DNA of 64,000 bases from Lophium mytilinum (Eukaryota): NCBI GenBank assembly GCA_010093605.1, contig MU004195.1, positions 124,001 to 188,000 on the forward strand. Direction: 5' to 3'. The position numbers and the translations under genes are program-made. A model generated the notes under the pieces. That model was not told where the DNA came from, ran no database searches, and worked only from the letters and a program-made list of their open reading frames with translations. This document shows, piece after piece, positions 1 through 64,000 of this stretch (position 1 is its first letter; the number at the start of each line of letters is the position of its first letter).

Positions 1-1406
1 CACAACTCCTCTCCGTCTACCTAGATGCCTACCTAATAAGCAAGGACGCTGAACTCCTCGACGCCGTCTACGACATTGCAACTTACCTCACCTCGCCACC
101 CATGCACTCCTCAACCGGCGGCTTCTTCTCCGCAGAAGACGCGGACTCTTTCTACCGGCCCAACGACAAGGAGAAGCGCGAAGGCGCCTTCTACGTCTGG
201 ACACTCAAGGAATTCCAATCCATCCTCGGCGACCGCGACGCAGAAGTGCTGGCTAGGTACTACAACGTGCAGGAAAATGGCAACGTGGAACCGGAGCACG
301 ATGCCCACGACGAACTCATTAACCAGAACGTTCTAGCTATCAGCAGCACACCGGAAGCCCTAGGAAAGGAGTTCGGCCTCTCGAACAAAGACGTCCTCAA
401 GACTCTGAAAGATGGCCGGGAGAAACTCCGCGCACATCGCGAAATAGAGCGTCCGCGGCCGAGTCTGGATGATAAGATTGTCGTTGCGTGGAATGGCCTC
501 GCGATCGCTGCGCTGGCGAGGACGAGTAATGTGATAGGGGGGTTCGATAAGGAGAGGTCGAGCAGGTATCTCAAGGCAGCGAAAGACGCAGCTGCATTCA
601 TCAAGAAAGAGCTTTATAACGAGAAGGACGGGACTATGAAACGTGTGTACCGCGAGGGACCAGGCGATGCACCAGCTTTCGCAGACGACTACGCGTTCCT
701 AATCAAGGGGCTTATCGAGCTATACGAAGCAACATTCGACGATGCGTATCTGGAGTGGGCGGATCGATTACAACGTATGTCTAACCCTTCAAATTTCCCT
801 TCCTTCCCTACTTCTCAAGCTCCCAGGCTCCAAACGACCCTGAATCAACGTAACTAACGCATTCTAGAAACCCAAATCTCCCTCTTCTGGGACACGGCCC
901 ACCTCGCCTTCTTCTCCACGGCCGCGCACCAAACCGACCTCATCCTCCGCCTCAAAGACGGCATGGACAGCGCCGAGCCCTCGACCAACGGCATCTCAGC
1001 CCAGAACCTCGACCGCCTCGCGCTGCTGCTCGACGACGAAACCTACTCCACCCGCGCGCGCCAGACGTGCGACGCGTTCGAGGCGGAAGTCATGCAGCAC
1101 CCGTTCCTCTTCGCGAGTCTGCTGGACTCGGTGGTGGTGGGGAGGCTGGGGCTGAAGAGCGTGGCGCTGACGGGAGAGGGTGAGAGGGTGGAGAGGTGGC
1201 TGCAGTCTTGGCGGGCGAAAGCCGGGGGTGTGGTGAGTAGAGTTGGGGGCGGAGCGAGGAGTGAGTGGTTGAGGAGAAGGAATAAGTTGGTGGGGAGTTT
1301 GGATGTGGGGAAGGAGAGTGTTATGGTGTGTGAGGGGGGGCGGTGTACGGAGGAGCTGGGGACGGGGATGGGGGAGGTGGAGAAGGCGTTGGGGGAGGTT
1401 AGGTAG
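1..1406 (+). CDS. SPATA20/YyaL (DUF255) family six-hairpin glycosidase-like protein, 5'-truncated by the window edge; intron 775-867
   Basis: Motifs GGFFSAEDADS, EGAFYVWT, RPRPSLDDKIVVAWNGL, DDYAFLIKGLIELYEAT and DSAEPSTN. An intron GTATGT(775)...ACTAAC...TAG(867) joins ORFs 102-857 and 963-1406. Confidence 0.9.
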
Positions 1407-3366
1407 GGTACGTTGGTAAACTAGGTTTAGGTGGCAGGATTTAATTGCTGGCGATTCTTTGTCGATACTTGGGTTTTGGGGAGTTAGTGGAAGACTATAG
1501 ATCTGAGCTTAGTGAGAGATGAGCACCTTTTTCAAACTTCAAACTTCCTTTGTCCGATTAGTGCCTGTTCAGAAATCTGTGCAACACTTTCTCGGCGCCG
1601 TCTGAGACGCTTAAGTGCCGCATCATAAACCTGGACGAGATCCAAATGTCCAGGGAGTGCGAATCTAAGCATCTCCAACCACTTCTAAACTAGCTTACGC
1701 AGCCGCCATCCGGAGTGCTTCAACAAATCATCAGTCTTCAGCAAAAGAGTCCAGAGCCCGACACAAAATTGAGCGCACAGAATTCTAGCCAGGCACTGTA
1801 TCAGCCGCTCAATCACGCCACGTAACATCCACTGCTACCATACCACGTGCATCACATGACCCTCCACCGGCCGCCGTTTCTCCGCTCCGACCATCTTCTC
1901 CCGAGTATAAAAAGCCAGTCCTGACAGTCCTGGACTTCTTTCCTCAGAGGTGGGAGGAGGGTTGGACATCAACATGCAAAGGCATTTGCTGCCATGTTGT
2001 CTCGGGTCTGGGTGTGGTGTTCAAACAACGCGATAAAAGCTACAATGGCGGCGTTGTTCGTCAAACTGCTGCCGACACGAACTTATGCGGTGGAGGAAGC
2101 GCTCGGAGTCTGCGATGGTGGGCTCAGTAGCACCGAAGAAAATGATGATAGTGAGGGGTATGAGGGGTTGATGATGGAGTGGGTAAGCTTCAAGGGATGG
2201 CTGGGGCGAGCGATTGATGTAGAGGAGCTGAGTAGGATAAGGGAGAACTGGTGATGAGTATTATTGTGTGGGTTTGAAGGGGTGTTGGGACACCGCCGAC
2301 ACTCCTCCAGCCATTGTCCATTGAGTGGTGAGATTTTGCACAGCTCTTCTTCTCCTCCATGATATGTGTAGTTTTTCGAATTTTCAACGAAAGACCATGA
2401 CAGATCTTGAACCTTTGAGTTGACACAACCACTACCAATCCCCATCAAATGCGGTTACGGATTCTGTTCAAATCCCCCCCGGAACCTGCCCATGAAAGCT
2501 AAGGAAAGTAGAAGAATGAGGCATTTATACCTACCTAGCGGGAGACGACGCATCAATGACTCAGCAGTACTCGTGACTTACATCGGGCAAGCATAGACCA
2601 TCCAGCACCTTCGTGCCATTGATTCTTGTGTCCGGATACACTGCGCGATGATAGGCCGCTCGATTAACATAGTAGCTACAGGCCTCATCTGGTATAGTTG
2701 AGTTGGCCATGACACCTAGAGCCCGTAGGGAACGCAAGCAGAAAGGTAGACTACCTCTGCTCAGGGGATCCAAGTTCGATCGTTTGGGTTTCGAGTGTTT
2801 GGGGCGTTAAAAGAGGTCCGGAAAGCGCCTTTTCCGAGCAGTGGTGCTTTTACTTCTAGTTTTTCGGAGTTGCTCTAGGAGAGCATCATTTTCTGGTGCC
2901 CGGGTAAGACGCCAAGTTAGCAAGAACGCAAGTGAGAAACATTTCAAAGCTTTTTCAATGCCATCGGTAACGATGCTGAGAGCTTTAGAACATAGATAGT
3001 TACTTAAGATGGGTGTTGAGCAGGATCCCCAAGCTTGGGTCGTAGTACTTCGAAGCGGTGCAAGCTTGAATGGCTATATACAGGCGGCCTTAGAAGAAAA
3101 TAGCATTAAAAATGCAGCTTAAAGTTTCATCGCATCTAGTTTTCAGGTCGTTAAAAGAAGGTTCCGGCTGAGGCGCGATACCAGTGAGGGGTGGAGTATT
3201 GGAACGGAAGGAGCAACTGACCGCCTTCCAACGACCTCAGTTCATCGCTTCGATCCTCCTCTCTACATCTACTGCCTTTTCCGCATCATCTACATCTATC
3301 CCCTCACATCGTTGATGTTATTTCATTCTCTACGACAAGTCTGTCTTGCACTACACCGTTTATACC

Positions 3367-4129
3367 ATGTCAGATGGATGGACGCCGCTAAATGGCTCAC
3401 AGCCCCAAATCGTTTCGATCTTGAAGAGAAGCTCCGAGGAAACGGAGGATACAGCGGGTTCTGAGTGCAAGAAGGTGAAGACAAAGCATGTCACGGTATG
3501 CTAGCTCACCTCGCATCCGGGATTGAGGTAATTGGCCGCATGCTGACAGCGCACAGTGGCATAGAGCAAAGAGCCCGGAAGTCGTCATCTACAAGCGTCA
3601 ATTAGAAGGCGTCTACCTCACCTTCGACGAGAGCAGATATGACGACGAGACCGAGACCAACGACGAGACTGACTCAGACGAAGAGAGTGAAAATACACGC
3701 GAGACCGACTTCTACGCCCGATACGACAGACGTCTTCGCAACGCAGATTCGGATGTAGACAGAGACTCGGATGCGGACAAAGACTGCAGTGACACTGATT
3801 GGGAGTTCAATCACGTCATCGACGGAAGACACGAGAGTGACTACGAGAGCCCCGAATCCGATTCCGATGCCGACGAAGATGCAGACCCGATGCTCTATCC
3901 AGACACAGAGAGCGACTATGATGTAATGGAGTACATCGATGCTGACGGTGACTTGGTTCGGATCCCCTTGGAGTATGTCGGTCAAGAGCATGGACTGTGC
4001 TGCAATTGCGGACACGGAGGAGCTCAGTCCCCGCCCCAGACTGGTGGTGAACGAATGAAAAGCGTTGTGTGGAACCAGCACGTTATTGAAGAAGGAGATA
4101 CATTCTACTGGTCAAGCCCTGAGCCATGA
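3367..4129 (+). CDS. Hypothetical acidic, probably disordered protein (~233 aa), 2 exons; intron 3496-3556
   Basis: ATG at 3367 gives MSDGWTPLNG...KKVKTKHVT. The intron GTATGC...GCTGAC...CAG splices in frame to the D/E-rich frame ending in ORF 3890-4129. Confidence 0.65.
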
Positions 4130-4321
4130 AGAGTCTGAGTTTGTATGTTGAGAGATCTTTCACGAGACTGAGCGGAAAATAGCGAATGGAATCGCATTTC
4201 AGCTTACCGGGGAGGGAGTATGTATGGAAGCTTGCTCAGGGAATGTTGCACCAAAATATCAGAGCTTTTCGAAAACCGGGGATCTTCAGGAGGTCTCTAA
4301 GTAGTTATCATATCATCTAAT

Positions 4322-4376
4322 TGCTCTAATTGCATATATAAGTGCTCTAATTGCATATATAAGTGCTCTAACTGCA
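4322..4376. repeat. 21-bp tandem repeat, ~2.6 copies (TGCTCTAATTGCATATATAAG)
   Basis: Exact copies at 4322-4342 and 4343-4363, partial third copy from 4364. Confidence 0.9.
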
Positions 4377-4481
4377 CGCGCAATGGAAACCAGCACTGGA
4401 GTAAATTGCCGTAAGTAAATTTGTGCTTTGATGTTGTTTGTAGTCAAGCATATTAAGATGCTGTATCAGTCTTGAACTCAA

Positions 4482-4567
4482 TCCGGTGTGGTTTAGTTGG
4501 TTATAACACAGTCCTCCGGGCCGCGGCCCGAGAGGTCGAGACCCAAGTTCGATCCTTGGCGCCGGAC
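4482..4567 (+). tRNA. tRNA, most likely Arg(CCG), with a 13-nt intron (4520-4532) and a weak anticodon stem
   Basis: Acceptor TCCGGTG/CGCCGGA. A box TGGTTTAGTTGG. T arm CCAAG-TTCGATC-CTTGG. Anticodon loop CT-CCG-G. T6 terminator at 4584-4589. The anticodon stem CAGTC/GGTCG has one mismatch and two GU pairs. Confidence 0.75.
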
Positions 4568-4989
4568 AATTGATATTTGCTTCTTTTTTGATTGTCCAAA
4601 ACAATGATTTAGACAGAATGAACACCGCACAGTGAGTTTGGACTCATAGATTGTGCATTGCTTATTGGACCTTCAAGATGATTTTGAATCCTTGGGAAAG
4701 AGAAATTAGAACGAATACTACATGCTGTGATGAGCATTAGAGTTGGCTTCAGATCTGAAACGGGTGGAACTTTACAACGCGATGTAGATTTCATGGCGGC
4801 GTGAATTGAGCAAGAGTAAACTAAGATTCGACAGAGGAGACCACTGCCGAGGGGTCTTCACATAGCCAACAAACGTAGCATCAACCCTCGCCCTAGTCCT
4901 CAATCTTGGGGCATCTCGAAAACGTCTAAAAAGTCCAAATGCAAACGTAGTGTAAAATTCTAGTGTATGTCCGTGGATCGGAAGTTACC

Positions 4990-6764
4990 CTAACCCAGCC
5001 AGTCCAGCCATTTCGGCTTCTGCGGGACCATGTCCTCTGGTGAATTACCTACCAGTCCCGCTTTCACTGGAAATATGCGTGCAAAATAGTAGCAAATAAC
5101 GGCTACCCAAATTGCGGAGTAGAGATTCACAACCGTAATCCGCCACCAGAGCCACATTACAAAGAAATGTACGATTCCGTGGGTGTTGTATTGGACGAAG
5201 GGATCCCGCGGGGGAAGAGGTATAGACGCGTCGGAACCGATTTCCGGATCTGCAGTGGTCATGCTGGTGGTTGTGTCGGGCTGCGAGGAAATCGAGGCCC
5301 TTGGTCTGCTAGCGGAAGGCTGCTGAGTTTTGGGTTTGAGGAGTGTCTGGCGCAGTATATGATGGATCCATTTTCCCCCTAGACGAAGTAGAAGAAATCC
5401 AACCGCAGCGCAAGAAATGATGACAGCCCCGTAGGCAGGATGGAAGATGTTCGACAAGACGACAAGCCATGCTAGGGGACCAAGGAAGCCGAGCGTTGCG
5501 GTGATGATGGCGACGGATTTGTTCCATGGATACTCCGCGGATCCCAAATATGGTCTGAAACGTTGGGATGGCGACGAGGACGTCGTTTGACTTTGCGGGC
5601 TAATAGTAGCTAGAGGTATGGAAGTAGTATGTTGTTTCGTATCTAGCTCAGATGGAAAAGTGAAAGGATTGTTCCCTGGATCAACGTATTTGATGACATC
5701 AAGAAGGTTCTCGGGAGGTACGTTTCGGAGAGAGTTGTGACGCAAAGGGAAGACATAACTCCAAGTCAGGAACTCCAGGATGATGTAGCTAGTGGAGTAA
5801 GCAAGAGCAAGATAGCAGCTTAGTCGGACGCCACTATTTGTCGAAGCTTTGACCATGGCGATGATCTTGATGAAGGCTACGAGGAAGAGTACCGCTCCTA
5901 ACACACGTTCCTGTGATAGAGGTTCTAACCTTGGAGCAAGCTTCAAGTCCAGATAATCACGGATACGGTCGTCTGGTGTATCGGACTCAGCATCTCCAGT
6001 AGTCTCAACATCTTCGGTAGTCTCATCATCTTCGGCAGTCTCAACATTTTCGGTAGTCCCAGGATCTTCGGTAGTCCCAGGATCTTCGACACTCTCAGCA
6101 TCTTCGACAATCACAATATCCCCAACTTCGGCTATATGCTCAGAGCCCTCTACTACTTCTACAGTTTCAGCGCCTTCTGGGTGTTCTCCTTCTTCTGCGT
6201 CGTCAACATCATCGGCACTGTCGCTGACTGACGCTGAACCGTGATCGCTCGAAGTCTCGTCTGAAGTTTGGTCCGCAGCACTCGCTACGTCTACGAAATT
6301 TAGCAACCGTGAAATTGGAGTGAATGAAAACCAAGCTAACCTGGAACGTCTGCCACTTCGTCAGCAGGAAACATCGCCTCAAGGTCTTTTCTCCACCAAA
6401 GGTCTCCTTGACCAATCCCATCCCTTACTGCAAAGACGGCAGCAATGCTTTCATCCCATCGATAGCCTTTCCATAATGCCTTGGTAAGTAGAGCTAGTAC
6501 TGCCAGCGTCTCCACTAGTCCAAGCTCAGGAGAAAAGCGATAGAAATTTGAACGTCGGTAGAAACCTAGAGAACCCGGCAATTGCACTACACATGCAACC
6601 GCAGGTACAAGAACGAGCCATAATGCGAAACCGGCAGATATCAGGTTGGCAGGCCCGCAGTCATCGATTTCGATGATATCCGGCGTTCGGTAAAGCGACG
6701 CGTTGTAGTTGCTCACATACGCGCCGTTAACAACCCAAAGGCTAAACGAAAAACTCCATACCAT
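4990..6764 (-). CDS. Uncharacterised multi-pass membrane protein (~574 aa), 2 exons; intron 6291-6340; ends KPKWLDWLG
   Basis: An intron GTTAGC...GCTAAA...TAG joins ORFs 6336-6764 and 4990-6306 in frame. Several hydrophobic segments and an acidic repeat insert. Confidence 0.8.
5990..6095 (-). repeat. Degenerate 18-bp coding repeat (EDPGTT EDPGTT ENVETA EDDETT EDVETT)
   Basis: Hexapeptide periodicity in the translation, with an exact duplication of TCTTCGGTAGTCCCAGGA-type units near 6050-6088. Confidence 0.75.
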
Positions 6765-7040
6765 TTTGACAGATGACTAGAAATGAAGAATGGAAGACTG
6801 AAGCAGTGCCTATGAGGTGGTCACAAGGCTACGGCGCGCCATTAATAATTATCCAGAAGTGACTTGGCTGGTGGCTGTGCCCATGGCAAGGCGCCTTTAG
6901 CGGCTTCATACGAGCAGCAGAGCATGCGAACCTCGTGCAAGGCAATGAGGCTGTGCGGTGCTAGATGCCGCATCTTTAAGCACTCTCCAGACACCATGAG
7001 CTTCGCAGTCCCCTCGTTGATGAAGAGTGGAAGCCGAAGA

Positions 7041-8489
7041 ATGAAGTTCAGTTTCGCTCACCCCGCGTTGCCGTTTGTGGCTTGGCTCCCTTTCCTCATC
7101 ACTGTCTCTACCACGACTGTGGAATATGCCCCATACAACACGAATCTGTCTCCAAGGGCCGCCCAATTTGATTCTCCTTCATTCCAGCCGCCGCCTGTCT
7201 ACTACGATCCTCCCATCATAGAATTTGAACAACCCAAGGAACCACCACCTCAAAATATCACGGTTCAAAGATGCCACGCCCAAGAGCTATCCCAGGGCAA
7301 TGCCTTATGGATGCTGCTCATCCTCGGCGTTGGCTGCGTCGTTCACATGCCTGGCTCCGTCACTTGGCTCGGCCATAAAGGCCTCTACCGTCTCGTCCCC
7401 GAGTTCGGAATCCTCGAAGCCGTCGCCCTCTTCACTCTCGTGCTAAGAGGCATATTCCACCACCACCAAAGCATCCGCCGCTCCATCCGCGCATCCCTCG
7501 CCCTCCGGCACGCCCTCGGCGAAGGAGAGAGCTGGTGGCTAGTGGAAACCCCTTCAACCGGTGCCCCAATCACCGCAGAAACCTTCGACGTCGCCCTCGC
7601 CGACCAAGAAATGCACCTTGCGCGTCTCAACATGACCCCGAAAGAGGCGCTGGAGCACCTCGACGACTTCCTTACCTCCCTCCGCGACTTCAACGTCTCC
7701 CGCCTCCTCGGCTCCATCCTAACCACCCTCACCCTCGTCAAAGCATCCGCCGCCACTGGCACGATCAGGACGACTGTGCTGGCATGTAGCTACTACTTCT
7801 CCTTCTTCGTCATCGACGCCCTAGCTTGGTTGTGCCTCGCCCCAGGCCCGCCGCCCTCGGAAGGCGAACGCGAGCAAGAAGCCTACGCCGTGGCTCGACT
7901 AATGGCTGCATTAGATCCTTTCCGCGAGACTTTCCAGAAAAAGAGCACGTCCGTCCTTAGCGACCCGGGCCCTTGGCGGCGTTTGGACAACCAAGCCTAC
8001 GAAGAGTACATCGCGGTGTATGGCACGATCTTCAACATCCAAGGCTGGCCAGAGCAGTGGACGAGCTGGCCACGCATCGCTCGTCCGGTTTTCGTAGTGA
8101 CTGCCTTGCTAGCTGCCGGAATCGCGGTACTCATTTCGACTTTCTGGCCCGTCTCGGTGCCGATATTCCTTGTGTTCGACTTCTCCGCCGTGCAGAAGGG
8201 GAAGTGGACGTTTCTGTATTTGAACTCGCTGGTATGGCTCTTTTGGGTCGGGGTGGCTAGTGGCCTGTTCCTTGGTTCTACCTTCCTCGTCTCGAAGGTG
8301 AGGAGGAAGACGTTTGGCGAGGTGATTGCGGAGATGAATGAGAAGTATGTGCCGCGGAACTGGGTAGGGTTGAACTTTGTTCTCGCGGGTTATGGGATTC
8401 TGAAGGTAGCGTTGATTGTGAGGTTGTACTTCCATGATTATTCGGGGGCGAACACTACGAAGCCTGGGTGGGTGGACTGGTTGGGATAG
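7041..8489 (+). CDS. Uncharacterised multi-pass membrane protein, paralog of 4990-6764; ends KPGWVDWLG
   Basis: Single long ORF (6864-8489). Likely start is ATG 7041 (MKFSFAHPALPFVAWLPFL, signal-like); ATG 6996 is an alternative. Shares motifs with the neighbouring gene. Confidence 0.8.
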   Translation: MKFSFAHPALPFVAWLPFLITVSTTTVEYAPYNTNLSPRAAQFDSPSFQPPPVYYDPPIIEFEQPKEPPPQNITVQRCHAQELSQGNALWMLLILGVGCVVHMPGSVTWLGHKGLYRLVPEFGILEAVALFTLVLRGIFHHHQSIRRSIRASLALRHALGEGESWWLVETPSTGAPITAETFDVALADQEMHLARLNMTPKEALEHLDDFLTSLRDFNVSRLLGSILTTLTLVKASAATGTIRTTVLACSYYFSFFVIDALAWLCLAPGPPPSEGEREQEAYAVARLMAALDPFRETFQKKSTSVLSDPGPWRRLDNQAYEEYIAVYGTIFNIQGWPEQWTSWPRIARPVFVVTALLAAGIAVLISTFWPVSVPIFLVFDFSAVQKGKWTFLYLNSLVWLFWVGVASGLFLGSTFLVSKVRRKTFGEVIAEMNEKYVPRNWVGLNFVLAGYGILKVALIVRLYFHDYSGANTTKPGWVDWLG

Positions 8490-9027
8490 TTAGCATGTAA
8501 CAGATCACGAATTGGCATGCCCCTGAAGATGTCACAAACTCCAGTACTTGGTGACTACCGAAGAACCTCCGAACATGTTTCCCAGAAATCAGTCGGTATA
8601 CACGTTAGTTGACACCGCCTGAGTTGCCTTAATGCATTCATGAAAGCGGATGAAATCGGAGTCCCAGTCGGGGGAAATTCACGTCCGGTCCTGGCCATTG
8701 CAATCGATAACGAAGTAGTTTTATTGCATCCCCTTGACAGTCGAGAGCTATCTACAACCCAGTCAAATCTCCCCGTTCCGTTCCATTTCGGATTCTGCTG
8801 TCTGAAAGATAGAATCCGGAGCAAGGTATCTTACCACCATTACGCAGGAATATAGCCACTAGAGAAAAGGAAGATAGCCATGCCGCAGCGATGAGAGGGT
8901 TGGCCCCGCCTAATGGAAGCCAAAGGGATGCTGCGCCACTTGAAGAGAATGACCATTACATGTCGTTCGTGCTCGATCGTGAGGGGGCATGAGAATATCA
9001 ACGAGAGTGCTGTGACACTCGATGCGA

Positions 9028-10515
9028 TCATTGCTCGTCTGGGTCCTCAGGCTGGTCAAATAGGAAGTTTGCGGCCAGTTCTTCGTTCTTGTCGCAAGCG
9101 AAATAGGCCTGAATCACGAGATCTCGCTCGAAACCGAGTCGGCATAGCTGGAGACGTTAGAGATCAAGAATAGTAAGAGAAGGGATAGTGAGCTTACTCG
9201 GTCGATTGCGTCCCGTTCTTCTTCTGTCACACTAATGGCTTGTGCTCCGGGAGGGAGCGGGGCGTCCTCGTCGGCATCTTCAGCAAGTAGCTGGAGGAAT
9301 TGCTCCGGGTGGGTGGCAATGAGTTGTGCCAACTGCGGGTTTCCTGCACCAACTTGCTGTAGGATGGGCTCTAGCATCTGGGGCTGTTGCTGAACAACTT
9401 GACGAAGCTGCTGGAATTGGGGGTTATTGCGGAGGAACTCGAGGCTGCTGCCACCAAGGGCTTGGGCAGCAGTAGCTCCAGCCTCGCCGCCAGCCCGCGC
9501 TGTTGGAGCAGATCGAGCCCCACCGGATCCACGGCCGCCTTGTCCGGCCTGCGCAGCGGCCTCGAATAGATTCACGGGTTCGTCACCTCCAGTCGCAGGG
9601 GTCGCAGTGGTGTTGCCGCCAGTCGCCGGAGGCGGTGATGTCGGCCCACTCCGAGGCGGTCTCGGCGAAGCTTGTGCTTGCGACTCTTGGAGAGCTGATT
9701 CCGGAATGCCCTTGTTTGTTGTCAGCAAAGGTCTAAACCACTAAAAGAGATGTCTCACAGTTAAGAGGTATTCGACCGCCCTGTCAGGGTTGAAGAACGC
9801 AGCCCGCATAGCACGGTCAATATCAGCCCTAGCGAATCCCATGCTCTCCATATTGGCAATGGCAGCGTCGCGCTCGCTCCCCATTGTCAAGGCTGACGGG
9901 TCGTTGAACCGGATGCCTTCAGCATTTGTCTGCTGGCTAGTCGGGGCGGGTGAAGGGCTAGCGGGAACATTCTGGGCGGCAGAGGACGAGGCTGGTGCTG
10001 GTGCAGCGGGCGCAACGGGGGTTTGGGCTACCGCAGGAGCTGGTGTAGACGGTGCCGCCTTGCTTGACGATGCCGCAGATGCTTTGGGCTAGGTGAAGTG
10101 AGCAACGGGCTTGAGTAGAGGAGCAGCAGAACGAACCTTGGACACCATGCACACGACGAACCCCTTCTCTTCGATGCTATAGGACTCGACTGTGTTGCTG
10201 TCTTGTAGGATCTTGCCTGTACGCCGTGAGCATGACGCCACATGGTTGACGGAGGAGCTCCGCTCAACATACCCGAATAGATCAGCTTCTGCAACGCAGC
10301 GTCCCAGCCCTTCTCTGCGGAAATCTTCGCCTTGACATCGGCAATCTACAAGCAGCGAGTTAGTGGTGACAGCGTGCGGCGGAGTTGTAGATGCGTACCG
10401 TTTCCGAAGGTTCAGCTTCGATGACGAACTTTTGCTGCTTCAGATCCTGCGGCTCTTTGTCAGCACGATGAATATAACTAGATCGCGATGGCAGTACCTT
10501 AAAAGTGAGCTTCAT
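9028..10515 (-). CDS. RAD23: UV excision repair / ubiquitin receptor Rad23 (UBL-UBA-STI1-UBA), multi-exon
   Basis: MKLTFK|DLKQQKF UBL start, [55 protein letters not shown], and last exon [32 protein letters not shown]. Stop at 9028-9030. Confidence 0.97.
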
Positions 10516-12979
10516 GGTTGCGGTGGTGGGGTTGCGGTTTGCGTAAGGTGGTGGTGCGGCGGAGCGGGGAGCTGGTGGAGTTGCAAGGACTCAGGACCTA
10601 GAGGGGGGGGGAGCTTTTATGGCGGCAGGCTGCCAACGGAGCTTTGGAATATGGCTACCTAGTCAGAGTAGCAGGCTGTGAAAGCTGGACCCTGGGCGAG
10701 ATGGTGAAGTGTAGGTAGAAGGCAAAGGTGGCAGGCAGAATTGCGGCTCGTCACCGCTGCCGCCAAATCGCGGATCAACTTTAGGGCCGATCCGGAGGCC
10801 TGAGGCAGACATGCTCTATCTAAATTCAACGAACCGCAGACGACGGAATACTGAACAGCTCTTGGCACACGAGGCGAAAATCTATCAATACTGACCAATA
10901 CGCTAGCTAGACAATTTACGGTCCCTACTTCGGTCTGAGCCAGTCGCGCATCGCAGCTGACTTGTGGTACAACTCCAATATATCGGACTGGGCAAGACGT
11001 TCCTAAGGTGCTGCTTTGATTCTTGACAAGCACGTGACAAGGTGCGTGGGAGCTCCAATTTGCTACACTGCTTGGTCCAGCATTATCTACTCAAGATCTG
11101 GCTTTGTGCGAATCAACACACTGTCAGAGTAGTCTGTCTATTAGAACCCCTCGACCATCCGCACTACCACAAGCTCCCATAGGCTGGCACGCCGAAACAG
11201 CACAGCCTTACAGACAGCGAGTTTCAGCGAAACACAGGCCTCGCACGAGCCACAGGTCGAGTCTGTCAAGCCAGCGGGAGCTGTCGAGTCAGGTGACGCT
11301 GAAACTGTGGCTGGTGTTTCAACTCCTTCTCAGGGGCTCCCAGGTGGGCATGTCGACACTTCATTTCGACTGTGACGCCGCCGCATCATCCCAGAGCCCC
11401 GTGAGCCCCGCCGACAGGGCTGTGTAGAATTCTACCGCCCCCAGCCCGAAAATTCTCACGGCAGTTGTCAGCGGCCTCATGTGAGGGTAGAGGTGCAGAC
11501 GGCACCGACTTGCCCACAGCTATGGCGTCAGACCTGCCAGGGCACATGCACTTCAGCGCGCTGTGCGACACATTGCATCTGTCTTACAGGCCGACTTTGG
11601 CAGCGCATGTGGTGCGAGGTGGACGCAGCAGCCAATACTTCCTGGCCGGAATCCTTCACGGGCCGCGCGGGAAATTCTTCTGATTTCGAGAGACTTCAGC
11701 GCCGTTGCTGACGGCGGGTCCAACGGCGGGCGTTGACGAACAATAACAACGCGTGCTGAAATGAAGGAGTCCCCGCGTGGAGCGTGAAGCGTGAAGAGGC
11801 TTCGCCGTGCAGGCCTCCCCCGTGCAAACGAAAGCTTCCCGGGGCTGATCGTTTGAGCCGACGGGACGCCGGGCTGATCATTGGTCGCTGTTTTGCCTTG
11901 TCGGTGGTGCTCTCCTTCGCGCTGGGCATTGTTGTTGTGAGCAGACCTTCTAGAAGGCCTCGCGCGTCCCCCGGTCTCAGAATAGCACCATTCAACTCCT
12001 ACGCGCACCGCCTGAACGACGCCGCCCCAAACACTTGTCCAGGCATCCTGTCTTGTTCAGATTGAATCAGATCCAGTGGGCATGGCGCTGGAAGCATCGG
12101 CGTGCAGCGTCGGCGTGCAGGTGGCAGCGCTCCTGATCCGGCGAGCCACTCCCTCTCGCAACCATGTCGCGCATCGGGGGCATCCATGCTTGCTCCACCA
12201 TGTCCAACGCGTGCTGCAGGTCCATGCCTACAACATCTCGTAAGTCAGCCTCTTATGAGGCCCGGCTTAATATCGAGGCTCCCCACAGCCTCCGCTGCCT
12301 GTTCGCTCATCCGTCTCTCCCCGTTGCCCCATTCTCGTTACCCGTCATCTCTGCTGCGTTTACTTTCTTCCACTCAACTTCACGTTTGATTCACCGCTGC
12401 ACTGCTCGACGCCGCCAGCCCGGATTGCCATACCGCCAGGAAACACTCCCCGGCATAGGCTACTGCACAAGCCACAGCTGCGTCCCGAGAGCGTGAAACC
12501 GTCTTCCCAACCCCCGCAGCACTCGACCGCGCAGGCCATATATCATCGCACGTATACCAACAAGCCTGACCTCGCCCTTTCACCCGTCCAGCCAGCCAGC
12601 CAGCCCGCCCTGCACCTGACCTTGGCTCTGTTACTCTGTCAGCAACCTGCCGAGCGGAAATTGATGCCGCTTCTCTCCTGATCAGCTCGCCGTCACCCAC
12701 TTACTTTTCTTCCATTTGAGTGAACCTCACTGCCATGGTCCTAAGGCTATCGTTGTAGGAACTGGATTGGGGAGCAACACACATTCGTTTTATTATTAGC
12801 CTGGTAGCATACGTTCGTTTCTTTGGGTCGCTGCAGGACGTGCCAGTTTCGCACCTGTGCGTCCGTCTTTCGACACGACCATACAGCAAAAGCATCGTCC
12901 GGATATCCCGGTACATATCAGCTTCGCCTTCACGCCTTTACATCTCTCTACGACTTTCGTTTGCAATCCTTTCGCTATT

Positions 12980-14446
12980 ATGACGGCCAACAAGAATTTT
13001 GGATCTGGACGCCTATTTCTTTCTATCCTCGGAGTGATCACCTGGGTGGTGACTGCAGCCTCCACCGTGTACGCCATTCTCGATGCAGCCTCATTAGCTG
13101 TCGCGCGTCTCTCGTTTCGCGAGTTAGGCATTGCCGCAGCCTCATTGGATGTCGTTTCCTTATGTTGTGTGGGGCTTTTCTTGATGCAGTATGCGTGGAA
13201 GAAAGATGGCATTTGGCCCAACTCGAAACGATTAAAGTGGACCCTGGCACTGGCATGCATTGCAGTGTCGGCTGCTTCCTTGATCATATCTTTGGTTACG
13301 CTCATTGTCATCAAGAAAAACAGTGACGAAGTTTCGCGAAAGACGACGGGGAATTGGACTGGTCGACTTCCAGCCAAGTTTGCCATATGGTCGATCTCAT
13401 GCATCACTCAGGTGGCTCTGTACTCTTACGCCCTCTTCTTCAAACCCGCTTCTTCCAAAAAATCCAATACATCAGTTCAGCAACGTCGGGAGGATCCCCG
13501 CGACTCGGTCATGTCCGAGATGCAACAGCAGCCACCTTCGACCGATATGCAGACCTTAACCCCGCCGCATGCCCACAAAGAGTCAATTGGGTCTTTACCG
13601 TCTCCCACGTTCTCTACACACTCTTCGCAATCACTTAGGTCATGGCGAGAGTCCCTACAACAAGTCGTCCGCCCTGTTACATCTCGCACAAAACTCATCC
13701 GATCCTCACTGTCCCCAGGCCGGGACTCTCGCAGCATCCATTCGGACGTCCAATCCTTCGACACCATCCAAAACGATGGTTTCGACGCATGGGACACCTC
13801 TAGCGTGGACCCACAAACCCAAACCGCCATCATGGCAGCAAGTCCTTTTGGCCTCGAAACAATACCAGGCTCGCGGCCTGCCTCTCCCGCCCACGCCCTC
13901 GACGGCCCATTCTTAGAGGAATCCTCCGGCTGCTCATCGCCTGCTCTCTCCCTTCCGCCCAAAATCTACACCGACTATTCCCGCCCACCGAGCCCAGCTG
14001 TTAGCGAGGCTCACATCCACCCCCTCTTCCGCACCGACTCCCCAACACCCGCCCCGGCCGCAACACCAGGCACCATCGTCCACGCCTCGCCGATGAGCGG
14101 GTCCGTCATCACCTGTCCGCCACGGCCGTATAGCCGCATGCGCTCGAATAGCAGCATGAGCAACAGCCGCGCTACTAGCCCGGGGCGCCTCCGTAGCGAC
14201 AGTCGCACGGACAGCCCAGCCCGCATGCGGAGTGGCAGCCGCACCGCGAGCCCGAGCCCGCTAGCCCACTCGAAGAGCTTCCCGGCCGGGGGCTCGTCGT
14301 CACGCACGCCCAGCCCGCCGAGCAGGGAGATGACGCCGCCGATTCCGGACTTCATCTTGACTAGCAGCCCGCGAAGTAGCTGTGGGGGTGGGCCGGCACG
14401 GCCGAAGATCAGCCTGCAGTCTGATAGAGGCCGCGCTTTGGTATGA
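12980..14446 (+). CDS. Hypothetical fungal protein with ~4 N-terminal TM segments and a long Ser/Pro-rich tail (~488 aa)
   Basis: Long intronless ORF, first ATG at 12980. Hydrophobic N-terminus, EAHIHPLFRTDSP motif and many S-P sites. Confidence 0.8.
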   Translation: MTANKNFGSGRLFLSILGVITWVVTAASTVYAILDAASLAVARLSFRELGIAAASLDVVSLCCVGLFLMQYAWKKDGIWPNSKRLKWTLALACIAVSAASLIISLVTLIVIKKNSDEVSRKTTGNWTGRLPAKFAIWSISCITQVALYSYALFFKPASSKKSNTSVQQRREDPRDSVMSEMQQQPPSTDMQTLTPPHAHKESIGSLPSPTFSTHSSQSLRSWRESLQQVVRPVTSRTKLIRSSLSPGRDSRSIHSDVQSFDTIQNDGFDAWDTSSVDPQTQTAIMAASPFGLETIPGSRPASPAHALDGPFLEESSGCSSPALSLPPKIYTDYSRPPSPAVSEAHIHPLFRTDSPTPAPAATPGTIVHASPMSGSVITCPPRPYSRMRSNSSMSNSRATSPGRLRSDSRTDSPARMRSGSRTASPSPLAHSKSFPAGGSSSRTPSPPSREMTPPIPDFILTSSPRSSCGGGPARPKISLQSDRGRALV

Positions 14447-15475
14447 AAATACCTGTTGTATTATTTTTCTTTTGTAAATGGTGGTTGTGGTGGGCAGTAA
14501 GAGCTGGGGATGAACTAATGTGTGGTCTGGCACTCTTTACGACGGTTAATGACGTGTTTTTTGGACGAGCTGGCTGGTTGACCCGGCTCGATACCCCTTA
14601 CTTTCCTTAAGGAAAAATGGACCGCGAGCGCGCGCGATTGGGGATACGCGGAGAATATGGTAGGCGTTGAAGTGAAAGATAAAATTTCGTGGTAGATTTT
14701 AATCTTTGAGTTGAATTAGGAAAGTCAAAAATGTTCGATGGTGCGCTGCATGTCGTGAAGAAATCAACATGCTGATTAGTGGGTGTTTCTTAGTCTTCTC
14801 TCGCATTCGCAGGATGGGGCCGGGTGTCCGATCTGTCTACCGCTGTCTGAGGTTGCTCAGAAAGGTTTCGCACTTGGCAAAAGGATGGATTTGAATGTGT
14901 CTTTGTTGGCCGAAAGTCTATTGAAGGACCGCAAACGGTGTTATCAAGGCATGAAGAGATACTGTCCTAGCCCTGCAATACCACTAGAGACGGTACCTGG
15001 AAGTCAAAAGGGCTAGTACGATATTTACAATTTGGGCATAGAAAGGATAGATTTTCGGGTTTTTGATTTGGACTGTGGACCAACTACGAAGTTGAATGGG
15101 AAGAAGGCTCCTGAAGCCGGGAAAGAAAAGAAGGTCCTACATTTGTAGGCTACATTTGTAGGATGTGGAAAGGAAGCTGGGGCAGCGGAATCGATATGCA
15201 TTGAGAGAACTTTTGAGGTCGGAGAAAAATCAGGGTCATTCTCTCGGAAGGTTCATATGGATCCGGTCAGTTTACGAGAAGAAAGTTGCAATCTGGCAGT
15301 GGCCATGTGTAAGTCTTGATGCTGCTGACACCCTTGAGGACGACTTCATCGGTCTGACAGGCTCATGTTGATCGACTCGGCGATGAAGCGATAAGGGCGC
15401 AGGGAGCCTAGAATTAACGGCTTAGTGTATGGTGGTTAGCAAGGGAAACAAAGAACATTTACCGAAAATATTCAT

Positions 15476-16629
15476 TTAGGTATTCAACTTCATTCTCGAT
15501 CTCTCCAGTAGTTTAGCCCTGACGGCATCCAGCATCCCATCCACTTTTTCCAACGAGACGGAAGGCAATGATTTCGCATCGAAGTAGAGTCTTTCGCACA
15601 TAGCCAGCACTTTGACCATCGCCCGATCCGTTTTTTCGTAATGTAACGATTTCGAGAGTGCATAGCACATCTCAGACAAGAAAGGCCGAAGCCAACCATA
15701 GGGTAGACGTGTCCTGCTTCTGCACATGCTCTGTCGAATCAGCAAAATTCGCTCTGGGTTCACCCAATCCATTTCTGGCCAGGTGAGTTGACAATATCTG
15801 TGCAGCCGCGCAGCGTCCTCCATTTCAAATTGTTTCTCAAGGTCCAGAAAGGGATCTATCGCGCTATACTCCCCTAGTTGTGCTTTGAGATCTGGATCCT
15901 CCTCATCTAGCACCTGAATTGTCTTGTCCATATAGCAGCTCCCCTGGGTAGTCTCATTATTAGACTCCGAGTCACGGTCCTCATCTTGCGGAGGAATCGA
16001 GAGACTAGATCCTTGATGGGGCCTGGCTGGAACTCGGTCTCTATCTGGTCTCACAGAGTGCGCCAGAGCTTTCTGATTCCACGAACATTTCCTATCATTC
16101 AAATTCTGGAGTCGTCACGGTACTGCGGTAGATAGAAGACATCCTCTGAGTCGATCGGATGAGCTGTCCTTAGGGACGTGGGGTCGTTGGACGTCGTAAC
16201 TAGGGCATAGAGTGTCACCGTTTGAGGCACGGCTTCGAGGATCGGCGCGACGACCATGACGTTGTCACTCTTGTCATCCCAGAGCAGGACATTCTCTAGC
16301 AGGGTTTTTCCAACGGACCTCCCCTTCCTGCCGATGAAATTGCGGTATTTGTAAAGAGAACCCCCAGGCACCCAGCCGACCAGCAGATATTGTTTGGAGC
16401 CTTGCGTGGGCGCACTCTTCTCGCGCTCGTTCAGGTGAGCCGACGGTCTCCTTCCAGGGCCACGGAGCTGCCATTCATAGCATGGAAACTCGCTGCGAAG
16501 AGCCGTAACGAAGACACGTTCTTCTCGGTGCTCTTGCGGGAGAGCCATCGCATGACCGAAGATGTTGAAGGCGTAGTCCTCGAGCTGAACATCCGGCTCC
16601 GCCTTCCGCTTGGCAGATGAAGCAGGCAT
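15476..16629 (-). CDS. Orphan hypothetical protein(s): two abutting ORFs (16099-16629, 15476-16102); junction (intron or frameshift) unresolved
   Basis: Protein-like composition and an ATG start MPASSAKRKAE (NLS-like). The two frames overlap by 4 nt and I found no convincing splice pair. Confidence 0.4.
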
Positions 16630-17880
16630 GCTGGACGTGAAGTGAATCTGTTCGAGACTGAGCTTGATGATGGAGAGGGGGCGGCTGGAGATCGGTAGTC
16701 TGAGGTGGAGGGAGATGAGGCGATGGAAGAGGGGGTGATGAGCTTAGGCCGCAGCGGACTGACGACCTCACTTGATCTACACCGCTATAAGGACTACAGA
16801 GAGGATCGTGGGAATGAAAAGGTCCTAGATTGTTATGGTATATTGAAATATCTTCAATCACCCATCAGCAATATAGAAGACATGTGTCCGTTTGCGACAG
16901 TTTGGGGTCCTTCGATATGCTTTGGAAAATTCGAAAGATATATATCTCTACCATGCTAGACGATGCTTGAACCTGTTTTGCCACCCCAGACAGCGCCACC
17001 CTCATCGTTACCTTTCTGTAAGTTCTGGATATGTGTAGAAGATGTTGGATGCAAGTATGAAATACTAGTGGCTACGGGACTAGGGGGCCCATCAACTAGG
17101 ACAACGACCTGTGTTGAGGTGTTTACCGCCGTTTGAAGTACGTCAGAATATTTTGAAAGATCTAGTTGGAACGTGAACTCTTAGTTCTTTAGAGTCTGTA
17201 AACTCGCCAGGCCACCTCTGACTGCGTCAAGCGGCACTATTCACCACCCAAAAGAGTACTAATGTTCTCGTTTTACATATTCAAAACTGTACGAGATACT
17301 CCTTGAGGTGGTGATAGAACTTAGACATGCTTTTGTCATCCTGCCGTGCGAACGAGTCGTTCGAGGACTCAAACCTGGCCTTTCTAGTTGCGGCTGCACC
17401 GTTCGGCGAGGCTCAATAGGTTATCTAAGATATGAAGGATGAAAGAAAGGGCACAAACAGCTCGTCCAATCATATGAGACAATCTTTCAATGATGTTTTG
17501 TGCTATCAGTTAGCCGTTGTCGTTGTGTAGGTCTGAGAGGTCTAGGACGGGAGTCTTGCGCGCGCGCCAATACAGAGGCGGCACCAACTGTTTTCGATTC
17601 CATCAATACTTAATCAAAGCGAGGATCGGACATGATAATAGAGTCATAATACCATCAATCCGCGAGCTTAAACATCCCCTTTTGCACTGTCGTGGTGGGG
17701 CAACGTTGAAGTCCCGCTCGCGAAACATTCCCCGCATCCCCCACCCCCTCGAGAATTCAACATAATATCAAGAGTAACACGCAATACCCCAATAGTCTCC
17801 TGTATGCTTAATATACGTCTGAAGTCTAGGCTCTCTATCACAAAGTTACTAAAATAAGTGGGGTTGTGGTTGAAAAAGCC

Positions 17881-17938
17881 AAAAAAAAGAGCTCCCAGTC
17901 CTTCACTACCCCGGAATCGAACTCAGGACTACGAAAAA
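17881..17938 (-). terminator. Pol III-type T runs downstream of tRNA-Thr: T5 (17934-17938) and T8 (17881-17888)
   Basis: A5 and A8 runs on the plus strand. The T5 starts ~30 nt after the mature tRNA 3' end. Confidence 0.7.
17913..17924 (-). promoter_or_regulatory. Stand-alone B box (TFIIIC site) GAGTTCGATTCC downstream of the tRNA-Thr gene
   Basis: Matches the B-box consensus GTTCRANYC in the same orientation as the tRNA. Its flanks (CTGAG/CCGGG) do not form a T stem, so it is not a second tRNA. Confidence 0.7.
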
Positions 17939-17968
17939 GCGACGCTAGCATGCTAGCGCATCTATCAC

Positions 17969-18107
17969 TGCCCATTCTCGGAATCGCTAGAACCTGTAAG
18001 CGACTATGTCTGGAGCATAGCAGCGTTGTGGAAGTATACTTACAACCGAGGATCTTCTCATGTCGCATAGATACGAGTGAGACGCTGTACCACTAAGCCA
18101 AACGGGC
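17969..18107 (-). tRNA. tRNA-Thr(CGT) with two introns: 10-nt canonical intron (18062-18071) and 57-nt GT-AG intron in the T-loop (17987-18043)
   Basis: Spliced sequence GCCCGTT TG GCTTAGTGGTACAGC G TCTCA CT CGT AA TGAGA AGATC CTCGG TTCGATT CCGAG AATGGGC A. Acceptor 7/7 (one GU), anticodon stem 5/5, T stem 5/5, canonical T-loop. Confidence 0.9.
17987..18043 (-). other. Spliceosomal-type (U2) intron inserted between tRNA positions T55 and C56
   Basis: GTAAGT 5' splice site. GCTTAC branch-point-like motif (18001-17996) whose A lies 10 nt before the intron end. TTCTAG 3' site. Length 57 nt, matching the ~50-60 nt mRNA introns in this window. Confidence 0.8.
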
Positions 18108-19171
18108 CAGACGGTGATTTTGGGGCGGTGAGGAAATATGCCTTATATCTCGAGTGTTGGACAACCAGGTGTCATCAGTTGTAGAGAGGAGGGGTAGAAG
18201 AAACGTCATCTAGCTTCCCAGGTGACTGTGGGCTGTGGAACGCAAGCTGGTGGGTGGGTCGCCGCGGGCCGGTATGCGGCGGGGCGGCGATAGCGGTCAG
18301 CTCGCAAGCCACATAGCTGATTGGCCAGGTTGGTCACGAAGGTTCACAGGCATGATATAGAGAGAAACTTTTCTTGTATTAGACATACTGAGCTGGGAAT
18401 CATGAAAAGCGGTTGTGCTTTCCTGAACCGTATTGAGGGAACTACATTTGACCAGCATCTCTACGAGATTGTACCCTTCTGCTTCCTATGATTATTTCCA
18501 CTGTAGTCCGTCTGAGACTGTGTCTTACTTGCCCGATTGATAGCTTTTTTAGATATGAAACTGTTTGAGTCGTGACCAGCCCATTCAGCATGCGCTATCA
18601 TGCAGCATTCACGGCTTAACGTCTTAGAAAGCCAAAGCAAGGCACTTACGATGCGGATTCCAGAGTCTTCATTCTTCTATAGGCTCAGCACAAGAAAGGT
18701 TTACGCGAGAGTTGAGATATCAATGATATTCTTGATAAAGCATGCAGATCCTCATATGCCCTAGATGATTGGACAGGTTGACGGTCTATTTACATCTTCT
18801 CCATATGATAAAGCCGCTTCTGAACATGCTTTTGAATGCTTTCGGTCCTCACTGGGACGACGCTACAAGGGTAGGTAGAACTAGTCTTGCATGAGTAATG
18901 CGGAGCATATCGAACCGACATCTTACGCGATCTTCCGAGTCTCATCCCTTTCCTCTCCATCACTGCTCCGAGACCACGCTTCGTACACCCGGTTTTGCTC
19001 CTACATCTTCGTTGTTGGTTTCAAGCTGTGAATGATACCGTTTGCTGCTCGTCGGGATTTGCTGTTTCTAGAAGAAGCGATATCCTGGCGCAGCTCGCTC
19101 AGCTCCGAGAGTAGGATTTCTTTTTCTCTTTTCCTGCGACAAGACTGCGACATGGTGTGAAGGTTTTTGAG

Positions 19172-20980
19172 TTACTGCTGACACGTCCGACTCTTGTGTG
19201 ATGCACACCAGTGGCTGCATCCCGATCGCGATTGGAAGCAAGGGCATTTTGCGGGTTTGCAGTATGGAGCGCATTCGCATGATATCACAGACTTGAGGTC
19301 CGCCAGGATTTCTTGGAACTCTGCCTTGAACTCTTTTTCGTCCCGAGTGCCGGCGAATCGTTTAGCGTCCGAGTCAACCCATCTCTCAAGGGAATCCATC
19401 ACTCCTGCGAATTGGCGAGCTACCAACTCGTTGGACAGACCAGGGTGATTCGCAACGGTGTGAATGTTCCGAAGGATTGAAAGAATCTGCTGGTCATCCC
19501 AGAACATGCCCCCATCCATCAACGCGTCCTCGATCGTGATGGGCGCGTGGACGACCATGGTTCCCGGAGGCATGATCAAGGTGTCGCCGGGCTCTAGAAC
19601 AATCATCTCTAGTCGTCCCTTCTTTGGAAGATACAAACTCTCAAACTTCTTGTAATCTTCCATCTCTTGCTCCGTCAAATTCGTCATCACCGGCCAGGCT
19701 TTCAGTCCCGTCCACAGACGAGCCCAAGTGCCGTTCAGCCAGTCGATGTGGCAGCCCGATACAGCCCCACGTTGCGCATACAGGTTGAATGAGCGGCAAG
19801 AGTAAAAGTCGATGTATGGCTCGCCTGCAGCGTTCTTGATCGGGTCCGTGTGCGGCTTTCCGGCCACCGAGTCCGGGCCCGTTTTGCTCAACGCGCGATC
19901 AGAGAGCGAGGGAATCAATTGGAACCGCCTTCGTTCTAGGATGTCCGGAATCGGCTTCTCCACCACATCGCGTAGATTTAGTAGGTTGTATGGCAAAGAA
20001 TCGTTGCTAAGATGCTTCTTAGCCTTTTCCAGTCGCTGCAGGACCTCTGCTGTTGGAATCGCACGCGCGCTGGGCTGGTCCATGTGAATCGACGGATCTT
20101 GCACATCGATATTGGTGTTGCCGAATCGGTCTTCCATACGCTCCGAGAATTTCTGGCGAATAGATGACTCTAATTGGCTGCGCTGGGGGGCTTCTCGAAC
20201 GACGGTCGGCAGCGTGAGAGGTTTGCCGCTATCGACGTACGCCTCGAGATGATCCCAGGTCGTGTACATGACGTCGGCATCATCTAGAGATTGGACCGTA
20301 TTTGGGCCTAATTTGAGGTGTTCCGGAGCCCAGACGGCTGGCCAAGCGGAATTCTGCAACACATAGATGCCGATTTGCAGCATTTCGTGCCACTTTGATT
20401 GCTTCAAGTTCGGTGGGATAGAGTCTTTGCAAGCTAGCATCTCGCCCAACAGAGTTTCGAGAGCCGCCTCATGTTTGGCTTGGATACTGGCGATCCGCTG
20501 GCTGGCAGCGCGCTCTGTTGAATCAGCTGGATCGATGGCTGCGGGGGAAGAGACGGCGTGGATTGGAGCATTAGGCGGTGCTACCGTTACCGTATCCGGA
20601 ATTTCTGGCGCCTGGGATGATCGGGCAGAGACGTGGCTATGCAGCATGGTTCGGGAAGCCGTCTTTGGAATCTTGCTTGCTCGCCCGGTGCTCCCAAAGT
20701 CGGATGCTTCGATCTGGCGTTTGCGTTTTGGCATGGTTGGCGAAGTTGAGCGAGTCAGGGTCGCTTCGCAGCTAAGTCCCACGGTTCCACCTGCCTCGTC
20801 GCACAAACCATTTCGCTGCTGAATCCATGATTTTCGCGCCGCCAACTGGGTAGCTCTTTGTCGAGGGGTGAAGAACTGCGACTCCAACCGGTCTCCTTTA
20901 ATGGTAATGACGAAGGGCATTTTCTTTGTCTTGCCAGAGCAGACTGCGTCAACCTCCAAAGTCTCACAAAGTCGCCGCAA
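19172..20980 (-). CDS. JmjC-like Fe(II)/2-oxoglutarate cupin protein with a C-terminal Cys-rich (CXC-like) domain; true start uncertain (possibly ATG 20734, MPKRKRQ)
   Basis: 602-aa ORF. GAVSGCHIDW...GLKAW...LEPGDTLIMPPG..VVHAPIT gives the HxD...H triad. C-terminus CECAPYCKPAKCPCFQSRSGCSHWC. Confidence 0.75.
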   Translation of the reverse strand: MRRLCETLEVDAVCSGKTKKMPFVITIKGDRLESQFFTPRQRATQLAARKSWIQQRNGLCDEAGGTVGLSCEATLTRSTSPTMPKRKRQIEASDFGSTGRASKIPKTASRTMLHSHVSARSSQAPEIPDTVTVAPPNAPIHAVSSPAAIDPADSTERAASQRIASIQAKHEAALETLLGEMLACKDSIPPNLKQSKWHEMLQIGIYVLQNSAWPAVWAPEHLKLGPNTVQSLDDADVMYTTWDHLEAYVDSGKPLTLPTVVREAPQRSQLESSIRQKFSERMEDRFGNTNIDVQDPSIHMDQPSARAIPTAEVLQRLEKAKKHLSNDSLPYNLLNLRDVVEKPIPDILERRRFQLIPSLSDRALSKTGPDSVAGKPHTDPIKNAAGEPYIDFYSCRSFNLYAQRGAVSGCHIDWLNGTWARLWTGLKAWPVMTNLTEQEMEDYKKFESLYLPKKGRLEMIVLEPGDTLIMPPGTMVVHAPITIEDALMDGGMFWDDQQILSILRNIHTVANHPGLSNELVARQFAGVMDSLERWVDSDAKRFAGTRDEKEFKAEFQEILADLKSVISCECAPYCKPAKCPCFQSRSGCSHWCASHKSRTCQQ

Positions 20981-23650
20981 GGATGGCGCTTCGAACTGGT
21001 TCGTTCTCTGAAACGACTAGAATGAACAAGATGTAGTGTATAGTGTTATGCCCTAGCTGGAAAGTGGAGGTGTGTATAACAGGTGAGGATGAAGATGCAG
21101 GAAGAAACATTCGTTGGCGAAATTTTCTTTGTCCATTGAGCGAGATTTCACTGGTTTGTCCATGACAATAGAACAATATGATGGTGGCCCGGGCCTGAAT
21201 AGCTTGCGGTGCGGTGAAAGCTGGGCGGGTTGGCTATTGTGAGGTTGCTATTGTTCGCGCGCGCCCACAAGAACGTGCCAGAACACCACGCTCTTGGCCA
21301 TCGCGGCTGCATCTGGCATGTTCGTCGTGTATTTCCATCTTATACAATCTCCTTTTCACTGCGTGTGTTCTTGTCAGCATGTTGAAAAGGTTTGGTGAGC
21401 CAGGCCTTCCATCTGAACTTGGTTGAAGTGGTAAACAGCGAGGTCGCGCTGGCTGCCTGAGGCTGCGTGGTAGGTGAGAGACTTTGAAAACCCGTTTACT
21501 CCCTTGACTTGTTCAAGTCATGGCTTCTTTGTCGCACAGTTTCCACTGCTCTTTAAGTCTAGCACCATCTGTGGTGATCAAGCGAACAATAAAGGTTTGG
21601 CGTTTGCGTAGGATATTCTCAGTACGCAATCGCCTACGCAACGACAGTCTCAAACATCATTAGGTACGATCCATCAAGGAACCTAGCATGGAATCGTAAA
21701 TTTGTCTCGCGTCGGCTGGCGCAGGTCTCCAAGCTGGGCAATGGGTAGTCGGAGTTTGGCCTCATGAAAACGAAGATTGCGCCGCCTAGTCTGAGCATGC
21801 GGGAGAATACATGCCTTTTGGCTCAACAGTCTGAACCATATGGGCTCAGAAACTAAATGAGTAGTGAAGCGTGGCAAGGAGGGCGGTGAAATACAAGCAG
21901 AGCTGACAACCGGAGCCAGAGCATAGTCGACACGAGAGGAACAGAGCCTAGACCTGACACATCTGGACGCTCAACATCATGACTGTGGGGTGGGTGCAAG
22001 AGCTGGCCTAGGAGCCTGGGTATGAGCCAGCCACGAAGGGGCTGCGAGGACTCCCTAAACGGACAGTGTTACAAGGTGCTTGAGCACCGGTGAACGAAAG
22101 CTATCACTGACGAAACCGCGTTGGAAAGGAGCACACGGAGCAATACGAGCAAACACGCGACAAAACCCACAGGACAAGCATGTTGATATTTCGGGGGACG
22201 CCCGCAATTAGAGATACTGGGTGGTCCCATTTTGGTTCTCTGCGTTTTCGCTTGGCTTGTGGGCTGAGTGCCTCGTAATGTCCTTTGGCGTCTAAAAGTC
22301 GTTACAGTCTTGCAGGCAGCATCAAGATCTAGTGGTAAATGGTACAGTGAGCTAAGGGACCATACAAAGCTGGAGCCAGACGCGGACAAGGGCAGCCGTC
22401 GTGGAGGGCTGATCCGATTCGAAAGAGGCGAAAGGGCATGGTAAGCGGAAATTATAGCAGCATGTCGAGTTCGTCGTCCAAACGGCGACGCCAGCAGGGG
22501 CCGGATGCAAGTCCAGCCCAACCCGTCACACCGATTAGCGAGGTATTGTCGTGAAGTCGGAACGATGCATAACGTAGACTGCTATGCTTCTTATGTGGCA
22601 TTGAAGTTATCTAGATGCCTGGTTGAATATAGGCTAACAGCATCCTCAACTCTATCGCCACGAATAAGCTTGCCACCCTGCTTTACAAAGCTGCAGTGAC
22701 TCGCTGACTAGCAGACATGAGCCACTGTCATTTTCGAGCTGTTGGTGCATTTTCAGATTCCGGTGATGTGCAGAGATTAAGTAACCAGGCACGGTGGGGG
22801 CTGCGCGGCGCTTTGACGGCAAAAATAGGAGCTCGTGTAGGCCGGAGCGAAGCTTGTAGCAGGTCTTATACTTGGCACACATGCTTGGTCTACTTGTCAC
22901 CAAATGTCAGAGGATGATTCGACGCAGCGGTGTGCCCAGCGAAGTCATCCTCAGCCCAGCGACTCTTGGCTGTGTTTGGCAGTGCACGTTCACATTCTAC
23001 TTCGGGCATAGCTTAGACGTGAGCCTCACCCTTCAACTCACCACCATGCTCCACATTCGCCAACGGGCAGCACCCAGCCCCCAATCACTACATTGCGAGC
23101 ACGTTCACTTGCTGTATCCGTTGCTCAGCGCTCGTTCCGTGTGGCCAACTCCGCGAAGCGCAACTGACAATAGGGATCTGGGTTCGCTGAGTCTACGCGC
23201 CTACAGCACTCTAAATACCGCCCCAGCATATCTGCTCTATATTTGCCCAGAAGAGCTACCCAGCAACACGCCACAGCCGTTAGAATAGACCCTTTCATAT
23301 CCAGTCCAGTCTCCAGGACGTATTCCCGCCCCCGAACGTGCACTGACTCGGCGTCTATGAGTGTAAATCTCCACTGTGCCAGGGCTCAAGCCAGCACACC
23401 GCGGGTTGCAGCTCTGGGTATCATGCCGTTGCACGGCTTGCCGAGCCGGTGCAGTAGGCATCGCGGCTGGGATGTATGCCTTGACTGAGCCCTCAGCCGC
23501 AGCTACATTGGTATATATCTGTATCAGAGACCCCCCATCTCCTTGACTCACCTCACTCGGCGTATTTCTTCTGCTATTGTATGCTGGCTCTTATTCTTCT
23601 AATTCCTTTCGTGCTTTCTCTATCTTTTCTTAGGAGCTCAAATAGCCATC

Positions 23651-25543
23651 ATGCACGGCCATCTCAACTGGTTCGGCACTCCGCTTCACGGGGGCGAGCA
23701 CGCTCATGGCGCGAGCCATGAGAAGCCTCAACAAGAATCTACGCAATCTGATTCTAATTCCAACGACTATTCTCCTGTCAAGTTGACCACTACGGATACC
23801 CAGAATGTGCCTTTCGAACACGAAGATGGCATGCACGAGACGCCTGCTTTCCATCGTCATGCAGAAGCCACTACCGCTGAGCTGTTCTACGATCTCTTCT
23901 TTGTAGCTAACTTGACCACCTTCACCGCCAACCTCGAGATCAACGACTCCAAGGGTAAGTTTGCCTTTGCGATGAGGTCCTTGCCAACAACTGACACTTC
24001 CCCTAGCTCTGTCCGCCTATATTGGCTTCTTCTGCCTTTTGTGGTTCACATGGTACCAAACATCCCTTTACGACGTTCGATTTGCTGCCGACAGCGTCTT
24101 TGAGCGATGCTGCAAAGCCCTTCACTTTGGTGTTATGGTCGGATTCGCCGTTATTGGCCCGGACTGGAAGCCAGGTCAGGCCGTCTACAGCTACCAAAAG
24201 TTCAAGGCCTTTTCATACATCCTCATGGTCAGCCGTTTTGTACTCATTGGGCAGTACGGAGTGACACTATTCTTTACGTGGAGATATCGTCGTACTCGCC
24301 TTCCCCTTCTCATGGTTATGACATCTTATCTAGTTGCCGCCATACTATACGGAGCCCTCTCTACTGCTTTCCCGAAAGACTCCGAAACTCCCACGACGAG
24401 CAATGTCTACATTGCCTGGTATGTCATTGCGGTTGGAGAAACCCTACTCACTACGGCTGTCTCCTGCTATTGGAGAGTCATCAGCTTCAAGGGCACTCAT
24501 CTGATTCAACGGATGAGTCTTCTGACCCTCATCATCCTCGGCGAAGGCATCATTGTCATCTGCAAAGCCATCTCATACATCGTCAAGAATGAATATCCCT
24601 TCGACTCGAGCGTCACCGGCCAGATCGTCTCATCTATCCTGATCATTTACTTCTTGTACATGCTCTACTTCGACCGCTTGCGCGAAGATCACTTCGGTAC
24701 TATAAAGCAACAGATCTGGGCCTTCATCCACTTCCCACTCCACATTTCGCTTGTCCTTCTCCTCGAAGGAGTTTCCAACTTTGTCACCTGGCGGCAGGCC
24801 ATAGTGGGAACAGGATTCCTCGACTCATGGATGAACGGAGGATTCCAGAACTTCTTCATCGATCATCCTGTTGACTTCAACAACGTCACCCTGGCCATCG
24901 ACTATTTCAACAGCACCGCGATCGAGCAGGTCTTCGCATTTGTGCCAAAGGGCACAGATCTCACAGGTCCCAAGCAGACGGTCGAGAAAGCCCTTGAGGG
25001 GATGGACAAGAGCTTCACTGCTAACATGACCGCGGCTGAGGCTTTGAAGGACGATGACTTCCTCACGAATTATGCCAACTACTACTTCACCCTCTTCAAC
25101 ACCAACCTCAATGCGCTAGGCATCAAGGCCCCGGAAAAGAAGGAAAAAGATGGCGCTAAGCCGGATCCTAGTAATCAGCTCCTTGCCTTGTTCGAGGTAT
25201 TTGATCTGATCTTCGTCTACTTCTTTGTTACCGTAAGTATCTACTCCTCTCCATCAACGTGTCGCATGAACTGACCCGTCTCGTACAGGCCGGTCTTACC
25301 CTGATCGTTATGGGCACCCTCGCCGTCCTCTCTGAAAAACCAAAGACTATCGGCGCCTACTTCCGCAGCGGCATGTACTTTGCCGTCGGCCTTGCGCTGT
25401 GCTTCCTGTCGCTCATGAAGTTCACGGACGCCGAGGTGAATTACGCATCCTCGTCATGGGTCCTACCCACTCTTGTCCTTAGCTTCTTTGCTGTTGTCGT
25501 CATCAACTACATCAGGCGGAAGCCGAAGGCACATAATCACTAG
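23651..25543 (+). CDS. LtrA-like (low temperature requirement A) integral membrane protein, 3 exons; introns 23955-24006 and 25233-25288
   Basis: ELFYDLFFVANL, YDVRF..DSVFER, HLIQRMSLLTLIILGEGII and HFPLH motifs. Canonical GTAAGT...CTGAC...YAG introns. Confidence 0.85.
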
Positions 25544-25925
25544 AGGGCTGTACGTATTGGGTAGTCTATACATGAGGAGAGGAAGAGAGGCAGTGTCAGA
25601 GCAGAGAGCAAAGAGGAGCTAGAATGAGAAGGGAGTTGGCGTGCTATTTATACTGGGGAGAGCAAAGCGATTGTTTTCGGCATTGAGCGTACTGAGCGGA
25701 GATTTTGTAACTATTTTGGACCGTGGTTCCAGTTAGTCTGCATTTGCACACATCTATTCTTACTGGTGTCTGCCTGTGGTCCTTGCTTTTTGCGGCCTTA
25801 CTCTTGTGGTAACATTCTCACGGTTACTGTTTCATTGGGAAAGTGAGTCTATATGTCTGCTTCATTCAGGCTGCACGTTTTTATAAATATATATACTCAG
25901 ACTTATCCAAATTCAAGCATAGCAT

Positions 25926-27446
25926 TCAGTTTGAGCGCTGTGGAGCCGTTCCCTCCGGGATCGCTTCAGCACCTTCCGTTCGCTCAACGTCCGAGCCACC
26001 CTCTGGGACCTCCGTCGCAGCACCACCATGTTGCTCCGTCTCATTTCGACTGAGCTTAGTATTCACAAAAAACGTGAGCAAGCCAATATCATACGCCGCC
26101 TTCATCGAACCCGCAACCACGAACGCGATCCAGAAGCGGTCGTGCCCTGCCAGAGCTCCCGTGATCACCGGGCCCACGCTCTGCGAAAGGGTCTTGCTCA
26201 CGTTCACAATACCCATAACAGCCGTCCTTTCATTCGGCAGCACCACTGCTGACAAGAAAGCAGAGCGCGGCGCTTGATCCATCGAGCTCAGAGATGCCCG
26301 AGCGACAAGAAGACAGATGGTCAACGCCAGCGAGTTCGGAATGGGGAAGAGCGCCAGGAAGATGGCGGAGGGGAGGTGGGTGAATACCATCGTCTTCACG
26401 AGGCCGATGCGTTTGGAGATTGAGGAGGCGAATATGTTGCCCACGGCGGAGAAGATCCAGGTTGCGGACATGATGCTGCTGAGCTTCGTTTTTGGGAGGT
26501 GGAATTTCCGGTCCATGTAGAAGTTGAGTAGGGAGAAGGGAACCATGCCGCTGGCCATGGAGTCGATGCAGAAGAGGGCGCAGAGGCGGAGGAGGATCCA
26601 GCGGCTTTGCACGGAGATGTGCGCGAATGGGTTGCGGCTGCTCTTCTCAGCAGGCTTTGGGGCTCCTCCGTTCTCGATGGGTTGTTGAATGGATTCGCCG
26701 CCCAGAAGTGGATCCGTTTCGTCTTCTTCGGGCGCAATCTGCGCGGCTTCCTGGGATTCGTTTCGTTTGTCCGTCTCACATTTGTTACTGAGGAAGAGTA
26801 CCAAGATTCCTTTCAACAGACCCAGTCCGGTGTATGCCCAGAAGACGATTCGGTATGCGTCCACGTCCGTCCAGCCATCCAGGGCTCGAAAATGATCGAC
26901 AATACCTCCTCCCACCAGTACACCTGCTGAAGTTCCAAATATGGCAAAGACCACGTACCAGGCAAATACGTCTGATCGCTTGCTTGCCTCCACTAGATGG
27001 GCAAGCGTCGACTCCTCCACGGCTCTGAAGGGCCCGATCTCTCCTCCGCTAGGGCTGATGACGCCGACAATTGCAGCTAACAGGAGAAGCCAGTATTTGC
27101 CCGTGGAAGCGAAGACAACGCCGGAGAAGGCCATCATGAGAGCACCAAGCAGCAGGATGTTCCGGCGGCCTAATTTGTCGGCTACAATGGTGAGAATAAG
27201 ACTTATTAGGACGTCGCCGAGGAGAGTGAGGGTCATAAATAGCCCTATCCGGAAGTCTGAGATGTGGAGAGCCTCGAAGTACAGGGCTAAGACGAAGGCA
27301 GCGGCGCCATAGGCGAACATGCGGACGGCGCGGGTGAGAATGAGAAGGTGCGCATCTTTTCCAGCGCTCACGAGGGACTTGAGACCGAATTCTTCGGCTA
27401 TCCAATGGCCTGCCTTGGAGAGTTTGCTGGGGGCTGGGGAAGACAT
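25926..27446 (-). CDS. MFS transporter (~506 aa)
   Basis: Intronless ORF with ~12 hydrophobic segments. MFS motif A-like ADKLGRRNIL and SPSGGEIGPFRAVEES. Confidence 0.9.
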   Translation of the reverse strand: MSSPAPSKLSKAGHWIAEEFGLKSLVSAGKDAHLLILTRAVRMFAYGAAAFVLALYFEALHISDFRIGLFMTLTLLGDVLISLILTIVADKLGRRNILLLGALMMAFSGVVFASTGKYWLLLLAAIVGVISPSGGEIGPFRAVEESTLAHLVEASKRSDVFAWYVVFAIFGTSAGVLVGGGIVDHFRALDGWTDVDAYRIVFWAYTGLGLLKGILVLFLSNKCETDKRNESQEAAQIAPEEDETDPLLGGESIQQPIENGGAPKPAEKSSRNPFAHISVQSRWILLRLCALFCIDSMASGMVPFSLLNFYMDRKFHLPKTKLSSIMSATWIFSAVGNIFASSISKRIGLVKTMVFTHLPSAIFLALFPIPNSLALTICLLVARASLSSMDQAPRSAFLSAVVLPNERTAVMGIVNVSKTLSQSVGPVITGALAGHDRFWIAFVVAGSMKAAYDIGLLTFFVNTKLSRNETEQHGGAATEVPEGGSDVERTEGAEAIPEGTAPQRSN

Positions 27447-28127
27447 CTTGGAGAATGATTGTTGAATGGCTTGGAACGACAGCAGCACTAAATTCTCAGG
27501 CGCGTTCGGGAAGTAGAATACGATGACAAGCGGTATGGAGGCTCTTCAGATAAGCAAGAAAGTCTGTACTATCTATTCGAAGGTTTTGAGATTTTACCAG
27601 ACGTTGGAAAAGCCAATCACGTCCTCGCCGAAGACGCGTCAGCTGGTTGGCTATGCGAGCGTTGGGTGCAGGGTCGACCGTCTGACAATGGCTCTCACAC
27701 TCGTCGAAGTGCAGATGTCAGGAACGAAGAGATGCAGGTGGGGTCTTAAGTTCGCAGGTCAGCATGGCGCAGCGAGGTAATATGTACAATGCAGGTGCCT
27801 GGCAGGATTTGCGATCTGCATCGTCATGCCGACCCCCAGCTTTGTGACTCAAGGGTAACCGCAAGCAGACTAGAGCGCTATCCATCTATTTTAGTACCAG
27901 ACGCGTAGACGCGCGAGTCTGTTCCTCCACAGCCTCCATCCATTCACCATCGAGATATCTTCAACTTCTCTTCCTCATCAATCATGACATAGCAAGGTTG
28001 CAGCTGGGTCCAATAATCCGACGTCTCATGCTTCACGACTCACGACATTTCACATTCACTTTGCCTAGAGAACACCACAGGATCGAGAAACAGTGCATAC
28101 ACAGCATATACAAGAGCGTAAAGTATC

Positions 28128-29306
28128 CTATCCGTCAAGGGCCTGAACGACCTGAGCCCAATCGCTATCCGTGTAGGCGCCAGGTACGCTCTCGCCATCC
28201 CAAAGGCTCGCAAGCACGACGCGGTCCGACTGCTCCCCATCCCACGGCTGGCGACCATGCTGCGCAATGATGTTGTCGTAGACAAGCACATCGCCCTTTT
28301 GCCATTTGTGAAGCACTCGGATTTCGTCTGTGAGCTTGGCGAGGTGCTCTAGGTACTTGTCTGGAATGGGCGTGCCGTCCCCGAACTGCTGCAACACGTT
28401 CTTCCTAGCCGCGTTGACTTGAGCATTCTTCCAGTACGCCGCCAGGCCCGTGAAGATAGTAGGCAGCTGTGTTTCGGGCTGGGTCCGGATGGCAGGTAGC
28501 CTGTGCGTTAAGACGACGCCGCCGTCGTCGGTCCATTCCCATGTCGTATGTTTGCCTCTTCCATACCGTGCAATCTGCGCCTCGATCTTGGCCCGTTTGG
28601 TGGCTTCGTCGTCACCCTCCTGGATCTCCTTTCCAAATGCTTGCTTTAGGGTCGAATTGCCTTCGTACTGCGTCTCGATCTTATAGACCACTTTACTCAG
28701 GATGCCTTTCTCAGCGAGCTCAGTGATGAACTCTGGAATCTCCTGTTGCGCGCGATGAAACAGCTCCAGCGAAGATGAGATGGGCGTCTCGCCACCTTTT
28801 GCCGGTGCCTTGTGGCTATAGAAGAAGATGTATTCCGGGGCGTGTGGGACTTGCGGCGACTCATTGTGGTTGTATATCAACACATCCTTAGGAGCCTCGT
28901 TGGCAGGCGCCACGTTCGGAGCGAGCAACGGCCTGTTTACGACGATTCCGATAATCTCGTGCGGCTTGTATCCAAAAGCATGGGCGAATCTGCTAAAGTC
29001 GTCGGCGTTGTGGATCGGCAGGCCGCGAAATAGCAGCGTTCCGTGACGAGCTAGCTTTTTGGTGAGGATACCATCCTGCGCCTGCAGACCCTTTATAGTA
29101 TCGACGACGGTCTCGAGGCTGACTTCTGCATTGCCGTGCGTTGATGGACGTAAGGCTAATGGGATGACAGACTCACTCGGATGCGGGGCGCCGAGTGTTC
29201 TTTGATTGCTCGATGGTAGGTCGAAGGGCTCGAATACTAACGACGGCGATGTAGCGCCGTCTAGTTTGAGTGAGTTGATATTGGGCTGTGCTACAGAGGT
29301 CGTCAT
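28128..29306 (-). CDS. TauD/TfdA (clavaminate synthase-like) Fe(II)/2OG dioxygenase
   Basis: GTLLFRGLP, HNE iron ligands (IYNHNESPQ), GGETP and WQKGDVLVYDN...HGRQP motifs. Confidence 0.9.
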   Translation of the reverse strand: MTTSVAQPNINSLKLDGATSPSLVFEPFDLPSSNQRTLGAPHPSESVIPLALRPSTHGNAEVSLETVVDTIKGLQAQDGILTKKLARHGTLLFRGLPIHNADDFSRFAHAFGYKPHEIIGIVVNRPLLAPNVAPANEAPKDVLIYNHNESPQVPHAPEYIFFYSHKAPAKGGETPISSSLELFHRAQQEIPEFITELAEKGILSKVVYKIETQYEGNSTLKQAFGKEIQEGDDEATKRAKIEAQIARYGRGKHTTWEWTDDGGVVLTHRLPAIRTQPETQLPTIFTGLAAYWKNAQVNAARKNVLQQFGDGTPIPDKYLEHLAKLTDEIRVLHKWQKGDVLVYDNIIAQHGRQPWDGEQSDRVVLASLWDGESVPGAYTDSDWAQVVQALDG

Positions 29307-30009
29307 GATGGGCCCAAGCGTGTATCTTGATAGTAGCAGATGTGTATGCGATCACTTATCGATCAGGATATCACAGGTTTAAGTACAAGGCCGAAGCGGG
29401 GATGGTGTTCCCCCAGAGGTGTCGCCCTGGTCTCAATACTCGCTTACATGACAGGTATTCTCTCATCCGTGCTAAGATCACGAAATCGCACGATCGTCCT
29501 GTACGACCAGTCACTAAGAACAAGCGTTCCTATCTCGCTGTTTCGCTCCTAGTTAGCCCTATCGGAGCTATCGAAATAATGCTACCTCGACCTCCTTCGC
29601 CCAGCCATGCTAACTTGTTGGATGTCGATTGTGTATCCGCCGCGTAGGATCACAGCATCCGAACCCAGCATGTCACCTGAAATTCTCTTGCTAACCCCCA
29701 TCTTGTGTATCATCGCACGAATTAACCATCTTGCGTGCTTACTAGGGAAAGATGTGCAACACCAATGCTTGACTCGTGCAAGGCCATACTTAAGGATCCA
29801 ACAATTCGGAGACGCACATTCATCCACACTATCCCGTTTGCTATATCCTTGACCTAGGATATCTTGGTAGTATTCATCTATCTGATCTGCCGTTCCATAT
29901 CGTGGTCCTTTTTCGCGAAGCTTGCGCCTAGCCTCGCTTTTCTAAGAGCCTCAGTGGTTCCATCTTTTTTTTCGACTCGAGTCCACGTTCAGTCTTCTAT
30001 TCTAGAGAT

Positions 30010-31440
30010 ATGTCGAGCTTAGGGAAGGATGAGACTGCTATTGGGAAGCAAGAGCTCGATGAGCATCCGGCGCAGCCAGTGACGACAGGTGAAAATGTTA
30101 TCCAAGGAGGTCGACATTCCTTTTACCGCAGCACACTCTTCCAAATCCTCGTCGTTGGTATCTGTGCCTTCTCTGCGCCCGGAATATGGAGTGCCATGAA
30201 CGGGCTCGGTGTCGGCGGCTCCCAGAGTCCAGACCTCGTCAACGCAGCCAACGCTCTCCTGTACGCCTTCATGACAGTGACCTGTTTTGCAGGCCCTTGG
30301 ATGACCAACCTCATTGGATTCCGCTGGACTCTAGCCATTGGCTCTCTTGGATACCCTCTTTACGCAGCCGGGCTCTACGTCAACAATCGCTTCGGCCCCA
30401 CGTGGTTTGTGTACGTTGGGTCGACAGCATGCGGACTCAGTGCTGGCTTCTTCTGGAGCGTTGAGGGTGCTATTGCCACGGGATACCCTGAACAGCACAA
30501 ACGAGGTCGCTATATCGCTACCTGGTTCACATTCCGCAACTTCGGAAACATCATTGGTGGTGCAATCTCACTGGCCCTCAATCACAAAAGGAACCACCGC
30601 GGCAAAGTCGGCTATGAAACCTATCTCGGCTTCATCGCTATCCAGTGTCTCGGGTTCTTCTTCGGCCTGCTCCTTTCCAACCCCGAAAAGGTGCAGCGTG
30701 ACGACGGCACTCACATTGAGGCACCTCGTGGCATCGTCTGGCGAACCGAAGCAAAAGAAATGTGGCGGCTGATAAGGAGCAAGCCCATCCTCCTGTTGAC
30801 GCCGCTGTTCTGGTACTTTGGCTGGATCCAGGCGTACCCCGGCACATATCTCGCAACCTACTTCACTGTCCGCTCCCGCGCCCTCGGCAGCTTCATGTCT
30901 GCGGTCGTCGGCACCTTCGCTACCTGGATCGGCGGTGCTCTCGTCGACCTTCCGTGGACGAAGAGCCGGCAGACCCGCGCCGTCGCTACTTGGGGTCTCA
31001 TTGCCGCGCTGAATAGCGCAACCTGGATCTGGGCCGTCATTATCCAGAACGAATACCGGCACACGAAACCAGTGCTGGACTGGGAGGCACAGAGTTCGTT
31101 TGGTCGGGGATTTGGACTGTACCTGTTCGAGCGCATTAGCCTCGGGATGGTGGAGAACTTCATCTACTGGTGCATTGGGAATCTTTCTGATTCTCCTGGC
31201 GATCAAATCCGGTATAGCTCTTTGCTAAGGGGTATTGAGACGGCTGGTGTTGCTGTAGGCTTCGGCGTGCAGGCTGTACCTACGATTTTGATTGCTACTG
31301 CCAGTATCAACTGTGGGCTTTGGTTCTTTGCGCTGCCTTTTAGCTATTATGCGACACTACAGGTCGTGAAGAAGTTCAATCAGCTTGATAAAATACGTGA
31401 TGAAGCGGGGCAGGGGAGCGAAGGAATAGTTACTAAATAG
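30010..31440 (+). CDS. UNC-93-like (DUF895) MFS transporter
   Basis: PGIWSAMNGLGVGG, GYPLYAAGLY, AGFFWSVEGAI..GYPEQHKRGRY and YFTVRSRALGS motifs. Confidence 0.9.
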   Translation: MSSLGKDETAIGKQELDEHPAQPVTTGENVIQGGRHSFYRSTLFQILVVGICAFSAPGIWSAMNGLGVGGSQSPDLVNAANALLYAFMTVTCFAGPWMTNLIGFRWTLAIGSLGYPLYAAGLYVNNRFGPTWFVYVGSTACGLSAGFFWSVEGAIATGYPEQHKRGRYIATWFTFRNFGNIIGGAISLALNHKRNHRGKVGYETYLGFIAIQCLGFFFGLLLSNPEKVQRDDGTHIEAPRGIVWRTEAKEMWRLIRSKPILLLTPLFWYFGWIQAYPGTYLATYFTVRSRALGSFMSAVVGTFATWIGGALVDLPWTKSRQTRAVATWGLIAALNSATWIWAVIIQNEYRHTKPVLDWEAQSSFGRGFGLYLFERISLGMVENFIYWCIGNLSDSPGDQIRYSSLLRGIETAGVAVGFGVQAVPTILIATASINCGLWFFALPFSYYATLQVVKKFNQLDKIRDEAGQGSEGIVTK

Positions 31441-31562
31441 AGGGCTGGGAACGACTCTTTCAAGGTTATGCTCTTATAGATGGGAAATATTACTAGATCA
31501 ACGCGAATAGAGAGCTGTGGTATACGACCTATTCAAACTCGCATCTACCTCCTACCTGGTAT

Positions 31563-32733
31563 TCACAGCAAGGAAGACCGCCAATTCAAAATCGCCTCCG
31601 CCGTCTCTTCCGGCGCCTCCTCAGCCGTAAAATGCCCAATCCCATCACCGAGCTCATGATCCGTAACCGTCACGCCCTCCCCAACCCAGCCCTCCCATGA
31701 CTTCCTAACGTCAAACCTCTTCCCAATAAACTCCGCCCCGTAGATCAGCAACACGGGCATTTCCAGCTTCTTGCCAACCCGCTGGTCCTCCTTTTCCATA
31801 TCCACGTCTTCCCCAGCACCGGCCTTGTAATCTTCGCACGTCGCCCTAATCACGCTCTCGCGGAGGAAAAAGTCGCCATAGACCTTGTACGAGTCACCCT
31901 CTTTGATCCTAGCCAGCCCTTTCGGCGCGTTCCCCACCCAGCGCCCGATCATGTCAATGCAGAACTTGTCGCCGCCGTACGCGGTGATCATATCAGTTGC
32001 CAGCTCGACGTTGGCGAGGAGGCTCCAGTGGAAGAAGCCTGCGCTTTTGCGGGGGTCAGCGCCGCCGCCGGCCCATTGGATGCTTGCGGGGACCTGGTGG
32101 GGGGTGGGGGAATTAGTCGGGGAGGGGTCTGGGAGTGTGCGAATTCTGGGACACGGTGGTGGGGGAGGATGGACTAACGATGTCAATGATGGTTACGCCA
32201 AGGATGCGGAAGTGGGGAGTGCCGGAGACTCCGAGGCGGTAGGTGATTCGAGCGCCACGGTCGTGGCCGATGAGGATGATGGGGGTGTCTTCGTCTTTGT
32301 TTGAGCTGTCGGTTTCTTTTTCTAGTAGAGAGTGGAGCGCGGATAGGGTGGCGAGGCCGACGGAGAGCTTGTCGTGAGCGGTTGGGGGTTCGCTGTTTCC
32401 GTAGCCTGGTAGGTCTGGGATGAAGAGGGGTGCGGATTTGGGAAGTAAAGGTACGATCTTTACATTCTATTAGAGAATAGTCATAAACAGGGAGGTTGGT
32501 ATGGTCATGCTCACGTGACGCCACCTATTCTACTGATTAGCAAAGCTCAAGTTGGATAGAGAGGGCCGGGTGACAAACATATAAGCCGACTGAGGATATC
32601 CATGGAGGAGAACAAATGCAGGATTGGTAGCGGATATACTGTCGAGCCCGCGGCTGTATGTGCATACAGCGGGATCATTCACGGTCCTTTTATTGAGCCC
32701 ATTGCGGGACATGAATTGGTCTTGAATTTCCAT
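31563..32733 (-). CDS. Alpha/beta hydrolase, epoxide hydrolase / haloacetate dehalogenase-like, multi-exon
   Basis: VLLHGYPQSAY, PDLPGYG, nucleophile elbow IGHDRGARI, CEDYKAGA and IGHFTAEEAPEE. Introns are evident between the ORF fragments. Confidence 0.88.
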
Positions 32734-32864
32734 TTTGCTTTTCGTACTCAATTTTGCAAAGATTGAGATAGCTTCAAGAAAGTTTATATGTCTTTGAGAT
32801 GTAGTGCTTTGGTTTCTAATCAAGTCGTCAGGCTTCCGCCTTATGTTGACCGAAAGAGGTAATA

Positions 32865-32895
32865 GTGAGGGGACGTCATCCCGACGTCCCCTCAC
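32865..32895. repeat. Perfect 13-bp inverted repeat with a 5-nt spacer, upstream of the hydrolase
   Basis: GTGAGGGGACGTC-ATCCC-GACGTCCCCTCAC. Confidence 0.9.
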
Positions 32896-33461
32896 CCGAT
32901 TTAAGTCGAGAAGAACCCTGCCAACCATACACGTAATTTTTAAATGGAAGATCCACGAAACAATCACTTACTGGTTTATGAATTCGAGTGTTACTAGATT
33001 CAATTCGACTTTTCATGTTTATCGTGATGTTGTCCATCTTTTGCAAGATTTCAAAGCTGCTCTAACTACTATTTACCTCACATCTTGTTCACATCTTTGA
33101 GAACAACGACAAGGGGTTTAGTGCGACTCATATCTTGGCAACGCAGTTGCAATAGCTTTGAAGCTGTCAACTCTCCGATGAAGAGAAAACCCGATCTGTG
33201 GCGATAGCGCGCTTGAGGTGAAGTAGCACTGTGCCTACAGACCAGATGCCCTCGACGAAAAGACGAGCGAACGGATACATGGAAATGTAGCCATAGGCAG
33301 CACAGACCGAAACACAACTATTCTTGGAGAATATCATTTACTACCTTCATATACTTTATAATCAGGTCCATCTCCTTAGTGTATGAAGAAGCTCCGAAAC
33401 GCAGGTCAACACCGGATCCCCTCAACTTGCACATGCAACGCCACTCGTCAGCCCTCTCTCG

Positions 33462-33749
33462 TCAGCCCTCTCTCGTCAACTCTTGTAACATCTCTCGGGT
33501 AGCGCCTAAGCTCTTCGAGTCGCCGTATATGGCCGCGATGAGGCTAGAGTCAAGTTTTGGATATTCGCGCTGCAGAATAGCTTGGTTCTCATCATCCTCG
33601 CTCTGAGGCGCGGATGCCTCGAACGACTGCAGGTATTCCACCTGCTCTGAACGCTCCTGTCCCTGCGGCAAGAGATCTGTATCGCTTCGTCGTGGTGGTT
33701 GTCCCGGTGGGTTGGAGTACTGTTGCTGAGATGGCTGGTTAGATGCCAT
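33462..33749 (-). CDS. Small CUE-domain-like (ubiquitin-binding) protein, 95 aa
   Basis: LQREYPKLDSSLIAAIY...ATREMLQEL resembles the CUE FP...LL pattern. Good ATG context. Confidence 0.7.
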   Translation of the reverse strand: MASNQPSQQQYSNPPGQPPRRSDTDLLPQGQERSEQVEYLQSFEASAPQSEDDENQAILQREYPKLDSSLIAAIYGDSKSLGATREMLQELTREG

Positions 33750-34051
33750 GATCGCGGAAGCGGGAGGATGCGGCGCGGCGCAGCGCAGAGATTATGGATG
33801 GACTACGTTGGCTCGGGATGGTGCACGGTCAGGTTCTCGGCTTGCTTGAGAATAGAGTACGTGGGTTTAAGGCGGCGTGAAAGATGCTGGTGGAGATGTC
33901 CACCTCTCGTGTGGTGAGTCCAATGTTGGGGCTACGTCACCTGCTTACTCACCACTTCTAACATAGAATACCCACTCCCGCGCCTTGACTGTCCGTCAAT
34001 ATCCTACTGCCGGACTCCACTTTCAACCACCGCCGCACCAAGGACGCACGC

Positions 34052-36837
34052 ATGCCAGAAGACGCCGGGATTGGAGGCACCTCGTCAGGCGCCGCCTCCA
34101 AGAAGCGAGCAGCAGAGGACTTTCAGCGCGCCTACAAGGCTTGTATCAATTGCCGAACCAGAAAGGCGAAATGTGTTCTCACGACCGACGGCAACAACCT
34201 TGTTCCGCCCTGTCAGAGATGTCGCCGAGAGATGAGAGAATGCGTCTTCAGGGCCGAACGGTCGTGGACCAAGAGGGCAAAGCAGTCCTCGTTGGAGCCA
34301 GATCCGAATGAGCCACTAGACCACGCTGTTACAAATCTTTCTCTTCCTTCCATCATCCGGAACGGAAGTGCTTTAGACCATAGGTAGGCATTTTGTTTAC
34401 TTCGCTGTACTGAGTCACACCTCTACTGTGTAAACCTCTTTGTGGCACCTTGACGCACGTCTCAAGCGCTCGATGATATGTAGTTCCTAGTACTAGGCGT
34501 GTCTGCGACCCAGATGCTGACTACACTTCAGTGCAGAATCGGGTACTCGGGCAACCTCTGGCGCAGCATCCATACCCCCAATCACGTATGATAACACGTC
34601 CCCAATCCAAGAGCGAGTTCGAAGAGCCTCGTCTCCTGTTGCTCCCGGAAGGCTCGCCGACTCCGTGATGCGCACCGTAGTCTCTAGCTCAAATGACGCA
34701 TTAAATCTCCTTTTTGAGGCAGCTCACCATAGGGAAACCCTTGGTCCTCCAAACGACCCTGTTTCGACAGAACCAAGCCCAAACAACCAGCCTTTAACGT
34801 ACGGGTCTGGTGATACTCCTCCTGCTATGTCATCTTCGAGGGGAAGGGTTGGCAATCTGTCCAAAGCGTCGCCCGAAACCCTCCACACCTGGAATGCATG
34901 TCGCTTCGTACAAATAGGCTGGTTCTCCGCCCAGGAGGCAGTCACATACGTTGATCTGTTCTTTAAGAATCTCTCCTTCTTGTCTCCCGTGTTGAGCGAC
35001 TTCTACAGTGATCATCAGAACCATCATTTGCTCATATCACGGGATCCCTTTTTGTGTTCAACGATTTTGATGATATCTTCGCGGTATAATATTCTGCCAG
35101 GGGTAGGAGGAATGCCACGGAGCTACTTTATTCACGATCGGCTATGGGAACAGTGCCAACGGTTCATTATGATGATTACACTTGGCCAAGAGAAAGCGTC
35201 GAGGGCAAAAACCCGCACGATCGGCTCGATAGAGGCTCTACTTCTCATTGCTGAATGGCACCCGCGAGCTCTACATTTTTCGACGGGTAGCGATGGCTGG
35301 GACGCTGAGGTACGTTGCCCTCGAATGACGTATACAAAATGAGTGTAAAGGCTCACATTCTGCAGCTAATGAGTGCACCCCTTGCTACATCGCATACAGA
35401 CGATGATGTAAACTCCACAGACAACTTCTCGACCAGCCGATGGCTTGAAGATGTGGTAGAACCTGCGAAACGAAGTGACCGGATGTCTTGGATGCTTCTA
35501 GGTAACTCAATGGCGTTCATTATGTCTAAGTGGAAACTATGTATCTAACCCTTTTCTTATGCAGGCTGCGGTCTTGCCCTAGCTCACGAACTAGGCATCT
35601 TCGACGAAGGCGGTAACTTCGACAAAGCTCACGATGCTTCAAACCCAATGCCAGCGGGAACCAAGCTATTTCGATGCATTCGGGCACAGAAGCTACTATA
35701 TGTATTCATTGAGCAACTTTCTTTCCGCCTGGGATGTACGTCAATGATACCTCAGAGCCTTAATCACGTTCTTCTAGCCAAACCCGCGCTTGCCCCAATT
35801 TCGCCGTATGAGGAGTTGTGGCTGGTTCATATGAGCGCTTGGGTCGAGCTCACGAAAATTTCGAAGTCTGTTTCAGACACGCTTTTCCCATCTGCAGCAG
35901 TCACCAGACAGACTCTTCGAAGTGGTCGCTACGTTGGGCTTTTGCAGCATTTCCAGTCTCAGCTCAAGCAGTGGCTCAAAAAGCACGGCAACATGAACAG
36001 TAAGCTTTATGAAAGACGTCAACATCCCTAATACTGACTAGCTCATAGTTGCGGACCGAGATCTAAATGACATGATGTGTATGGAATACCAATATGTAAG
36101 GATCCACACCAACTCGCTCGGTATGCAGGCAGTCGTCGAAAGAACGCTAGCAGAAGCAGACGCAAATGGGCTACAGGGTGAGACTTTACCGCTAAACATA
36201 GAACCACTTTCCACGGACTACGACTTTATCTCAGAAGTCGTGGACGGAAGCTGTGACATTCTTTTAAAAGCCATTCGACTCGCAGAAACCGGCGCGCTGC
36301 ACTACGCTCCCGTCAGAGTCATTCTCCGAACTGTCACAGCCTCGGTATTTCTCATCAAGAGCCTAAGCTTGGGGGCCCCAAAGACAAGACTGGAGTCATC
36401 TCTAGAGATACTCGACAACTGTATCAACGCCTTGCGAACAAGTACCATGGAAGACGGACATCTTGCTGCGCGCTATGCTACCTTACTAGATCTGCACGTC
36501 ACTCGTCTTCGGAACAATCTTATCATCTCCGCAAGACCTCCCATGTTACCACAGAGACAGGCATCAGTAGACAGTCCCGCCGGTTTAGTGTTTCTAAGCA
36601 ATCAAAATGCTGGAGATTCTGGCATTGCGGCTCTCGCTGAAGATATCACCGGTATGATGTATACAGATGATTGGTTTTCACTAGTACGTATTGGTCGAGA
36701 CAATGACTATTAAAGAGATGCTAATCGGTCTACAGCCATTCAATCCTTCAATGGCGCCGTTCGAAATCGGTAATCCCCAGACAGCTTTCGGAACTGATGA
36801 AGGAAATCTTGATTTCTTCTGGGACCTGCCAGCTTGA
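34052..36837 (+). CDS. hmgR: Zn(II)2Cys6 transcription factor, Aro80/HmgR-like, multi-exon
   Basis: RAYKACINCRTRKAKC...PPCQRCRREMREC, GSIEALLLIAEWHPRALHF, EPAKRSDRMSWMLLG and a final exon PFNPSMAPF...LDFFWDLPA. Convergent with hppD. Confidence 0.85.
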
Positions 36838-37031
36838 GACATGAGTCTATGACCGAGGTGTAACTTCATTACGACTCCTCGGGCTGGGTATTCCACATCG
36901 AAGCCCGAATTGTAGGACAGGGACCCAGAAGGTCCTTCAGCAAACAGAAGGTTAAAGAAGTAGATGGAATTTGTGCAACCGCTAAATTACAGCATCGAAG
37001 CAAGCTCGAACATTTTCGACTTCTGTGTCGA

Positions 37032-38361
<1,330 letters not shown>

Positions 38362-38874
38362 GCTTGAGGATTTACAGTAGACTTTATGGCGAAAGAGGGA
38401 GCACAGAAAGAAAGTTGTTCTTATTGTGGTGTGTAGCAGCACAGGATTGGGGAGATATAAGTCAGAGATGCCACCATGATAGATTATATTGCACGAAAGT
38501 CAAAGCGCGGGAACGCGCGGGTCAGCCGACGACATAGCAAATCAGATATTCTCCTCCGCACTCCCATGGACGTTTATGTGGGTGTGACGACTGCGGACTG
38601 GATAAGCCGAGCAAAAGTGAAAGGATTTCCGCTTCGGGCACGCACGTGATGCCAAGACTATGGCAAACCGTGGATAACTCCGCCTTCGATAGCCGCTCCG
38701 TCACCAAACCCGCCAACAACGAAACGCTAAGCCGTGGCATGGTGAATCAGTCTTCCGCCTTCGTGATGACCGCAGCAAGATGCGCATCCGAGGGAGTGTC
38801 TAATAAGACTCTTTTTCTCGTCACATATTCACTTCACACTTACTACCTCTAGACACTAATCAGCGGCCTTCACG

Positions 38875-39591
38875 ATGGCAGTCCCAGAAATCGATCTCTC
38901 TTCAAACGATGCGCATGTCCTCTCCGCCCTCTTCGACCCCGAAGCCTCCTCATCGTCCTCGATCGCGAAGATAGATCCGTCTCTCCCTCCACTACCACAC
39001 ATGTCCCACGGAGAGCTTGCATCCCTTCAAACCGCCGAACGCGCCGCAATCCTTCCCATCGCGATCCCAAGTCCCTCAAAGCCCGAGACAGAGCGCACTA
39101 TCGCAGCCCTCTCGCAGCTCATAAAAGCCCACCCGCAGTATGCAAGCGCATACACAAATCGCGCGCAGGCGATGCGGCTAGCGGTTGGGGATATCGTATT
39201 CACAGCGAGCGATGATGGGATGGTGGACATCATCTTCGCAGACCTAGGTACCGCGATAGACCTGGCGACACCAAAGTCACCAAAAGCAGCTGTGTCGCCT
39301 CAACAGGCGAAGGTCCTTGCGACAGCGCATTCGCATCGTGCGTACTTATACCTTAAAGCGGCGAAAATGGCTTCAGATTCGCCTTCTATGCAGCTCTCCG
39401 GGCCCCAGCGGATAAAGGGCATGTCACACGAGAGACTAGAAGAGATGGCGAGTCGCGACTTTGAGACTGCGGGGAGATACGGGGACAGAGTCGCGAAGGA
39501 CATGGCGGTGCGGACGAATCCGTATGCGAAGATGTGTGGGGCGATTGTGAGGAATGCGTTGAAGGAGGAGGTGGCGGAGGGGAGGCGGTGA
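38875..39591 (+). CDS. hmgX: HmgX / TTC36-like TPR protein (HppD accessory factor)
   Basis: YASAYTNRAQAMRL and DFETAGRYG...NPYAKMC resemble TTC36 motifs. Divergently transcribed from hppD, its neighbour in the Aspergillus tyrosine degradation cluster. Confidence 0.8.
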   Translation: MAVPEIDLSSNDAHVLSALFDPEASSSSSIAKIDPSLPPLPHMSHGELASLQTAERAAILPIAIPSPSKPETERTIAALSQLIKAHPQYASAYTNRAQAMRLAVGDIVFTASDDGMVDIIFADLGTAIDLATPKSPKAAVSPQQAKVLATAHSHRAYLYLKAAKMASDSPSMQLSGPQRIKGMSHERLEEMASRDFETAGRYGDRVAKDMAVRTNPYAKMCGAIVRNALKEEVAEGRR

Positions 39592-40141
39592 TCGCAGCTC
39601 GATGAATTGCATTGGTCGATGGCGTTCTTGGGAGTTTGAGGCGCTGGAAGCAGGTGGAGACGCTGCACGGTGCGGCGTAGACGGTACCCTTGTAGTGCGG
39701 CACCGTCGGGAGCGTTTCAAACGGTGAGGCTGACTCGGGACGATCAGTCGACATTTCATAGAGCAGGCGAATCATACTGTATTACTAGTCAAGCGCTCGC
39801 TGAGACGCATACTGTACTTCTTTTAGAGTGATGCCGAGAGGCTTGTACGGTATCGTGACTTCGCGTAGCAAAGACGCGCGCGTAAATGCTACCCTTACTA
39901 TAAGGTAACTCTTCTAGGCAATCCAACATCTACGCCCCCAACCTACATACGCCGCGACACTACCCTCGTTCCTTGGCACTACCTTCGATCCTTGGCACTG
40001 AATGGCACAGCAGCGCTTCGGACAGATGTTGCAGGTATATCTAACGTGTCCTTCGTCTAGTAAACATATTACTCTAGCATTTCCCTAGTCTTGATTTCCT
40101 TGGTCTTAATTTCCTTAGTCCTCATTCATTCTAGCATAATC

Positions 40142-40920
40142 ATGGACTCACTCGTTTTTCGCGCATTTTTCCTTCTACTCGCAGTATACACAATCACCGT
40201 TCGATCGTCACCCATCGCAAAGTCGCAAAATGTCCTCCAAGGTCCGCAGGCCGGCCAAATCATCAACTCCACCCGTCTCGTTCTCAAGCTCGACTGTCCT
40301 GAGTGTTCTGTTGACAAAAGCGCCCCTTCATCACTCGTATGAGCCACCCTACCCCTTCTAGAGTATTGCTCACTAAAACCCCACAGATATATGACTTCAG
40401 CATAACCAACCTCTACCCACCAACCGTCGTCTGGACACCCACACACGTAGCACTCGAAGACTCGAAATCAAACCACCCATTCTTCCCTCCAACATCGAGT
40501 AGTCTAGGAAGAGCCTCGCACCCCCTCCTCACAATCCCCTCTTCTTTCTCCCTCGACGCCTACATCCAAGACCCCACGCCATGGACCGACTACAGCATGC
40601 ACGCCGGAATCGTCGACAGCTTTCTGATCCCCAATTCCTCTCCATGGAACATCACCCGCGTCTCATTCGTACTGCGGACGCTTGACAGTGTCCCCATTGC
40701 GGTCATCTATCTCCTCAACTCTCTTCCCGGTGGGGCGACTATGCGTAAGCGGATGGACTTTGTGTGGTGGGAGCTTGTGCCGGCGGGGGAGTACTACGAG
40801 GATGCAAAGGCGGCAGTGCAGAAGCCGAAAGCTAATCGGCCGTTGCCAGCGGGCTTGGCGACGAAGTTGCAGTGGCTGGCGACGGAGCTGTATGAGGGGC
40901 AGCTGGCTTGGGTGGGATGA
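40142..40920 (+). CDS. Hypothetical secreted protein, 2 exons; intron 40337-40386
   Basis: Signal-like MDSLVFRAFFLLLAVYTITVRSSP and LKLDCPEC. The intron GTATGA...CAG joins in frame to ORF 40339-40920. Confidence 0.7.
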
Positions 40921-41376
40921 GCAAGCCGACTTGTGGGAAGTAGTTCATGGTGGCGTGCTGAGAACCTCTCAAGTACGTACGAGCGGACGAAAGAAGGAGG
41001 TTGCACCCCCGAATTGGGAACGCATGGAAAATCCATGCGGATAGAGAGCGTAATGGCGCAAGTAGGCCTGCTAGCAAGAACAGCCAAGACACCCATTTGT
41101 ATGATCTTTGAGATAATTCCAGTCAATAAAAAAATGATGGCGTGAGAAAATTAGTAAGACTGAAGCCATGTCCTGCCTTATAATCACTAGGATGTCACGG
41201 AATATACTCCAGGCGCTCAAAAGCTAGTACTTCAACTAGGTATCATCATTTTACGTTGCCAGCACCTCGATAGGTGCGCCATCCCGTCAATGAGGGTATC
41301 GAAAATCCATGTTGCCTCCCTTTAATGCATGCCATGCTCCATATAGCCTCTAAGGACTCCCTATCATCTCGCCCAA

Positions 41377-42543
41377 TCATTCAAAAACTGCCATATTTCT
41401 CTCAAGCTCCCTCCGCCACCCCATAGCCAACCCCAACTTCTCCCCCCTCGGAATCACTTCAACTAGACTTCGCAGGTAGTCTGCCACTGCCTGCATGCTC
41501 TCCTGCTTCTTCGAGGTAAACTCGGCATCACGAAGAAACGTGATACCCCTCGCGGAACACCGCTCGTCGAAGATCTTAACTAATGCCAGCTTCCTCGCCA
41601 CCGCCTGGTCGTCGATCGGCGTATGGGCGAGGAACGCCCTGGTAGGATTCCACTTCGTGAACGGCACGACGCCCGAGAATTCCCAGTCGAGAACGGCCGT
41701 GATCTTGTGCGTCGCCCTATCGTACATGACATTGTGGAAATGCAGGTCCTTGTGCGCCAGGCGGAGCTTGACACGGTTCAGCTCCTCGGCGTCTCTTTGA
41801 ATAGCGTTAATGAAGCGATTGATTTCTGGAAGAAGCTCGCGCATGCCGCCTAGTGCTTCGTGACGTCTGATGGCGTAGACATACTTCTGGATGTGCGCGG
41901 TGATGTACTCGACGTAGGTGGAGAACGGGCCCTGGATATTGAGCGACTCGACGCTCTCACGGGGCCATATCCGCGCGATATCTGGAACCTGCCAGAAGCT
42001 CTCCTCCAGCACGGGTCCTGAGACAATCTTGCCGTCGACAATGCGCAGACCGCCGATGTGCTGCCACTCTACAGCATGAAGCTCGGCGAGATAGTCAGCA
42101 AAGGCATCGAGCACAGTCATTCGCAGGTTTTCGTCAAGATGCGGCCACTCCACGTCTAGAGTGTTGCCAACGGCACGTGTGAGGATTGTGTATTCATGCC
42201 GGATCGGGTTATCTGTAGACGAGTCGTAACGCACAACCTGCGGAATCGGGATCTTGGTGCTGCCCGCAACCCACGACATGACGGCGACCTCATTCTCCGT
42301 CTTGATGCGGGGCAGGTGGGTGCCGGAGATGCGCAGCACGAGGTCATGATGCGGGGAGTCGGGGTAGACGAGCAGCCAGATGGAGTGGTATTCGCCCTCA
42401 TTCGCCCATCGGCGCACGCGTGTTGGCCGCTCGAGTTGCACGGAGTCGATCAGCTGGTGGATCTGGTGCTCGGGGATCTTGGGCAGCTTGTCGTTGATGT
42501 GGCCGAGATTGTAGAGGTTCCCCAGGCCGGACGAGGTCGGCAT
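41377..42543 (-). CDS. APH/choline-kinase-like phosphotransferase
   Basis: Brenner-type motif HKDLHFHNVM, VLDWEFSG and NEVAVMSWV...IPIPQV. Intronless, 388 aa. Confidence 0.88.
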   Translation of the reverse strand: MPTSSGLGNLYNLGHINDKLPKIPEHQIHQLIDSVQLERPTRVRRWANEGEYHSIWLLVYPDSPHHDLVLRISGTHLPRIKTENEVAVMSWVAGSTKIPIPQVVRYDSSTDNPIRHEYTILTRAVGNTLDVEWPHLDENLRMTVLDAFADYLAELHAVEWQHIGGLRIVDGKIVSGPVLEESFWQVPDIARIWPRESVESLNIQGPFSTYVEYITAHIQKYVYAIRRHEALGGMRELLPEINRFINAIQRDAEELNRVKLRLAHKDLHFHNVMYDRATHKITAVLDWEFSGVVPFTKWNPTRAFLAHTPIDDQAVARKLALVKIFDERCSARGITFLRDAEFTSKKQESMQAVADYLRSLVEVIPRGEKLGLAMGWRRELERNMAVFE

Positions 42544-42913
42544 GGTCGGATGCGACGTGTCAGTCTAGATATTTATGTCCTTTTTTTAAGGGTCTCTGCA
42601 TGGTGCAGACGTTGCGCAACCCGGCGCTAGTCCGGCTGTGGACTGAGCGCTTGGAATACACTAGGAATACTTGCCGATCGGCCAATTCACCTATCAATGC
42701 CGCTAAAATGCCACCATTGTCTGATATTGCCTGTATCATGCATCTGCATGTAATAGTTTGCAAGGCACAGTTTTGGGTTGCGAAAGACTTCTGATAGAAT
42801 ATTCTACATGTTCATACACTCGACTCAAAAATGATATAAGAAGGTGGAAAATAAACAAGTAAAACAGCACCTCAAAACCGGACTCCAGATCAACCGAACT
42901 CCTATCAAGGGAA

Positions 42914-45497
42914 TCATGCTGGTCTGATCCCCTGGAAAGTACTCCCCAAGTCCAAGCTTTCAACGTTCGAAGTCCATCGCCGGAACGGAGGAATAACCAC
43001 CTTCCAACCGTGCTGCTTAGCCTCGTTGAGAATAGCTGCCATTGCTCCTTCAACCTCAGTGTCGTCCTTCGCACATATGACGAACGTTGTCATGTAGAAC
43101 ATGACAAACGGGTACTGCGAGTTCATATAATGATCGAGGCAGTACTGCCATGCCCGTTCAGACCATGGCCTATCAAACGGCATGACATTCCACTGGTAGA
43201 TGTAGCCTTCCCAAGTCGCGAAGTTCAGCCCGCCCTTACCGAGCCGGCCCACAGCAGGCATCGGCCATGCGCAGTAGCTCGTCTGGATGGAGCCTTTGGC
43301 CATGACTGCATGGGGATTCTTCTCTTTGAATGAGTTTGCGAAGTCCAGAAGGCAGTTGGGTGGCGGCAGGACTTGGAGCGCTGATGTAAGCTGCATCAAA
43401 TCCGAATCCGCTTCAAACTCGTAGGGAAAGTATAGGTCAGGGGCACCGTCTGCACCTTGGAGGACCACAGGACGTGTCTGAGGAGCCTCGTACTCCTGGA
43501 CGAGACTAATGAGCCCATTGCGTTCCATTTCATCGACGACGGTCATGATGAAGCGATTCTCGTCCCGAAAGCCACAGTCTCCAGTCTCTGGGCAACTGGG
43601 TGATAGTTTTAGGTCTGGATTCCAGCATCTAACCCTACTGCCCTCGTACTTGACATATTCAGGGGGCGGATACCTGATGTCGGGCGTGTCTTGTACCGTT
43701 ACCTGGTCCAGGAAGATCTGCTGAACCGCAGGAGGAATCACGTCTCGAATGACTTGCTTCACTACCTCCCTAGGGGATGGATCGCCAGTGAGCATGAGCA
43801 AGGCATCCTGTACAATATCGAAAAGTGAGAAAGGAAGACCAGGTGTCTTATCGACGATGACTATTTGCCAAGAATCCACAACGATAGGGTCGTACATCGA
43901 CGACGTTTTCCTCAGACGAAGGTCGTTTTTGATGTCTTCCAAGTTGACTTCAGTAGTCCACTCTGCAGCCTTGATCATCTCCTTGGTTCTGGCGGAGCGC
44001 TTTCGCTTAATGAATAAATCATCATCAGAAGGATATATTGCGGCATCGGCATCGACTCCCTGGTAGGCGACTAGAACTAGACGTTCAGTACGTTTGCGCA
44101 ATTCATCTAGAAGCCCCTCGGCTAACGGATCTCCGATAGCCATTTGGGCCGTAATATAGTTTCGACTTTCCACCTCGACGAATGAATCGTCAATCTGTTC
44201 GGCGGATGATGCCAGGAGGCCTTTGCTTGAAGGAATGAAGCCGAAATATACACCGGTTGTGCAGTCGAGTAGCGGACTGTCGGGATCGTACCAGGCTTCA
44301 CAATAGAGCCCAATCATCGACAGCTTACAGATCGTTGCATAGTCATCGAAGTTCTGACAAATGCCCCCAAACGTCCAGGGAGTGAGTACTTGCGGCAGCC
44401 AACGATATAGCATGTCCCAGCAGGGCTTGATCATTCGGAGTCCTTCGGTGCTACACGGGATAATGCCGCCCAAGATCCGAATGGTTCTCACTTCCCTAGC
44501 TGCAAGCGTCTGCGCACATGTTGCAACTCTGAGGTACTGGAGGGCATGCGGACGCCATGCCTTTTCGAAGAAATCGATATAAGTTTCAACCTCGCTAGCA
44601 TGTCGCCCTTTCAGAAACTCGTCGATAGTCGCAGCCTGTGTTGCATGTTGGAGAACATCAGGCTCGCTCTCGTGCAGGACCAAAACCCTAAACCAGGCGC
44701 GTAGGATGTCGGTCCCACCATCGATAATTCTAGCTTTAGGGGGATCCGGATTGGCAGAGAAGGCTATGCCTTTCGAGTCGTCAAGGTCGGGTACGATGCT
44801 GTAAAGACGCCGGATAGCATCAGCGCAAAGGTTAGCATAGAAATGCTTGAAGATGAGGATTGTTCCATCATCAGGAATGTGCTGAAGCTCGGCGATGGGG
44901 ACTCGAGGATCCAAAGGGGATTGATGGACAGTGATGGGTACGTCAAGACCGCTGCATGGAGAGATCGAATTGACCATGGGCCTGTGCACAGAGAGTGTTG
45001 AAACTGGAGTACGTGCATCAATAAAACTGCCGTTGGTGAAAGAAGCGCGGAAGCTTACCCATCTTGCGGTCAGCCATACCCCGAACGTCCTGTTCCAGTT
45101 CCATAATCCATTGGATATGGTCGGCGGTGTCTCTTCCTCGTTTGTAGAATCGTTGGCTGATTTGTTTTCGGAGCTCAAGGGCCTGGCACAGCTTGTACAC
45201 TTTTATCTTGGCTATATCTGGAGTGAGTAGACTTTGGACGAAGACGGCCTCCTGTTGGGCTTGTTTCCACGTGGCATTCAGCGACTTCATCTCGTTGAAA
45301 TGTCGTATACACCAGGCCTGGCCTTCGGCCTCGAGTACGGTGCTGCATGGCTGTCCGTCGATCTCAACTGCATCGCACTTGGTTCCTATTAGCTGTGGAG
45401 AGGTCGGTGGCTCAGACGAGTAAAGTAGACTCCGGAACCTCGTTTTGTTGTTCGGAGAGAAGCACTGGGATGCCTGGATGCGGAGCTGTGGACTCAT
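42914..45497 (-). CDS. Large uncharacterised protein (~842 aa), 2 exons; intron 45004-45058
   Basis: An intron GTAAGC...ATTGAT...CAG joins ORF 45018-45599 (ATG 45497) in frame to ORF 42914-45178. The N-terminus has a C-x8-C...C-x2-H pattern. Confidence 0.75.
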
Positions 45498-47110
45498 GGC
45501 GAGAGGAAGAAGTGACCCTTCGGTTTGTGCTGTGAGTTTGGATTTAGAAAACCATGGAGTCTTCAGGGAAGGGAGTAGATATACTGATGATAAAGACAAG
45601 ATAACTTAAGCGGGATGTCTATTTCTGGAATACCCAGCATTTTAGAAGTCTGCGATGCTGCAGTTTGAGGTAATGTCTAGCCTCCGTGTCTCTTTTAGCG
45701 ATGGCACAATTTGAGGGCATGTCGACACTCCATGCCCCTACTAGCAGCAGTTGTCCTTTCGATCGTCATCTATTCCGGGGGTTTCCAAAATAATTCTAGT
45801 TGTCGAAGACGCAAGCCGATATCTAGCTGGCGTTTAGTGTAGTGGTTAGCAACCGAGCTCCAGATCAAGGTCTATTTCGAGACGGTCAGAAGAAGAGGGC
45901 GAGGTTTCCACGTCGAAGATCTAGTGGGTAGAGATTGGCGGTTCGGGCCTCTGGACATGCAGCATTGCGGCAAAGTTGAAATGCGAGAATGCGGCACAGT
46001 TCAAGAACGTTTACCCCTCACGATAAGGTCATTATGTAGCTTGATACCGTCATCCCTGCTCGGATCGTCCGCGACCGTGCGCCATGGGGGTTTTCGTAGC
46101 GCAATTCACCCTTGTGGTGCACCGTCAGGGAGATTAAAAAACTGTTCCTCAATCACATGGTGGCAGGACCCACCAAGAAGGTTGTCCGGGAAAGGCACCC
46201 AGCGAAGAAAAAGTGAGCATCATTGGGAAAGTTTCGCCAGGTGCCGTTCTTTTTCGTGTGATGTATTCTGGGGCTCATGGAGGAGCACTCTGCGCTCATC
46301 GCACAGGCGCCACAAGAAGAGAAGGTGTTGTGGACATGTAATGCGGGCCGTACCCGAAGAAAGCGCCAGCTGCGAGATAAGTCGATGCACCGTTCATGGA
46401 GGCCAACTCCCAAGATGATTGGTGTGGAGTTGCCGGTTATGTGCGTCTGCGGCGAGGCGGCGGTTATGCAGGTGGCGCGAATGCGGCCAGGGTATTCCAA
46501 GGTTGGACTGGTCGAGGTGCATGCGGCGAGGCCTCGCGTGCTTCTCGAGGTACCGAAGCATCTCGAGATGCTGTCCGAAAATCTCCACAGCTGTCAATGT
46601 TCGCGCTGTGAGATAAGGCAAGTTGGGCATCGGAGAGAACCGTGTGAATGGGCAACGGACTAGACTTCGGCAAACTTAGCTTGCCATGTATGTATGTACA
46701 TATTTCTTCTTTGAAAGTTCTAGATACTTTGCGGCTCAGCAAACATATTACTTGAAGAGCTTTGGTTTGGGAATATGATTCACTTCACCTGGAATATTCT
46801 CTTGCTCTAAGATGGTTTCTATTCTTACCTGCAAGCGCAGCGAACTGATGATGCCAAGTAACGAGGCAGCCGCGCATCTGATGCATGAAAACACCACCAA
46901 CACTCCGAATTGCAGGGATACACACGACGTCCAATGAACCGTGTGTACTAGTGCATGTCTAGCCTGTATACCTCCGTGGTGCAGACAGGACAGAGACCTA
47001 CCCCCATGAAGACGCTGATTCATATGCCGGGCTTGCGAGTATTCAGAAAGAGCAAGAATAGTTCCATAATGAAACATCGGCATTGCTCTGGCCGAAACTG
47101 CCCATCTTCC

Positions 47111-50100
47111 TCACCCTCCGAAGTTCATCTTCAATGCGATGGTGGGCTCGCCACTCTCGTCCCTCCTCTGCGCATCCCTCCCTCTCGCCTGGGCGCCCGC
47201 ACTGCCAGCCTTGATCACGCTTTCCATGAAGCTTCTCTGCTCAGCACTCATGCCGCCCACAACTCCCTTAAACGCAGTCTGATCAGCTCCTGCAAGCTCG
47301 AGTAGCCGGGCAGCAGTCTCTCTGTATGTCTCAGCGCCCTCCTTGCTCGCGCGTGCTAGTAGTGTAGGGACCACAAGCGCCATGGCCGTCTGCTTCTGCT
47401 GCGTCTTCGCGAGGCCAGGCACGAAAGAGGTCAATGAGTGCGCGACGATAGTACGGCTCTCATCCAATCCTTCGACGTCAGATGGATTAGCTAGGAAGGA
47501 CACAAGAATCGGGAGGAGGTGAGACGCCATCGCCGATTCCGCAGCACCCTTGCTGGGAAGTAAGAGGAGGGTACGACTGCAATTTGCGGCCACTTTGCTA
47601 GTCATGCGGTTTTCTAAGCACTCGCCGATCTCATCGATGAATCGCTTCAGGAGCGGATCACTACCCTCTAGCGCCGGCGCTGCGGAGCTAAGCAGGATAG
47701 TCGTAGCGAGAATAGTGTTCTTCTCGCACGGCAGCGCCGCCTCCGATTCTCGCTTCTGTGCCTGTTTGAGGATGGCTAAGAAACGAGTGAGGACGCCACG
47801 GAGCTGCACGGTAGTCTCGGGGGCTGACGAGCGAGCGAGGCTCGTAACAAAGCGCCTGAATATGGGAAGTGACTGGGGTATCACAGTCTCCTGGCACGAT
47901 CCAGTGCCCAGTATTGTCGTGAATATGTGAAGGATGCAGGCATGAAGGTCGGTTTTGATAACAGAAGGGAACACGGCTGCGGCGTCTACGAGAGCTGATA
48001 GAGACAACCGTAGCAGAGCCAAGGCTTCTTCAGATAGATCGGGGCGAGCTGGGAATATTGCATCAGCACAGAAAACAATGAAGGTTGTAAATCTCGCACC
48101 TTGTGACTTTTTCTCGGCCAAGTTAGGTACCAAGCCTTCGAGCACAAGGACCATGATTTTAGTCAACTCAAACAGCTGATCGATGTCTTCCGATAACTTC
48201 TCTTCGCCGACAGGCCCACTAATTGATAATTAGCTTATAAGTCATCCAATCTGCATGGAAACATACTCATGCCCTTTCCTCGCCGATGGATGGCCTAGGC
48301 ACAGGTTCCTCGCGATTTCCACGATCACAGACTGTACGCTTAGTCCCTCGGTCAGTGCCAATCGATCAAGCATATCCATAGTTTCCGAGAAGACGACTTC
48401 TTGGTAGATGGCATGGCCCGAGACAGCCGGTCGAAGTATCTTCTTCAATGCCCGTAGTATTCCCAAGATCTGCTCCTTTGTTGCTTGCATGTCTCCCGGT
48501 CTGCCCACAAGCGCTTCAAAAGCAAGGCCGAAAAGAACGAAGAAGAAAGCCACGGGCTCGTCTCGATAGTTGATATCACTAGGTTTTCCATTTGCGCTGG
48601 GTGTTGAGGGCTCTGTTTTCCCATCGAGCGCATCGAAGACAAATTCACTGTCCTCATCAATGAGGCTTGCGATCGCATCAACGAGATTGAGCCAGGAATC
48701 TTGGTAGAACTACAAAGATGTTAGGGATTTCCAAGATAGTCATGATGGAAGTTTACCTTTAGCAGTGTCTCTCGATTCAAGGCGGCGTATATCGTGTCCA
48801 AGCTTCCTGAGAGCGAGCCGGGTCCCGACGACGAGATATCAGGCTCAAAGCGTAGCCGTGCATACTCCCGCAGTGATGAGAGCCAAAGTGGGGTCAACTT
48901 TGCGATATGTGGTTTCAAGACATCGACAAGATATTTCTGCTCTGCGCTGGCAATCTGAAGCTCTGCCCACGCCGAGAATACGGCCATCTTGACCATGACC
49001 TGGGCATTGGAGCTGAGGCCTTTCAGGTCACCGATGGAAGCAATCTCAGATTCGCCTGAAGACCAAGTTAGCCAAAGCAACGCGGGATTCATCATAGAAG
49101 ACCTTACTAGAGAAGTTTTCAAGGGCTGAGACGAGAAGCTTGAGGATACGGCCCATTCGGTCGACATCTGTGACGATCCCAGTAGCGATAAATGTTGCAC
49201 AAACATTGACAGCTTCTGCCGCTAGCTCAGGAGAGGAGTCTGCAGCAAAAGCCGGAGTGAGGGCTGAGCCAATCTGGGCTTGATATTGCTCAAGGAGTGA
49301 AGCTTCAGCAAAATCAGGGTCAGGAGTTTTGCCGAAAATCTAGTCATAACAATTAGTACAATCTCTAAGTAGTCATATAAAGAGCTTCACTTGCCTTTAG
49401 AACTTGATCGATAATCTTCAAGCCCCTAATTCGTAGCTGCACGACACCAGCGGTAGACGCAGAGAAAGCGATACGCACCACATCCGCAATTCTCTGCTGT
49501 AACGCAAGTGCAGCTGGAGAATGTTCTTGCGACGCCGCCTCCCCACTGATCATGGAGAGAAGGTCGCTAAGACAGTCCATCGCAAATGTCCGCACTTGCC
49601 ATTTCAGCAACTCTTGACTAAACTGCGCTGCAGAGCTTGGGTCTTCCCCAGCTGTTGTGGCGGATGTAGCAAATCCGGCCACCTCCTCATCTTGTAGATC
49701 TGGAACCGCTGGCTTTTTAGTCTGTGGAGCGGCGACCTGCTCCGGCCGACGCATTGTCTTAGTAAGAACGGTATGGCATCTTTGTACCCACTCCGCCGTG
49801 TTTGACAGCCCCGTTTGATGAAGCCAGTTTCTAATTATGTTCCGCACGACTTCATGCTCTGGAACACTGTTGAAAATCAACCAAAGCTGATCTTCTAAGC
49901 CGGGCTCTGCAGTTCGTATGACCTCTTCTGCATTACGTCTCATGAGGTTGTGAAGTCCATCAATAGCCATATCCCTGATCTGAACTGAGTTGCTATCGAG
50001 ATCCTTTTGAAGGTGTTTGACGTATGCGGCAAACTCCATGTGGCCCGGAGCATAGAGTGAGAGATGTTCTTGGCATCGGAGGCATTCAATAAGAACCAGT

Positions 50101-53100
50101 CGCTCTTCTTCACGCTGGAACCTATCGATGAGTATCATGATCAAGTCTCGCGCCTTTGTCATGTCTTGAAGGTCTGGTCCGAGAACATTGATGATACTAT
50201 CAATACAGCGAGCAATGACTGCTGGAGAGGGAAGGTCGATTTCGAGATTGGAAGACGCCAATGACGCGCATTCGTCGTTGTGAGTATCGGCAACGTACAA
50301 CTGCGCAAGCATGCCGAGGGTACCGGAAACATAGCCAGAGAAAGTCAACCCAGCAGAGTCTGCCACTCTCGACAAGCTCTCTAGAGCCCAAAAGTGGACT
50401 GTTGGGTGGGGATCATTGCTGAGGGACATTAATATTCCCAATATATTCTTCAAATGATAGCCAGCTGCCATGCCACCTAGTTGGGAGTGTATGCATCCCA
50501 AAGCAAGCGCACATCCTGATCTTGCATTGGGCTCCCTATTTGAAACAATCTGATCGACAAGGTAGTTGACTTCCGCTGTAGTGAAGGCATTCCCTGAGCT
50601 GCTACAAAGACGTCCGAGTGCTTCGCTGGCTACGTTTCGAACGTACGGATCAGGATGTATGATGAAGACCTGGTATCCATCGTTAGACAATCTCTTGACA
50701 TGGAAATGATCAGAACTTACATGCAATAGCTCTTGCATGACCTTTTCAACTGCGCCACCCCTTAGATCACCTGAAGCGGACCGAGTTTCTTTCACGGCAA
50801 CCTTCAACGTAGCTAGTAAGGCCATAGCAATATTGACCATCATTGCCGACCTTCGTCCAGGATCTCTTTGTAGATTGTTGGCGGAGAGAAATGACGACAT
50901 TTGCTCAAGTATGCTCTCTTGGACCTTGGGAGTCTGAAGGGGCAGACATATCGCGAAAAGATTGATCGCAGCGTTGATTACCTCTGTAGAAGGCGGATCA
51001 GGAAGATTGTTGAGATCATCCGAATTGTTGATGTACAGGGTGAGGGAGTCATGCTCTCGAGCTCCGCAGATAGGTGACAGGAGCTAAAAGTATAAGCATG
51101 AGATTCGCTAAAAGCCTTTGGATAGGAAACGTACTGTTCGATCTACCGTGGCTTCTGGCCCACTTCTGGTCACCCAATGATGCTGCGTACTGAGATCTTG
51201 TTCTCCAGGTAGAGGTTTTATGTCGAATGCACGGAGCAGTCCAGTGACTCCGAAGCCGCAATTGTCGCCGACATCCCATATGCTCTCGAACGTACCGGCA
51301 GAGCTGGCAATCGAAGTGCTGAGAGAGCTGGGTGCGTAATTATCAGGGTCCGCGAAACTTGAAAGTGCAAACGGAAGCAGGTTGGTCTGTAAAAGCATCT
51401 CGCTGCTTCCAGGTGGGCTTAGATTGACAAGCTTAGAGTAACATTGGAGTACCCTTCTCCGAACCATGAGATCAAAATCGTGGAGTTGGAGAGCTGGTGA
51501 CAGTCTTTGCGAGATGTCGTCCGTGGTCTTCTTCGTTGGCAGGGTGTTCAAAAACATGGTGGTGTTTTGAAGCATGGCAGCCAAACGCTTAGTGACGTCC
51601 AAAGTTAACAACCTGCTGTTGAACTCTAAAAAGTTCAGAATAGACCCCAGTGCGCATTCCCGTACATGCGCAAGGAAGCTTAATTCCAAAACGTTCCGTT
51701 GAACCATATTATCCCTGTTCAATGGCTTTGGCAGAGCATTCTTCCAGAGTAGCAGTAGTTGAGATAGATGAATCTTGACAAAATTTGGCCCAAGAGTCAT
51801 TAGGCCTCCGATTAAAATCCACGCGACTTGAATTTGCGTAGAGGAGATTCGCAAGTCGGAGCTGCTACTGGACTTTAGCAATGTAGTCGCTTGAGAGAGC
51901 ACCCGGGAGTTGACATCAACGGATCCATATAACGGCTGTAAATTTGAAGTACTCAAGACAGCAGAGAGCCCGTTGGCAAGCCCAACGCATCTTCTCGGAG
52001 ATTGGCGAGGCCCAGCAAGCAGGCTCAGCTCCCGATTAACGCTATTCATGCATATGGTGACAGAGGGTAGCAGTTGCTGGGGACAAGCCAGAACAAAAGA
52101 GCGTAGACAAGAAGCGGCATACACTTGAACAGTGTAGCTGGGGTGCTGGAGAACTTGCAGCAGTCCTTCTCGGCAAGTATCCGCTACCGCATTGGTTGCT
52201 GATCCTAGACTATTCATCAGAGAAGAAAGCGCACTCAGTGCGCCAGTCAAAGCTTGCTTCGACGGTTCCGGCCTTTCCTTCAACGCTTGAGGGTAGTCTT
52301 TGAGAATCTCGTTGACGAGGTACTTGGATGCGTTGAGTTGGCCAGATTCCCCAAGCATTTCTCGGCCAATGACTTGTTCTAAAATAATTCGAACATATTT
52401 CCGCGTCGTAAGTAGTCGGTATCGGTTTTGCACGATGCTCGAATAGCTGAGCAAGTCGTTCAGAAGGTGCCGAGCAATGTCTCCGTATTTGTTTTCAACG
52501 ATCTTTTCGCCGAGGCCGCGTAAAGTCTTCATATAACAGATAGCAATTCCAGCTCGGCCGCGGTTGCTAGTGGCGGGACGACAGTAATGACTCGACAGTT
52601 GCTTGAACAGTTCTGGAATCGCAAATGCCAAACGCGTTGCCGGTTTCTGGGGTGCCGGCGATCCGGGCCTCTCAATGACATCGTCGTCTCCTTCGATCTG
52701 AGATTGCTTCTTCGTTGGTTTCCTCTTCGTCTTGCTTCTCGAAAGAGTTTCTTTGGAGGCATTCTCGGAGTAGCTTTTCACCAAGGCAGTGCTAAGACAT
52801 GAAGCACCGGCATGCCTCACTGTGCTGGAACCAGTGTCGAGAACCTTCCATATGACACTTTGGAGTTTCTCAAAGTCGTTAGAGTTGTCGAAATAATCTG
52901 TCTCGCGGACGAGCTGTTCTAAACACCAGCAAGCGCTCGCCTGGACAAGTAGTGACTTGTCTCCTGAGGCAGCCGATCTTGCTTGCTTCCATACGTCTCT
53001 GGCTACAGACTCATCAGCAGATCCACCAATCCCTTTGAATACCCTGCCCAGAGCCTTGAATATGGTAGCCCGAAACCCGGCATGGTTTTGGGAAATCTTG

Positions 53101-53570
53101 AGGAGACGCATCAAGGACATTGACACAAGGCCGGAGAGGCCCACGGCGCTATCCCCAGCAGCTTCATATACATATCCAAGACTGTGGGCCGCGGCGTGCT
53201 TGGCCTTGATATCCTTCTCACTCCTGCCCGTAGCATTCAGAATTGCCACTAGCTCGTTGATAGACTCAAAGAGTAGTTTGCGATCCCCCTTTCCGAATAT
53301 TCCAGCAAATGTCCTGCCAAGATTGTTGCGAATGATACGTGTAGGCGCAGGCGAGGGCAGGCTGATGATCTGGAAAAGCTGCTTCTTGACATATATTTGG
53401 TGGGCGGAGGCGCCGTCTGCATCGAGCGAGGAGACATGCCGAGCAAGATCGGACGTGAACGTAAGAAGGTAGAGGTCCTGCTGCTCAGAGGGGAGAGCGT
53501 GCAGCTTGGGGATGTCGAGCTCCGGGTTGGAGACGTCCCCATTCGCAGGACTTCGCTCGTTTGTGGCCAT
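47111..53570 (-). CDS. LAA1: HEAT-repeat AP-1 accessory protein Laa1/HEATR5, multi-exon
   Basis: About 2000 aa of HEAT-like sequence over consecutive ORFs with GT-AG introns. HSQLGGMAAGYHL, DPDFAEASLLEQYQAQI and C-terminal PTIALKMNFGG. Confidence 0.92.
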
Positions 53571-53778
53571 GGTGGTGAGATATTAAGGGTAGACGGCTTC
53601 AGTACGATCGAATGCTATGGCGAACATGTTGCATAGCGGTGTGGTGAGGGCTGTCACTAGGAGTTCAGGTTGTCGACAGTGCGGAGTAGATCGCGCACCT
53701 CCGCTGCCAAGAATAGAATAAATCTATCCCCTCGAATCGTTGGTGCTTCGAACTTATTCTTCTCAGCTCCAGTAATCA

Positions 53779-54721
53779 ATGTCGACAGCACCGCGACGTC
53801 TCTTGACGAAAGCCTGGTCCTCGGACCTCTACACATGTGCGGCATGTCGCCATTCACGGTTCTTGACGACATCAGCGTCATTGCAGTCAGGCCATAATAA
53901 ATGGTCGACAATCAAGCACGCCAAGGGGAAGAACGACGCCGTCAAGAACAAGCAGCGCTCTATTTACTCGAGCATAATCGCAAATGAGTCTAAGCGTAAA
54001 GCTCACACCTCGATTGGAGCTTCCTCGAGCTAATTGAGCCTTTTCTGTAGTCTACGGAGCGGACCCGAACAGCAATCCACGTCTCGTCGTCGCCATATCC
54101 AATGCGAAGAAAAACGGAGTCCCCAAATCCGTGATAGAAAGCGCAATCGCAAGGGGACAGGGAGTGTCAGCATCAGGTGCCGCACTCGAGTCTGTTGTGG
54201 TGGAAGCTATCTTGCAATCATCTGTCGCCGCCGTAATCGATTGCCAAACCGAAAGCAAGCTTCGGACCCTTATGGATGTCCGTCGTATCATCAAAGATCA
54301 TGGAGGCAACGTCACACCTACAAACTATTTGTTCGAGAAGAAGGGTCGGATAGTGTTTCAGGAAAAGGAAAACGTGGGCGTCGAAGAGGTTCTGTCCCCA
54401 GCTCTTGACTGTGGAGCGCTCGACGTCCTGGAGAATGAAGACGGCAAAGTTGTCGTGTTCACGGAGACGAACGACACCAAAGGCACAGCACATGCACTTG
54501 CTGCGGAGTTGGGCATCGAGATTGAATCGAGCGATATAATATGGGACCCCAACGCAGAAACTAAGGTGGAATTGGAGAGCGTGGACGCAGCCAAGAATCT
54601 CAGAAGCTTCCTAGATGAATTACAAGAGGTCTCGGAAGTTCAAGGCGTGTACATGAATCTGAGCAGAGGGAGCTTGGACGAAGAGCTATGGGCAGACTTG
54701 CGGGATAGAGCGGAAGTGTGA
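53779..54721 (+). CDS. TACO1: Mitochondrial YebC/TACO1 (DUF28) family protein, 2 exons; intron ~53996-54050
   Basis: Arg/Ser/Thr-rich presequence followed by SGHNKWSTIKHAKGKND, plus YLFEKKGRI. Confidence 0.9.
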
Positions 54722-54966
54722 GTGTACATATTTGTACAAATGTACCAATACAACTGTATATACCCAAACTCCAAATGATGCAATGTCGTAACTCCTCTCT
54801 CATGCATGCCTAACAATTGCACTGAGCCCTTCAATCCGAATTGACAGCACTCGCCAATCCTCAGCGCGCTTCTCAATGTGCTCGTCCAAGACGTCCTCGT
54901 CCACGACGTTCGCATCTCAGCCCAGGGTGAACCGCAGGCCCTTCGATTGCCTGTGATTTCCGTATC

Positions 54967-55290
54967 CTAGTTTTCTTCCTCCTGCACAGGCCGTCGCTGA
55001 TTTCGCTTCGCTTCCTCCAACCTCTCCTCCCTGAGCGCCAACCGCCGCGCCTTCATGCGCTTCAGTTCCTTTTCAATCTCATCCCGCTCATAAGGCACTC
55101 GGTTCGTTTGTCCTTCTTTGGGCCAGAAATCGGGAACGCTGAATTTGCCATCGAGGTTTGTGCCGAAGTAGTACATTATGCCAATGGGGAAAAAGATGTA
55201 GAGGCCGAACTGGGAGAAAATTAGTAGTTAGAAGAGGACGCGGGCATTGCGGCGCATTACCTTAAAGACTTCCAAATTGGGTCCGCCCAT
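54967..55290 (-). CDS. PET100: Cytochrome c oxidase assembly factor Pet100, 2 exons; intron 55211-55260
   Basis: MGGPNLEVFK|FGLYIFFPIGIMYYFGTNLDGKFSVPDFWP. Confidence 0.9.
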
Positions 55291-55846
55291 TGCGACTTGA
55301 AGAGTATTTGTGATCGTAGGATTCTACAGGTCTCGAGGTTTGGAAAGACGGCAGCTTTGTTTAGCAGAGAGGTAACTTCGCGATGTGAGGATCATCAGGG
55401 TTTCGGCGATTGGCCGGCTTTTTGCCACTAATCTTATCAGATCTCTAGTGCATATTCCCCGCAGCCTCCGGCACATGCTTCTCTCCTCATTCAATTCTAG
55501 GAAACCTCCTGTAGCTAATTGCATTGATGCTTGGATGGTAAGGTATCATATAAACTTCTATCGCTAAAATACTTCTTGTTATGTATCAACTAGAACAAAC
55601 CCTGGACTTCTGACCTCAGCGTTAGAAGTCAAGCCTCGGTACAAATCTCATCGGCTTTCTGCACATGTTCACTCACTTGTCAACCGACCACAGAGTTTCT
55701 TACCGTCGCCTCCGTAATGTAATACAGTCTCTCAATGATACTTCTTTTCTGAACGCCTCCTTTAATTCTTAGGTATCTAAACACCGTCCGCTCCTAAGCA
55801 AGGATCTTCGCCTCACTTCTTTCAACGTACCAGTAGCCTTTACAAC

Positions 55847-56711
55847 ATGACCGAATATGTAACCACCGCCTATCGTGGCAATATCGCCATCATAACGCTG
55901 AACGACCCAAAGAAGCTGAACGCTTTGAACGCAGACGGTTTGTCGCACAGCCTGCCTTCCAACTAGTCCCATCTAACACTCCGCGCCAGGTTACCACCAG
56001 CTAGCTCAGGCTATGACCACCGTCGCGAACCGCGAGGACATTGCCATTACAGTTCTGACCGGCAGCGGGCGATATTTCTCAGCTGGCGCCGACGTCTCAA
56101 TCGGCGGCTCACAACCTAGTAATGAAGACACGACGCGCTTCTGGCTGAGGTCGTTCGTCTCGCAGAACATATACATCACACATGCCTTTTATACCCATCC
56201 CAAGATCCTTGTCACAGCCCTGAATGGCCCTGCTGTCGGGCTCTCCGCTGCTCTAATCGCGTTTTCCGACTTCATCTACGCCGCGCCGCACGCGTTCCTC
56301 CTCACACCCTTCTCTTCGCTAGGCTTGGTTACTGAGGGTAATGCAAGCCGTGGCTTCGTTCAGCGGTTGGGCATAAGCAAGGCGAACGAGGCTCTAATAA
56401 TGAGTAAAAGGATAAGCTGCGAAGAGCTCGTGCAGGTAGGCTTCGTGAACAAGGTGTTCGACGTCGGATCGAAAGATAGCTCTGACAAGTTCTTGGGAGA
56501 GGTATTGAAGGAGGTGGATGACCGCCTCGGGGCGCATTTGAACGCGGACAGCATGGTGAAAATCAAAGCACTGATCCGGAAACCGGAAAGGGATATTCTG
56601 GACAGGCAGGGCGTGGAAGAGGTCTTTGGTGGGCTGGATCGCTTCACGAAGGGCATTCCTCAGAAGGAATTTGCTGCTTTAGCTAGCGGGGCTAAAAAAC
56701 ATAAGCTATAG
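55847..56711 (+). CDS. ECI1: Peroxisomal delta3,delta2-enoyl-CoA isomerase (crotonase fold), 2 exons; intron 55938-55989
   Basis: ITLNDPKKLNAL, GRYFSAGADV, LNGPAVGLSAAL, LGLVTEG and C-terminal PTS1-like HKL. Confidence 0.92.
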
Positions 56712-57135
56712 AGCAGGTGGGATTAGAGAGTTTTGAATAGACTATATATTTTTAGTCCTTCTCGTATAATCCCTTGACTCTCGACCTCACTACACTCTTG
56801 GCAGTGTATGAAGTGCTTCAGCCCGTTGTTGAACTACAGGAAGTGTTGTCAAGGTTAGAGCACAGAATTCATATACGCTGTTTACTCTGTTTTCCAGTCG
56901 CCTACCGCCATCTGAGGTACTTCAAAGTACGATTGAAAAGGCGGATCAGGTATGATACTTCCTGCGGCGCGATTCAGGCCAGGTCGGGTGCTCTTGATTA
57001 TCGGATACCGAACAAAGCTACTTTGGAAGATGTGGTCAGGAGCGAGATGCCGTCCATTTTTCGAAGTTATTGAGCAGACTTTGTAGCACCTCAAGCCCTG
57101 GATATTGAAGTTCCCAGCTAGGTGCGGCACCTGCA

Positions 57136-58495
57136 TCAACCCAACTGAACTCCGCCCTCGCCGACAAGTAGTTCGCCCCCAACGATGTCTCCACCAAGGA
57201 CCGGCGCTCTTTGAGATCCGTTTGTACCCGCGAATCCTTGGTTACCATTCGACGGGCTCGCCCTCTCTGAATCTGCATGTCGAGCCTCCTCTTTCTGCTT
57301 CTTTCGTTCCGCCGCCTGAGTCTTAGTCATATAGCTGCTATATCGTAACGTTCCTAAGATCAGAGCCGCGGATATGCCAATAGCAATTGCAGCTCTTCGC
57401 GTCAGGACCCAGCGCAAGCCTTCGACCTCGCTTCTCGCATCGGAGTTTAAGGCGACGGTGATCTTATATCCTAGTTCTTGGATCTGTAGAAACGCCATCA
57501 GACTTTGTTTTTATCTCTGCGAAGTTGTAACGTACCTTTGTCTCCATATTGCGCTGCTCCGTACGCACTGCCATCTTGCGGTCATCGAACATGCCCTTCA
57601 GGTCGTCTTTCAAGGTAAGACTCTCCTGCGTCATTCTCTGATTCAAAATGTCCACTTCGTGTTGCAGGTGGGTGCGCGCCGTTCGCATCTTCTCCGTCTC
57701 CGTGTTACGATTATTCGCGATTTCGGTGCGGAGCTCGCTGCACGCTGCGCGGAAAAGATATGTTTCCTAGATATCATAACCGTCAGCCAATTCAATAAGA
57801 CAAATAATAGATGCTATTGGAGTCTCACGTTCTCAACATTGCTCTTGCTGACCAAGCCATCCCTCGCAAGCTCCATATTGTCCGTCAATATGCCCCTCAC
57901 AGCTTTCATGATGGACACTGATTGACCCTGGTTGAAACCCGAGGCTTCCAGGTCTTTTACTAGACCGTATGTGTCGAACTTTTGGCTGTTAGCATATGGC
58001 AGCGACAGGTTGCCCAGTAATACGTACGTGGTGCACATAACGAGGGGCCTGGAGGTGGGGCGCTTTTTTTGATTCTTCACTCGGAGATGGAAGATGCAGA
58101 ACATTTTCTAGCGGGTGTGACTGCGCAACTTTGGGCGCGTCTGGTATCGGCGTTGATGGTGTGGACTCGGCGCTGTCCAATTTCTCCGTCTTTGAAGCTT
58201 CAACGGGGCTCTCGTCGGGAGGCGGCGCAGGAGGAGCCTTCTGCGACTCTTTCGTCTGAGAACTCTCGACTTTTTCTGGCGCTATCGGCGCTTGAGTATC
58301 CGAAATCGCTATTGGGATTTCGGCGCCTCCAAGAGCAGTCCCATACCGCTCTGGTCTTGCCTCTCGGCGGCATGTTGTGGTGGATAGGGAGTGGGAATGC
58401 GACCGAGGTTGCTTGAATCGTTGTGCGCTTTTCTGCGATACAGGCCTGACTGAGCGGTAGAATACAGGATAGAGAAAAGTCAATGGTTTCGACAT
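57136..58495 (-). CDS. Mitochondrial DUF1640 (CCDC90/MCUR1/Fmp32-Put6/7-like) coiled-coil protein, multi-exon
   Basis: Presequence, YVHH|FDTYGLVKDLEASGF, ETYLFRAACSELRTE, coiled coil and a C-terminal TM segment. Confidence 0.85.
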
Positions 58496-59345
58496 GCTGC
58501 TAAACGTCTACGCTGGTGGTGGGAATCGGCGTTGATCATAAAATAATCCTAGGAACGATCTAACAATCTTCAAGGTTTCTCTAAAGGTTGCCCTGCCAAG
58601 CCCGACGCCGGAGGCACGTGTTTTGCTAGTGCTAGAGCGGTAGAACTTGAATAATATACTACCCCTGGAATCTACACTGTTACCCGGCTTCCCTCACGAA
58701 CGAGTGACGAGAAAGATTCTCCCTTGAACCTATAGTAAAGTACTAACGAGTAGAGAGCCATTTTGATTCCCGTCTCGTCTGCTTCAAATCACAGAAGTAC
58801 CTAACACATTAGTATTCACGCGTGTATGTTTTCCCCTTCAGCAAGATTACAAGCCATATACAAAGGTTACCATCCATTGAAGGAATATTGATGTTGTAGA
58901 GAAAGACTGTTTCGCGAGTTCCAAGATATGGACATGATACGCAATTCCACCATCATCTATGCTTTCTACCTTTCTCTCTCCGTTTAAACAGACTACCGTG
59001 CGCCATGAACCCCTGACCACTCGAATAGGCTAAAGAAACAGGCCAGTGCTATGAATACCAGGCACGCCCACCTGGAAGCTTTGCAGGAATAGAAAAATAC
59101 AGTGGGGAGGCCGTATCTCGACATTCTCCACGGAAACCGAGACGTTATCCTTCATATATTCGACAATAAGTGGTATACCCATCGTAGATCATCCTAAAAA
59201 CTTTTTATTTCGCCGTTTCCATTCCGGGGGAAGAGTCGCCCAATTAAGACAGTTGTGAATATAAACGAGGTATAGAACAGATTCCATCCGAAACACCGGC
59301 GCCGACATCATCATGCATCATGGAAAGAGCGAGGCGAAATCACTA

Positions 59346-62066
59346 TCAAGCATTCGCAATGCTTATTGCGTGCGGAGGGTTGAAGCCCTTGCTGGCTGGG
59401 GTGTGTACAAGCTCGTCAGGGCCGACAGTGCTGGAATGCGTACTAGGCAAGGAGGAGCTCTGTGGACTCTGGGCATCGTTGACCAAGGGAGGAGGTGTTG
59501 GGGCCGCTGAGATATCCGTACTCACGGCGACGGAACCGATCGAATTACGCTGGTCCATGCCGGTAGAGAGATTAGACTGGTCAAATCTGTGCATCTTCTT
59601 TTCAATCTGTGAGAGATTAGCTTCGCCTTGCTTCGACGCTGGCCTCTGGGCACTTACAGCCACAGCCTGCTTCCCGGGAATGAGCCTTCTGTTGTTGACC
59701 ATTTCGGGCTGCAGATGCTCGACGAATTCGAAGAAGTCTTTGAGACTAAGAGTATCGAGAAGCTTTTCTGAAACAATGTGAGCGACTTTCAAAGCATGCA
59801 CGGGTTATAAACTTACGAACGACGTAGTTGCCATAAGCATCTTTGAGCAACACCGCCAAAACGCGTTCTCCACGCTCATCTTTTTCCAGGGTTTTGAGCA
59901 TGATCTCACGGCGCTGTTCATTGGTACCGAACGTTAGACATTTTTCGACAACGTTGCTAGCAAACTTGTGTTTCGAAAAGAAGGCGAGCTCGTTCTTGAC
60001 CAACGCAGTGATCTTGACGCGATCCTCTGGCCTGCCATGTTCAATGATATGCTGTGTGACGTAGTTGCCATACTGGTCTGGAATGAGCTTTGCACCTTCA
60101 AGGTGAAGTTCCTGGAGAATTGAGGCACGAGCTGGATCGTCGCAGTGCTCCAGCAATCGTTGAATTACGCGGCAGCCGTATGTGTGTGCTGCTAGGAACC
60201 CAACCTGACCCTTGATTGCTGCGATTATGTTTCCAAGGTACTCAGGTGGGACACGCTCGATGACTTTCTGGATAACGTGGTTGCCATTCTGGTCTTTGAC
60301 ACATCTGATAACGTCCTTCTCCAGCTCTCTTACCAGTTCCGCTTGCTGGTCGGTCAGAATGTGCTCTAGGGCCTTATTTGTGAGTCAGCAAAAGTCTCGT
60401 AATGTTGAGATGTGAATGTATGTTCTACCTTCTGCACTACTCGGCACGCATACATCTGCACTGACAAAACTACCACATGGCCCTTCATTCGGCTAGCGAT
60501 GACGCGTTTCTGGTTCTGGTCGCCATGCTCGAAGAATTTTTGGATGACGTAGTTGCCAAAGACGTCCTGCATGAGCTGTAGTGATTCAGATTGCAGCTCC
60601 TTGAATACCCGTTCCTTCTCGTCACTGTTCGCTGTCTCCAACTTTTGCTGAATGAACCGTGATCCATGTTGGTCTCCGCTGAACTCGACGATGTGGTCAT
60701 ATATGTCCTTCAGCTCATATCGCTTGCTGGTCTTGTTGTTCTGCTTGAACTCTTGCATAAGTACGCTACGGTAACTCTCACCTGGCTCGTGATCCCGCGG
60801 TGCCTTGGGCGGCTCCACGGACATCATTCCAGGAAGTGTTTGCAAAGCCATTCCTGGGTGGATCCCATTGACTGGTAAAGAATTCGGTATGCCGTAGGAG
60901 TAGTAGGGTGCCCTGAACTGGTTGTGGGGGATCATTTGTTGGTAGTGTTGTTGCTGAAATTGGTGCGCGTTGATAAAGTTTTGCTGCTCCTGCTGTACTT
61001 GCTGCAGCTGCTGATACCCACGTAACTTTCTCTCAACAATCGCGAGATTCCCGTTGGAAACAACGCGAGGCACTTGATCCGCTCGTGACGGATACAGATG
61101 GTCATATACAGGAGGTGTATGTGTCTGCGAATAGTACGGAGACTGGCGGACTCCAGTCCCGTTTGGGGCGCTCCGAGAATCAAACTGATACGATCGCAGT
61201 TGGGCAGTGTGGTCACCGAGATGGCTATTTGCATATCCATCAGGTGTAAAGGATCCAATGCCGTTGAGTTGGCCTTCCTCGGGACGTACCAAGGCTTGTG
61301 ACATGTCTGAGATCTCACGTATAAAGCCCGGGTCCTGCGTCGTGGGACTGAACTGTGGAGGCAATCCATTGACGCTCATGGATGGCTTGTGCACCGCCAT
61401 GCCCTGATCGGCCTCGTTGCTGATGCTGAGGCGTCCAAACATGGACAGGCTGTCACTTTGTATGGAGCCGCTCCGCTCTTGGTACGGTCTTCCGTTGGTT
61501 TGTGAAGAGAATGAGGGGTTGTGGGAGAACCTCGAATAAGCATCTACGTTTTGGCCATGACGAGAGGGAGGTAGGCTTCCGCTTCGCGATTGTGTGGTAC
61601 TTGAAGCTTCAGTCGGCGAATGCAGCGAAGAGTTATCCCAAGAGCTGATTGCTTCCACTGGTCTTGAAGCAAGGGCGGAGAAGTTGCCAATGGTCGGGTC
61701 GAGTAGAGGCTTCGATGGTATGTTCGCGCGAGAGGTGTTAAGGTAGGTATTTGCGGGCGCAGTCGTCTCGGTGTACGACTGAGGCTGCGATCGGGCTGGC
61801 GACACTCCAGATCGTGGATGCCCGAGCGAGGAAGTATTGGTTTCCCATGGCGAGCGCTGATTATTCCAGGAGTCTGATTCTGAAGATGCAACGAGCTGAC
61901 CTATGCCAGTTTTGCCTTTGACGCTGTCCTGCTCTGGTGCAGCGGGCCCAAATCTGGAATTCCAAATGCTGCCACCCCAGCCTGAATTATATGCGGGCCG
62001 CTCGCTGTCGCCGTCGAGGGGCACGCCGAGTTCGGGGATTCGAGTTCGGTTCTGGAAAGACTCCAT
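59346..62066 (-). CDS. PUF3: Pumilio-family RNA-binding protein, Puf3 type, multi-exon
   Basis: Eight PUF repeats with recognition triplets SRQ, NYQ, CRQ, NHQ, CRQ, NYQ, SNE and NYQ (the canonical Pumilio/Puf3 code). Q/N-rich low-complexity N-terminus. Confidence 0.9.
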
Positions 62067-64000
62067 AGTTCAGACGATGCGCCGAGTGTGCGCGGGTGTG
62101 GGAAGGCGTGAATGTAGCGACAGTGTGCGAGGGGGCGTGGGTATAGGTATGCCGTCTGCAGGCATCAGCAAGGAGCCGATGTCGAAGTGCTCTATGCGCG
62201 GCAGAGAAGGAAGGGGTCGGCAAGCAAGGGAGAGGAATGTGGCGGCATGGACTAGAGAATGCGAGAGGGGAGCAATACGGATTGTCGCGCGGATTTTCGT
62301 GGTGGAGTAGTTGGGACGCAAGTCCACGGGCAGAGCGAAACGTGTGGAGTAGATGTAAGAGGACCCTCGCCTCAGCTAGCGGACGTGGAGATCGCGGGAG
62401 CTAGAACGAATGGCTGAAATACAACCTTAGAAAGGCCGTAGGAGCTCGTTTTAGTTACGCGTACCTAATCGAAACTATAGCCATTACATCAACTTCTAGA
62501 ACACAAGACGAAGCCGACTAGATCGCGGAGAAGCCGTCTACACATCTTAAGCATACGATTTTACATGCTTCTGGCCATCCTTTATCCAGTCTTGGACTGT
62601 AGGTGCTATCCACGGATGCACGCAAGTCCAGAGCATTTTTGGCATTAGTTCGGTTATGCAACACCAAAAACGACGTCTTTCGGCGACCGCAGCCTCGACA
62701 CCACTAAACAAACAACCTCCCAGGAACCTCTCTCTCTCTTGTTAGTGGCAGGCCGTCGCTCATCGCGGATACATGCTGCAGTCGCCGTACAATGTCCTTC
62801 CGGAGCGCTGCTTTGTCCCAGTGCGCCGTCTTCGCTGCGATGCTTTGACTCCAAGGGGTAGGGGTTTGAGACATGCAGTCGCTTCAAGGCCCAGTTTCAC
62901 AAGGCCGCACCAACTTCTCTTACTCTCTTGACCGTCTCTTCCGTTCCGTGACCATCTCGCCGTTGTCGCTGCTTCGTCGTGCACTATGTTTGCGAGCGGC
63001 AGTGACGGCTGTGCGATGCGAAGGCCGTCGACCCATCGTGCGCAGCAGCAGTCGTGACGGCGACACTCCGCCAATGCATCCCCGAGAGTGCTTTGTAGCC
63101 TCTGTACACCCCTAGTCTCCTGTCGTGCATACGACGAGGTCGCACTCGGGATGCTTGGTCCCGGTCGCTAGGACAAGTGCATTAAGGGATGCAACCGGCA
63201 GTGTGTGAAGTATCAAGGTATCTTTCATATCTGTTTAGTGAAGCGTGAGAATGAGTACGTTCAGCTTAGACGAGTGCATTTAGTATTTCATTGCTCAGCC
63301 GATGTCAGGATCCCTCCAATGCTTCCAGCAGACCGCAATCCAAATCGAGGGACAGCAAACTTTACATCGAGTCATAATTGTTGTCAGGTAGAGAATGGCA
63401 GACAGTAGCAACTCAAATCACAGCATGGTGAATGTACCATCTGCTTCTGAAATCTCCGTACATATAACAGACGGCTTCAGACAGCATGGAAGATGCAAAA
63501 TCGGATTGCTCAGCCATATATATTGGTCACTTGGCGTACGGAGCTTATTCTCGCCCATTATTGTCATCTATCGATACCCCTCGTATCAGAGAGCAGACGA
63601 TACCACAAACTAGATCTACACATATAACCCATTTCCCCCGACACGCCTTGCTGGAGGAACGTGTCCAGCGAAAGAATTCTAGACGAGCTCTCCCCCACGA
63701 CACCTCCGCCGACGCCCTCGCCGTAGTAGTTACTACTGTGGTCGGAGTGCGTTTGCATTGTCCGTCGCAGGGCTGAGCACATCTTGTGTCAAGGTCGATA
63801 CGCTTAAAGCAGGCTACGATGGCATAACGGCAAAAGCCGTGGACTGCTCAGGTTGGCTGGCATCCCTGTGATGGCGACATGGCGAGCATTCCCCAGCTTT
63901 CGTGCATCCCTCGCTGATAGTCGCTAGGTATATTCCGGCCGCAGCCGCTCCTTACCGTATTGACTGAGCGTATACAAACGCCAGGCTTGGCAGCGCTAGT

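Follow-up and report, generated by a model that had tools for sequence, protein, structure and literature searches.

The window, by which is meant the whole 64-kb stretch of DNA analysed, carries on its minus strand a tRNA-Thr(CGU) gene that is interrupted at two places. Its parts, numbered from the first letter of the window, are the following.

17969..18107, minus strand: tRNA-Thr(CGU) gene, as called by ARAGORN after in silico removal of the T-loop insert
18107-18072, minus strand: exon 1
18071-18062, minus strand: canonical 37/38 intron, 10 nt, in the anticodon loop
18061-18044, minus strand: exon 2, ending in ...CTCGGTT at 18044
17987..18043, minus strand: T-loop insert, 57 nt, of spliceosomal type, between T55 and C56
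17986-17969, minus strand: exon 3, starting with CGATTCC at 17986; the discriminator A, which is the mature 3' end, is at 17969

The split tRNA-Thr(CGU) gene and its promoter elements

Given the 139 nt unspliced, or 501 nt of the locus, ARAGORN called no tRNA. Once the 57 nt had been taken out, it returned a tRNA-Thr(cgt) of 72 nt with a clean cloverleaf and the 10-nt canonical intron. The specificity of this result was checked by deleting singly each GT..AG candidate of 30-160 nt in the entire window (n = 1409) and rerunning ARAGORN; a single one of the 1409 removals across the 64 kb gave a junction-spanning tRNA, and it was the one at the tRNA-Thr(CGU) locus. Rfam gave no match at gathering thresholds in the whole window and, at E <= 10 between 17600 and 18400, four chance-level matches at most. 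Since the exons give an undamaged cloverleaf, the gene does not have the look of decay.

The insert begins with GTAAGT and has a branch-like CTTAC site 12 nt before its 3' TAG. Three introns of a nearby Laa1-like gene, taken for comparison, are 48-55 nt long, with CTAAC-type branch sites 10-14 nt before YAG. The insert matches these introns in size and in signals, and therefore resembles a local spliceosomal intron. The organism is a Dothideomycete: its Laa1-like protein has 97% identity with the one from Lophium mytilinum, followed by relatives at 82%. Neither the insert nor the trailer has a further copy in the window, where the best other matches are 11-14 nt long with E >= 0.26; a repeat or introner origin of the insert was rejected on this ground. 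At 17980-17995 (minus strand), the 3' end of the insert and exon 3 read GGTTC-TAGC-GATTCC, i.e. an intact B box plus four additional bases, so that GGTT is repeated at both ends of the insert. This repeat may be a trace of the insert's origin.

Textbook tRNA genes have their promoter inside the mature RNA, and the T loop and the TFIIIC site constrain each other. The initial annotation had held that the insert breaks the internal B box at the DNA level, and this is indeed the case: GGTT (18047-18044) and CGATTCC (17986-17980) are held apart by the 57 nt, and the internal B box is therefore nonexistent as DNA. Two other elements of a Pol III promoter can be recognized.

18142..18147, minus strand: TATAAG, TATA-like, -40 to -35 from the mature 5' end, with a putative promoter role
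18090..18100, minus strand: intact A box TGGCTTAGTGG, at tRNA positions 8-18

TGGCTTAGTGG is assigned as the A box on the basis of the known consensus. TATAAG would be at about -30 from a Pol III start presumed to lie a few nucleotides 5' of the tRNA. Neither the gene nor its introns contain a T run of four or more.

The B-box consensus downstream of the gene

The region beyond the mature 3' end has the following features, in the order in which they would be met in the orientation of the gene.

17943..17958, either strand: perfect 16-nt palindrome CGCTAGCATGCTAGCG, four bases ahead of the first T5, matching itself on the opposite strand
17934..17938, minus strand: first T run, T5, +31 to +35
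17913..17924, minus strand: extragenic B-box consensus GAGTTCGATTCC, in the orientation of the gene, +45 to +56 from the mature 3' end
17881..17888, minus strand: T8 run, +81 to +88
17877-17873, minus strand: a further T5, after the T8

The placement of GAGTTCGATTCC in the initial annotation turned out to be exact: it lies 45 nt beyond the mature 3' end and about 10 nt (nine bases between) after the T5, is co-oriented with tRNA-Thr(CGU), and sits between the T5 and the T8 runs. It is also, as had been claimed, outside any cloverleaf, given that ARAGORN finds no tRNA and Rfam no tRNA match at E <= 10 over the motif. By reading, its would-be T-stem halves show no mutual pairing. The 11-nt core, GTTCGATTCCG, is the same as the T loop of the spliced tRNA. 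About 170 bp separate the A box from this downstream box. The T5 at 17934-17938 is presumably a Pol III terminator, a likely one although possibly leaky, and the T8 run is predicted to be a strong back-up terminator.

The palindrome CGCTAGCATGCTAGCG forms a 7-bp hairpin in the predicted fold, and together with the T5 it resembles a hairpin-plus-T-run terminator. The fold of the trailer is otherwise unremarkable (MFE -23.8 kcal/mol, z = -0.07 versus shuffled sequences), and for this reason an AGTCCT/AGGACT stem around the box was dropped as a meaningful structure. Two further candidates were rejected. An alternative 3' exon, using the pairing of a downstream CCGGG with CTCGG, fails because the bases that follow form no acceptor stem; a second, decayed tRNA or a dimeric gene fails because there is no cloverleaf, no A box precedes the motif and the T5 intervenes.

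How unusual the box is depends on how it is defined. The exact 10-mer GTTCGATTCC occurs a single time in the 64-kb window, and allowing one mismatch gives 4 matches versus 4.5 expected. The core GTTCRANNCC is found five times on both strands of the 64 kb; the chance of meeting at least one, on a given strand, is then about 0.006 within 150 nt and 0.016 within 400 nt. With the 11-mer consensus and one mismatch tolerated, there are 23 sites in the window and the chance probability is 0.06 within 350 nt. The shorter GTTCRANNC is not enriched in the window (20 versus 17.8 expected). From the tRNA's 5' end to +200, introns included, no other site comes within one mismatch of the 11-mer consensus. 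A chance origin of the downstream motif is unlikely, but the odds against it are not overwhelming.

Around the identical 11-nt core, the motif's flanks resemble the T arm of the same tRNA weakly, marginally above random window sequence: identities are 7/16, 10/24, 12/32 and 16/40, with empirical P values of 0.087, 0.062, 0.086 and 0.027, respectively. It is possible, judging from these alignments, that the motif is a partial T-arm duplication; if it is an old T-arm copy, then only the box itself has been preserved. The motif might thus be a neutral relic (a decayed partial copy of the T arm of this tRNA or of another one) or a chance match, functionless in either case, and the gene would be driven by the TATA element and the A box alone or be a recently disabled pseudogene. 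A decaying copy is expected to have flanks slightly nearer to the T arm than random sequence, as observed (P 0.03-0.09), yet with a flank identity of about 45-55% it is unlikely to have retained an intact 11-mer absent selection. Likewise, the unpaired T-stem halves, the absent cloverleaf and the frequency of loose B-box-like strings (the 23 sites and the unenriched GTTCRANNC mentioned above) all fit a relic or a coincidence, whereas an 11-nt identity with the T loop as spliced, co-oriented and 45 nt away, with a P of about 0.006 for the core, and the undamaged state of the tRNA exons do not. Taking into account the other split genes described below, a functionless motif, the main rival to a promoter role, appears unlikely, without being far-fetched.

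Transcript contigs came from a single public run, X1, whose kind is guessed. Three of them fall on 16800-19300, namely at <=16881, at 17577-17908 and at >=18393, leaving 17909-18392 uncovered, the tRNA included. Since no X1 contig lies over the tRNA, X1 bears neither way on tRNA expression. On the minus strand, at 18393-19172, the transcript contig of a gene for a 614-aa protein (no Pfam domain) runs about 780 nt beyond the stop codon, and on this strand, shared with the tRNA gene, its end is about 285 nt upstream of the latter. The otherwise unannotated 17577-17908 is covered by a 334-nt contig whose depth is intermediate between those of both neighbouring genes, and which reads the T8 run as T10 (two additional T). 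This contig may represent a short Pol II RNA with its beginning or end at a site bound by TFIIIC.

Both yeast and humans have TFIIIC-only (ETC) sites, located at Pol II promoters and at domain boundaries, and chromosome-organizing clamps have likewise been described. Like ETC sites and these clamps, the window's motif is an isolated consensus B box that is intergenic and outside the mature RNA. It could therefore be asked whether it binds TFIIIC as an ETC-like or boundary site that insulates or blocks the neighbouring Pol II units and does not drive the tRNA. The motif is inside a 2.3-kb gap between two same-strand protein genes, and the X1 contig at 17577-17908 ends 5 nt from it; however, contig ends cannot establish RNA ends. 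ETC sites are, moreover, by definition unattached to a Pol III gene, whereas the window's box is 45 nt from a co-oriented Pol III-type gene that has no B box of its own, so that it is simpler to assign the box to that gene. A role confined to insulating or blocking is improbable.

The sole other tRNA-like gene in the window, at 4482-4567 (plus strand), can be read as an intronless tRNA-Gly(tcc) of 86 nt or as a tRNA-Arg(ccg) whose anticodon stem is weak and whose intron has 13 nt. Its score is below the gathering score of Rfam, and a T6 run follows about 17 nt downstream. No consensus box was found within about 130 nt downstream of it; its T-arm 8-mer, ATCCTTGG, is met again some 130 nt downstream, within a B-box-like string that departs from the consensus.

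Other tRNA genes split in the T loop

Metagenome contigs were searched with the pattern GGTT + GTAWGT + 30-60 nt + AG + CGAWTCC, which itself fixes the intron position, and at least 120 loci were obtained. With the same or a stricter pattern, prokaryote genomes gave 30 loci and viral contigs 25. At each locus the candidate intron was deleted in silico, with up to three more GT..AG removals, and ARAGORN was rerun. None of the 30 prokaryote-genome and 25 viral loci yielded a real split tRNA. At least three real genes, all of them metagenomic, are split at the same T-loop position as the window gene.

L087, 237-376, plus strand: tRNA-His(GTG), with two introns, the canonical one of 11 nt and one of 58 nt in the T loop
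L044, ~297-473 of the reverse complement, minus strand: tRNA-Cys(GCA), with a 55-nt D-arm intron (TACTAAC) and a 50-nt T-loop intron; 861 nt of its 195-kb contig were examined
L038, 192-467, plus strand: tRNA-Ser(GCT), with four introns: 48 nt (D loop), 50 nt (anticodon loop), 52 nt (variable region) and 45 nt (T loop)

The 81-nt tRNA of L038 is recognized by ARAGORN only with all four introns removed. The introns of L087, L044 and L038 start with a GTAAGT-like sequence, have a branch site of the TACTAAC or CTAAC type and finish in YAG. Two further loci, L030 and L082, were rejected as split tRNA genes, ARAGORN giving tRNA-Pyl or pseudo-introns of 42-96 nt and there being no A box or terminator; they were counted as controls.

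The presence of a B box was then scored from the T-loop intron through 150 nt downstream, with GTTCRANYC as the core. The core is present downstream of the window gene, in L087, where it is AAGTTCAACCCC and overlaps the 5' splice site, and in L044 as GTTCGAATC, from base 7 of the T-loop intron. Since the hypothesis came from the window's own case, this case cannot be used as its test. With the window left out, the core is found in 2/3 of the metagenome split genes versus 2/172 of the control non-tRNA pattern matches, among the matches listed, which gives a Fisher's exact P of 0.0012 for a small comparison set (n = 3 listed genes); with the window counted (3/4), P becomes 4.4e-5, again among the matches listed. 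That two of the three other split genes have an intact box nearby, as opposed to two of the 172 controls among the matches listed, speaks against a motif that is a relic or coincidence. L038, conversely, is split in the T loop and has no GTTCRANYC core; it displays only near-matches, one in the anticodon-loop intron and one just after the T18. The consensus box is therefore not universal in the class, and such genes may manage without it.

The position of the boxes differs between the window and the metagenome genes. None of L087, L044 and L038 has a consensus box within 150-200 nt downstream. Both metagenome boxes being intronic, they support the compensation of a split B box, not its downstream placement. 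An intronic box of the S. pombe U6 type is present in L087 and L044, and none (<=1 mismatch) is present in the 57-nt insert of the window gene, which leaves the downstream motif as the window's candidate box. In this set, a split gene tends to have an intact box in its vicinity, which supports the logic of compensation.

In all four split genes, the window gene and the three above, the A box is at position 8, and a stretch that is AT-rich or TATA-like is seen around -50 to -35. T runs of five or more are absent from the four genes and from their introns; in each, the first such run begins 13-31 nt past the 3' end, as a T5 for the window gene, a T7 for L087, a T6 for L044 and a T18 for L038, where it begins 16 nt past the end. 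This combination, present in 4/4 split genes, is a Pol III signature. It speaks against a reading in which Pol II transcribes the locus, the intron being spliced co-transcriptionally, the tRNA being cut out and B boxes being irrelevant. Transcription by Pol II would fit the full spliceosomal signals of the insert (GTAAGT, branch-like CTTAC, TAG 12 nt on), the TATA element would be equally usable, and the transcript contig of the upstream same-strand gene reaches 18393, some 285 nt from the tRNA. These signals do not, however, call for Pol II, since the S. pombe U6 gene (PMC5855946) shows that the spliceosome acts on Pol III transcripts; and intronic B boxes are kept in two of the split genes, L087 and L044. 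I consider that Pol II is a poor candidate for transcribing this locus.

The tentative picture that emerges, less probable than not, is that some fungi, here a Dothideomycete close to Lophium mytilinum, and at least three soil eukaryotes possess a class of Pol III tRNA genes with non-canonical introns of spliceosomal type, up to four per gene, in which a B box split in the T loop would be rescued by a relocated one, either intronic or behind the terminator. In that case intron gain would have uncoupled a tRNA promoter from the tRNA sequence. In the literature searched, whose reach left out most subscription journals, no description was found of spliceosomal-type introns in tRNA genes, nor of a downstream B box that compensates for a split one.

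A candidate relocated promoter element and its known counterparts

The evidence presented above is consistent with the downstream motif serving as a TFIIIC (tauB) site that replaces the split internal B box of an ordinary Pol III tRNA-Thr(CGU) gene. This compensatory-promoter interpretation is plausible and partly supported, and I put its probability at roughly 45%. TFIIIC would anchor on the downstream box (17924-17913), and its flexible linker would span the distance of about 170 bp back to the intact A box (18100-18090). TFIIIC would then position TFIIIB over TATAAG, at about -30. Pol III would transcribe the gene, termination occurring at the T5, or at the T8 upon read-through of the T5, and the gene would presumably need the downstream box for this to happen. 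The spliceosome would remove the 57-nt insert from the pre-tRNA, in the same way as from S. pombe U6, and the tRNA splicing endonuclease would remove the 10-nt intron. Should the T5 be leaky, the layout would not be SNR6-like; the B box would be inside a long 3' trailer, as part of a type 2 promoter.

The initial annotation had proposed that the gene has adopted a U6-like architecture. The layout fits this, with TATAAG upstream, an intragenic A box, an internal box split at 18044/18043, and AGTTCGATTCC at +46, after the T5 (+31 to +35) and ahead of the T8; the downstream position of the box is the part that finds no parallel in the comparison genes. The motif had also been offered as an independent argument that the locus is transcribed. 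The motif is present, and the argument is weak as long as the function of the motif is deduced from sequence.

If the compensatory-promoter interpretation is true, the combination of a split B box and a perfect box elsewhere would mean that the roles of the T loop and of the TFIIIC site are separable. Arrangements hitherto known from U6 genes only would turn out to have been put to use again in tRNA genes, and certain tRNAs would require the spliceosome for their production. Standard tRNA finders would then overlook functional fungal genes, as exemplified by tRNA-Thr(CGU), which ARAGORN and Rfam both miss. The four split genes provide concrete constructs for studying the reach of TFIIIC and the splicing of Pol III transcripts other than U6.

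Among known systems, non-canonical tRNA introns removed by way of a bulge-helix-bulge (BHB) occur in archaea, in Cyanidioschyzon and in some green algae, at positions outside 37/38 that include the T loop. Unlike these, the inserts of the window and of the metagenome genes have GTAAGT, a branch site and YAG, and are of the size of local mRNA introns; a bulge-helix-bulge is absent from the predicted fold of the window tRNA insert.

tRNA genes normally hold their B box in the mature sequence, and U6 genes do not. The U6 gene of S. pombe, which Pol III transcribes, carries its B block within an intron of mRNA type (Frendewey et al. 1990, as cited in PMC5855946). The window gene is likewise a Pol III-type gene with an intron of spliceosomal type and a B box outside the mature RNA, and differs in that its intron contains no B box. 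L087 and L044, with a B-box core 3-7 nt into the T-loop intron, are a close match to the S. pombe gene.

In the SNR6 gene of S. cerevisiae the B block, essential in vivo, comes after the coding region, with about 200 bp between it and the A block (PMC5855946), in agreement with the precedent that the initial annotation had invoked. With its TATA-like element at about -30, internal A box, T-run terminator and co-oriented consensus B box, the window has the same order of elements as SNR6. In both, the A-B spacing is far above that of normal tRNA genes, about 170 bp in the window and about 200 bp in SNR6, which indicates that the window's spacing is workable. Unlike SNR6, the window gene is a tRNA gene, not a U6 gene, its box comes about 10 nt after the first T run, as opposed to roughly 120 bp beyond the terminator in SNR6, and this box would replace an internal one that has been destroyed by an intron.

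In Dictyostelium discoideum, external B boxes are found about 41 bp downstream of 66% of the tRNA genes (PMC3159450). The window tRNA gene is similarly followed by a box of the GTTCRAnYC type, 45 nt away compared with about 41 bp; GTTCGATTC starts 47 nt beyond the 3' end. The two situations differ in that in Dictyostelium the internal box is intact and the external box is a genome-wide habit, whereas in the window the internal box is split and the organism is a fungus. The Dictyostelium boxes make a downstream box as such less novel. That a tRNA gene is followed by such a box is thus no novelty, and the window's box is a variation on the SNR6 and Dictyostelium arrangements; more striking than the downstream box is the putative class of tRNA genes with spliceosomal-type introns.

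Follow-up and report, generated by a model that had tools for sequence, protein, structure and literature searches.

The 64-kb stretch of dothideomycete DNA analysed here (the window) probably contains a nuclear tRNA-Thr(CGU) gene with two introns of different kinds: one at position 37/38, a substrate for the tRNA splicing endonuclease, and a U2-type spliceosomal intron at position 55/56, in the T-loop. The gene would belong with other fungal tRNA-Thr(CGU) genes to a wider class whose members, judged by their sequences, have between one and three such introns each, distributed over at least eight sites. The initial annotation of the window knew of no described case of this kind. A literature search, which covered mainly openly accessible articles, likewise returned no description of this class or of spliceosomal introns in tRNA genes in general.

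A tRNA gene with two introns of different kinds

The tRNA-Thr(CGT) gene lies on the minus strand at 18107..17969 and consists of three exons and two introns, all read from that strand. Exon 1 (18072..18107), as delimited by the ARAGORN cloverleaf after excision and by spliced alignment, comprises the acceptor 5' strand, the D arm and the anticodon arm as far as position 37, and includes an intact A box, TGGCTTAGTGG (18090-18100). It is followed by a canonical tRNA intron of 10 nt at site 37/38 (18062..18071, TCTATGCGAC), on which the tRNA splicing endonuclease is expected to act. Exon 2 (18044..18061) runs from position 38 to T55 and contributes the anticodon stem 3' strand, the variable loop, the T stem 5' strand and the first two T-loop bases. 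The spliceosomal-type intron of 57 nt (17987..18043) then interrupts the T-loop at site 55/56, and exon 3 (17969..17986) supplies C56 to A73, that is the remaining T-loop, the T stem 3' strand, the acceptor 3' strand and the discriminator A. This is the minus-strand layout that had been proposed in the initial annotation, and the sequence bears it out.

The same annotation had suggested running a tRNA finder on the locus with and without 17987-18043. ARAGORN called no tRNA in the uncut locus at three settings, nor did Rfam, either at gathering score or with E<=10. Once the 57-nt insert was removed, ARAGORN at its default threshold called a tRNA-Thr(cgt) of 72 nt plus a 10-nt intron, with an acceptor stem of 7 bp (one G.U) and anticodon and T stems of 5 bp each, in agreement with the proposed identity and with the presence of a normal 37/38 intron. 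Minimum free energy folding of the uncut 139 nt gave no cloverleaf (-43.3 kcal/mol, z = -1.99) and no clue to a mechanism. The excision point of the insert is unique, and no shifted cut yields the same product. As a control for chance, in-silico excision was repeated for 5391 GT..AG candidates, 35-120 nt in length, from the two strands of the window. A single excision, that of 18043..17987, produced a tRNA across the junction; no other GT..AG-interrupted tRNA of the window was found among the 5391 constructs.

The joined exons are identical at 72 of 72 positions (alignment score 137) to the mature sequence of at least 12 uninterrupted tRNA-Thr(CGT) genes from metagenomes, and neither the cloverleaf nor the alignment revealed any sign of decay in the stems or exons. 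The view that a cut at GT/AG restores the T-loop and paired stems of an undecayed gene was thus confirmed. No second copy of the gene or of the 57-nt insert was found within the window. One protein of the window shows 100% identity to a protein listed by NCBI under Lophium mytilinum. In a protein search, an adjoining ORF of 614 aa gave distant matches only. Of the sequencing runs, X1 and X2 are near-identical and may stem from the organism that supplied this DNA. Contigs of X3, a close relative whose kind is guessed, cover 17577-17908 and 18393-19200, show no joint and leave 17909-18392 uncovered, which says nothing on the presence, expression or splicing of the gene.

The insert begins with GTAAGT (18043-18038), which fits the fungal consensus GTRNGT, and ends with TAG (17989-17987), a YAG 3' splice site. 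The branch-like motif CTTAC (18000-17996) places A17997 10 nt from the 3' end; it matches YTNAY, not the stricter CTRAY. As reference we used six mRNA introns from the LAA1-like gene of the window that are verified by an exact match of the peptide to P0012. Their lengths are 47-52 nt, the branch A lies 9-14 nt before the 3' end, and all end in YAG. Five of the six begin with GTA, one of these with GTAAGT, and one of the six has CTTAT or CTCAT as sole branch candidates. The 57-nt insert fits the window's own mRNA introns in its splice signals, so that the elements picked out in the initial annotation (GTAAGT, GCTTAC, TAG and the branch A17997) are like those of genuine introns of this genome; in length it slightly exceeds both these introns and the nine metagenome inserts described below (47-52 nt). 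By its signals it is classed as a U2-type (GT-AG) spliceosomal-type intron, and removal would be by the spliceosome. A self-splicing group I or group II intron was rejected, as Rfam returned nothing for the insert at gathering score or with E<=10; with 57 nt it is also too short for either type.

Related genes in metagenome contigs

Metagenome contigs were scanned with a 17-mer of the gene as probe, which gave at least 117 matches, at least 31 of them tRNA-Thr(CGT) loci. The initial annotation had predicted that a class of such genes could be hidden in fungal genomes. Among the matches listed, seven of the 31 tRNA-Thr(CGT) loci carry such inserts, nine in all and 47-52 nt long, a share that is not an unbiased frequency. 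Window and metagenome loci together show eight different insertion sites. All ten extra inserts (47-57 nt, the window's included) can be excised as GT..YAG; nine start with GTNNGT, and each has a YTNAY with its A 10-12 nt from the end, at exactly 10 nt in eight cases. CTRAY is found as branch motif in eight of the nine metagenome inserts, from which the CTTAC of the window departs. The cut position is unique in seven of the ten. In-silico excision led to tRNA-Thr(cgt) in all intron-bearing loci except L095, which is truncated.

An intron at 37/38, 10-31 nt long, is present in all 31 tRNA-Thr(CGT) loci among the matches listed, and GT..AG ends occur in none of the 29 canonical introns that were aligned. 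The expectation that standard finders overlook genes with extra introns holds for the window locus, missed by ARAGORN and Rfam, and equally for the seven metagenome loci, of which ARAGORN missed five and mislabelled two. Beyond the Thr genes no interrupted tRNA was detected in the flanks of the loci, in a screen that also gave false positives at the 3' ends of intact genes, and the 400-nt flanks of the metagenome loci contain no convincing coding ORF.

Two pairs of loci are informative about the history of the introns. L039 and L081 have identical exons (72/72) and have both kept two extra introns. Their flanks show 42-48% identity and are unalignable; the intron at 7/8 is 87% identical, the canonical intron 67%, and the intron at 29/30 65%, with CTGAC changed to CTAAT as its branch motif. 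Both loci have C-G at acceptor pair 6-67, as opposed to T-A in the window gene, a compensatory change which is present in intact genes too. Conserved exons and splice signals next to diverged intron interiors point to retention under selection. Since dead copies would not match this pattern, genes of such a build can apparently be functional. L005 and L095 represent the same locus, as the downstream flank is 85% and the canonical intron 90% identical. A D-loop intron is common to both, and a T-loop intron at 57/58 is present in L095 and absent from L005, which argues for intron turnover between close relatives. As further loci carry such inserts, either retained (L039/L081) or present and absent (L005/L095), the sequences indicate that a class of tRNA-Thr(CGT) genes with spliceosomal-type introns exists at the DNA level.

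The comparison of orthologous loci envisaged in the initial annotation turned out in its favour within the gene family: conserved exons and signals with diverged interiors were found in the L039/L081 pair, but no orthologue of the window's exact locus was recovered among the metagenome loci. For this reason, the insert of the window could be very recent.

Promoter and terminator elements

A TATA-like element, ATATAAGG, is located on the minus strand at 18141..18148 (-41 to -34 relative to the tRNA 5' end) and may serve as a promoter element. Such motifs occur at -70 to -20 in 16 of the 27 loci with enough upstream sequence, and they are equally common upstream of genes with and without extra introns. 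Downstream, a T5 run on the minus strand (17934..17938), 31 nt past the tRNA 3' end, is the likely Pol III terminator. A run of at least four T beginning at most 31 nt from the 3' end is found in 28 of 29 loci, including all eight with extra introns. The 31-nt trailer of the window gene is unusually long, though not unique; it contains a 16-nt palindrome (17943..17958, detected as a self-match), a potential hairpin just before the T run. A similar hairpin with T5 is present in the trailer of locus L054.

The B box of the gene itself is split by the 57-nt insert into GGTT and CGATTCC. In ordinary tRNA genes the B box is the main contact of TFIIIC, and transcription of the window gene may thus be impaired. 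However, a B-box consensus, AGTTCGATTCC, lies on the minus strand at 17913..17923, beyond both the gene (by 46 nt) and the T5 run (by 11 nt). Over the whole 64-kb window and both strands, it is the single match to RGTTCGANTCC, where 0.27 would be expected. The stem flanking it pairs at three of five positions, and the element could represent a B block that has been displaced or else what is left of a T arm. Reading of the sequence further revealed a T8 run on the minus strand (17881..17888), a possible second terminator, which follows the B-box-like element. Among the matches listed, a second B-box element is absent from all 28 aligned metagenome loci. In L095 the B box is also split, with no replacement in the 230 nt of sequence at hand, and in L005 the A box is interrupted by an extra intron. 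The intron at 7/8 of L039 and L081 contains a conserved T5, at which Pol III should at least partly terminate. Eight of the ten extra introns have no run longer than three T, which is too weak as evidence of T-run avoidance.

Proposed maturation and its alternatives

We infer from these features that the gene is transcribed and its precursor spliced, as well as which polymerase is at work and how the steps follow one another. The gene would be transcribed, probably by Pol III, in view of the TATA-like element upstream, the intact A box, the T5 31 nt downstream and the possible replacement B block behind the terminator. The 57-nt intron would then be spliced out by the spliceosome, in the form of a lariat with its branch at A17997. 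Only a precursor freed of this intron could fold its T arm and elbow, and RNase P, RNase Z, the endonuclease with its ligase, and CCA addition would thereafter complete the tRNA.

A broader reading, on which we are evenly divided, is that spliceosomal introns have repeatedly colonised tRNA genes of filamentous ascomycetes and been selectively kept, that decoding of ACG has become dependent on the spliceosome, and that the split B box has been replaced by a downstream B block similar to that of SNR6. Of the tRNA-Thr(CGU) genes sampled, about a quarter (7 of 31 among the matches listed) would hold between one and three of these introns, at no fewer than eight sites from the acceptor stem to the T-loop.

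The insert could, on the other hand, have disabled the gene. A spliceosomal intron would have been copied into it, by reverse splicing and reverse transcription or by another route of gain, and the gene would be silent or give no usable tRNA, either due to the split B box or because Pol III transcripts are not spliced; ACG would be read by an intact tRNA-Thr(CGT) elsewhere or by wobble of tRNA-Thr(UGU). We consider this unlikely, but well worth weighing. The interrupted B box and the unusual, though not unique, trailer are in line with it, the insert is not dated by any orthologue, the perfect exons are what a recent event would leave behind, and T-loop inserts come and go between the close relatives L005 and L095. 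Against it speak L039 and L081, which keep their inserts between perfectly conserved exons in strongly diverged flanks, the position of the sole B-box match of 64 kb directly behind the gene, and the lack of decay in any stem. Seven of 31 loci (among the matches listed) would also be a high share for dead genes which all keep perfect cloverleaves.

A second alternative accepts the anatomy and the spliceosomal removal but assumes a Pol II precursor, with the TATA-like element as Pol II promoter and release of the tRNA by RNase P and RNase Z. Transcription by Pol II would account for recruitment of the spliceosome, and spliceosomal introns are described as typical of Pol II transcripts (PMC12530127). 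The internal promoter boxes are broken in several of the genes (the B box in the window gene and L095, the A box in L005), and the T5 conserved in intron 7/8 of L039 and L081 has the same length as the terminator behind many of these genes. All eight intron-bearing loci, however, have a T run at most 31 nt from the 3' end, as do the intron-less genes, which have TATA-like motifs upstream just as frequently. The B-box element downstream of the window gene points to TFIIIC, and the U6 RNA of S. pombe is a precedent for spliceosomal splicing of a Pol III transcript, as reported in PMC5855946. On balance a Pol II precursor appears improbable to us, and we prefer the Pol III transcript outlined above.

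Dothideomycetes are known for introner-like elements. Fungal genomes also contain tRNA-derived repeats, according to PMC8450103. Nevertheless, it is very improbable that the locus is a SINE, that is a tRNA-derived repeat, or an introner-type mobile intron copy instead of a gene. Evidence against such an origin comes from the single copy of gene and insert in the 64-kb window, from the intron interiors, which are mutually unrelated across loci save for orthologous pairs (median identity 0.50 versus 0.49 for shuffles), and from the perfect cloverleaf.

Hardly credible, finally, is a non-canonical intron with a bulge-helix-bulge (BHB) motif, like those in the tRNAs of archaea, red algae or nucleomorphs, which the tRNA splicing endonuclease (SEN) would cut: although non-canonical introns in D and T arms are reported for Cyanidioschyzon merolae and nucleomorphs (PMC4090602), removal of the 57-nt insert by this route was rejected because no BHB motif is present, the 4-bp central helix between two 3-nt bulges with the cleavage sites being found under strict geometry and in both orientations in none of the ten inserts (2/4 and 1/4 in that of the window), while all ten have GT, branch and YAG signals, for which a BHB intron has no reason, and their lengths match the mRNA introns of the same genome.

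Comparison with known introns

The canonical eukaryotic intron at 37/38 is shared by the window gene (18071-18062) and all 31 homologues among the matches listed. The 57-nt insert differs from it in its site, 55/56 instead of 37/38, and in its sequence grammar. Site 55/56 lies outside the reach of the ruler mechanism of the tRNA endonuclease. According to PMC4090602, non-canonical introns occur in the tRNAs of archaea, Cyanidioschyzon merolae and the nucleomorphs of cryptophytes and chlorarachniophytes. As described there, these resemble the fungal inserts in affecting the D arm, anticodon stem and T arm, in numbering up to three per gene, and in being missed by standard finders. They are, however, defined by a BHB or 3-24 nt long and cut by the endonuclease, in contrast to the fungal inserts with no BHB in ten and spliceosomal signals in all.

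The closest parallel is found in small nuclear RNA genes. The U6 RNA of Schizosaccharomyces pombe is a Pol III transcript with an intron that is spliced by the spliceosome and contains the B block, and in SNR6 of S. cerevisiae the B block follows the coding region (PMC5855946). The same source mentions similar introns in the U1, U2 and U5 genes of Rhodotorula hasegawae (citing Tani and Ohshima, 1989, 1991; Frendewey, 1990; Takahashi, 1993, 1996). As far as these systems are described there, the window gene is like S. pombe U6 in having a GT-AG intron within a small structured non-coding RNA gene, and like U6 and SNR6 in having promoter elements rearranged around it; the possible B block just behind its terminator recalls the arrangement in yeast SNR6. 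Unlike these hosts, a tRNA is not a component of the spliceosome, and reverse splicing into an active-site snRNA, the usual explanation for snRNA introns, is therefore not directly applicable. The tRNA differs further in needing the protein-only tRNA splicing pathway as well, and in that many independent insertion sites occur in one gene family.

Spliceosomal introns have reportedly also been found by Bhattacharya and colleagues in nuclear rRNA genes of lichen-forming ascomycetes. These would likewise be spliceosomal-type introns in genes of Pezizomycotina outside Pol II transcription; there, however, the host is an rRNA transcribed by Pol I, and no second splicing system is involved.

Implications

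Non-canonical introns are sought by tRNAscan-SE in archaea only, as stated in PMC8450103. As ARAGORN missed or mislabelled the seven metagenome loci, 'missing' fungal isoacceptors may be annotation gaps, and if the broader reading above is true, annotated fungal tRNA sets would be systematically incomplete. As a gene of 72 nt offers eight sites of insertion here, and close relatives supply a pair with and without an intron, the family may also provide a clean system in which to study intron gain.

In textbooks and recent reviews (PMC12530127 and PMC4090602), tRNA splicing and spliceosomal splicing figure as distinct systems, each with substrates of its own. If the proposed explanation holds, the window gene would join U6 of fission yeast as a second natural case in which the spliceosome acts on what is probably a Pol III transcript. 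Some tRNAs may then require the mRNA splicing machinery for their maturation, with the spliceosome acting before the tRNA endonuclease, and the translation capacity for one codon would be tied to spliceosome activity.

The tRNA-Thr(CGT) gene carries two introns

The interrupted tRNA-Thr(CGT) gene described in the initial annotation is confirmed. The sequence proposed for the minus strand at 18107-17969 agrees exactly with the window DNA. On this strand, the gene consists of exon 1 (36 nt), a canonical intron of 10 nt after position 37, exon 2 (18 nt, up to and including T-loop bases 1 and 2), the 57 nt insert (18043-17987, site 55/56) and exon 3 (18 nt). The proposal that a GT/AG cut of the insert restores the tRNA was borne out by ARAGORN, which then reports a tRNA-Thr(cgt) of 72 nt plus the 10 nt intron, with four intact arms and an acceptor stem that contains one G.U pair. 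The uncut locus gave no tRNA with ARAGORN, whether or not anticodon-loop introns were allowed and also at a lowered threshold, nor with its bacterial mode, nor in Rfam at gathering scores or at E ≤ 10. The excision point is unique, a shift by one base in either direction leading to a different product. As a chance control, all GT..AG candidates of 35–120 nt in the window, on either strand, were excised in silico. Only one of 5391 constructs, that lacking this insert, yielded a tRNA across the junction. The exons are identical (72/72) to those of twelve intact genes among the metagenome matches listed.

The window contains just one further confident tRNA gene, an ordinary tRNA-Arg(CCG) gene (4482-4567, plus strand) with a 13 nt canonical intron. 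In its bacterial, no-intron mode, ARAGORN reads this span as tRNA-Gly(TCC). The interrupted gene adjoins a 614-residue ORF (19172-21016, minus strand), which is cupin/JmjC-like according to the annotations of its matches and poorly conserved (best relatives about 35% identical).

The insert resembles mRNA introns of the same genome

The insert begins with GTAAGT and ends with TAG, and the A of a branch-like CTTAC (position 17997) lies 10 nt before its final base. For reference, P0012, a LAA1-like protein which NCBI names from Lophium mytilinum, was mapped onto the window, with which it agrees at 100% identity across the 824-residue query ORF. A GT..AG excision was kept only if the spliced 20-residue peptide was exact. 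The six introns confirmed in this way are 47–52 nt long, start with GTAAGT, GTACGT, GTATGT or similar, end with YAG and have the branch motif A 9–14 nt from the end; in one of the six, CTTAT and CTCAT are the only branch candidates. Compared with these, the insert is slightly longer and the third base of its branch motif is non-consensus. As signals and length resemble those of the six introns, the insert fits the organism's own mRNA introns. The LAA1/HEATR5-like gene (47114-53570, minus strand) contains at least six short introns of 47–52 nt.

The insert has no bulge-helix-bulge (BHB) geometry in either orientation and no Rfam match (gathering scores; E ≤ 10), and the 64-kb window contains no second copy of it.

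Related tRNA genes contain further introns

Metagenome contigs were scanned for an exact 17-mer from exon 2, and at least 117 loci matched, most of them chance matches in unrelated DNA. Among the matches listed are 31 tRNA-Thr(CGT) genes, 28 identified by spliced alignment to the in silico mature sequence and three (L012, L055, L096) by ARAGORN. All 31 have a canonical intron of 10–31 nt, which is the only intron in 24 of these listed loci, while the remaining seven carry nine further inserts in total. In standard tRNA numbering, these stand at sites 5/6 (L058), 7/8 and 29/30 (both L039 and L081), 13/14 (L005), 25/26 (L010), 30/31 (L038) and 57/58 (L095, which also has the cut-off end of a 13/14 insert). 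Including 55/56 in the window, this makes eight sites among the matches listed.

The ten inserts are 47–57 nt long. GT..YAG excision is possible for all of them and is the sole possible cut for seven. Nine start with GTNNGT, the exception being L095 (GTACAT), and all have YTNAY with the A 10–12 nt from the end (exactly 10 in eight cases). None of the ten has a BHB motif, and GT..AG ends occur in none of 29 canonical introns. Once the inserts are removed, ARAGORN calls tRNA-Thr(cgt) at every insert-bearing locus but L095, the 5′ end of which is off the contig. Outside two orthologous pairs, the interiors of the inserts are unrelated; thus the inserts are not one mobile family.

The initial annotation had suggested that tRNA finders would miss such genes and that a class of them could be hidden. 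Both suggestions hold for the listed loci, as seven of 31 have inserts and ARAGORN, when given the uncut sequence, misses five of the seven and assigns a wrong identity to two. The fraction of seven in 31 rests on an exact 17-mer match, samples tRNA-Thr(CGT) as the sole tRNA and includes some closely related loci (L005/L095, L039/L081, L037/L080 and L089/L112/L114).

Retention and turnover of the extra introns

L039 and L081 have identical exons (72/72), whereas identity is 87% in the 7/8 intron, 65% in the 29/30 intron (branch motif CTGAC in one, CTAAT in the other), 67% in the canonical intron and 42–48% in the 200 nt flanks, which are essentially unalignable. Conserved exons and splice signals with free interiors, the pattern which the initial annotation had named as a sign of function, are thus found in this pair, and such a pattern would not be what a dead gene keeps. 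Both genes differ from the window gene by a compensatory exchange in acceptor pair 6-67 (C-G for T-A), common to several intact genes.

L005 and L095 represent one locus in two close relatives (downstream flank 85%, canonical intron 90%, D-loop intron shared). A 51 nt GT..AG intron in the T-loop is present in L095 and absent from L005. Gain or loss of such introns thus takes place over short evolutionary times, and the window is not alone in having a site in the T-loop. L095 would hold three introns in one tRNA gene.

The window insert might alternatively be a recent knock-out in a gene copy which has not yet decayed. Its exons are indeed undecayed, and among the metagenome loci listed there is no orthologue of the gene's flanks; retention as in L039 and L081 points the other way. 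We consider a knock-out unlikely, while giving it some weight.

Promoter elements and polymerase

In the window gene, the A box is intact and the B box is split by the insert (GGTT/CGATTCC). The other elements of a Pol III-type context occur as well. A TATA-like element, ATATAAGG, is found at −41 to −34. A T5 run follows 31 nt past the 3′ end; just before it, a 16 nt palindrome (17943-17958) in the 3′ trailer could fold into a hairpin. The intact gene L054 has the same hairpin-plus-T5 trailer of about 26 nt. In X3, a sequencing run of a close relative, two extra A (T on the gene strand) in a T8 run downstream of the locus, at 17880, are the sole difference reported in the parts covered, 17577-17908 and 18393-19200, which lie on either side of the tRNA gene.

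Just past T5, 46 nt behind the gene and on the same strand, lies AGTTCGATTCC (17923-17913, minus strand), the sole match to RGTTCGANTCC in the 64 kb, both strands considered (0.27 expected for the whole window). The 28 metagenome loci that were aligned contain no second element of this type. AGTTCGATTCC could be what is left of a T arm, given that only three of the five positions in its flanking stem pair. A functional B block, which would give an A-to-B distance of about 175 bp, is just as possible. If it works, the gene would resemble Saccharomyces cerevisiae SNR6 in having a TATA element and a B block behind the terminator, as described in the accessible text of PMC5855946. The same text places the B block of Schizosaccharomyces pombe U6 inside the spliceosomal intron of this Pol III transcript.

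In L095 the B box is split with no replacement in the available sequence, and L039 and L081 have a conserved T5 inside their 7/8 introns, as long as the putative Pol III terminators that follow many such genes. These two observations point the other way. Pol III is tentatively favoured, since a T run is retained within 31 nt of the 3′ end at each of the eight intron-bearing loci, just as it is in the intron-less genes.

Maturation and relation to known introns

Anatomy, splice signals, match to the genome's introns, homologous cases and retention are shown, and a pathway may be proposed. The precursor would be transcribed, and the spliceosome would excise the insert as a lariat branched at A17997. 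Before this step, the T arm and the D/T elbow could not fold; in established tRNA processing, these parts are read by RNase P, RNase Z and the tRNA endonuclease. The 10 nt intron would then be cut and the exons ligated. The predicted fold of the uncut RNA is not a cloverleaf, which agrees with a spliceosome-first order and does not prove it.

In its presumed mode of removal the insert is like the spliceosomal introns of snRNA genes (S. pombe U6; Rhodotorula U1, U2 and U5; accessible text of PMC5855946). In type of location it is like the non-canonical tRNA introns of archaea, Cyanidioschyzon merolae and nucleomorphs (accessible text of PMC4090602), but it lacks the BHB motif which defines these. 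tRNAscan-SE 2.0 offers a non-canonical intron search for archaea only, according to the accessible part of PMC8450103. PMC12530127 draws a line between the intron types, with spliceosomal introns placed in mRNAs and other Pol II transcripts. The string ‘spliceosom’ is absent from PMC4090602 and from PMC13578239, and none of these articles mentions spliceosomal introns in tRNA genes, as far as their accessible text goes. We found no description of such introns in the full-text literature, a body that mostly excludes subscription journals and supplements, and an earlier report is possible. The interpretation given in the initial annotation is supported at the level of DNA and comparison. What appears to be new is that a spliceosomal-type intron, known from non-coding RNA genes, would now be found in a tRNA beside the canonical tRNA intron.
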